This document shows positions 1 to 32,000 of a DNA stretch of 32,000 bases, one piece after another. Location of the stretch: assembly GCA_046497275.1 (NCBI GenBank), contig JAWOFX010000057.1, forward strand, positions 90,001 to 122,000, written 5' to 3'. Source of the DNA: Promethearchaeia archaeon (lineage in GTDB: Archaea; Asgardarchaeota; Lokiarchaeia; Sigyniarchaeales; SOKP01). A program made the position numbers and the translations under genes. The notes under the pieces are model-generated. The model saw only the letters and a list, made by a program, of their open reading frames with translations. It was not told where the DNA came from and did not search any database. Each line of letters begins with the position of its first letter. Within the stretch, counting starts at the first letter, position 1.

Positions 1-191
1 CTATCCTTTTCAATTTTTAAATCGTCAAATTCGGGATATCGTTGGCGTATATTTCTCCCTCGACGATTCCTAAACTTCTCTTCGATATATAATGCTCTCG
101 TTCCGTCTAATTTTGGTTGAAATATATATTCATGACTATCAAGAAGATCTTTTGTTCCTTTTTGGCATAGCATGGGTTCTAAGGATTTCAT
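1..191 (-). CDS. ATP-dependent DNA ligase (LigD-type ligase/adenylation domain), N-terminal part only; runs off the left edge
   Basis: Not in the ORF track. Manual translation from ATG at 191: MKSLEPMLCQKGTKDLLDSHEYIFQPKLDGTRALYIEEKFRNRRGRNIRQRYPEFDDLKIEKD. Contains PML, ligase motif I KxDGxR (PKLDGTR) and NRRGRNI..RYPE. ATG overlaps the Ku stop codon (ATGA, 188-191). Confidence 0.9.
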   Translation of the reverse strand, partial: MKSLEPMLCQKGTKDLLDSHEYIFQPKLDGTRALYIEEKFRNRRGRNIRQRYPEFDDLKIEKD

Positions 192-955
192 TTTTGTTCC
201 AGACTAGCTTGTAGTGATTCAATTAAATTCTCGGTTCTTTTACTCTTTTCTTTACTGATAGACACAGCCTCCCCTTTAGCCTTTTTCTCAATTGCTTCCC
301 TAAGGTTTTCCTGAAAAGTATTTTCATATTTTGAAATATTAAAACTAACAGAGCTTAAATTTTCGATTAATTGGTTTGAGAGTTCAATCTCTTTATCTTT
401 AAGTTTAGGTGGCTCGTAATTTATATTCGGAACATTATCTATGCTTCGAATATTATCAGCATAGTTGAGAATAGATAATAATAAACCTTTCTTATAACTT
501 TTAATCATACACAGATACTTTTTTTCTCTCATAACAAAAGTAGCTATGGCGACTTTATCTTGTGATTCTAAAACCCCTTTGAATAAGCTGTAAGAACGCT
601 CTCCCCCTTCTTGAGGACCTATAAAATAATTTTTATTAATATACAAGGGATCAATGTCGCTAATAGGAACAAATTCGTGGATTTCAATTAAATCATCGGA
701 TTCAGGTTTTAACTCATCAATTTCTCCTTTCGTCAGTACATAATACTCGTTTTTACCAATTTCGAGACCTTTGACTATATCGCTCCAATCAACTTCTTCA
801 CCACACTTAGAACAGATCCTCTTATAATTTATAGGACCATTATCATCTTTATGAAGTAATCGGAAGCTAATTCCACTCTCATCAACAGCAGTATATAAAG
901 ACACCGGTATATTAACAAGCCCGAATCCCAAATACCCTTTCCATACAGCTTTCAT
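188..955 (-). CDS. ku: Prokaryotic-type Ku protein (NHEJ DNA end-binding)
   Basis: N-terminus WKGYLGFGLVNIPVSLYTA, INYKRIC, IVKGLEI, IDPLYINKNYFIGP and C-terminal NLIESLQASL match the bacterial/archaeal Ku (YkoV-like) family; coupled to a ligase gene. Confidence 0.95.
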   Translation of the reverse strand: MKAVWKGYLGFGLVNIPVSLYTAVDESGISFRLLHKDDNGPINYKRICSKCGEEVDWSDIVKGLEIGKNEYYVLTKGEIDELKPESDDLIEIHEFVPISDIDPLYINKNYFIGPQEGGERSYSLFKGVLESQDKVAIATFVMREKKYLCMIKSYKKGLLLSILNYADNIRSIDNVPNINYEPPKLKDKEIELSNQLIENLSSVSFNISKYENTFQENLREAIEKKAKGEAVSISKEKSKRTENLIESLQASLEQK

Positions 956-1020
956 ATCAAATAAGTTGTATTCATTATTACTTTTTAAATTTAATTTAAA
1001 TCAATTATAAGAAAGAGAAA

Positions 1021-1066
1021 AAGAAATATAGGAAATTTTTTTAGGTAGGTGTTTCCTATATCTCTT
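1021..1066. repeat. Inverted repeat, 15-bp arms (14/15 complementary), 16-nt spacer
   Basis: AAGAAATATAGGAAA (1021-1035) versus TTTCCTATATCTCTT (1052-1066), in the divergent Ku/TPR intergenic region. Confidence 0.6.
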
Positions 1067-1084
1067 GTGGTATTTGATTGGAAA

Positions 1085-1157
1085 GAATTCTGAGAAGTGG
1101 TCAAATTAGTTTAGAATAATTTACGATTCTAAATTATAATTTCATACTTCTCAATTC
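1085..1157. repeat. Long imperfect inverted repeat (nested stems)
   Basis: TGAGAAGT 1091-1098 / ACTTCTCA 1146-1153; AAATTA 1103-1108 / TAATTT 1137-1142; TTTAGAAT 1110-1117 / ATTCTAAA 1126-1133; outer GAAT/ATTC. Confidence 0.45.
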
Positions 1158-1271
1158 TTAATTGACAAAGGATCTATAAAAAGGTTTTTTCAATAATTTA
1201 TAAAAGTTTTATAAATAATTTATTTTAATCAAGTTTTTAGATTACTTAATAAACCAATATTCTGCTTGAAG

Positions 1272-1790
1272 ATGGATAATAAAATAAATGTCCTAAAAAA
1301 CTTTTTAGAGAACCACGCAGATGATGCAAATTCTTGGTTAGAGTTAGGATATTTATATTTTCAAAACAATGAAGTACAAAATGCTATAACATGTTATAAA
1401 AAAGCCCTTGAGATTTCTCCTAAAAATGCAACGATCTGGCATAATTTAGGATTTATTTATTATGAGATTGAAGATTATCCAAATGCAATTTCGTCACTAA
1501 AAAGAGCATTAGAAATTAATCCTGAGCTTTCAATATCATATAGTGAGTTAAGTTCAGTTTATTTAGATATTGAGGAATTTGAAAAAGCAGAAAAAGCTGC
1601 AAAAAATGCTTTAGCTTTGGATGAGAAAGATGTAGATGCATTGGTAAATCTTGGATCTAGCTACTTTAATCTTAAAAAATTTAATAAAGCTGTCAAAAGT
1701 CTCAACAAAGCTCTTAAAATTAATCCTAATTTTGAATTTGCCCAAAAGGTATTAGAATTGGCGAAGAAAGCACAAAAAAGTAAGGAATAG
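1272..1790 (+). CDS. Tetratricopeptide repeat protein (four TPRs)
   Basis: Four consecutive 34-aa repeats with W/Y..LG...Y...A...Y/L.KAL...P pattern. ATG at 1272 preferred to the track's TTG at 1266. Confidence 0.9.
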   Translation: MDNKINVLKNFLENHADDANSWLELGYLYFQNNEVQNAITCYKKALEISPKNATIWHNLGFIYYEIEDYPNAISSLKRALEINPELSISYSELSSVYLDIEEFEKAEKAAKNALALDEKDVDALVNLGSSYFNLKKFNKAVKSLNKALKINPNFEFAQKVLELAKKAQKSKE

Positions 1791-2021
1791 ATTTTAGAGT
1801 TATTACATCTAAAACATTCTGAAACTTATTAATGAAATCCTAAAAAAACAAAAACCAATAATAAACTTATCCTAATTAGCTTATAGGTTTATACTTAATA
1901 AAAAGATACTAAAGATTAGACTTAGAAATCAATTGATTTTGATAATCTTCCAGTCTTAAGTTTAAGGCTATTAACTCAATGTGTTTAATTAAAATAAAAA
2001 AAAATTTTAAAAATTGCCTTA

Positions 2022-2029
2022 CTTTATAT
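2022..2029 (+). promoter_or_regulatory. Candidate archaeal TATA box for alba
   Basis: TTTATATA about 65 nt upstream of the alba ATG; AT-rich background limits specificity. Confidence 0.3.
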
Positions 2030-2093
2030 AAATTAGGATTTTACGTTTAGAAACTAAAAAAACTAACAAATTAAAACAAAGAGGCAATATAAA

Positions 2094-2372
2094 ATGGCTA
2101 AAGATGAGAACTCCGTTTATATAGGTAAAAGACCTACTATGAATTACGTAATGGCCACAATGATGATCCTGAATAAGGATGAGCCAGTAACGGTTAAAGC
2201 AAGAGGTCGAGCTATATCTCATGCTGTTGATGTCTGCGAAATTTTAAAGAATAGATTTCTAAAGGGCACAACTTATGAAGATATTAGAATCAGTACGGAG
2301 AAACTTGAATCTGATGATGGAACTACGAACAATGTGAGTTCTATTGAGATTGTTATGGCACCACCAAAATAA
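2094..2372 (+). CDS. albA: Alba (Sac10b family) DNA/RNA-binding chromatin protein
   Basis: VYIGKRPTMNYV, KARGRAISHAVDV and VSSIEI motifs; 92 aa. Confidence 0.95.
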   Translation: MAKDENSVYIGKRPTMNYVMATMMILNKDEPVTVKARGRAISHAVDVCEILKNRFLKGTTYEDIRISTEKLESDDGTTNNVSSIEIVMAPPK

Positions 2373-2434
2373 TTACTAGAGCTTTGAAAATACTCACAGA
2401 GTTTTAATGATCTATTAGAGAAGCGTATTATCAA

Positions 2435-2458
2435 TTCTCTTTCTTATTTTATTTTTTT
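2435..2458 (+). terminator. Candidate archaeal U-rich terminator after alba
   Basis: Pyrimidine/T-rich tract TTCTCTTTCTTATTTTATTTTTTT about 60 nt after the stop. Confidence 0.3.
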
Positions 2459-2621
2459 AAATTTGTAATAAAATTTACGAAAATTATGAATTTCAAATTT
2501 AGAAGTAAAGATTTATATTAATTCCTTTCTGAACGTTACTCAGTAAGAAATTCAAAAGATCAAATCAAAATTATGATCCTTGAATCTAACTCAAATATTT
2601 TCATAAATTGAGGAGCTATAG

Positions 2622-3563
2622 ATGCCTGAGAGCAATATTTTATTAAATGAAATCAATAGAGTTTTTATTCCGTGTAGAACGGTCTTGGAAATGGAAATCT
2701 TAACTTCTTTATTATTAGAAGCTGAGAATTATGATAACATTAAGCATATTCCGGAAAGTCAGCCAAGTAGTGAAGAATTGATTGAAATTTATCAAGTGAC
2801 AGGTTTAGATCCTCTTGAAAGAATAATCACTCACTTTATTGATGTAATATTAAATAAATTAAAGCCAATAGTGATGTATCAAAGAGATTTCAATCAGAGA
2901 TTTAGAATGAGTAATGTGAGTGCGAATGCGAAAACTCGACTTTGTCTTTATCTTGCTCTCCATCGCCTAAAACTCAAATTTTTGATAATTAAAAGATTTT
3001 TTGATGAAATTGATATTAACGGATCGACAAGAAACAACATAATAAAGCAATTGTATCGATTTTATTATGATAAAAATGAAATGAATCTCAAATTAATGCT
3101 TTCTACCAAACGGATCAATGAACGAGTTCAACGGTTGATGGATAGAGATGGGGTAATTGAAAATGAGGATATACTTAATGCCTTATCATTTAAAGTTTAT
3201 TTAAATGATAACGAAAGAATTAAATTCATTATGAGAGAAATAAAAGCATCATTATTTATCTCTAAATTAATGTTTGCTAAAATAGATGTCCTTTCTCCAT
3301 TTTCTAAGGCAAAAAATAGTGCAGTAAATCCAGAAGAATTAATGATTAGTCAAGATTTTCTACCGGAATTAATTCCAGCAATTTCTAAATGTATAAAAGA
3401 CGCGAAGTTAGACCAACTTAAAGAATTATTATTGGCATTAAATTTTATGACCGAAAATGTATTTGAAAGCATAAATAATGCAATAGAAATTGCTTCAGGT
3501 GGAGAAATCATTTTGCAAGGAGAAGAAACAATATTTTCTTTAGGAAATATTTTTACAGTATAA
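2622..3563 (+). CDS. Hypothetical soluble, probably alpha-helical protein (313 aa)
   Basis: Long ORF with GAGGAG RBS upstream; no motif recognised. Confidence 0.75.
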   Translation: MPESNILLNEINRVFIPCRTVLEMEILTSLLLEAENYDNIKHIPESQPSSEELIEIYQVTGLDPLERIITHFIDVILNKLKPIVMYQRDFNQRFRMSNVSANAKTRLCLYLALHRLKLKFLIIKRFFDEIDINGSTRNNIIKQLYRFYYDKNEMNLKLMLSTKRINERVQRLMDRDGVIENEDILNALSFKVYLNDNERIKFIMREIKASLFISKLMFAKIDVLSPFSKAKNSAVNPEELMISQDFLPELIPAISKCIKDAKLDQLKELLLALNFMTENVFESINNAIEIASGGEIILQGEETIFSLGNIFTV

Positions 3564-3704
3564 AGAAAGATAAGGGTTTTATCTCTATTTTAATTAGGAG
3601 AAATTATTTTGTTGATGATTAATAAGTTATTTATGAAAAATGGATTAAAATTTTAAATTTGAATTAAATCTTTAATATAGTATAGAAAAAAATGGGGAAA
3701 TGAA

Positions 3705-3983
3705 ATGGAAAAAATTTTAAAAGTAATTAAAAAAGATGGAAAAATAGTTGATTTTGACAAGAAGAAAATTGTAGAAGCTTGTAAGAATGCGGGAGCAAGC
3801 AAAGAGGTCGCAAAAAAAGTCGCTGATAAAGTAACAGAGGAACTACCAAAAATAAAAAGCTCAAAAATAAGAGAATTAGCTTTAAAAGAACTTGAAAAAC
3901 TCGATTCTGATACGGCAAAAGCATGGATACAATATGATATCCGAAAAAAACAAGAAGCAGAATCTACTTTTGACGTTCGATAA
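3705..3983 (+). CDS. Stand-alone ATP-cone domain protein
   Basis: KVIKKDGKIVDFDKKKIVEAC...SSKIRELALKEL matches the ATP-cone consensus (VxKRDG..E.F...KI..AI). Confidence 0.8.
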   Translation: MEKILKVIKKDGKIVDFDKKKIVEACKNAGASKEVAKKVADKVTEELPKIKSSKIRELALKELEKLDSDTAKAWIQYDIRKKQEAESTFDVR

Positions 3984-4032
3984 GTTTTAGTATTATCTTA
4001 AAACCAAAACCATTTTTCAAAAAGGATTTAGT

Positions 4033-4692
4033 TTATTCATAAAATAAGTTGTTTTTCTTAGCTTTCTTAATATAATCAAATAATTCCTCATCTGTATTTT
4101 GATGGAAATCATCGTAATATGATCCTACAGCAAATGAATATGATTTAATAATAGAAGGACAAATCAACTCATCATATACCTTTTTCACTTTTTCAATACT
4201 ACTCTCTGGGCAGACAGGGATCGCTAAAATAACTTTTTTAGCTCCTAGATTTTTTAAGTATTTCCCTGCAACTAAGGCAGTATATCCGGTTGCAATTCCA
4301 TCATCTATTACGAATATATTCTTATTTTTAACATCAAGTTGCTTTCCTTTAGAATATTTTTCGATTCGGGTCTCTACTTTTTCTAATGCATTATTTTTTA
4401 ATTCATTTAGATTTTCTTGATCAACTCCATAATATAGAATCCTCTCATTTATTTCATACGTTCCATCAGCAGCAATCGCGCCAATGGCAACTTCTGGATT
4501 GTTAGGATGAGCTAGTTTTTTTGTTATCACAAGATTAAACGGAATATCTAATTCTTTTGCCACAGAAAATGCAACAGGTACTCCTCCTCTTGGAATTGCT
4601 AGTATTATGAATTCTTTTATAGGTTTTGGAATCTCTTTTCTAATTTTATTAGCTAAAACCTCACCAGCTTTTTTTCTATTCTCATATTTCAT
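4033..4692 (-). CDS. Type I phosphoribosyltransferase, uncharacterised subfamily
   Basis: F/Y.NR..AG..LA start, LAIPRGGVPVA, PRPP-binding VIDDGIATGYT, GSYYDDFHQ. Confidence 0.88.
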   Translation of the reverse strand: MKYENRKKAGEVLANKIRKEIPKPIKEFIILAIPRGGVPVAFSVAKELDIPFNLVITKKLAHPNNPEVAIGAIAADGTYEINERILYYGVDQENLNELKNNALEKVETRIEKYSKGKQLDVKNKNIFVIDDGIATGYTALVAGKYLKNLGAKKVILAIPVCPESSIEKVKKVYDELICPSIIKSYSFAVGSYYDDFHQNTDEELFDYIKKAKKNNLFYE

Positions 4693-4845
4693 ATAATTTA
4701 CCTAAGAAATTCAAAATTCCTTTGCTATTTACTTCAAATATGTAGATTTAGATTTTATATATTCTGATTAAATTTTAAAAATTGATGTAGGATAATATAA
4801 AATTAGATTAATTTCAGAGATATCCCGATTTTTCTGATTCTAAAT

Positions 4846-5526
4846 TTATGAGAGTATGATTTTTTCCACTAAAAAATAGAAAAAAACACACCCTCCTAAA
4901 TATATAAGCATAATTATGAAGGCAATGGGAAGCTTATATAATTGGTTTTTGTCTACTATATAGATAAATCCTAAGTAACTACTCAAACCTAATATTATTT
5001 CTGGAAAGATAACATAAACAGCCAAATGATTAAATAAAGTAAATACATTCTGAGGATACCACGACCCTATTATCCAGATCGACGCTTCTGAAATAGTAAA
5101 TATTAAAAAGGAAATTAACGCCACAAACAAACTGCTTTTAATATATGTGGTTCTCTCCTTCATTTGAATTCCTGAATAAACAATAACAAATAAGGGTATT
5201 GCCCAAAGACCAATCATATAACCAGAAACTGTTCCGATTTTAAATAATCCATCTTCAGGAAAGACTAAGATATTTAATTCAGCAGACAAGACCCAATCTG
5301 GAAATACTTGAAAAATGCTAATTAAGAAGGAAAAAAACCAAATATCCCTCCAATCTTTATAATCTCGTATAGAGCTAAATAACAAACTTCCGAGATTATA
5401 AATAATAACTAATATAAATAATTTCCAACCTATTTCGATTAATGGAATTATTAGAATTATTACAGAAAGAAATCCGAAGATTATATGAAATATTAATGCT
5501 TCTTTTTCTTGTTTATTTAAATTCAT
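4846..5526 (-). CDS. Hypothetical multi-pass membrane protein (226 aa)
   Basis: About six hydrophobic segments; conserved-looking FPDW and GLWAIP motifs; family not assignable by eye. Confidence 0.75.
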   Translation of the reverse strand: MNLNKQEKEALIFHIIFGFLSVIILIIPLIEIGWKLFILVIIYNLGSLLFSSIRDYKDWRDIWFFSFLISIFQVFPDWVLSAELNILVFPEDGLFKIGTVSGYMIGLWAIPLFVIVYSGIQMKERTTYIKSSLFVALISFLIFTISEASIWIIGSWYPQNVFTLFNHLAVYVIFPEIILGLSSYLGFIYIVDKNQLYKLPIAFIIMLIYLGGCVFFYFLVEKIILS

Positions 5527-5817
5527 TTTATGACATTTTTTAATCTTATTTTGAGATAATATTAATTAAGGTTTTCCTAAAAATAATTCTTAATTGAAAT
5601 TTTAAATTAATAATCCAACTCTTGCGGAATATTTTAAGATTTGAGGAAATCTTGATAAAACAAAATTAGAATAAGACTTTATGCTTTTTTATAAGTTATA
5701 AATAAATGAAAATGCCTATTATAAATTTGAATCCCAAGTTTTTTATAAATTCATCTCCGATTTTTAGATAAGCAACTTTAGAATATAGATTTCAAATTCA
5801 TTATAAAAATAATTAGG

Positions 5818-5831
5818 AAGTGGTGTGAAAA
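5818..5831 (+). promoter_or_regulatory. Ribosome-binding region (GGTG-type SD)
   Basis: AAGTGGTGTGAAAA before ATG 5832; 16/17 nt identical (including ATG) to 10773-10789 before the HDAC ATG. Confidence 0.55.
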
Positions 5832-6113
5832 ATGACAATGAATTTAACTCAGATTGAAGTTATATCTGCAGTTTTGGCAGAAGAATTACTAGATGAGGGG
5901 ATTAAAACTATCGAACAACTCGCAGCTTCAACTCCAGAAAAAATATCGAAAATTGCTGGTGTATCGGTTATCATTTCAGAAGAATGGATTGCGAAAGCTA
6001 ATACATTTTTGAGAAATAAGGAAGAAGCAAAAGTTCCTCCAGGAGAAAAATTAACGAGTAAATATTCCATGAAGACTACAACAAAACGAGATATAGAAGA
6101 GAATAAAGAATAA
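5832..6113 (+). CDS. Small helix-hairpin-helix domain protein
   Basis: LTQIEVISAVLAEELLDEGIKTIEQLAASTPEKISKIAGVS resembles HhH/SAM-like modules (RadA N-terminus, NusA AR); basic C-tail; good RBS. Confidence 0.7.
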   Translation: MTMNLTQIEVISAVLAEELLDEGIKTIEQLAASTPEKISKIAGVSVIISEEWIAKANTFLRNKEEAKVPPGEKLTSKYSMKTTTKRDIEENKE

Positions 6114-6286
6114 TTAACTTTTGAATGAAAAGTGGTTATAAGAATTTCAATAGATAAATCCTAATTTATTCAATTGAAGTCGTAATGATGATTATTCTAA
6201 ATTTTAAAAATAAATTAAAGATTAATTATATATATTAAAAAATAGAACTAAATACTACAAAATCTCCTAAAAGAGAGATTAAAAAA

Positions 6287-6871
6287 ATGTCTGAAATTAA
6301 TTTTGAAATCACTTGTTTTGATAAGCCAGGACCGAATAACACAGATAAAGCCTTGAAGATAGCAAAAAAATATGCACAGGACCTCAATATAGAAGATATT
6401 GTATTAGCAAGCACAACTGGAACAACTGCGGAAAAGGTATCTGATCAATTTGATCTAGAGAAGTATAATGTAGTGGTTATTACTCATTCTTACTACTTTG
6501 TTGGAAGTAAGATACGACAAGAGTTTGACGAGACAAAAATGGAGGAATTAAAACAGAAAGGTCTCAAATTCCATGTGGGTACGCATGCCATGAGTGGTAT
6601 AGAACGCGGACTAAGGATAAAGAAACAACCATGGATCTTTGTCGATTTATTGGCGAGAGTAATGCAAAATATTGTATGTCAAGGATTTAAAGTATGTATC
6701 GAGATTGCTAGTATGGCGGCTGATGCTGGCTTAATACCAGATTTAGATCGTGATATTATTTGTATTGCAGGAACTGGAAGGGGTGCGGACACTGTTTGTA
6801 TCATACAACCAGCACCAACCAGCGAATTTATGGATTTGCGAGTAAAAGCTATTTTATGCAAACCTAAATAA
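6287..6871 (+). CDS. Pyruvate kinase C-terminal-like alpha/beta protein (COG1751/MTH1675-like)
   Basis: FDKPGPNNT, IVLASTTGTTA, VVITH, GTHAMSGIER, KVCIEI..MAADAG, AGTGRGADT motifs. Confidence 0.85.
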   Translation: MSEINFEITCFDKPGPNNTDKALKIAKKYAQDLNIEDIVLASTTGTTAEKVSDQFDLEKYNVVVITHSYYFVGSKIRQEFDETKMEELKQKGLKFHVGTHAMSGIERGLRIKKQPWIFVDLLARVMQNIVCQGFKVCIEIASMAADAGLIPDLDRDIICIAGTGRGADTVCIIQPAPTSEFMDLRVKAILCKPK

Positions 6872-6903
6872 CAAATAGAAAGTAATTAAAACTAATAAAA
6901 AGA

Positions 6904-8100
6904 TTAAATAATTTTTAATTTTTTTCCAACTTTTTCAATTGAACTTAATGCATTATCTAAATCTTCTCGAGAGAGTAAGAAATTCATTTGAACCCGTATT
7001 CTTGATAATTCTTTTGCGACCATAGGAAACACTATAGGAGTTGTATAAATATTTTCTTCTCTAAATAAGATATCTGCTAAGTCTTGTGCAGGTCCAGGGT
7101 CACCAATTATTAAAGGGATTATAGGTGTTTCTGATGCTCCCGTGTCGAAACCTAAGTTTTGTATTTCTTGTTTAAAATAATTTGTATGATCCCATAATGT
7201 TTTAACTCGAGAATTATCTTCTTGAACAACTTCTATTGCTGCAATACATGCTGCAACAACACTTGGAGGATGAGCTGTACTTAAAAGATAAGTTCTGCTT
7301 TTATTTTTCATGAAATCAATTAGATTTTCTGAACCCGCAATAGTTCCCCCAAAGACGCCAAATCCTTTAGACATTGATCCTCCTTCGATTTGAACTCTTC
7401 CTTGGAGTCCAAAATGATCAACTATTCCCTTTCCACTGTAATTTTTTCCCAGAACCCCTTCCCCATGACAATCATCAACAAACACCATTGCTCCATAATC
7501 TTCAGCTAAATCAGTAATATCTTTCAATGGAGCGATGTCTCCATCCATGCTGAATACTCCATCAGTTGTAATTAAAATGCGTCTTGCTCCTTTTTTATCA
7601 GCTATTTCTAGTTGCTTTTCCAAATCAGAAACATCATTATGTTTATAGACATAACGTGTTGCTTTTGTTAGCCTAATTCCATCGATTATTGATCCATGAT
7701 TGAGTTCATCAGAGATTACAGCATCATCCTCAGCTATTATTTGAGGTATAAGTCCTGAATTAACTGCAAATCCTGTTTGACATAATGCAGACGCTTCTAC
7801 TTCTTTAAACTCTGCTAATTTCTCTTCAAATTGTCTTGTTAAATCAAAAGTACCAGCAATCACTGGCACGGCTCCAGCACCAGCTCCATATTTTTTAACT
7901 GCATCAATCATCTTTTCTTTTAATCTAGGATGAGTTGCAAGCCCGAGATAATTATTTGTGTTCAACATTAATACGTCTTTTCCATTTACTTTGCAATGTG
8001 GTTGAGAGGCATTTTCTAAGTGTCTTATTTTCCAGTCTAAATCACTTTCACGTAAATCCTCCATCTCTTCTTTAAGAAATGCTAATGGATCCCTTTTCAT
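6904..8100 (-). CDS. kbl: Glycine C-acetyltransferase (2-amino-3-ketobutyrate CoA ligase), class II PLP enzyme
   Basis: NNYLGLA, SDELNHGSIIDG, TDGVFSMDGD, VDDCHGEG and PLP-lysine SMSKGFG; divergent from threonine dehydrogenase. ATG at 8100 preferred to GTG at 8109. BioF activity not excluded. Confidence 0.85.
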   Translation of the reverse strand: MKRDPLAFLKEEMEDLRESDLDWKIRHLENASQPHCKVNGKDVLMLNTNNYLGLATHPRLKEKMIDAVKKYGAGAGAVPVIAGTFDLTRQFEEKLAEFKEVEASALCQTGFAVNSGLIPQIIAEDDAVISDELNHGSIIDGIRLTKATRYVYKHNDVSDLEKQLEIADKKGARRILITTDGVFSMDGDIAPLKDITDLAEDYGAMVFVDDCHGEGVLGKNYSGKGIVDHFGLQGRVQIEGGSMSKGFGVFGGTIAGSENLIDFMKNKSRTYLLSTAHPPSVVAACIAAIEVVQEDNSRVKTLWDHTNYFKQEIQNLGFDTGASETPIIPLIIGDPGPAQDLADILFREENIYTTPIVFPMVAKELSRIRVQMNFLLSREDLDNALSSIEKVGKKLKII

Positions 8101-8274
8101 ATATATCACTACAAATAGTAAAATTCTTTATGATTATCTATTATTCCATATTATATAATTTTTTAATATTATTATTATTGTTTTAATGGATGGGTTTATT
8201 TTGGGAATACAATAAATTTTTCTTAATCTATAAATTATGAATTATATTTTATTTTGGAAATTTAGATGATGTAA

Positions 8275-9213
8275 ATGCGAATACTTGTGATTGGAAGTGC
8301 CGGTCAAATTGGGAGTGAATTAGTCCCTAAGTTATGGGAAAAATATGGCTTTTCAAACATAATAGCATCTGATATAAAATATTCTGTGGAGAGCCATAAA
8401 AATGATGATAAAATTTATTTAGATGTATTGGACAGAGAGAATTTATCAAAAATTATTTCTAAATATGATATTGATATCATTTATCACTTAGCATCAATTT
8501 TATCGGCAAGAGGTGAGGAAAACCCACCTAAGACTTGGAATGTCAATATGTATGGTTTATTAAATATTTTGGAAGTTGGAATAAAATATGATATCAAGAA
8601 AATTATTTGGCCGAGTTCAATAGCAGCATTTGGACCATCATCCCCAAAGGAAAATACACCTAATGAGACCATTCTAAAACCCATAACAATGTATGGTATA
8701 ACAAAAGTTAGTGGAGAATTACTGCTTAATTATTATAAATTAAAATATAATCTTGATGTAAGATCAGTTAGATTACCCGGTATTATTTCAGCAGAAACAA
8801 AACCCGGAGGAGGAACTACTGATTATGCAGTACAAATTTTCTATGAAGCTATTAAGAATAATAAATATACTTCTTATGTGAGTAGAAATACAATTTTACC
8901 AATGATGTACATGCCAGATTGCATCGCATCTCTTATTAATATTATGGAAGCAGATAAAGAGAATCTCACACGGTGTGTTTATAATGTGAGTGGTATGAGC
9001 TTTTCAGCAGGAGAATTGGCAGATGAGATCAAAATAAAAATCCCAGATTTTGAGGTCAATTTTAAGCCAGATGAGAGACAATTAATCGCAAACTCGTGGC
9101 CAAAAAGCATAGATGATTCTTTTGCTCGAAAAGAATGGAATTGGAATCCTAAATACAATCTTTCTTCAATGACAGAAGATATGATTGAAAAATTAAAGGA
9201 AAAATTATTATAA
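8275..9213 (+). CDS. tdh: L-threonine 3-dehydrogenase, SDR (epimerase/dehydratase-like) type
   Basis: GSAGQIG Rossmann motif, HLASILSARGE, YGITK (YxxxK), PGGGTTDYAV, PMMYMPD, SWP..IDDS.AR are typical of SDR-type TDH; next to kbl. Confidence 0.85.
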   Translation: MRILVIGSAGQIGSELVPKLWEKYGFSNIIASDIKYSVESHKNDDKIYLDVLDRENLSKIISKYDIDIIYHLASILSARGEENPPKTWNVNMYGLLNILEVGIKYDIKKIIWPSSIAAFGPSSPKENTPNETILKPITMYGITKVSGELLLNYYKLKYNLDVRSVRLPGIISAETKPGGGTTDYAVQIFYEAIKNNKYTSYVSRNTILPMMYMPDCIASLINIMEADKENLTRCVYNVSGMSFSAGELADEIKIKIPDFEVNFKPDERQLIANSWPKSIDDSFARKEWNWNPKYNLSSMTEDMIEKLKEKLL

Positions 9214-9408
9214 AAATGCTTTCACATAATTGAAAATTAATTAAATCTAATCTTGGTTAAATTATATCTTTAAGAATTTTTTTTAAAATTTCATTGAATG
9301 TTGATTTATTTTTAATTTATTTGAGTAATTTGCATTCCATATTTTAAGAAAAGATTTAAATGGGAAAAAAAATCATAAAAATATGATATATTATATTAAG
9401 GATCTTTT

Positions 9409-10614
9409 ATGTATTTTATATTTATAAATATAATAAGCCTTATTATTGGCTATTTTATTGGTTCCATTAATCCTGCTTATATTTTTGGAAAATTAAAAGG
9501 TATAGACATAAGAGAAGTTGGAACTAAAAATGCTGGAACTACGAATCTTTACCATACTTTTGGGGCAGCTTACGCAGTGCCAACAGCAATTTATGATACT
9601 TTGAAAGGATTATTAGCTATGTCTCTTTCTTGGATTTTGGGGGCGAATTTCATTTTTATGAATCTTAGTGGTCTATTAGTTATTGTAGGACATATATTTC
9701 CATTTTATTTGAAATTTAAGGGAGGACAAGGAGTTGCGACTGCAACTGGTATTATGCTTTTTTATTTGATCGATTATATGTTTTTAATCAATTGGGTTGA
9801 TTTTCTTTTCTTTCTTGCATTTATGCTTATATTGGTTGGAATATTCGCATATGTGACTAAAACTGGCGAATTTTTATCAATTCTCTTATTACCCATATTT
9901 GGTTATTATATATATCTACAATATCCTAATGAACCCTATAATCCATTTTTATGGATCATTCTCTTACATATCATCTCAATCGGGCTGTATAATATAATAA
10001 GCAAAAAATTAATTGTTATAGATGATGAGGGGTTTAAAAAACATAAATGGCGCGTTTTAGCTCGTCCTTTTGCTGTTTTGTTTATTATTTTTCATTACTA
10101 CTTGGATGATGTAGTATCTGTGTCGATTGTTGGTATTGTTGCTTTAGCTTTTATATTTCTTGATATCATAAAAATTTTAAGTAAGCAGACTCAAGATATA
10201 TTCTCAAAAAAAGTAAAAGCCGTGTTTAGAAAAGGTGAATTAACAAAATTCTCCTCCATGACAGCATTTTTAGTTGCAGCTTTTATTACTATGCTTATTT
10301 TTGAGAAAAACATAGCTATTACATCACTCGCTTTTATAATATTTGGAGATATATTCAGTAAAATATTTGGTTTAGGATTTGGAAAAATAAAGATATTTGA
10401 TAAAACGCTGGAAGGGTCTTTAGCTTATTTAGGATGTGTCTTAATTTGTTGCTATGTTCTATATTATACAATAGGAATGAATTTTTATATCTTGTTGATT
10501 GGAGCAATTTCCGCTCCAATAATAGAAATATTTTCGATCAATGTAAACGATAACTTTACCGTACCACTAATTTCTGCCACGGTAATGACTGTTGGTGTCT
10601 TTTTTGGGCTTTAG
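9409..10614 (+). CDS. Fusion: N-terminal PlsY-like acyltransferase + C-terminal CTP-dependent lipid kinase-like domain (dolichol/phytol/Dgk1 family)
   Basis: N half: GYFIGSI, DIREVGTKNAGTTN, DTLKG, GHIFP..LKFKGGQGVAT. C half: GDIFSKIFGLGFGK...KTLEGS and NDNFTVPL. Confidence 0.85.
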   Translation: MYFIFINIISLIIGYFIGSINPAYIFGKLKGIDIREVGTKNAGTTNLYHTFGAAYAVPTAIYDTLKGLLAMSLSWILGANFIFMNLSGLLVIVGHIFPFYLKFKGGQGVATATGIMLFYLIDYMFLINWVDFLFFLAFMLILVGIFAYVTKTGEFLSILLLPIFGYYIYLQYPNEPYNPFLWIILLHIISIGLYNIISKKLIVIDDEGFKKHKWRVLARPFAVLFIIFHYYLDDVVSVSIVGIVALAFIFLDIIKILSKQTQDIFSKKVKAVFRKGELTKFSSMTAFLVAAFITMLIFEKNIAITSLAFIIFGDIFSKIFGLGFGKIKIFDKTLEGSLAYLGCVLICCYVLYYTIGMNFYILLIGAISAPIIEIFSINVNDNFTVPLISATVMTVGVFFGL

Positions 10615-10786
10615 TATCTAAAATTTTATGAATTTTATATTCTAAAAGAACCTCATTAATCTGAAAAAGATCTAAATTGGTAGATTTTAGATGAAGATTT
10701 AAGATTTAATAGGGTATAAATCCTAATTAGATTATTAGCTATAATAATATGTGAAATTAAGAAATTTCAATTAAGTGGTGAGAAAA

Positions 10787-11557
10787 ATGCAAATTGTATT
10801 TCATGAAAAATATTTTAATAGCGATTATGCTATGGATCCCGCGGCAGATGAGGGAAGGATAAGAAGTATTATGAATATTATTTTTAACAAGGATATGTAT
10901 AAGATAATCAAACCAGAACAAGCGTCCGAAGAAGATATTTTGAGAGCACATACTCAACGACATTTAGATTATATTAAAAAAGATAAATTATTATATGAGA
11001 TGGCTTCATTAGCAGCGGGAGGTGCGATACTAGCGGCTGAAGAAGCCACCAAAGGTAATCCTACTTTTGCCGTGATCCGCCCTCCTGGACATCATGCATC
11101 TGCAGACTCCTGTTGGGGATTTTGCTTCTTTAATAACATAAGTATAAGCTTATTAAAGCTTTATTCTGAAAAAAAGATCAAATCTGCCTTTATTTTAGAT
11201 TTTGATCTTCACACTGGAGATGGAAATATAAATATTCTTACTAACAGAAAAGATGATTTTAAAGTTAAAATCCTAAATCCGAGATCAGGGGAAAGAATAG
11301 CTTATCTAAATGAAGTCAGAGAATATATGGAAAATTTAGAAGATATTGATATTTTTGTAGCCTCCGCTGGATTTGATGAAGGGATGGAGGATTGGGGTCA
11401 TAAATTATATCCAGAGGATTATACTCGCTTGGGAGAATTAATGAAGGAGTATTCTGAGCGTATATGTGAGGGGCGCCGTTATGCTCTATTAGAAGGGGGT
11501 TATAATCATTCGGTGCTCGGAAAAAATGTATATGCGTTCTGCCTAGGTTTCCAATGA
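10787..11557 (+). CDS. Zn-dependent histone deacetylase-family amidohydrolase (compact form)
   Basis: RPPGHHA, GFCFFNN, LDFDLHTGDG, SAGFD, LEGGY. ATG at 10787 follows GGTGA SD; the track start is GTG 10775. Confidence 0.9.
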   Translation: MQIVFHEKYFNSDYAMDPAADEGRIRSIMNIIFNKDMYKIIKPEQASEEDILRAHTQRHLDYIKKDKLLYEMASLAAGGAILAAEEATKGNPTFAVIRPPGHHASADSCWGFCFFNNISISLLKLYSEKKIKSAFILDFDLHTGDGNINILTNRKDDFKVKILNPRSGERIAYLNEVREYMENLEDIDIFVASAGFDEGMEDWGHKLYPEDYTRLGELMKEYSERICEGRRYALLEGGYNHSVLGKNVYAFCLGFQ

Positions 11558-11603
11558 TATAATTACAAAAGGTAATGTGCCAAATAATAATAAAAATAAG
11601 CGT

Positions 11604-12134
11604 TTACAATTTTATTTGATCTTCTCCACTATGGTCGTGATCATGATCGCAAGAATCGCAACTTATTCCAAAAAGAAATGGATTTGGTTGAGGATCAGGG
11701 GTTAGATTTGTTTCTCTTATTTTAACTTTGAAATATAAAAGTTTTCCCGCTAAAGGCGGGTTCATATCCACATATATATAATCATCTTCGATTAATCTTA
11801 TCCATCCTAGTGAACTCATCCCATTGGGGGCCATTACTTCAACTTTTTGACCTAATTCTAATTTTTTCTCCCCTTCCACTTTTTGTTTAGGAATTTTTTC
11901 CACTAATAAAGGATTAAATTCTCCATAAGCTTCTTGAGGTGTGAGAGTAAATTCTTTTTCTTCTCCTTTATCCATTCCAATAAGCTGATTTTCAATTGCA
12001 GGAAGTATTTGTCCCGCTCCTATATGTATTTTAACAGGATTTTCTTCTCCATTTTCAGTGGAATAAATAACTCCTCCTTCTTTATCCATTAAAATATAAT
12101 CTATTTTAACAACATCGCCATTTCTTATTACCAT
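11604..12134 (-). CDS. slyD: FKBP-type peptidyl-prolyl isomerase, SlyD-like
   Basis: VKIDY, IGAGQILPAIENQLIGM, LTPQEAYG, VDMNPPLAGKLLYFKV; Cys/His-rich tail. Confidence 0.88.
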   Translation of the reverse strand: MVIRNGDVVKIDYILMDKEGGVIYSTENGEENPVKIHIGAGQILPAIENQLIGMDKGEEKEFTLTPQEAYGEFNPLLVEKIPKQKVEGEKKLELGQKVEVMAPNGMSSLGWIRLIEDDYIYVDMNPPLAGKLLYFKVKIRETNLTPDPQPNPFLFGISCDSCDHDHDHSGEDQIKL

Positions 12135-12368
12135 ACCTTTTACTCCAATATTTATTAGTAACTTAACGATATTTAAATTATTGAATCAGTGCTTAATTTA
12201 TAATCGATTATAAAATAAAAAAATTAATATTTGCTAATTTAATATAACCTATTCGATTATCTAATTACTTTTTAAAATATAAATGATATTTTGTAAAAAA
12301 TTCGTTTTATATTTTGTGATCATCAGATAAATATGAAAATAAAATAAAAAAAAGAAAAAGGATAAAAT

Positions 12369-13691
12369 TCATTTGATATGAAAGAATTTTTCTTCAAATT
12401 CTGGTTTTCCTTTATATTTTTGCATAAATAATAAGGGTGCTTTATCAATATTTTTATAAAAATATGAAGGTACGTGAATTCCTGCCTTTTCTAAGCCATC
12501 TCTAAGATCTTCTACAGAAGGAGGACATCCATTAATAGCAATTAACTCATTAATATTAGGATGGTCACTATGTTTTGAACACTGGCATTGTCCAAGGAGG
12601 ATAGTTTTATTATTTCCTTCAGTGGGTTCCATATTTTTCCCGGTTAATATTTCAATATTATCAAAGGGTTCACCCTTATAAGCTTGCATTATAGCCGTTA
12701 GAACAACTCCATTCAATATAGAACAAAAAGTACACATCGATTCATCATATTTATGATATTTTATTCCTTCTATACCTGCCTTAGCATATGGGAGAGGAAG
12801 AGTATTATTTTCCTTATAAATATAGTCCCACTCATGATGGTTCGCTAAATCTTCGATATTATCACCCAATACTTCTATATCAGATAAATTAGGAGTACGA
12901 CTTCGATCTTCTGCTGCTTGAACTAAATAAGGAACATTTGATGGATCGATACCTAACAAGTTTGCTCCAACTAGATCAGCAGAAAGAATATCTCTGGAAG
13001 CTACTAAAACATTACTCCTATGTGCTTTTCCATCCATCGCAGGGCCTCTTTCAATGGTATAAATTCCATCTAATATTGTCAAACATAGAGGAATTTTGTT
13101 TGCTAGTTGAGCTACATTATAATGTAAATCATGTTCTGGATTTGCACTATGAAATTTTTTTCGAGATGGTATATTTATCAATCCTTTCAAATTTTTGATG
13201 CCTAAGCTCACAACACATTGAGCATGTGTTTTAAGGACTGGTAAATTAACCAAGAAGTCTGAATGGAGCATATCTGCGTTCATTTTTGCGGAAACATTTT
13301 CAGTAAGATAAACTCTTTCGAAAGGTCTATCAAAAGTATTAAGTACTTCTATCCCAAATTTATCTTTTAAAGTATAATACCCTAAGGACTGAAAGGCATC
13401 TTTTACTGTTTCTTCATCATCTTTCTCTTCAGTTATAATTCCTTCTCCAATAGAAATGTTAGAAAAACCATTCTCGACGAGAATCCTTACAACATCCTCC
13501 ACAACTCTGCTCGTAGTTATCATTCCCCATTTGGGAAAATCACAATGGCGGTTCCAATAAACTACATTAGGTTTAATGAAGATTTTTGAATTTTTAGGAA
13601 CATTATCCAATCCATTAATAAGGTCTATTAAATTTTTAACTGATTCATATGGTTCTTTATATTCTAATACAGAAACTTGATATTTTGTCAT
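12369..13691 (-). CDS. DUF362-family protein with Cys-rich C-terminal (Fe-S-like) domain
   Basis: IFIKPN, GEG, NLPVLKTH, SLGIKNLKG, ILDGI, DILSAD; C-terminal CTFC, GQCQC, GCPP. Confidence 0.8.
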   Translation of the reverse strand: MTKYQVSVLEYKEPYESVKNLIDLINGLDNVPKNSKIFIKPNVVYWNRHCDFPKWGMITTSRVVEDVVRILVENGFSNISIGEGIITEEKDDEETVKDAFQSLGYYTLKDKFGIEVLNTFDRPFERVYLTENVSAKMNADMLHSDFLVNLPVLKTHAQCVVSLGIKNLKGLINIPSRKKFHSANPEHDLHYNVAQLANKIPLCLTILDGIYTIERGPAMDGKAHRSNVLVASRDILSADLVGANLLGIDPSNVPYLVQAAEDRSRTPNLSDIEVLGDNIEDLANHHEWDYIYKENNTLPLPYAKAGIEGIKYHKYDESMCTFCSILNGVVLTAIMQAYKGEPFDNIEILTGKNMEPTEGNNKTILLGQCQCSKHSDHPNINELIAINGCPPSVEDLRDGLEKAGIHVPSYFYKNIDKAPLLFMQKYKGKPEFEEKFFHIK

Positions 13692-13908
13692 AATTATTAA
13701 CTCTATATTATTTCAATATTATTATTATTGAATTTAATTCTTAATAAAAAATAAATGATTTAGTTTAATAATGGGTTTTGATATTTTTTTATTTTTTTAA
13801 ATATTTAACAGCAGCTTTCAATGATTTTTTTAGCTATTACAATTCTAAATTAAAGGAAATTAAACTAAAATTCGAAATTTAAAAAAAAGAGAAGTTTAGA
13901 AAGTAAAA

Positions 13909-16797
13909 TTAAAAGATTATATCGTTTTTTCGCCCATAATATTTTACAATTTCAAAAGAAATTATGCAGATTAAAGAGATTAGAAAACATACTAACCAAT
14001 CTTGCCAGGTAAGAAACATAAACATAAAATTTATACCTACTGCTGCTAGGGTAGTCTGGACTCCAGGTATGTAAATTAACATTATCAGAATCGCAAATAG
14101 AAATCCCGTAATAGAAAACATTAGCCGAGTTCTATCTTCCTTCAAGCTTTTTAATAAGGATTTATTGGGCCTTCTTATTTGAAATACTAAAGAAGTTTCA
14201 CAGAAAAATAGTGTCACCATCAACATTGTTAATGTTTTACCATTTATTCGATCTGTGAGAGTTCCAAATTCGCTACCACTTGTGTAAAGATAAAAATCAT
14301 TCCATTCTCCGAATTCATAATTTTCGGGAAATAAAGGGTAGGCCCCTGTAATAGTTATGAAATAGACTAACAACATCGAAATTGTTAATAAAATCCCGAA
14401 TGCGAATAATAGAAGAATTGTGTTTTTGGAAAGTATTTCCTCAGAGTTTCGGGGTTTTTCATTCATTACGTCACCTGAGGTTTTATCAAATGTTAATATT
14501 AACCCTGGAAATGTATGGAGCGTAATTGAAAGAAATATCCATTGAAAATAAAATATCTCTGGTTTAAGAAAATATGGTAATTCAAAAATGACAGCGAGAA
14601 TAAATTGAACAATTCCTTCAAATAAATTAATACAAATATAGAAAAATACAATCGCACGAATCTTTGAAAAAATACCCCTTCCTTTTTGGATACCAGTTAC
14701 AATTGAATTAAAAGAATCATCTGAAATTACCATATCTGAAGCTTCTTTTGCTACATCCGTTCCTTGAATTCCCATCGCAATACCAACATCAGCCATATTT
14801 AATGCTAGAGAATCATTAACTCCATCTCCAGTCATGGCTACCACTCGATTTTCCTCTTTATATCTCTTAATGATATCTTCTTTATTTTTCGGGGATACAC
14901 GAGCAAAAACTTTTACGTGATTAAATTCTTCTGATGATTCTAATTCATTTATTTGGCTCCCCTCAATAACTTTGTCATTCTCATTTTTTATTATTGATAT
15001 TTGTTTTGCTATAGCTTCAGCTGTAATCTTTGAATCTCCTGTGATCATCAAAGTTTTAACTCCTGCTTTTTCACATGTTTCCACAGATTCTCTTACTCCT
15101 TCTCTTGGAGGGTCTAAAATAGTGACGAATCCTAAATAAACCATATCCGATTCAAATTTATCTCTATTCTCATCCGAGAGTTCAGGCAACATATAAAAAT
15201 CTTTATAACAAAAACTTAATACACGATAACCTTGTGAGGCATAACTCTGGATTAGATCATTTACTTCTTTTCTCAGTTCATCAGTAAATTCTTTTTCAGT
15301 ACCTTTATAACAGATTTGATTACATCTCGGTATAAGTATTTCACTTGCTCCTTTGGAAAATGAATAATTTTTTTCATCTTTTTTATATATTTTAGTCATT
15401 CTTTTTATCGAAGAATCAAATGGATATTCTTTCACGAAATCATAATCTTCTAAAAGATAATCTCCCATAATCTTTTGAAAAAGAACTACTAAAGCCCCCT
15501 CAGTTGGAGATCCAATTACTTTCCAGTTATTGATAATTTTAGCCCCTTTTCCCGAACTTTCAATCTCTGACTTGACAAGGGCAGAATTATTGTTCAAAAA
15601 TCCAGAAATTAATAATAATTTTAAAAAGGGATAATCTTCGATATGCTTAATATAACTTGGGTTTTTTTTATCATCAATATTAACGATCTCTCCTTCTGGT
15701 TTGTATCCACTTCCTGTGATCTTAAAAATTGAACCATTTGAATAAATATGTTGTACAGCCATTTGATTTTTAGTTAAAGTGCCCGTTTTGTCTGAGCAGA
15801 CTACGCTTACTCTGCCAAGACTGTCTACAGATGCTAGGTTTCTAATTATCACCCCTTCACGAGCCATAGCTAAAACACCTGTTAGTAAAACAATTGTAAT
15901 TAATAAGGGTATATTAATTGGGAGTATATCTAAGGCTGAGTTCAAACTTATCACAATCTCATTCTCAGTAAAGCCTCTTGTGACCCATTTAAAGAATAAA
16001 ATAACTAGCCAAAGCACAATTACAGCAATACCCAGCCATTTCCCAAAATGATTCATTTTTTTTTGAATAGGGATTTCAGTGGTTCCTGCCTTCTTTAAGC
16101 CCTCAGATATCTTTCCTATCTCTGTTTCCCCGCCAATTTTTACAGAAATCGCTCTTCCATTTCCCATAGTGACATATGTTCCATAGAATATCATATTCTT
16201 TCTGTCTTGGATTGGTCTTGTATCTTCTATTGCTTTTCCTTCTGAATCCTTTTTTACCGGTTCACTTTCTCCAGTTAATGATGCTTCATTTAATTCTAGA
16301 TTAGTGCCTGAAACAATTCTAGCATCTGCCGGTATCTTATCTCCTTGATTAATAACTAACAAATCTCCTTTAGTAACTTCTCGAGTTGGGATTTCCATTT
16401 TCTTCCCTTCTCGTATAACAGTGGTGGTGGGAGCAGCTAACTCTTGTAAAGCTTTTAGTTTTTTCTGAGCTCTAAATTGCTGAATAATGGCAACCAAGCA
16501 ATTTAATAGAACTATTCCTAATGTTAAAGCAACAATTAAAAGATTTCCCCTAAATCCAAGAAGACTTGCTAATAATAATATTAATGCTCCTAATAAATAA
16601 ATAACAATTAACCAATTGAATAAGGGCGCTAAATAAATCTTTACGAAACTTCTCTTATATTCTGGAAGTTCATTATATCCATATTGCTGAATTCTCTCTT
16701 GAACTTGTTTCTCGGTGAGACCTTTTGTAGGATCTGTATCGAGTTCTTCATAAAGACTATCTAAACGTAATTTATAATAATTTTGATCAATTTCCAT
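13909..16797 (-). CDS. P-type ATPase, P2A-like scaffold with non-canonical transport site (paralog 1)
   Basis: LTGES, phosphorylation site DKTGTLT, KGASE, DPPREGV, MITGD, MTGDGVND; TM4 reads DILPINIP instead of AIPEGLP. Confidence 0.93.
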   Translation of the reverse strand: MEIDQNYYKLRLDSLYEELDTDPTKGLTEKQVQERIQQYGYNELPEYKRSFVKIYLAPLFNWLIVIYLLGALILLLASLLGFRGNLLIVALTLGIVLLNCLVAIIQQFRAQKKLKALQELAAPTTTVIREGKKMEIPTREVTKGDLLVINQGDKIPADARIVSGTNLELNEASLTGESEPVKKDSEGKAIEDTRPIQDRKNMIFYGTYVTMGNGRAISVKIGGETEIGKISEGLKKAGTTEIPIQKKMNHFGKWLGIAVIVLWLVILFFKWVTRGFTENEIVISLNSALDILPINIPLLITIVLLTGVLAMAREGVIIRNLASVDSLGRVSVVCSDKTGTLTKNQMAVQHIYSNGSIFKITGSGYKPEGEIVNIDDKKNPSYIKHIEDYPFLKLLLISGFLNNNSALVKSEIESSGKGAKIINNWKVIGSPTEGALVVLFQKIMGDYLLEDYDFVKEYPFDSSIKRMTKIYKKDEKNYSFSKGASEILIPRCNQICYKGTEKEFTDELRKEVNDLIQSYASQGYRVLSFCYKDFYMLPELSDENRDKFESDMVYLGFVTILDPPREGVRESVETCEKAGVKTLMITGDSKITAEAIAKQISIIKNENDKVIEGSQINELESSEEFNHVKVFARVSPKNKEDIIKRYKEENRVVAMTGDGVNDSLALNMADVGIAMGIQGTDVAKEASDMVISDDSFNSIVTGIQKGRGIFSKIRAIVFFYICINLFEGIVQFILAVIFELPYFLKPEIFYFQWIFLSITLHTFPGLILTFDKTSGDVMNEKPRNSEEILSKNTILLLFAFGILLTISMLLVYFITITGAYPLFPENYEFGEWNDFYLYTSGSEFGTLTDRINGKTLTMLMVTLFFCETSLVFQIRRPNKSLLKSLKEDRTRLMFSITGFLFAILIMLIYIPGVQTTLAAVGINFMFMFLTWQDWLVCFLISLICIISFEIVKYYGRKNDIIF

Positions 16798-16841
16798 AGA
16801 GATCTACTTTAATGTTTATTTAAACTATATAAGAACATAAG

Positions 16842-16879
16842 TTATCTTTTAATAATGATAATAAGACTATAAAAGATAA
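16842..16879. repeat. Perfect 10-bp inverted repeat, 18-nt spacer, between the tandem ATPases
   Basis: TTATCTTTTA (16842-16851) / TAAAAGATAA (16870-16879). Confidence 0.5.
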
Positions 16880-16906
16880 GTTTTAAAAATTTTTAGAAAA
16901 ATACTA

Positions 16907-19762
16907 CTAAAAAAAATTTCCCTTTTTATGGAAATAATACTTATACATTTCTATACCAATAATTCCTGGGGATGCAAATAAAATACACATAAGCCAATCA
17001 GTGAAAGATAAAAATAGGAAATTTAGTTGGAAATTTAAACCTAAAATATTATTAATGACATTATTAACAGGATATGAAAATAAGACTAATAGAATATGAA
17101 TTAGGAGTGTAAATAAGACCACTAAAAATAATTTCAATGAGAATTCCTCCTTAATACTTTTTATAAGTTGTTTATTTGGTCGCCTAAATGTCCAAATGAA
17201 TGTGGTTTCCGCAATATATAACGTAGTAATAAACATTGTTCGTGCTTTCTGGTCAATTAATTGCTTTGGTGTAAAACTAGTTATATAACTTAGGTTTGGG
17301 TTTAAATTATATTTATTCAGTGGAAATCCACCAGCTAGAGTTATTTGTAAGACAAGTATTAGACCTATTCCTATTAGGAATGCTTGAAGAATTAACATTT
17401 TCCACATATTTTTATTTAAAATACCCTCATCATTTCTAGGAGGTTCTTTCATTATATCTTTTGGATATGTATCAACAACTAAAGCTAAAGAAGGTAATGA
17501 ATGAACTATCCCAAAAATATAGATATGTTGCCAATTTGAGATGAATAAATCAAAAAATGGAGAAAATTCATAAGCGAAAAAAATCAGACCTTCCATTAAA
17601 TTAAGACATATAAAAAAGTATATAATCGTCCTAATACGTGAAAAGAGCCCCCGTCCAACCTCAATACCCTTTCTAATAGAAATGAAATTATCATCTGAAA
17701 TTACCATATCGGATACGTCTTTTGCAACGTCTGTTCCAGTTATACCCATTGCAATTCCACAATTAGCCAATTTTAACGCAAGAGAATCATTAACACCATC
17801 TCCAGTCATAGCAACTACCTTTTTTTTCTTCTGATAATTATTAACAATAATTTCTTTATCTGATGGTTGAACTCGAGCGAATACAGTTATTTTCTCAAAA
17901 TCTAATTCATCTATATTCTTCATTTCATTACCTTCGATTACAATATCACCAGGATTAAAAATTCCTACCTCAGAAGCAACAGTTTTAGCTGTAGAAGGAT
18001 GATCTCCTGTGATCATAGTAACTTTAATATTAGCTGATTTACAATCTTCTACAGCTCCCTTCACTCCATCTCTAGGTGGATCAATGATGGAAATAACTCC
18101 TAATAAAATAAGATCTTGTTCTACTTCCTCCCTCTTTTTCATATGAATATCATCATCAAAATCAATATTTTTATAAGCTATGGCTAAATTTCTATAACCC
18201 ATATTCCCCTTTTTCTCTATTTTTTTGATTATATCACTTTTCATCATATTATCCAATATTTGTTTCTCTCCTTCAATTTCGATAAATCTTGAAAGATTTA
18301 ATATAATTTCGGGCGCACCTTTTGAGAATGCATATATTTTTGATTCATTACTATTACGTTTACAAATAGTGGTCATTCTCTTGATTTCTGAATTAAAAGG
18401 AAATTCTATAAGAATATCATAGTTACTTCTAATATCATAAATAATAACTCCAAATTTTTCAGCTAAAACTAATAATGCTGCTTCTGTAGGTGAACCTAAC
18501 GCCTTCCTAACTGCTTGAGATTTAATATTATGTTTTTTAATTTTCACATCTTCATATATCAGCTTAGCGTTATTATTTAATACCATCGAATCAATGAATT
18601 TTGAATAAGTGGGTTTGTTATTCAAACGAAATTTCTCTCCATCTTTCAAAACTTCACCTTCTGGATCATAGCCAGAACCAGTTACCTTTAAATCCTCATA
18701 ATTAATCCACATCTCTTCAACTGTCATTTCATTTTTAGTAATGGTTCCAGTTTTATCAGCGCAGATAACTGAAACCCTTCCCAAAGACTCTATTGAAGAT
18801 AAATTCTTAATAACAACTCCACTTTGAGCCATATTTAATACACCTGTTATTAAAACTAAAGTGACTAATAATGGTAAATTAATTGGCATGATATTCATTG
18901 CTCGCAATATTGAGTCTGTAAGTGCATTGGAAACCTCTTGATTTAAAATTGTCAATTTGTAAATGATGAGAACGGTAAGATTAATCAGAACGATTGTACC
19001 TAAGACATAGCCTAATCTATTTAGTTTTTTAGTTAAAGGAATCTCTTCTATCGATCCCATTTGATTGAGAGATTCCGATATTTGTCCTATTTTTGTCTCT
19101 TTCCCAGTACTTGTAATAACGACTTTAGCTCTTCCCGTATGTATATAAGTGCCCATAAAAACCATATTTTTTTGATCTTGTATAGGAATATCTTCTCTTT
19201 CAGGAATTTCTTCATTCTTTTCTATAGGCTCACTCTCGCCGGTCAAGGGAGCTTCATTCACAGATAAATCACTTGAATTAAAAATCCGTCCATCAGCGGG
19301 AATTTTAGAACCTTGATCTAATAAAACAATATCCCCTGGAACAATATCTCGAGAAGGTATTTCTTTTTGCTCATTATCACGAATGACTGTACTATTCAAA
19401 GCGGAAATTTTTTTGAGTGAATCTAAGGCCTTTTGAGCTCTATATTGTTGAATTATAGCAGTAGAAGAGTTAATGAACACTACTGTAAAGGTAATAATTG
19501 TTTCTGAAGGGGAACCAAGAATTATTATTGCAATCCCTGCGATGATAAGTATTAGAATTAAAAAATTAAATATTGGCGCTAAATAAATCCTCCATAGATT
19601 TCTTTTAACCTCTGGTAATTCATTATACCCATATTTTTCTATTCTTTTATTAACTTGTTTTGGATCTAATCCCTTTTTCGGATCAGTATTAAACTCTAAT
19701 AATAATTGGTCGAGTGATTTATTATAATAATTTGAAATCTTTTTGGAAGATTTATTAATCAT
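16907..19762 (-). CDS. P-type ATPase, P2A-like scaffold with non-canonical transport site (paralog 2)
   Basis: LTGES, DKTGTIT, KGAPE, DPPRDGV, MITGD, MTGDGVND; TM4 reads NIMPINLP. Confidence 0.93.
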   Translation of the reverse strand: MINKSSKKISNYYNKSLDQLLLEFNTDPKKGLDPKQVNKRIEKYGYNELPEVKRNLWRIYLAPIFNFLILILIIAGIAIIILGSPSETIITFTVVFINSSTAIIQQYRAQKALDSLKKISALNSTVIRDNEQKEIPSRDIVPGDIVLLDQGSKIPADGRIFNSSDLSVNEAPLTGESEPIEKNEEIPEREDIPIQDQKNMVFMGTYIHTGRAKVVITSTGKETKIGQISESLNQMGSIEEIPLTKKLNRLGYVLGTIVLINLTVLIIYKLTILNQEVSNALTDSILRAMNIMPINLPLLVTLVLITGVLNMAQSGVVIKNLSSIESLGRVSVICADKTGTITKNEMTVEEMWINYEDLKVTGSGYDPEGEVLKDGEKFRLNNKPTYSKFIDSMVLNNNAKLIYEDVKIKKHNIKSQAVRKALGSPTEAALLVLAEKFGVIIYDIRSNYDILIEFPFNSEIKRMTTICKRNSNESKIYAFSKGAPEIILNLSRFIEIEGEKQILDNMMKSDIIKKIEKKGNMGYRNLAIAYKNIDFDDDIHMKKREEVEQDLILLGVISIIDPPRDGVKGAVEDCKSANIKVTMITGDHPSTAKTVASEVGIFNPGDIVIEGNEMKNIDELDFEKITVFARVQPSDKEIIVNNYQKKKKVVAMTGDGVNDSLALKLANCGIAMGITGTDVAKDVSDMVISDDNFISIRKGIEVGRGLFSRIRTIIYFFICLNLMEGLIFFAYEFSPFFDLFISNWQHIYIFGIVHSLPSLALVVDTYPKDIMKEPPRNDEGILNKNMWKMLILQAFLIGIGLILVLQITLAGGFPLNKYNLNPNLSYITSFTPKQLIDQKARTMFITTLYIAETTFIWTFRRPNKQLIKSIKEEFSLKLFLVVLFTLLIHILLVLFSYPVNNVINNILGLNFQLNFLFLSFTDWLMCILFASPGIIGIEMYKYYFHKKGNFF

Positions 19763-19935
19763 TTTTTTAGTCTTTAATATTTAGAGAATAGGGTACATAA
19801 TTTACTAGATTAATAAATATCAAAAAATTCTTGTATTAAAAAGTTTGATATTTTGTTAAACTACCAGTTATTCAATTACTGAAGAATAATATTATCTAGT
19901 GTTATTCGAAAATAAGTTTTTACCAAATAAAATTC

Positions 19936-20916
19936 TCATTCTAATTCTAAAGTTTCCGGATCTCCAAGCATTTTAATTAACAAATGATGTTTTTTTCTAA
20001 TAGTAGTACTTGAAAAGTTAGTAACTTTTTCTATAAGACTTTGGATAAAGATTTTTTTATATTCTTTATCTAATGTTTGAGCTATATAATAGAGTAATCC
20101 AGCGGTGAATGCTTTATAATTTAAATTTTTAATTTGACTATAAGGAATTATTTTTAGGATTTTATCTAGCCTAAGTAACATATCAATCTTCAATTTGTCG
20201 AATTGTTGTTTATTTTCGAAATTTTCTTTAATCTGCTCATAGGGAATATCATTAATATTTTTCTGGAATAATATTTTTATTTTTTTTTTAATCTGTAGTT
20301 CCAATTCTGTTTTATTAATAGATTTATCTTTCTTGCGATTTTCAGCTTTTATAATTTTTAAAATTGCATCATTTAGCATTTTTTTATTGATTTTATGCCC
20401 TAATTCATTGCATACATCAATATATTCTTCCAATCGTACGTTAGTTGTGTCTTTTATTTCCATCCATACAATCGCAAGAAATATAATAACCATATTTTCA
20501 TGCGATTTCTTGTAATTTTTCAGATAATGGAGATATCTATCTTTTATTGCTTGAAATTTCACTTGATTGATATTCAATCCTATATCATATCCCTTCAAAA
20601 GGTCGATAGTTTTTTTTTGTTCAATAAAACTGGTTTCATAATCTTTAAACCATTTATCAATTGTTTTTATCTTATCATATTTACGCTTAACCTTTGGATC
20701 TTGCTTAGCTTTTGAGTCTCTAATTCTTATTCTACGTTCATAATCTTGTTGAGACTGATCGTAATAATCAATATGATTACCATTTCTTTCGAAATTTATG
20801 TATTCATGAAGGATTAACCCACAATCTTGGCAAATAAGATATCCTTTTTCACGTTTAACATTCTCATGGGGACATTCTAACATTTTTTTCTTATCTTTTT
20901 TATTTTTATCCTTCAA
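19936..20916 (-). CDS. Divergent TFB/TFIIB-like protein (Zn ribbon + two degenerate cyclin-like repeats)
   Basis: N-terminal CPH-x11-CQDCG zinc ribbon; C-terminal AFTAGLLYYIA...IQSLIEKVTNFSSTTIRKK resembles the last TFB cyclin/HTH repeat. Start may be ATG at 20883 rather than TTG 20916. Confidence 0.65.
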   Translation of the reverse strand: MKDKNKKDKKKMLECPHENVKREKGYLICQDCGLILHEYINFERNGNHIDYYDQSQQDYERRIRIRDSKAKQDPKVKRKYDKIKTIDKWFKDYETSFIEQKKTIDLLKGYDIGLNINQVKFQAIKDRYLHYLKNYKKSHENMVIIFLAIVWMEIKDTTNVRLEEYIDVCNELGHKINKKMLNDAILKIIKAENRKKDKSINKTELELQIKKKIKILFQKNINDIPYEQIKENFENKQQFDKLKIDMLLRLDKILKIIPYSQIKNLNYKAFTAGLLYYIAQTLDKEYKKIFIQSLIEKVTNFSSTTIRKKHHLLIKMLGDPETLELE

Positions 20917-21081
20917 GAAAATAATCCAAATTAGATTTTATATTTACTATTAATGAAATTTTTGAAATACAAAAAAAATAATTCAAAAAATTTATTTAAA
21001 TCTTTATATAATAAGAAATTAGACTATTATTTCAAACTATCATTACAAAAATGTTTGATATCAAATAGGTTTTGATTATAT

Positions 21082-21648
21082 ATGAAAAGAGAGATTATTT
21101 CAAACAATATAAAAATCTTTGGAGGATTTTTATTTATTATTATGTCTGTTTTAGAATTGATTAATTTATCTTTTATTCTTTTTACACCATTTAAAATAAA
21201 TGATACTTCAACAGCCTTTGCAAATTTAATTTTGCAACTTGATTATGGCGTCTTATTTAGTTTTATTTTATGGTTTACACTAGTTATGGTTATATTTTTC
21301 TTTTTAATAAATGGTTTTTATTTTGTAAAAATTTCAAAAAATGAATTAGAATCATTTGAATATTCTAAACACATCTTTTTGATGGGTTTGATTCTTCTTC
21401 TTTTAACATTTTTTAAAATGTGTATAATATACTTTATTGAAATTGGAGAAATTATAATTGGTGGGGAAATGATTCAATTGGAATCTGCGCTTCAAGATTT
21501 TAATTATATGCCAATATATTCATTCTATATGTGGCGTTTGTTAACTGTATCAGATTGTTATCGGCTTACATTTGGATTAGTTATGGGAGGATTTGGCTTA
21601 TATTGGCATTTAATTGAGGAAAAAAGAATTAAGCCTGATGAGGCATAA
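21082..21648 (+). CDS. Hypothetical membrane protein (about 4 TM)
   Basis: Four hydrophobic stretches; no recognised motif. Confidence 0.7.
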   Translation: MKREIISNNIKIFGGFLFIIMSVLELINLSFILFTPFKINDTSTAFANLILQLDYGVLFSFILWFTLVMVIFFFLINGFYFVKISKNELESFEYSKHIFLMGLILLLLTFFKMCIIYFIEIGEIIIGGEMIQLESALQDFNYMPIYSFYMWRLLTVSDCYRLTFGLVMGGFGLYWHLIEEKRIKPDEA

Positions 21649-21738
21649 TTATTAGAAAAAATAGAATAATTAAATAATCTAAATATTTACTAAAATTGAA
21701 AAATATCTAATATCTAAAACTATATAAAGGTAAATAAA

Positions 21739-22254
21739 ATGGATTTTTATCATGTGATTAAAAATAGGAGGAGTTATCGGTCTTACCATGACAAAGTACC
21801 TGAGGAAGAGAAAATCATCCGGATATTGAATGCTGCTCGTTTAGCTCCAACTTGGGCTAATTTTCAAGGTGTTCATTATATAATTGTGAGGGATCCTGAA
21901 AATGTAAATAAGATATGGAAAGCCATAGGGCAAGGAAAAAAGTTTGAGAGCGCTCCTATGTTCATTATTGGATTAATATCCCCCTCAGATTCGGGTAAAA
22001 ATATGAATGGAGAGAAATACTATGGGGTGGATTTTGGGATATGTTTTGAACATCTTGTTTTAGCATCCACAGCAGAAGATTTAGGTTCATGCTGGATTGG
22101 ATGGTTTAACGAAGAGAAAATAAAAGAGATACTGGAAATACCCGATAAATATAAGGTCATGGGCTTAACAGCTTTAGGATACCCTAAGAAACAAAAAGAT
22201 GAAGTTAAAGAGAGGAAGTCTTTGGAAGAAATCGTTCATTGGGAAAAATTTTAA
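21739..22254 (+). CDS. Nitroreductase family flavoprotein
   Basis: IKNRRSYRSY, AARLAPT..NFQ, LASTAEDLGSCWIG, LGYP, RKSLEEIV. Confidence 0.92.
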   Translation: MDFYHVIKNRRSYRSYHDKVPEEEKIIRILNAARLAPTWANFQGVHYIIVRDPENVNKIWKAIGQGKKFESAPMFIIGLISPSDSGKNMNGEKYYGVDFGICFEHLVLASTAEDLGSCWIGWFNEEKIKEILEIPDKYKVMGLTALGYPKKQKDEVKERKSLEEIVHWEKF

Positions 22255-22413
22255 CACTCTTTTTTTAATTTGCACATATAAGTTGAAAAACTTATTGTAG
22301 GATCAGTTAATTCAATATGGCAAGAATTATTAAAAATTTAAGTCGTGAAAATTAAATAATGGAATAATTTATTTTAAGTATTATAATTTAACTGATATTT
22401 CACACTTATAATT

Positions 22414-24126
22414 ATGAGATTAGTAAGGATTAATACTAAAGAAGATGAAATTATTTCTGAAGAGATCACTAAAGAATCAGATTTTTTTCTATTTGGTGCA
22501 AGAGCCTTAACTTCAAAAATTGTTAAAGAGGAAGTACCTCCAAAATCTGAGCCTTTTGGGCAAGATAATAAATTAATTATAGCAAATGGATTATTGACCG
22601 GAAGTCCATTTCCAAATTCTGCTCGGACCTCAATAGGAGGGAAGAGTCCTTTAACAAGGGGAATTAAGGAATCAAATACAGGCGGGAGGGGGGCCCTGTT
22701 ATTAGCTCAACATGGAATTAGAGGGTTGGTTTTAGAAAATAAATCTGAAAAGTGGAAAATTATTCTTATCGATGATGACGGAGTTCATTTTAAGAATGGA
22801 GAAGAATATAATGGATTAGGAAATTATGAGCTTTCTGAAAAATTATATGAAAAATATGGTAAAAGAATTGGGATATACTCAATAGGTCCTGCTGGAGAAA
22901 ATATGATGAAAGCATCAACCGTTGCATCTAATGATCTAGAAGGATATCCTTCTCGTCATGCAGCCAGAGGGGGGCTTGGTTCGGTCATGGGTTCGAAGAA
23001 AATCAAAGCAATAATAATTAAATTACCGCAAGAGTCTAAAGTAGAAATTAAAAATATTAAGAAATTTAGAGAAATATCAAAACCTTTTACAAAGAGTCTC
23101 GCGACTACTAAGGAAACTTTTTCGATATTTGGCACTCCCTTGATGATTAAAGCAATGAGTGAATATGGGGGATTACCTACAAAAAATTTCAGGAAAGGTT
23201 CTTATGATAAAGTTGATAAAATTTCAGGAGAAAGATTACATGAGTTAATTTTAGAACGTGGTGGTAAAAATAGATTAGCATGTTGTCCAACCTGCGTAAT
23301 AAGGTGCTCAAATTTAGTAAATGATGAAAAAGGTGAACATATTACTTCAAGTATGGAATATGAAACAATCGCCATGAATGGTTCTAATTTATTAATTGAT
23401 GATTTGGATGTGATAGCAAAAATTAATCGTGTTTGTGATGATTTAGGAATTGATACAATCGAATTTGGTGCTACTTTAGGAGTTGCTATGGATGCGGGAA
23501 AGGTTGAGTGGGGGGATTCTGAGAAAATTTTTGAATTACTTCATGAAATAGAGAACGGCTCAGAATTAGGAAAATTATATGGAAATGGGGTAATCCATTT
23601 AGCAGAAAGAATTGATCATAACAGAGTTCCTCAAGTGAAAGGTCAAGGATTTCCAGCTTATGATCCTCGCGTATTTAAAGCTATGAGTGTGACATTTGCA
23701 ACATCTCCAATGGGAGCCGATCATACTGCAGGTGCTGCTATAGCTGGCAGATCAGCTAGGCAGGATAAGGATTATGGAGAATTAACAGATAATGAAAATA
23801 AATTAGAATTATCATATGAATTACAAATCTATACTGCGGTTCTAGACTCTATGGGATGCTGTTATTTTATTGGACCAAGTTATGAGAATATGGAATTGAT
23901 TGCTGATGCGCTGAACGCCATGTATGACCTAAATTTAACTCGAGAGGATGTTATAGGTCTTGGTAAGCAGATAATTAAAAAAGAAATAGAATTCAATAGA
24001 CAAGCAGGTATTACAGAGGAAATGAATAAATTACCAAAATTTCTACGCTCAGAAGGTTCTGAACCTACCCAATTAAAAGTGACATTTCCAGAAGAAACTT
24101 TAAAATATTTCTGGAAAAATCTATAA
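22414..24126 (+). CDS. aor: Aldehyde:ferredoxin oxidoreductase family (W/Mo-pterin, Fe-S)
   Basis: KSPLT.GIKESN.GG, IGPAGEN, HAARGGLGSVMGSKKIKAI, CPTCVIRC, EYET, DDLGIDTI, GADHT motifs. Confidence 0.92.
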   Translation: MRLVRINTKEDEIISEEITKESDFFLFGARALTSKIVKEEVPPKSEPFGQDNKLIIANGLLTGSPFPNSARTSIGGKSPLTRGIKESNTGGRGALLLAQHGIRGLVLENKSEKWKIILIDDDGVHFKNGEEYNGLGNYELSEKLYEKYGKRIGIYSIGPAGENMMKASTVASNDLEGYPSRHAARGGLGSVMGSKKIKAIIIKLPQESKVEIKNIKKFREISKPFTKSLATTKETFSIFGTPLMIKAMSEYGGLPTKNFRKGSYDKVDKISGERLHELILERGGKNRLACCPTCVIRCSNLVNDEKGEHITSSMEYETIAMNGSNLLIDDLDVIAKINRVCDDLGIDTIEFGATLGVAMDAGKVEWGDSEKIFELLHEIENGSELGKLYGNGVIHLAERIDHNRVPQVKGQGFPAYDPRVFKAMSVTFATSPMGADHTAGAAIAGRSARQDKDYGELTDNENKLELSYELQIYTAVLDSMGCCYFIGPSYENMELIADALNAMYDLNLTREDVIGLGKQIIKKEIEFNRQAGITEEMNKLPKFLRSEGSEPTQLKVTFPEETLKYFWKNL

Positions 24127-24418
24127 CTAATATCATTTTTAATATCTTCTTCAATAATCAAAATTATTTTTTCAAAATACTATATTCAGAAGACTTCCTC
24201 TATTTATGTAGTAAGTGGGGGAAAAAAAACCGAAAAAATAATGATTTAACGTAATATCTTTCATATTATTATGAAAAATCTATAAAAATAATCAGGAAAA
24301 ACTACATTTCAATTAAAAATGTATCTGTTTGATTCATTATTATAATATGATTGAGCTTAATCCAATAATTTAACAAAGTTTAAATATTTCAAAAGAGAAT
24401 TTCAAATAACATAAATTT

Positions 24419-25756
24419 ATGCAAAATGGAATAAAAATAATGACACAAATAAGATGCAAAAGAATATTATCATACATCTTTATTTTCATACTTTTTTCAT
24501 CTATGATAACAGTTTCAGCAGTAGTATTATCTAATACTTCCAATTTCCAAACCAGTATTGATAATGAATATAGCTTAAAACAAGGAGGATTCTTGGATAA
24601 AGAAATTACACTATCTGTGGGAGATCTTCCTTACTCTGTAGTTATTGGGGATGCGAATAATGATGATCTTTTAGATATAGTGACTCCAAATAAGGGAGAT
24701 AATAGTATTTCCATCTTACTAGGAAACAGTACTGGAGGATGGGAACCTGAGATAAGAAAGTCCGTCGGACAGAGCCCTAGCAGAGTTGATATTGGGGATG
24801 CGGATAATGATGGACTAAATGATATACTTGTTTCAGATAGTTCCGAGCACAAGATAACTATTTTTCTTGGAAATAATGCGGGGGGATGGGAATCGGGAAT
24901 AAATAAATCTGTTGGAAGGGTGCCTGAGGATGTAAAGATTGGGGATATTAACAATGATTCATTAAATGATATTATTGTTGCTAATAGAGGTGATGATAGC
25001 ATTTCTATTTTTCATTGGAATGATTCTAGTAGTGATTGGGACCCTGAAATAACCGTTAATTTGGGAATAAGTCTCTATTATATAGATTTGGGCGATGTTA
25101 ATAATGATACGTTAAATGATATCGTTGCGACAGATAGTAGTAATTCTAAAATTTCTATCTTACTTGCAAATGAGAGTGGAGGATGGAATTCTGAAATTAT
25201 AAGAGATATGAATAATCACCCTTGGGGTGTTACTATTGGTGACGCTAATAATGATGGGTTAAATGACATCCTAACGGCAAATAAACTAAATGATAATGTT
25301 TCAATCTTATTGCAAAGTAATACTGGTGGATGGGAATCCGAAATATCTAAAGTAGTTGGAAATGAACCCCAAAATATAAAAGTTGGAGATCTAAATAATG
25401 ATACTTATAATGATATAGTCTGTTCAAATTTTCAAGAACAGGATCTTTCAATTTTTTATTGGAATGAAAGCATAAGTGAGTGGAATGATGAAGAGAAAAG
25501 AGATGTTAAAAGTGCCCCATACTATGGAATAGATGTTGGTGACGTAAATAATGACGGGCTAAATGAAGTAGTAACACCTTTAGGTTATCTAGATTCAATC
25601 AGTATTTTATGTTGGGAGGAGGATGATGAGACTCCTGATGGTAATGGTAATGGTAATGGACAAATTCCAGGGTATCCTATAGTTATAGTTGCGTCTATTT
25701 CGATAATATCAATCATTGCTTTAGTCTATAAATTAAGGAAAATCAGATACATCTAA
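24419..25756 (+). CDS. Secreted FG-GAP/VCBS seven-repeat beta-propeller protein with C-terminal IPGY-TM-basic (Loki-CTERM-like) anchor
   Basis: N-terminal signal-like hydrophobic segment; seven GDxN/DNDxxxD/E repeats; GN linker; IPGY at 25664-25675 followed by a TM segment and KLRKIR. Start may be the second ATG (MTQIR). Confidence 0.85.
   Translation: MQNGIKIMTQIRCKRILSYIFIFILFSSMITVSAVVLSNTSNFQTSIDNEYSLKQGGFLDKEITLSVGDLPYSVVIGDANNDDLLDIVTPNKGDNSISILLGNSTGGWEPEIRKSVGQSPSRVDIGDADNDGLNDILVSDSSEHKITIFLGNNAGGWESGINKSVGRVPEDVKIGDINNDSLNDIIVANRGDDSISIFHWNDSSSDWDPEITVNLGISLYYIDLGDVNNDTLNDIVATDSSNSKISILLANESGGWNSEIIRDMNNHPWGVTIGDANNDGLNDILTANKLNDNVSILLQSNTGGWESEISKVVGNEPQNIKVGDLNNDTYNDIVCSNFQEQDLSIFYWNESISEWNDEEKRDVKSAPYYGIDVGDVNNDGLNEVVTPLGYLDSISILCWEEDDETPDGNGNGNGQIPGYPIVIVASISIISIIALVYKLRKIRYI
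25638..25659 (+). repeat. Coding hexanucleotide repeat (ATGGTA)3.7 giving a GNGNGNG linker
   Basis: Direct reading of 25638-25659. Confidence 0.8.
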
Positions 25757-25759
25757 AAA

Positions 25760-25789
25760 TTCTTCTTTCTTTTTTTTCTAATTTTTTTT
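25760..25789 (+). terminator. Candidate U-rich terminator after the FG-GAP gene
   Basis: Long T-rich tract immediately after the stop codon at 25756. Confidence 0.4.
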
Positions 25790-25853
25790 AAAATCGGATT
25801 ATAATCATTGCGAGAAAATTTTCACACAATATTGTATACTCCTAACATAGAAA

Positions 25854-26408
25854 TTAGATATAATTCAAAAATCCTTTCTTTCTTAGCATGTATTCAGAAA
25901 ATAATATTAAGAGGAGTCCAATCATATAAAGAAATAGATTAATTATACTCAAAATCAAAATCAAAATAAAGGGATAAAACCAACAGATAATAATTAAAAA
26001 AATCGACGAAATAAAAGAGGAAACGATAAAGATTAGTTTTTTCCTCTTATAAATAGTAAGGGAAAAACTCCAAGATGTAAGAAGGAAAATTTTAACGAGA
26101 TTACTAAAGATTATATAATCGACTTCAAAAAGAGGAAAAAAACCTATAATTATCATAAAGTTCATCAAAGATGAATAGATGATTAAAATCAAAAAGAGGA
26201 GACGGTTATAAGCAGAAAAAAAAGAGAGTTCAAATTTTAATCCTAAATATACAATAAACCAAGGTGTAATAATCAAAATAAGAATAATTTTTTCCCATAA
26301 TCCACCAATTAGAATTAAATCTGACATAAACTGGGCTAAGAAAACTAAAAATATCAAAATCATTCCTAAAATACGTATTGATAAATACCCTTTCCCTTGG
26401 ATACTCAT
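25854..26408 (-). CDS. Hypothetical multi-pass membrane protein
   Basis: About six hydrophobic segments, basic C-terminus. Confidence 0.7.
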   Translation of the reverse strand: MSIQGKGYLSIRILGMILIFLVFLAQFMSDLILIGGLWEKIILILIITPWFIVYLGLKFELSFFSAYNRLLFLILIIYSSLMNFMIIIGFFPLFEVDYIIFSNLVKIFLLTSWSFSLTIYKRKKLIFIVSSFISSIFLIIICWFYPFILILILSIINLFLYMIGLLLILFSEYMLRKKGFLNYI

Positions 26409-26442
26409 TTGAGAAAATATCTAATTTATACTTAATTTAAAA

Positions 26443-27189
26443 TTATTTCGCTTTCCCCTGATCTTTAACAGCCTGAATTGCTTCTTCTATTTTTTCTTGA
26501 TCTCCAAGATAATAATGTTTTATAGATTTTAATTCATCATCTAATTCATAAACCAATGGAATTCCTGTTGGAATATCTAATTTGATGATTTCTTCTTCAG
26601 TTAAATCATCTAAATATTGGACTAAGGCTCTTAGACTATTACCATGGGCAGAAATTAATATTTCTTTTCCCGCTTTTATTAATGGTGCAATGGTTTCATG
26701 CCAATATGGTAAAAATCGGTTCACTGTGTCTTTTAGACACTCCGTTAAAGGAATTTCTTTAGGATTCAAATCTTTGTATCGAGGATCATTGCCAGGATAC
26801 CTGGGATCCGTCGTTTTTAACGCAGGAGGGGGTATATCATAACTTCTTCGCCAGATCAGAACTTGCTCTTCTCCCAGTTCTTTTGCCATTTTTGATTTAT
26901 AATATCCTTGTAAAGCTCCATAATGTCTTTCATTTAATCTCCAACTCTTATAAACTGGAACCCACATTAAATCCATCTCATCTAAAACAATCCATAATGT
27001 TCGAATTCCTCTCTTTAATAAGGAAGTAAACGCAATATCAAATGTAAAATTATTTTTTATTAATAATTGTGCTGCTTCTATGGCCTCTTCAACCCCTTTC
27101 TCTGATAAATCTATGTCTGTCCATCCAGAAAAACGATTTTCTTTATTCCAAACACTTTCTCCATGTCTTAAAAGTATTAAGAAATGCAA
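26443..27189 (-). CDS. gpmA: 2,3-bisphosphoglycerate-dependent phosphoglycerate mutase
   Basis: [61 protein letters not shown]; TTG start with AGGA upstream. Confidence 0.95.
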
Positions 27190-27461
27190 TTTTTTTTCCT
27201 TTTTTTAAATTTTAAATTTTTATTTAATATATAATTCAGATTTTTCTAAAATATATTTTTATTTCTTGAATATGGTTTTCTATATATTCTTAGTGAAAGG
27301 AAAATACTCTAAATTTTTCTTGAAAATTAGAATTAAAGAGTCTTATTTTTTTAAATTTTCAGAATTAACAAAAAATATTATATTCTGTAAAATCAATACT
27401 AAACTAATTATTGCTTAATGCTTAATTATAAATATAAATAATGAACCAAGAGTCGTTTTAA

Positions 27462-28832
27462 ATGAATAAAGAACGTGTATTAAAGGAACTAAAAGAAATT
27501 GTTGGAGAGGATTTTGTATCTAATGCGAATGAAGAACTATTTATTTATTCTATTGATCCCGGAGCCTCTGAACCAAGAGCTCCCGATTTTGTAGTCATGC
27601 CTGAAACAGCCGAACAAGTTCAGTCAATCGTTAAGTTAGCAAACGAAGAGAAGGTTCCAATTGTACCAATGGGAGGAGGGCTCACCTTAAGTGGATTGAT
27701 TCTTCCTATAAAGGGTGGAATTGTGCTTGATATGAAAAGAATGAATCGTATTTTAGCGGTAGATGAAATGAATAGATATGCTAAAATTGAAGCGGGGGTA
27801 AGTACAGGTCGTCTAATGGCATATTTAGATCAAAATCATCCTAACTTAGAAGTTTCAATTCCAGATGCTCCACCTTCTGTAACCATAGCAGGGAACACCT
27901 TAATCCATGGTTCAGGATTTTTATCTCAAAAATATGGAAATCATGGTGATATGTTAAATGGATTAGAAGTAGTTTTGCCTAATGGAGAGCTATGTAAGGT
28001 CGGTTCTTGTGCTGTATCTGATCATTGGTTTACTAGAGGTCCAATTCCAGATTTTATTGGTTTATTTACAAGCTCTTTTGGTACTATGGGAATAGTTACA
28101 AAATTATCAATTAAACTATATCCTAGACCTAAAATGAGAGATATAGTTTTTGGAATTTATAAGGATCCAGGAATAAGTTCTGAATTACTTTTAAAAGTTA
28201 CAGAAACAGATTTAGCAGAAGATATTTTACTAGGGATGCAAGGCAAACCAGATTGGATGAAAGGTTACACCTTTATTATAGTTTATATCACTGGAAAAAA
28301 TCAAAAAGAATTAGATCAGAAAGAAAAGAAACTTAAACGAATTTATCGAAAAAATGGAGCTCGATATATGAAAGCTCCACCAAGGATTGCCGAAGTCTTT
28401 TTAGAGAAACCTCAATTCGCTGCTAAAGCTGCCGATTTCCGAAAAGGAGGTGGATTTGAATATGTTGGAAGTTTCTTCCCATTAAGTAAAGTTCCTGAAG
28501 CCCTTAAAAGGGGAGAAGAGATTTCAAAAAAATATGGAATCATTCCTACATTAGGAGCAAGGGTTATTGATAAAGCCCATAATGTAATGGTCTTTTTCTC
28601 CTATTCGTTTAATAGGGCAGATCCTGAGGACATGCAAAATGCAAGGAATGCTTTGCATGATACAAATGAGATGACACTAGACTTAGGGGGTATACCTTGG
28701 AAAGGAGAATTAAGAGCACAGCAAATGATATTTGATAAAATTGACCCTAATTATAAATACTTACTTAAAACAATTAGAGAAAATTTAGATCCTAATGGAA
28801 TTATGAATCCAGGTAATTGGGAGGTGAAATAA
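27462..28832 (+). CDS. FAD-binding oxidoreductase, GlcD/D-lactate dehydrogenase-like (FAD-PCMH)
   Basis: PDFVVMP, VPMGGGLTLSG, LDMKRMNRI, GLEVVLPNG, GTMGIVTK, LDPNGIMNPG. Confidence 0.88.
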   Translation: MNKERVLKELKEIVGEDFVSNANEELFIYSIDPGASEPRAPDFVVMPETAEQVQSIVKLANEEKVPIVPMGGGLTLSGLILPIKGGIVLDMKRMNRILAVDEMNRYAKIEAGVSTGRLMAYLDQNHPNLEVSIPDAPPSVTIAGNTLIHGSGFLSQKYGNHGDMLNGLEVVLPNGELCKVGSCAVSDHWFTRGPIPDFIGLFTSSFGTMGIVTKLSIKLYPRPKMRDIVFGIYKDPGISSELLLKVTETDLAEDILLGMQGKPDWMKGYTFIIVYITGKNQKELDQKEKKLKRIYRKNGARYMKAPPRIAEVFLEKPQFAAKAADFRKGGGFEYVGSFFPLSKVPEALKRGEEISKKYGIIPTLGARVIDKAHNVMVFFSYSFNRADPEDMQNARNALHDTNEMTLDLGGIPWKGELRAQQMIFDKIDPNYKYLLKTIRENLDPNGIMNPGNWEVK

Positions 28833-29993
28833 ATGGATATAGAAGAATTCAATGGAATTGTACACAGATGTTTTAGGTGTGGATATTGTAAATTTACTTA
28901 TAGTTATTCAGATTTTAACTGTCCAAGTTATAAAAAATATAGATTTGAAACTTACAGTACGGGTGGAAGAATGTGGTTAATCTATGCTCTAATAAATAAT
29001 GAGATAGAATGGAGTGAAAAATTAGCTGATATTTTATATGCATGTCCGACTTGCGGGAATTGTGTTGAAAATTGTAGGTTCGACAGATTTAATGAGTTCT
29101 TAGTTGATATTATAGAAGCTGCGAGAGCTGAGGCTGTAAATAATGGTTTTTGTCCTGAAAATCAAAAAGCTTTATTAGAGAGAACAACTAATCCTAAATT
29201 CTTTAATCCCTATGCAGAACCTAATTCTGATAATGAAGAATTAAAGAAAAAATACGATTTACCCGACAAAGCAGAATATGTCTATTTTATAGGATGTACT
29301 TCCAATTATAGGCAACAAGATTTAAGAGATTCTACCATAAGGTTTTTAAAGAAAGCAAATATTGATTTTACTTTGATTGATGAACACTGTTGTACAAGTC
29401 CTCTTATTAGAACTGGTCAAATTGAACCTATTAAGGAGTTCATGAATTATAATATTGAGAAAATTAAAGAAGCAGGAGCAAATAAAGTAGTTACATCTTG
29501 CGCAGGTTGTTATAGAACTTTAAAGGTTGATTTTGAAAAACAAGGTATTGATATGGATATTGAAATATATCATATTACTGAATTAATCAATAACCTTTTG
29601 GAAGAGGAAAAAATTGAATTTAAATCAGAGTTTAATAAAACGGTGACTTACCATGATCCTTGCCATTTAGGAAGACATAGTGGATTATATGATATCCCTC
29701 GGGAAGTTTATAAAAAGATACCTGGCATTAAATTTGTTGAAATGGACCGAATAAAAGAGAATTCATGGTGTTGTGGAGCTGGTGGAGGCGTAAAGATAGG
29801 ATATCCAGATTGGGCATTAGAAATATCAAAAGAAAGAGTTGAGGAAGCAAGAGATACAGGTGCTACAATTCTTTCCTCAACATGTCCTTTTTGTAGAACC
29901 AATTTATCAGATGCAAATCAAGAATTTGATATAGGTTTAGAAGTAATTGACTTAGTTGAAATTCTTGACCTACTTGAAATAGCCCCAAAATAA
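28833..29993 (+). CDS. Fe-S protein with two 4Fe-4S motifs and two CCG domains (GlcF/HdrD-like)
   Basis: CFRCGYC...CP, CPTCGNCVENC, YFIGC, CCT, CAGC, YHDPCHLGR, CCGAGGG, CPFC; ATG directly follows the upstream TAA. Confidence 0.9.
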   Translation: MDIEEFNGIVHRCFRCGYCKFTYSYSDFNCPSYKKYRFETYSTGGRMWLIYALINNEIEWSEKLADILYACPTCGNCVENCRFDRFNEFLVDIIEAARAEAVNNGFCPENQKALLERTTNPKFFNPYAEPNSDNEELKKKYDLPDKAEYVYFIGCTSNYRQQDLRDSTIRFLKKANIDFTLIDEHCCTSPLIRTGQIEPIKEFMNYNIEKIKEAGANKVVTSCAGCYRTLKVDFEKQGIDMDIEIYHITELINNLLEEEKIEFKSEFNKTVTYHDPCHLGRHSGLYDIPREVYKKIPGIKFVEMDRIKENSWCCGAGGGVKIGYPDWALEISKERVEEARDTGATILSSTCPFCRTNLSDANQEFDIGLEVIDLVEILDLLEIAPK

Positions 29994-30071
29994 AATTATA
30001 ATTTTTATCTTTTCTTTTAACTATATTTTTTTAAGGAGAAAGGTATTTAAATACAATAATGAGTGAAAATC

Positions 30072-30929
30072 ATGAGACTTGGCGCACATGTTAGCATTTC
30101 TGGAGGAAAATATAAGGCTTTTGAACGGGCAGATAGTATAAAATGTGAGGCTATCCAAATTTTTATTAGAAATGTACGTTCTTGGGCTTCAAAACCATTT
30201 GGTAAGGAAGAGATAACACAATTTCTAGAATATAAATCAATTTATAAAGATATTTGGCCATTAATGTCTCATAATAGCTATCTCATTAATCTTGCAGGAA
30301 CTGATGAGGAAAAATTAACGAAATCCTATAATGCGATGTTAGATGAGTTAAATAAGGCAGATCAATTAGAACTTCAGTATGTTAATATGCATCCAGGTAA
30401 TAAAAATGAGGACGAAAGAGATGAGGATGCTTTGCTTCGAATTGGTTATCAACTTAATAAATTATTCGAAAAGACAAAAAATTCTAATGTAAAAATAGTT
30501 TTAGAAACTACTGCAGGTCAAGGAAATGATGTTGGACATACATTTGACCATATGGCAAGAATTATAGAAGAGATTGAAGATAAGAATCGAATAGGGGTAA
30601 CATTTGATACATGCCACTCGTTTGCAGCAGGATATGATTTTACTACTCAAAATAAGTATGATCAAATGTGGGATGAATTTGATGAAATCATTGGACTAAA
30701 TTTTCTCTACGCTTTTCATTTAAACGACGCTGCTAATGAATTAGGATCTCGGATAGACAGACATGAGCATATTGGTCTCGGGGAAATAGGATTAGAACCA
30801 TTTTCTTTTTTTGTAAATGATGATAGATTTACAAATCATCCAGGTATTCTTGAGACACCCAATGGACTTGATAAATTCCAAGAAAATTTAATCAAACTCA
30901 AGAAATTAAGGGAAGAAGGCTCTAAATAA
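30072..30929 (+). CDS. nfo: Endonuclease IV (AP endonuclease)
   Basis: LGAHVSISGG, HNSYLINL, HPG, LETTAGQG, FDTCHSFAAGYD, HLND, DRHEHIG, ILETP. ATG at 30072 preferred to GTG 30063. Confidence 0.95.
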   Translation: MRLGAHVSISGGKYKAFERADSIKCEAIQIFIRNVRSWASKPFGKEEITQFLEYKSIYKDIWPLMSHNSYLINLAGTDEEKLTKSYNAMLDELNKADQLELQYVNMHPGNKNEDERDEDALLRIGYQLNKLFEKTKNSNVKIVLETTAGQGNDVGHTFDHMARIIEEIEDKNRIGVTFDTCHSFAAGYDFTTQNKYDQMWDEFDEIIGLNFLYAFHLNDAANELGSRIDRHEHIGLGEIGLEPFSFFVNDDRFTNHPGILETPNGLDKFQENLIKLKKLREEGSK

Positions 30930-31056
30930 TTACTAGTTTTCAATGGTTAATATTATATACTCCGTAAAAACATAATACATCAATCCCATATCAATAATAT
31001 TTTTGTTTACAAAAAATAATAATTATTTGAAATTAAATAAAAAAGGAGGAGAAATT

Positions 31057-31446
31057 ATGGAAAGCAAACCTATTTCTAAAATATTAAAATACACCTTTTT
31101 AATTTCTGGTACAGCTGCGTTGATTTTCGGATTCACTTTCCTTTTTCTGACTGAGATTTATTTAAATTTAATTGGTTGGATATTTTATGATCCTATGGTA
31201 TCACGTGTGTTAGGTGCTGCTTTAATCGGTTTATGGGTTCTTCAATGGTTATCTTTCAGGGAGTCAGAATGGCAGAATGTTAAGAACGTCGTTATCATGA
31301 TGATTGTATGGCATTTAGTAGGAGGTCTTGCATGTCTTATCAGTCAATTCATCTTTAATCTTCCCATCGCTAATTGGTTGCATATAATTGTATTATTTTT
31401 GTTTCTTTTTGCCTATATCTTAAGTTATTATGTTGAAAAGAAATAG
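31057..31446 (+). CDS. Hypothetical small membrane protein (4 TM)
   Basis: GGAGG SD before ATG 31057 (track start 31003 is probably too early); four hydrophobic segments. Confidence 0.7.
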   Translation: MESKPISKILKYTFLISGTAALIFGFTFLFLTEIYLNLIGWIFYDPMVSRVLGAALIGLWVLQWLSFRESEWQNVKNVVIMMIVWHLVGGLACLISQFIFNLPIANWLHIIVLFLFLFAYILSYYVEKK

Positions 31447-31504
31447 AAATGATTTATCTATAATTTTTAATTAAATGAAAAATTTAATCTCAATTTTCTT
31501 TTTA

Positions 31505-32000
31505 TTATTCAATACTTGCATGCGTTTTATCTATATCATTTTCAGAAATATTTAATATATCCATAAGAACACCACCTATAGCATCTAAAACAGAAAGAGT
31601 TGAAATATCAAAAAGACTGGTATAGGGTGCTAAACTCATTTCTGAAGTTGCTTTATCTTTACTTTTTCCTTTTATTGCTACAACTAAATCAGAAATATGA
31701 CCTATGGGGCTTTCTGGATTGGTTGTAAATAAAATAATTTTGCCACCAATCTCTTTAGCTTTCTGGGTTATGGCTAGAGATGAGATTGTTCCCCCACTCC
31801 CACTGATTATAATAAGCAAATCATCTTCAGTATATCTATATGTCACTGCATCAGAAATAAAACAAGATTTTATTCCTAAATGCATTAATCTTTGGGCAAA
31901 CGCCCTTGCTATAAATCCTGAACGACCAGCTCCATATAAGAAAACTCGATTTTTATTTTCGAGAATTTCTAAAATTGAGTCTGTTATATTAATTATAGAA
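31505..32000 (-). CDS. hxlB: 6-phospho-3-hexuloisomerase (SIS domain), 5' end beyond the right edge
   Basis: Frame stays open past the track start to the edge: ...NRVFLYGAGRSGFIARAFAQRLMHLG, then IIISGSGGT and C-terminal THASIE. Confidence 0.9.
   Translation of the reverse strand, partial: SIINITDSILEILENKNRVFLYGAGRSGFIARAFAQRLMHLGIKSCFISDAVTYRYTEDDLLIIISGSGGTISSLAITQKAKEIGGKIILFTTNPESPIGHISDLVVAIKGKSKDKATSEMSLAPYTSLFDISTLSVLDAIGGVLMDILNISENDIDKTHASIE

Follow-up and report, generated by a model that had tools for sequence, protein, structure and literature searches.

The gene at positions 9409–10614 of the window, by which we mean the whole 32,000-nucleotide stretch analyzed here, encodes a PlsY-type acyltransferase fused to a CTP-dependent kinase-type domain in which the RKxxH triad of the prenol and diacylglycerol kinases is changed to RxxxR. 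This fusion is a conserved, unstudied variant of two known families. Our favored reading, which we judge about evenly balanced between right and wrong, is that the C-terminal domain acts as a CTP-dependent fatty-acid kinase in place of FakAB and supplies acyl-phosphate to the PlsY half.

A conserved two-domain membrane protein

The open reading frame is single and intact, running on the plus strand (as do all features of the gene given below) from an ATG at 9409 to a TAG at 10614, and it encodes a polytopic membrane protein of 401 amino acids; its GC content (29.6%) is genome-like. The AlphaFold model of the whole protein has a pLDDT of 85 and a pTM of 0.80. The first-pass annotation had called a PlsY domain followed by a domain of the CTP-dependent kinase type, and both calls were right: residues 4–203 (9418–10017) match Pfam PF02660 (residues 13–184, E = 8e-34), residues 205–401 (10021–10611) match the kinase family at the profile level, and the folds match as well. 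We obtained 906 full-length homologs of similar length and 79 genome loci with the fusion; thus, the fusion is conserved and is no assembly artifact. Contigs from RNA libraries in four salt-lake runs (two studies) cover parts of both halves at ~99% identity, in data that carry neither strand nor level, while a scan for promoters and terminators gave matches at chance level only. A literature search, mostly outside subscription papers, found nothing on a PlsY–kinase fusion and no paper naming both "PlsY" and "dolichol kinase."

The PlsY half appears to keep its donor site and to have a rebuilt acceptor site

The PlsY half shares the seven-helix fold of Aquifex aeolicus PlsY (PDB 5XJ5–5XJ9), with 26–27% identity in structural alignment; residues 4–203 of our model align to 5xj5 with Z 16.9 and an rmsd of 3.1 over 176 residues. 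It differs from the Aquifex enzyme in being fused to a kinase, in belonging to a genome without PlsX or Fak, and in scoring under the TIGR00023 equivalog cut-off (109.1 vs. 137.2 bits). Motif 1 (GTKNAGTTNLYH, 9520–9555) and motif 2 (FKGGQG, 9715–9732) read as first quoted, and motif 3 (HxxNIxRL...E) is indeed missing, as had been noted, since a profile–profile alignment with canonical PlsY ends at residue 172. The seventh helix, the expected site of motif 3 (H177, N180, R183, and E189), is present in the model (9964–9996) although the motif is absent.

Li et al. (PMC5700162) assigned the acyl-phosphate hole of PlsY to H92, the backbone of residues 104–107, A40/T41 and N37, and the G3P pocket to S35, R45, K104, N180, S142, and H177; the clamp residues are 89%–95% conserved and each is required for activity in their mutagenesis table, with S35/R45/K104 conserved at 92%–95% in 7,288 homologs. 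Alignment of motif 1 to 5xj5 gives the equivalences (Aquifex = here) S35 = T39, G36 = K40, N37 = N41, A40 = T44, T41 = T45, N42 = N46, and R45 = H49. By these equivalences, the acyl-phosphate site is present in our protein, with H95 (9691–9693) as the H92 of the "phosphate hole," G105/G106/G108 of motif 2 as the glycines of the backbone contacts, N41, and T45; relative to Aquifex, H92, the GGxG loop, N37, G39, N42, and the helix 2 D/K pair are all retained. In contrast, the G3P phosphate clamp (S35, R45, K104, N180) is lost, with T39, H49, and Q107 in its place and no N180. The full set of changes comprises S35T, R45H, K104Q, a variable S142, and the absence of H177, N180, R183, and E189.

The 86 Loki fusions divide in the same way. 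H92 and G102/G103/G105 (Aquifex numbering) are present in 86/86, N42 in 85/86, and N37 in 69/86 (I or V in 17/86), and a hydroxyl occupies position 40 or 41 in 86/86, with T41 variable and the residue corresponding to our T44 nearly invariant. S35, R45, and K104 occur jointly in 0/86, compared to 30 of 32 canonical WOR-3 PlsYs, which, together with the 92%–95% conservation of these residues (PMC5700162), indicates that the substitutions are uncommon in genuine PlsY. Since the phosphate-hole residues are near-invariant, the three clamp residues never occur together, and motif 3 is gone, the donor side appears to have been kept and the acceptor side rebuilt in the Loki fusions.

The residues of the rebuilt pocket allow for more than one acceptor. 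Position 36 is often K or R in the fusions (K40 here), and because 49 of the 86 Loki copies have at least two basic residues at positions 36/45/104, there is room for a phosphorylated acceptor. A nonphosphorylated acceptor is possible too, and a Lys or Arg at 36 could stand in for K104; an acidic residue at 35 or 104, found in 18/86 copies, argues that some paralogs take another acceptor. That the acceptor is an alcohol other than glycerol phosphate or an amine, lipids included, we regard as a toss-up; that it is G3P or G1P, with K40 in the role of K104, seems credible but on balance doubtful; and that the PlsY half transfers no acyl group at all is distinctly unlikely. The proposal that the substitutions select G1P was rejected as unnecessary, since ordinary PlsY already accepts G1P (PMC13400652). 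Elsewhere, motif-3-less PlsY paralogs overlap a family-2 glycosyltransferase-like gene (L105:1501–3218; L214:1–1313), which suggests acylation of a glycoside or glycolipid.

The kinase half carries RxxxR in place of RKxxH

The C-terminal half found no match in Pfam or NCBIfam scans, and nothing under E 0.001 with Foldseek. Its membership of the CTP-dependent kinase family is borne out by homologous C halves that match PF01148 (CTP_transf_1; E = 2e-5 and 1.5e-3), by its end-to-end alignment with an RKxxH kinase (hhalign probability 99.9), and by its motifs; JGI annotates close stand-alone relatives as "dolichol kinase" or "diacylglycerol kinase (CTP)." The CTP-binding signature, GD314xxxKxxGxxxG and KTLEG, lies at 10345–10419, and the kinase-type C-terminal motif E373...N-D381-N382..VP, common to the RKxxH kinases of this genome, at 10525–10566; both are nearly invariant (here D314, G321, G325, K332, E335, G336, E373, D381, and N382). 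By motif position, D314 is equivalent to D177 of Dgk1, the conserved Asp of the CTP-binding block, which is essential there (PMC2459266).

The first-pass annotation missed the change of RKxxH to RxxxR. The triad is replaced by R215-V-L-A-R219 (10051–10065), with R219 placed on the His by profile alignment, and both Arg residues are invariant in 57 diverse fusions, while four other full-length kinases of the same genome keep RKxxH. Docking of Plasmodium PolK puts the N-terminal RKxxH at the substrate hydroxyl (bioRxiv 10.1101/2023.07.17.549440). The genome has five further genes of the CTP-dependent kinase family (C69:254–1351, C47:11396–12553, C11:13673–14797, C111:45196–45987, and C36:1–444), three of them with a long N-terminal membrane extension; the four readable ones are all RKxxH.

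In a comparison that used RKxxH homologs from genomes, not the characterized Dgk1, VTE5, or DOLK sequences, the C half had in common with Dgk1, VTE5/FOLK, Plasmodium PolK, and Sec59/DOLK (CTP_transf_1 superfamily, COG0170) the first Arg, GD..G...G, KTxEG, and E...DN. It differed from the Dgk1/VTE5/Sec59-type kinases in having RxxxR for RKxxH, in being nearly always coupled to PlsY, and in its proposed acceptor, which would be a carboxylate rather than an alcohol. The cytidylyltransferases CdsA and CarS have a C-terminal metal-binding motif, KDxG..PGHGG..DRxD. Modeled alone, the C half shares the superfamily fold of CdsA (Thermotoga, PDB 4Q2E; Z 9.8, rmsd 7.3, 178 aligned residues, 17% identity) and archaeal CarS (PDB 5GUF; Z 7.5), the top two of 48,161 chains, and residues 217–401 of the whole model also align to CdsA (Z 8.8); it differs from both in lacking the KDxG..PGHGG..DR motif, with the kinase-type E...DN in its place.

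RxxxR kinases are linked to PlsY in several gene layouts

The 46 WOR-3 genomes contain 25 Arg-type kinases, of which 12 form fusions with PlsY, 12 immediately follow a plsY gene (several of these pairs with overlapping stop and start), and one is unlinked. Thus, 24/25 RxxxR kinases are linked to plsY, compared to 0/27 His/Asn (RKxxH/N) kinases that adjoin it. The WOR-3 partner PlsYs are all without HxxNxxR, and nearly all of those genomes have a separate canonical-scoring PlsY as well; in the split pairs, the partner keeps S/T35, R45, and K/R104 in 14/14. The pairing occurs in three layouts: N–C fusion, overlapping gene pair, and a reverse-order fusion (P0226). An RKxxH kinase was found coupled to PlsC instead of PlsY: in Poribacteria (L118:2369–3603), the genes of a PlsC-type acyltransferase and an RKxxH CTP-dependent kinase overlap and are candidates for a Dgk1-like pair in bacteria.

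In a kinase-domain tree whose search was quick and left unfinished, and whose labels were automatic and noisy, the Arg kinases separate from the His kinases. A single origin and one ancient partnership, rather than many events, are probable for the RxxxR kinases, and since the Asgard fusions also form one clade, within one family, the WOR-3 and Asgard counts cannot be treated as independent.

Fusion carriers lack the DegV that nearly always accompanies stand-alone PlsY in other Asgard genomes

The acyl-phosphate donor of PlsY comes from PlsX or FakAB (PMC9136124). That Loki PlsY occurs without PlsX is known but unexplained (PMC6737245, PMC6431249, PMC9385802), from passages that make no mention of the fused kinase. 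We found no PlsX, DegV, Dak2, or acetate/butyrate kinase in the source genome (98.9% complete), and no Dak2 or DegV domain in the fusion protein itself. No PlsX was found in the order (0/101 genomes) or the phylum (0/121) and no DegV in the family (0/26), and Dak2 and acetate/butyrate kinase occurred in 0/6 carriers tested, with Dak2 and acetate kinase missing from the five carriers besides the source.

Stand-alone PlsY occurs in 26 of the 121 Asgard genomes, and 25 of these have DegV over the cut-off; no other genome in the sample has it. The fusion is carried by 16 of the 121, none with DegV, and 79 have neither form of PlsY. Dak2 was present in 4/5 DegV genomes checked, PlsY and DegV occur in the same 4/7 genomes of one family (f21), and other Asgard families (L260:1588–4161, L261:1745–3380, L262) have Dak2 (FakA-like)–DegV–PlsY (L260) and DegV–PlsY strings. 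Genomes of another family (f7) have 9–15 DegV matches each. In the sole genome with stand-alone PlsY and no DegV (L255:1–2360), a plsY paralog overlaps a PPDK_N (PEP-synthase-like) gene, possibly a further kinase for acyl-phosphate or acceptor. No sampled Asgard PlsY is without a phosphotransferase, and in the fusion carriers the fused kinase takes the place that Fak has in other genomes.

We favor a fatty-acid kinase mainly because of this occupation of Fak's place in the Asgard sample. We also favor it because the donor site is kept and the acceptor site changed in the 86 Loki fusions, because carriers are without a known acyl-phosphate source (PlsX, DegV, Dak2, acetate/butyrate kinase), because the His-to-Arg change tracks PlsY linkage (24/25 vs. 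0/27 in WOR-3), and because the pairing is retained in three layouts. The gene distribution suggests that the kinase activates free fatty acids, which if true would be a new route to acyl-phosphate. The proposed job, conversion of free fatty acid to acyl-phosphate for PlsY, is that of FakA/FakB in Firmicutes (PMC9136124), although the two systems have no homology and this one is an integral-membrane, CTP-type, single-chain enzyme with no soluble fatty-acid carrier. Within the Asgard sample, the fusion has the same genomic role as the Dak2–DegV–PlsY strings and is mutually exclusive with them. A membrane-anchored alpha/beta hydrolase, encoded in 31/80 loci, adds slight support.

Against a fatty-acid kinase, no member of the CTP-dependent kinase family is known to phosphorylate a carboxylate, a phosphate monoester would be an equally suitable ligand for the Arg, and what the His of RKxxH does is deduced from a docking model. 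Nor is N37 fully conserved (I or V in 17/86 Loki copies), and relatives in which an intact kinase accompanies a decayed PlsY half, or one short of two helices (326–347 aa), suggest that the kinase can be useful alone. Moreover, the bacteria are without Fak/PlsX complementarity, and the Asgard carriers are one family. DegV occurs in 6/20 WOR-3 genomes with the module compared to 7/26 without it, and 8/8 bacterial carriers have PlsX plus an extra PlsY, for which reason we rejected the idea that the kinase replaces PlsX in bacteria. WOR-3 genomes also have a DegV–Dak2 fusion (779 aa) overlapping a noncanonical plsY, and FakA, DegV, and two noncanonical plsY genes in one string (L258:2072–5076; L259:2–4035).

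An Mmp4/MtxX protein, with weak similarity to phosphotransacylases (Pta/Ptb), is present in 5/5 carriers tested and, judged by that similarity, could be an alternative acyl-phosphate source. One such gene in a Loki-type genome, L263:3471–4349 (G000:C59:73970–74848, minus strand), encodes an MtxX "methanogenesis marker 4" protein above the TIGR03270 cut-off.

A possible mechanism and its alternatives

On the fatty-acid kinase reading, the whole protein would be a bifunctional membrane enzyme for fatty-acid salvage. The C-terminal domain would draw a free fatty acid from the bilayer, with R215 and R219 holding its carboxylate, and would transfer the gamma-phosphate of CTP to it, yielding acyl-phosphate in place of the soluble FakA/FakB pair. 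The PlsY domain, as its conserved donor site predicts, would then use the labile acyl-phosphate through the phosphate hole (H95, GGxG, N41, T44, and N46), a consumption that would pull the uphill first step, and would pass the acyl chain to an acceptor in the remodeled pocket. The reverse operation, in which ester phosphorolysis makes CTP, was rejected on energetics. Extended to the subfamily, the proposal is that RxxxR proteins are integral-membrane CTP-dependent fatty-acid kinases, derived from lipid-alcohol kinases by the His-to-Arg change and working with PlsY paralogs that acylate a non-G3P acceptor, in Lokiarchaeia, WOR-3, Calditrichota, CPR bacteria, and other archaea; to this broader claim we give slightly less than even credence.

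Among the alternatives, the best survivor, which we think unlikely, is the order put forward in the first-pass annotation, in which acylation of a neutral acceptor, such as glycerol, by the PlsY half comes first and the resulting lipid alcohol (MAG or DAG) is turned into lyso-PA or PA by the kinase half, with acyl-phosphate coming from PlsX in bacteria and from another enzyme, perhaps MtxX, in the archaeon. All characterized members of the kinase family are alcohol kinases (Dgk1, PMC2459266; PolK, bioRxiv 10.1101/2023.07.17.549440), the phosphate clamp is eroded in the fusions, and bacterial carriers do have PlsX, as archaeal carriers have MtxX. However, all PlsY-linked kinases have lost the His of RKxxH, while the genome keeps four RKxxH kinases; the clamp residues of the split partners (14/14) make their acceptor look already phosphorylated; and it goes unexplained that the fusion carriers alone among PlsY-bearing Asgards lack DegV. 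Acylation followed by phosphorylation is thus less supported, since it leaves the PlsY half without a known acyl-phosphate source and the kinase without its triad His.

We also considered that the substrate of the kinase half is itself a lipid phosphate (polyprenyl phosphate, lyso-PA, or PA), which it converts to a diphosphate, and that the PlsY half, with little or no catalytic activity, serves to bind the phosphate of this lipid in its phosphate hole; this we think decidedly unlikely. RxxxR would suit an anionic substrate, the G3P residues of the PlsY half are unconstrained, with N37 and T41 variable, and conservation is more even across the kinase half than in the acceptor pocket. In some relatives (P0270, P0255, L132) the PlsY half has decayed beside a retained kinase, and short forms of 326–354 aa that lack two helices of PlsY are found on archaeal contigs and in a mostly Yanofskybacteria cluster. 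The decayed relatives fit either a fatty-acid kinase or a lipid-phosphate kinase. Nevertheless, a pocket that merely holds lipid sits poorly with the retention of H92, GGxG, N42, and a hydroxyl at 40/41 in nearly all fusions, with the split partners that retain most of the clamp, and with the Asgard DegV pattern, which it does not explain. Furthermore, only 4/14 Fak-fed Asgard PlsYs have a hydroxyl at position 41, and motif 3 is sometimes missing from them too (L260), so that losses at these places do not signify lost catalysis.

Finally, it is very improbable that the C half is a CdsA-like cytidylyltransferase turning lyso-PA from a near-ordinary PlsY into CDP-lipid: such an anionic substrate would come straight from the PlsY half, and CdsA and CarS are the best structural matches, but CdsA is only the nearest available fold (17% identity, rmsd 7.3), with no kinase of the family among the solved structures searched, and the KDxG..PGHGG..DRxD metal motif is absent while the kinase-type E...DN is invariant.

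Distribution, origin, and gene context

The homologs closest to our gene are named Lokiarchaeota/Promethearchaeota, which points to a Loki-type Asgard archaeon as the source, and fusions outside the Lokis come from WOR-3, Caldithrix, and one Eubacteriales genome. Among the 121 Asgard-phylum genomes, the fusion occurs only in the source genome's own family (16/26). Matches labeled, for example, Hodarchaeota by NCBI were not counted as a wider range because they fall inside the Loki-fusion clade and have its gene order. In a tree rooted on the split pairs of WOR-3, the 12 Loki fusions included group as a single clade (100/99) nested among the fusions of bacteria; the Loki fusion was likely gained from bacteria, on the best tree only, as an AU test does not reject monophyly of the bacterial fusions (P = 0.0975).

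The gene looks accessory in its family, since it is patchy there (missing in 10/25 relatives) while a double-domain PlsC is widespread. The latter, 577 aa long, contains two complete PF01553 (PlsC) domains (G000:C71:51597–52811; L081, L082), found in most of the 24/25 family genomes with a PF01553 match, fusion carriers or not; it could catalyze both acylations from acyl-CoA.

There is no lipid operon in the gene context of the fusion. Its neighbors within the window encode a Kbl-like aminotransferase, an NAD-dependent epimerase/dehydrogenase, and a deacetylase; the first two, a divergent Kbl/BioF-family PLP enzyme and an NAD-dependent epimerase-type dehydrogenase (6904–9213), are unrelated to the fusion and probably serve threonine degradation. 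Two adjacent large ORFs (962 and 951 aa), the first a P-type cation ATPase, lie on the minus strand at 13909–19762. In relatives, the fusion sits between TFIIB and ProRS. Many carriers have two to four tandem copies with differing pocket residues; in L011, L013, L017, L043, L078, and others, two to four tandem fusions lie between TFIIB and a conserved gene of 245–280 aa plus ProRS. In the source genome, the TFIIB–ProRS locus is on contig C51, without the fusion, which is on C172.

Implications for the lipid divide

The first-pass annotation had linked this gene to ester or hybrid lipid synthesis across the lipid divide. That bearing is weaker than was stated, as the gene is patchy, shared with bacteria, and limited to one Asgard family. 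With PF13685, the source genome gave partial matches to G1P dehydrogenase and none of full length. The Loki "PlsY" forms one of the two domains of an enzyme that may produce its own donor; other Asgard PlsYs come with Fak. Because the G3P site is remodeled, and because the gene is patchy and groups with bacterial fusions, we caution against reading Loki plsY as an ordinary G3P acyltransferase gene or as a sign that ester membranes are ancestral in Asgards. If the fatty-acid kinase reading is true, PlsX and FakAB would be joined by a third way of making long-chain acyl-phosphate, and the dolichol/phytol/Dgk1 kinase family would gain new chemistry. A single gene bears on whether this Lokiarchaeon esterifies fatty acids, and onto what.

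Follow-up and report, generated by a model that had tools for sequence, protein, structure and literature searches.

Two tandem genes for P-type ATPases, P0001 and P0002, lie in the window analysed here, a stretch of 32,000 nucleotides from an Asgard archaeal contig. Both encoded proteins belong to an uncharacterised clade (PxN family), which is quite likely to be an Asgard-specific branch off the prokaryotic P2 (Ca2+-pump-like) ATPases in which the transport site has been rebuilt. In database entries the homologues are named "Ca2+-transporting ATPase" or "cation-translocating P-type ATPase". The literature search found no naming of PINIP/PINLP pumps or of Asgard flippases.

Pump genes and their locus

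The features of the locus are listed in Table 1. Minus-strand translation of the two TM4 intervals gives DILPINIP and NIMPINLP, as had been read in the original prediction, while plus-strand translation of both gives nonsense; the genes are thus located on the minus strand, and the coordinates proposed earlier are right. In both ORFs, the TM4 motif is located about 43 residues N-terminal of DKTGT. The two proteins are 42% identical. Since the tandem genes show neither overlap nor translational coupling, each may have its own promoter.

Table 1. Features of the pump locus (positions in the window)
Feature	Position	Strand	Description	Basis
P0001	13909..16797	-	962-aa P-type ATPase, downstream member of the pair	ORF and translation
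P0002	16907..19762	-	951-aa P-type ATPase, upstream member of the pair	ORF and translation
TM4 motif of P0001	15907..15930	-	DILPINIP	translation and site table
TM4 motif of P0002	18872..18895	-	NIMPINLP (Ile294, Asn295)	translation, LMCA1 alignment and site table
Spacer between P0001 and P0002	16798..16906	-	AT-rich, 109 bp	
P0399	19936..20916	-	326 aa, conserved gene upstream of the pumps, same strand	translation

The catalytic motifs are complete in both pumps, with TGES reading T174-G-E-S, and judged by their sequences P0001 and P0002 encode working P-type (E1-E2) ATPases. The transport-site segments of P0001 are ALDILPINIP (TM4), INLFEG (TM5) and SITLHTFP (TM6), and those of P0002 are AMNIMPINLP, LNLMEG and FGIVHSLP, respectively; the TM8 Glu is retained in both. 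In P0001, the Ile is found at the position of SERCA Glu309, the following Asn at that of Gly310, and Asp at the position three residues before the Pro (Pro-3). Among the best 120 sequences listed for each protein, the query included, P0001 has 119 homologues at 64–83% identity and 98–100% coverage, and P0002 has 119 at 61–76% identity.

The tandem order and the flanking genes are conserved in other MAGs. The upstream gene product P0399 has a counterpart with 60% identity, encoded at the equivalent place in another Asgard MAG. P0399 begins with a Zn ribbon, which is followed by a helical body, and the only Pfam match was a weak one to the A2L Zn ribbon. Modeling using AlphaFold 2 (AF2) led to a model of low confidence (pLDDT 63.5), for which the top Foldseek matches were all TFIIB/Brf/TFB proteins (E about 1e-3). 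On the basis of this model, P0399 may be a candidate for a dedicated transcription factor. No substrate-specific partner gene was found, and the neighbourhoods of five deep clade members had nothing in common.

Domain organization, profiles and fold

Pfam analysis revealed the domains Cation_ATPase_N, E1-E2_ATPase, Cation_ATPase, Hydrolase and Cation_ATPase_C in the pump proteins. Membership of the superfamily was clear, with TIGR01494 scores of 284.6 and 279.7 bits for P0001 and P0002, respectively, against a cut-off of 62.3. The presence of both Cation_ATPase_N and Cation_ATPase_C, together with the ten TM helices of the P0002 AF2 model (pLDDT 81.9), indicates an architecture of the P2 type. 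The profiles with the highest scores were those of the PMR1, SERCA and ENA types (416–494 bits). At the same time, neither protein reached any of the subfamily cut-offs. On the SERCA-type profile (TIGR01116), the pumps scored 420 and 438 bits, below the cut-off of 703, and the canonical relatives scored 659–732. On the PMR1-type profile (TIGR01522), the values were 494 and 441 bits, below the cut-off of 798, compared with 722–821 for canonical relatives; the clade as a whole was in the range of 420–520 bits on this model and canonical pumps in that of 720–820.

The closest solved relatives are LMCA1 (E 3e-133), SPCA1 and SERCA. The top 50 Foldseek matches of the AF2 model were all P2A or P2C pumps, and structural alignments gave 26–32% identity to P2 pumps versus 16–20% to P4 pumps. 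The fold comparison itself does not resolve subfamilies, as P2, P3 and P4 structures all aligned at Z 25–33. In the model, the TM4 helix is broken at residues 292–295, the same place at which canonical pumps unwind, and the TM6 helix is broken at His754.

Thus, the pumps share with the P2A ATPases (LMCA1, SPCA1/PMR1 and SERCA) the domain order Cation_ATPase_N, A, P, N and Cation_ATPase_C, ten TM helices, the motifs TGES, DKTGT and GDGVND, the residues Asn768, Glu771 and Glu908, and the top sequence and fold matches. However, the clade has P-[IVLFW]-N-[ILF]-[PV] in place of the P2A PEGLP, Asn796 is lost, Asp800 is changed to His, M2 Glu109 to Gln and GDGVNDAP to GDGVNDSL, and the clade branches separately.

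Transport-site residues across the family

To describe the transport site, 268 family members were compared with 101 canonical relatives using SERCA numbering. The HMMER alignment to Listeria LMCA1 placed the TM4 Ile on the Glu of PE(G/A)L. At the Glu309 position, every family member carries a hydrophobic residue (Ile, Leu, Val, Phe or Trp), whereas all 101 canonical relatives carry Glu. The Gly310 position is occupied by Asn in 264 of the 268. In TM6, Asn is found at the Asn796 position in 0/268 members, being replaced by hydrophobic or small residues, and the Asp800 position is occupied by His in 267 of 268, compared with Asp in 96/101 canonical relatives. The count for each of three Ca2+ ligands, namely the TM4 Glu, the TM6 Asn and the TM6 Asp, is 0/268. 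Acidic side chains that line the entry funnel in SERCA have also disappeared (Glu109 to Gln in M2).

Other positions are retained. Glu at the Glu771 position (TM5) is invariant (268/268), the TM5 Asn (Asn768 position) is kept, and the TM2 Asn equivalent to AHA2 Asn106 is present in 266/268. Glu at the Glu908 position (TM8) was found in 266 of the 268 members but in only 42/101 canonical pumps, among which Gln is the more frequent residue. Thus, the clade has a more constrained site I than single-site Ca2+ pumps. The catalytic motifs typical of the superfamily (DKTGT with the phosphorylated Asp, the TGES-type loop of the A domain, TGD and GDGxND) are 97–100% conserved in the 268 members, with DKTGT at 100% and TGES at 97% or more. 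Taken across these sequences, the TM4 motif is conserved and chance is ruled out.

The pockets of the two paralogue types differ systematically. The Pro-3 residue is Asn in 110 of the best 120 P0002 orthologues listed and Asp in all of the best 120 P0001 orthologues listed, with Ser, Asn, Thr, Ala, Lys or Gln in the wider clade; the Asn796 position holds Ser or Thr in P0001 types and Phe or Tyr in P0002 types. These differences in sequence suggest that P0001 and P0002 probably differ in ion or affinity. In deep branches, the Glu309 position is aromatic (PWNFP, PFNFP) and the Asn796 position is occupied by Tyr or Phe.

Phylogeny and distribution

In the maximum likelihood (ML) tree, the clade was monophyletic (SH-aLRT 100, stem 0.59), and the FastTree run gave it a support of 91; both trees were built without P2B, P2C, P2D, P3B, P4 and P5 sequences. 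The clade comprises about 37 clusters at 50% identity. A survey of Asgard genomes for the motif family, which the original prediction had proposed, found clade members in 66 of the 121 genomes sampled and in 12 of 26 families, with at most five diverged copies per genome. Members were separated from other proteins by a score gap (1079 vs. 909 bits), which was checked on 16 loci. The earlier proposal of an undescribed subfamily with a P2-like scaffold and a non-canonical site in an Asgard genome is thus borne out by the clade, the profiles and the site table.

All named members of the clade are from Asgard archaea, except for P0252, which is labelled "Korarchaeota". An aminoacyl-tRNA synthetase (aaRS) neighbouring P0252 shares no more than 53% identity with its Asgard counterparts, and the contig of P0252 carries an Arf/Ras-type GTPase gene.

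The host genome additionally encodes three P1B pumps and six pumps with a canonical PE[GE]L motif. Given the six canonical pumps, the tandem pair supplements the Ca2+ pumps of the cell and is not the sole one. A scan of genome contigs with the family alignment and generic motifs (DKTGT, GDGxND) returned canonical pumps only, at 29–37% identity.

Comparison with known pumps and alternative explanations

In the original prediction, the TM4 motifs were likened to those of P4 lipid flippases, and the pumps were considered a possible intermediate toward P4 or a convergent solution, with a non-cation or amphipathic substrate. The Ile does follow the invariant TM4 Pro, at the position of the Ile of PISL, and the PEGL Glu is missing, as in ATP8A2, Drs2p and Neo1p; ion site II appears to be lost, the host lineage is Asgard, and P4 structures can be aligned with the model (Z 27.3 for Neo1 and 25.7 for Drs2p), as all P-type ATPases can. 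However, Ile is an incomplete marker of P4 pumps, since in P3 H+-ATPases, too, the Glu309 position is occupied by Ile or Val (PMC4937031). The likeness in Asn at Pro-3, typical of P0002 orthologues, is limited to that paralogue set, with Asp in the P0001 orthologues listed and variable residues elsewhere. The P4 motifs include DGET in the A domain, PISL without a second Pro in TM4 and a TM5 Lys (ATP8A2 K873) (PMC4937031), whereas P0001 and P0002 contain TGES, PINIP/PINLP and TM5 NLxE with Asn/Glu instead of the Lys, as had been noted earlier and as translation and the site table confirmed; the second Pro is present in most clade members. On the P4 profile (TIGR01652, cut-off 431), P0001 and P0002 scored 106 and 113 bits, the clade 86–123 and five canonical PEGLP pumps 76–105; since the clade does no better than ordinary PEGLP pumps, there is no additional P4 signal. 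The PhoLip_ATPase_N and PhoLip_ATPase_C domains were absent (Pfam, E ≤ 0.001), and the lower structural identity to P4 than to P2 pumps also argues against this reading. A CDC50-like gene, stated earlier to be absent from the window, was likewise not found with PF03381 (Cdc50) in the 98.9%-complete genome, although the control matched in no genome. P4B pumps work without a Cdc50 subunit; P4A and P4C pumps use one. In contrast to P4 pumps, which have no buried acidic residues and possess specific end domains and the Cdc50 subunit, the clade has a conserved, ion-pump-like set of buried Glu, His and Glu, and neither the end domains in the two pumps nor the subunit in the host genome was found. 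Neither a flippase nor an intermediate nor a convergent amphipathic-substrate transporter is therefore at all probable, and as far as these tests reach the clade appears to have no tie to the origin of eukaryotic flippases. An amphipathic or non-cation substrate is favoured by none of the features tested, and of that proposal only the probable exclusion of Ca2+ is upheld. A P5B-like exporter of an organic cation such as a polyamine, with amines bound by Glu/His and by cation–pi contacts with aromatics, would suit the Trp/Phe and Tyr/Phe of the deep branches at the Glu309 and Asn796 positions, the loss of the acidic entry funnel and the diversified paralogues. It is improbable, as the P5 profile (TIGR01657, cut-off 618) gave 238 and 251 bits for the two pumps and 223–251 for the clade, no higher than the 230–265 of canonical controls, only one Pro precedes the Ile in TM4, in contrast to PPxLP or, more exactly, the P5 motif PP(E/D/A)LP, the retained ligands map one-to-one on Ca2+ site I with the geometry of a small ion, and no polyamine genes were located near the pumps or in the relatives' neighbourhoods examined. 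A precedent for a prokaryotic Ca2+-pump-like offshoot without the TM6 Asp, proposed as its own family, is P6 (PMC10654040); mycobacterial CtpE keeps PEGL, has Ile instead of the TM6 Asp and imports Ca2+ (PMC10654040). With respect to these published motifs, the clade differs from CtpE in the absence of the TM4 Glu and in the TM6 His. An Asgard-only family of P6 rank with an amphipathic or organic substrate (lipid head group or polyamine) in a Glu/His/aromatic pocket is hardly to be expected.

A proton pump would use His754 (TM6) as proton acceptor and donor, with its pKa tuned by Glu724 (TM5), as a charge-swapped analogue of the P3A Asp684/Arg655 pair with a hydrophobic Glu309 position; the mechanism of this pair in AHA2 has been reviewed (PMC10654040). 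P3A pumps (AHA2, PMA1 and archaeal ones) resemble the clade in the hydrophobic residue at Glu309 (PVALP or PAALP in Asgard P3A pumps), in the TM2 Asn and in an acid/base pair of TM5 and TM6. The host genome has no P3A pump, and the AU test did not reject a single clade of the PxN family and P3A (p 0.41), so that convergence with P3A is not claimed as shown. However, P3A pumps are about 815 aa long and have a TM6 Asp and a TM5 Arg, in contrast to the TM6 His and TM5 Glu of the clade. The clade grouped with canonical P2 pumps in the ML tree, with P3A outside (support 93). The P3A profile (TIGR01647, cut-off 615.5) gave 336 and 350 bits, lower than every P2 profile, for proteins with a TM6 His and no Asp, compared with 700–1077 bits for true Asgard P3A pumps, which retain the Asp. 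A one-proton relay needs neither a strictly conserved TM8 Glu nor the TM5 Asn, several relatives (G083, G109 and G113) carry both P3A and the PxN family, so that their distribution shows no complementarity, and the diverged copies within genomes suggest differing specificities. We consider the proton pump rather unlikely. An ordinary Ca2+ (or Mn2+) efflux pump with Ca2+ at site I only, as the database annotation reads, is more doubtful still. It agrees with the source annotations, which name Ca2+ or cation transport, with the retained site I ligands (Asn768, Glu771, Glu908) and with the Asgard transportome paper, in which the P2 pumps of these archaea are interpreted as putative Ca2+ ATPases (PMC7997004). 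However, the equivalog cut-offs are missed by about 270–350 bits while canonical relatives reach or approach them, the gating Glu309 is missing, the Glu309, Asn796 and Asp800 positions hold Ile, Phe or Ser, and His, although Asp at the last is described as omnipresent in Ca2+ efflux pumps (PMC10654040), and six canonical pumps are already present in the genome.

Proposed mechanism and substrate

In a P2-derived pump with a rebuilt site, the changes of Glu309 to a hydrophobic residue, of Asn796 to a hydrophobic or small residue and of Asp800 to His would abolish Ca2+ site II. The site I ligands (TM5 Asn and Glu, TM8 Glu) would be held under strict selection, and the TM4 Asn and TM6 His would be gained. 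Alignment to SERCA and LMCA1 suggests that His754, Glu724 and Glu852 share one pocket. One small cation would bind from the cytoplasm in the E1 state at this single Glu/His/Glu (plus Asn) centre, its binding would lead to phosphorylation of Asp336, the ion would be released outside in the E2P state, and the TGES loop would then dephosphorylate the enzyme. The use of a single site, the direction of transport and the substrate are all inferred.

The replacement of Ca2+ ligands around a conserved Glu-His-Glu centre allows us to assume that the substrate is probably a small cation other than calcium. One divalent metal ion is balanced by two carboxylates, and transition-metal P1B pumps, like ZIP and CDF transporters, typically have a His in a TM site. 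For these two reasons, a His-accepting divalent metal (Mn, Fe, Co, Ni or Zn) is tentatively favoured, although the loss of the entry-funnel acids (Glu109 to Gln) makes a divalent cation a poorer fit. The main rival to the divalent metal is H+ through a Glu-His relay, which is possible but not likely. The aromatic residues of the deep branches would also suit an organic cation, and an organic or other cation is given a slightly smaller chance. That Ca2+ is transported nonetheless is quite improbable, and a lipid substrate very much so.

Significance

Undescribed families of prokaryotic P-type ATPases are expected by specialists (PMC10654040). The clade is one such family, old and diversified; roughly half of the Asgard genomes sampled contain it, and databases list it as a Ca2+ pump. 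With site II deleted, site I kept and the TM6 Asp changed to His, it would offer a natural experiment on ion selectivity in the SERCA scaffold. An amphipathic or organic substrate, if true, would mean that the lineage ancestral to eukaryotes contains an independent archaeal answer to the "giant substrate" problem. Knowing the substrate would fill a gap in Asgard physiology.

Pump genes and their genomic context

The two TM4 octapeptides named in the original prediction were confirmed in the translation of the minus strand; the plus-strand translation at both positions was nonsense. They belong to the P-type ATPase genes P0001 and P0002, which are oriented head-to-tail with an AT-rich spacer of 109 bp and encode proteins with 42% identity over the full length.

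Coordinates of the pump genes, neighbouring genes and related loci (window positions unless a locus or contig is named)
Feature	Position	Strand	Description
DUF362 gene	12369–13691	minus	downstream of pumps; recurs at L115 and L116, a few genes away
P0001	13909–16797	minus	ORF, 962 aa
P0001 TM4, DILPINIP	15907–15930	minus	translation
P0002	16907–19762	minus	ORF, 951 aa
P0002 TM4, NIMPINLP	18872–18895	minus	translation
TFB-like gene	19936–20916	minus	326 aa; N-terminal CxH...CxxC zinc ribbon, helical body, no Pfam family
Membrane protein gene	21082–21648	plus	188 aa, multi-pass, no Pfam family; divergent from TFB-like gene
Aldehyde:ferredoxin oxidoreductase gene	22414–24126	plus	flanks pump locus; recurs at L115 and L116
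ORF at L115	L115:10966–11217		83 aa, called between pump genes, no Pfam family
Deep-branching member	L120:4693–9954		TM4 PWSFP
Second tandem pair of G000	C185:1894–8039		outside window; P2-type, 950 and 949 aa
Tandem pair L114	G025:C86:1232–7495		another Asgard family

Two other Asgard MAGs (loci L115 and L116) and most genomes of the taxonomic family to which the window belongs share the order of the TFB-like, P0002-type and P0001-type genes. The 326-aa TFB-like protein showed 60% identity to its positional counterpart upstream of the pumps in a syntenic Asgard MAG, and the fold of its low-confidence AF2 model matched only TFIIB/TFB/Brf, weakly (E about 1e-3). It could represent a diverged paralogue of TFB that serves the pump locus specifically. 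The position of the 188-aa membrane protein gene is also kept in other Asgard MAGs (29% identity in L116); the 83-aa ORF of L115 has no counterpart in the 109-bp spacer. Away from the tandem locus, related pumps stand alone in unrelated neighbourhoods, and no metal chaperone, beta subunit or recurrent partner was found around the five deep members compared. One deep-branching member (L120) lies between co-oriented genes for a GT4 glycosyltransferase and a NAD-dependent sugar epimerase, 73 and 43 bp away, and could be in an operon with glycan genes.

Transport-site residues

The transport site was compared using a HMMER alignment to LMCA1 and a MAFFT alignment of 369 sequences, namely 268 members of the family to which both pumps belong and 101 canonical relatives. 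Positions follow P0002, paired with the equivalent SERCA residues, whose roles are established from Ca2+-ATPase structures.

Residues at the aligned transport-site positions
P0002/SERCA position	Family	Canonical pumps
294/Glu309	hydrophobic 268/268 (Ile 220, Leu 33, Val 6, Phe 5, Trp 2, Met 2)	Glu 101/101
295/Gly310	Asn 264/268	Gly 90/101
721/Asn768	Asn 263/268	Asn 93/101
724/Glu771	Glu 268/268	Glu 96/101
750/Asn796	never Asn (P0002 types Phe/Tyr; P0001 types Ser/Thr/Ala)	Asn 98/101
754/Asp800	His 267/268	Asp 96/101
852/Glu908	Glu 266/268	Glu 42/101, Gln commoner

Site II (Glu309, Asn796, Asp800) is dismantled in the family, and the side chains of site I are retained, more strictly than in the canonical pumps. 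The TGES, DKTGT and GDGxND motifs are intact. Other signatures of the clade are Gln in place of M2 Glu109, an M1 Pro where canonical pumps have Gln, and GDGVNDSL in place of GDGVNDAP. P0001 and P0002 are intact pumps whose pocket has been rebuilt and is conserved. Ca2+ transport is unlikely.

Scaffold and the proposed link to P4 flippases

Both proteins contain the full P2/P3-type set of Pfam domains (Cation_ATPase_N, E1-E2_ATPase, Cation_ATPase, Hydrolase and Cation_ATPase_C). Among NCBIfam models, only the general P-type model TIGR01494 was passed (285 and 280 bits for P0001 and P0002; cut-off 62), and every specific model scored both proteins below its curated cut-off. The top specific models were of the P2 type, namely PMR1 (494/441 bits), SERCA (420/438) and fungal ENA (427/416), followed by P3A (336/350), P5 (238/251) and, far lower, P4 (106/113). 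The closest solved proteins were Listeria LMCA1 (E 3e-133), then SPCA1, SERCA and Na,K-ATPase. The AF2 model of P0002 (pLDDT 81.9) has ten TM helices, with TM4 broken at 292–295 and TM6 at His754, where SERCA-type pumps unwind. The best 50 Foldseek matches of this model were P2A or P2C pumps only. Exhaustive structural alignment gave similar Z values (25–33) for P2, P3, P4 and P5 structures, thus the subfamilies are not separable by fold alone; the identity within these alignments was 26–32% for P2 and 16–20% for P4.

The original prediction had connected both TM4 motifs with eukaryotic P4 lipid flippases, and this connection was not supported. The same profiles were applied to five canonical PEGLP pumps as controls and to five more members of the family. 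The P4 model gave 76–105 bits for the controls and 86–123 bits for the family, and the P5 model 230–265 and 223–251 bits, so the family is no closer to P4 or P5 than the controls are; the similarity that was lost is to P2A (420–520 bits versus 720–820 for the controls). DGET, PISL without the second Pro and the M5 Lys, hallmarks of P4 (PMC4937031), are missing here; a further hallmark is the Cdc50 partner (PMC4937031), for which a search run without a positive control found no gene. The Ile, taken earlier as a P4 marker, is not diagnostic for flippases, since P3 ATPases such as AHA2 likewise bear Ile or Val at the position of the PEGL Glu (PMC4937031) and the fetched Asgard P3A pumps have TM4 PVALP or PAALP. 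The Asn that precedes the TM4 Pro by three residues, likened to P4 earlier, is found in 110 of 120 P0002 orthologues, but P0001 orthologues have Asp (120/120) and the residue varies elsewhere. Lipid transport is unlikely. Reviews regard P4 and P5 as unique to eukaryotes, and further prokaryotic families are expected, like the CtpE-type P6, which lacks the TM6 Asp (PMC10654040).

Distribution and phylogeny

Each gene has at least 119 homologues with 61–83% identity among the best 120 matches listed, and those named are all Asgard (Promethearchaeota, Loki-, Thor-, Hod-, Hermod-, Odin- and Heimdallarchaeota labels). When 1.84 billion cluster representatives were searched exhaustively with HMMER, about 37 clusters with P-[hydrophobic]-N and the TM6 His came up, followed by canonical PEGLP pumps at about 35–38% identity. 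Named deep members are also Asgard, with the sole exception of one cluster labelled Korarchaeota by its submitters (L119, GCA_012974725.1). It adjoins an Arf/Ras/Roc small GTPase gene and Peptidase_C25 genes, a content typical of Asgard MAGs, so this label may be wrong. The 'Methanosarcinales' label given by submitters to another MAG (G121, locus L028), placed in a class of 0.5–1.5 Mb genomes, also looks doubtful.

A profile search located the family in 66 of the 121 genomes sampled from the GTDB phylum of the window (12 of 26 taxonomic families), with one to about five copies per genome. Scores were separated by a clean gap (family at least 1079 bits, canonical pumps at most 909), which was checked on 16 fetched loci: the signature was present in 9/9 high scorers, and 7/7 lower scorers were canonical. 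Besides the pair, the window's own genome (G000, 98.9% complete) carries three P1B and six canonical PE[GE]L pumps; no P3A pump was found in it. A second tandem pair among the canonical pumps (79% mutual identity) keeps the Glu (TM4 PEGLV, TM6 NIATDG), thus tandem duplication of P2 pumps is recurrent within G000. In L114, the tandem copies are of one subtype with very similar TM4–TM6 segments, and tandem duplication in the family probably happened more than once.

The family formed one clade in the FastTree tree (75 rows, support 91) and in the IQ-TREE tree (LG+C20 PMSF, quick search, 45 rows; SH-aLRT 100, stem 0.59). The trees covered canonical P2-like, Asgard P3A and P1B pumps, leaving out P2B–D, P3B, P4, P5 and P6. 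The IQ-TREE tree placed the family and canonical P2-like pumps in one unresolved group (support 93); rooting on P1B left Asgard P3A pumps outside it. Joining the family with P3A was not rejected by the AU test (delta lnL 5.9, p 0.41), so its deep position is tentative.

Putative substrate

A single small cation would be bound at Asn721, Glu724, His754 and Glu852, together with Asn295 of the unwound TM4, and exported via the usual E1–E1P–E2P–E2 cycle. A divalent metal accepting a His ligand is the favoured substrate, because two carboxylates would balance M2+ and His is typical of TM sites in transition-metal transporters. The main rival is a proton pump, in which the Glu–His pair would mirror the Asp–Arg pair of P3A; however, a proton relay needs less than the whole conserved ligand set of site I, which argues for the metal. 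An organic cation is possible, and aromatic residues in the deep branches speak for it. The earlier interpretation is partly supported: this is a new subfamily of P-type pumps whose substrate is probably not Ca2+, and the P4 link is not supported.
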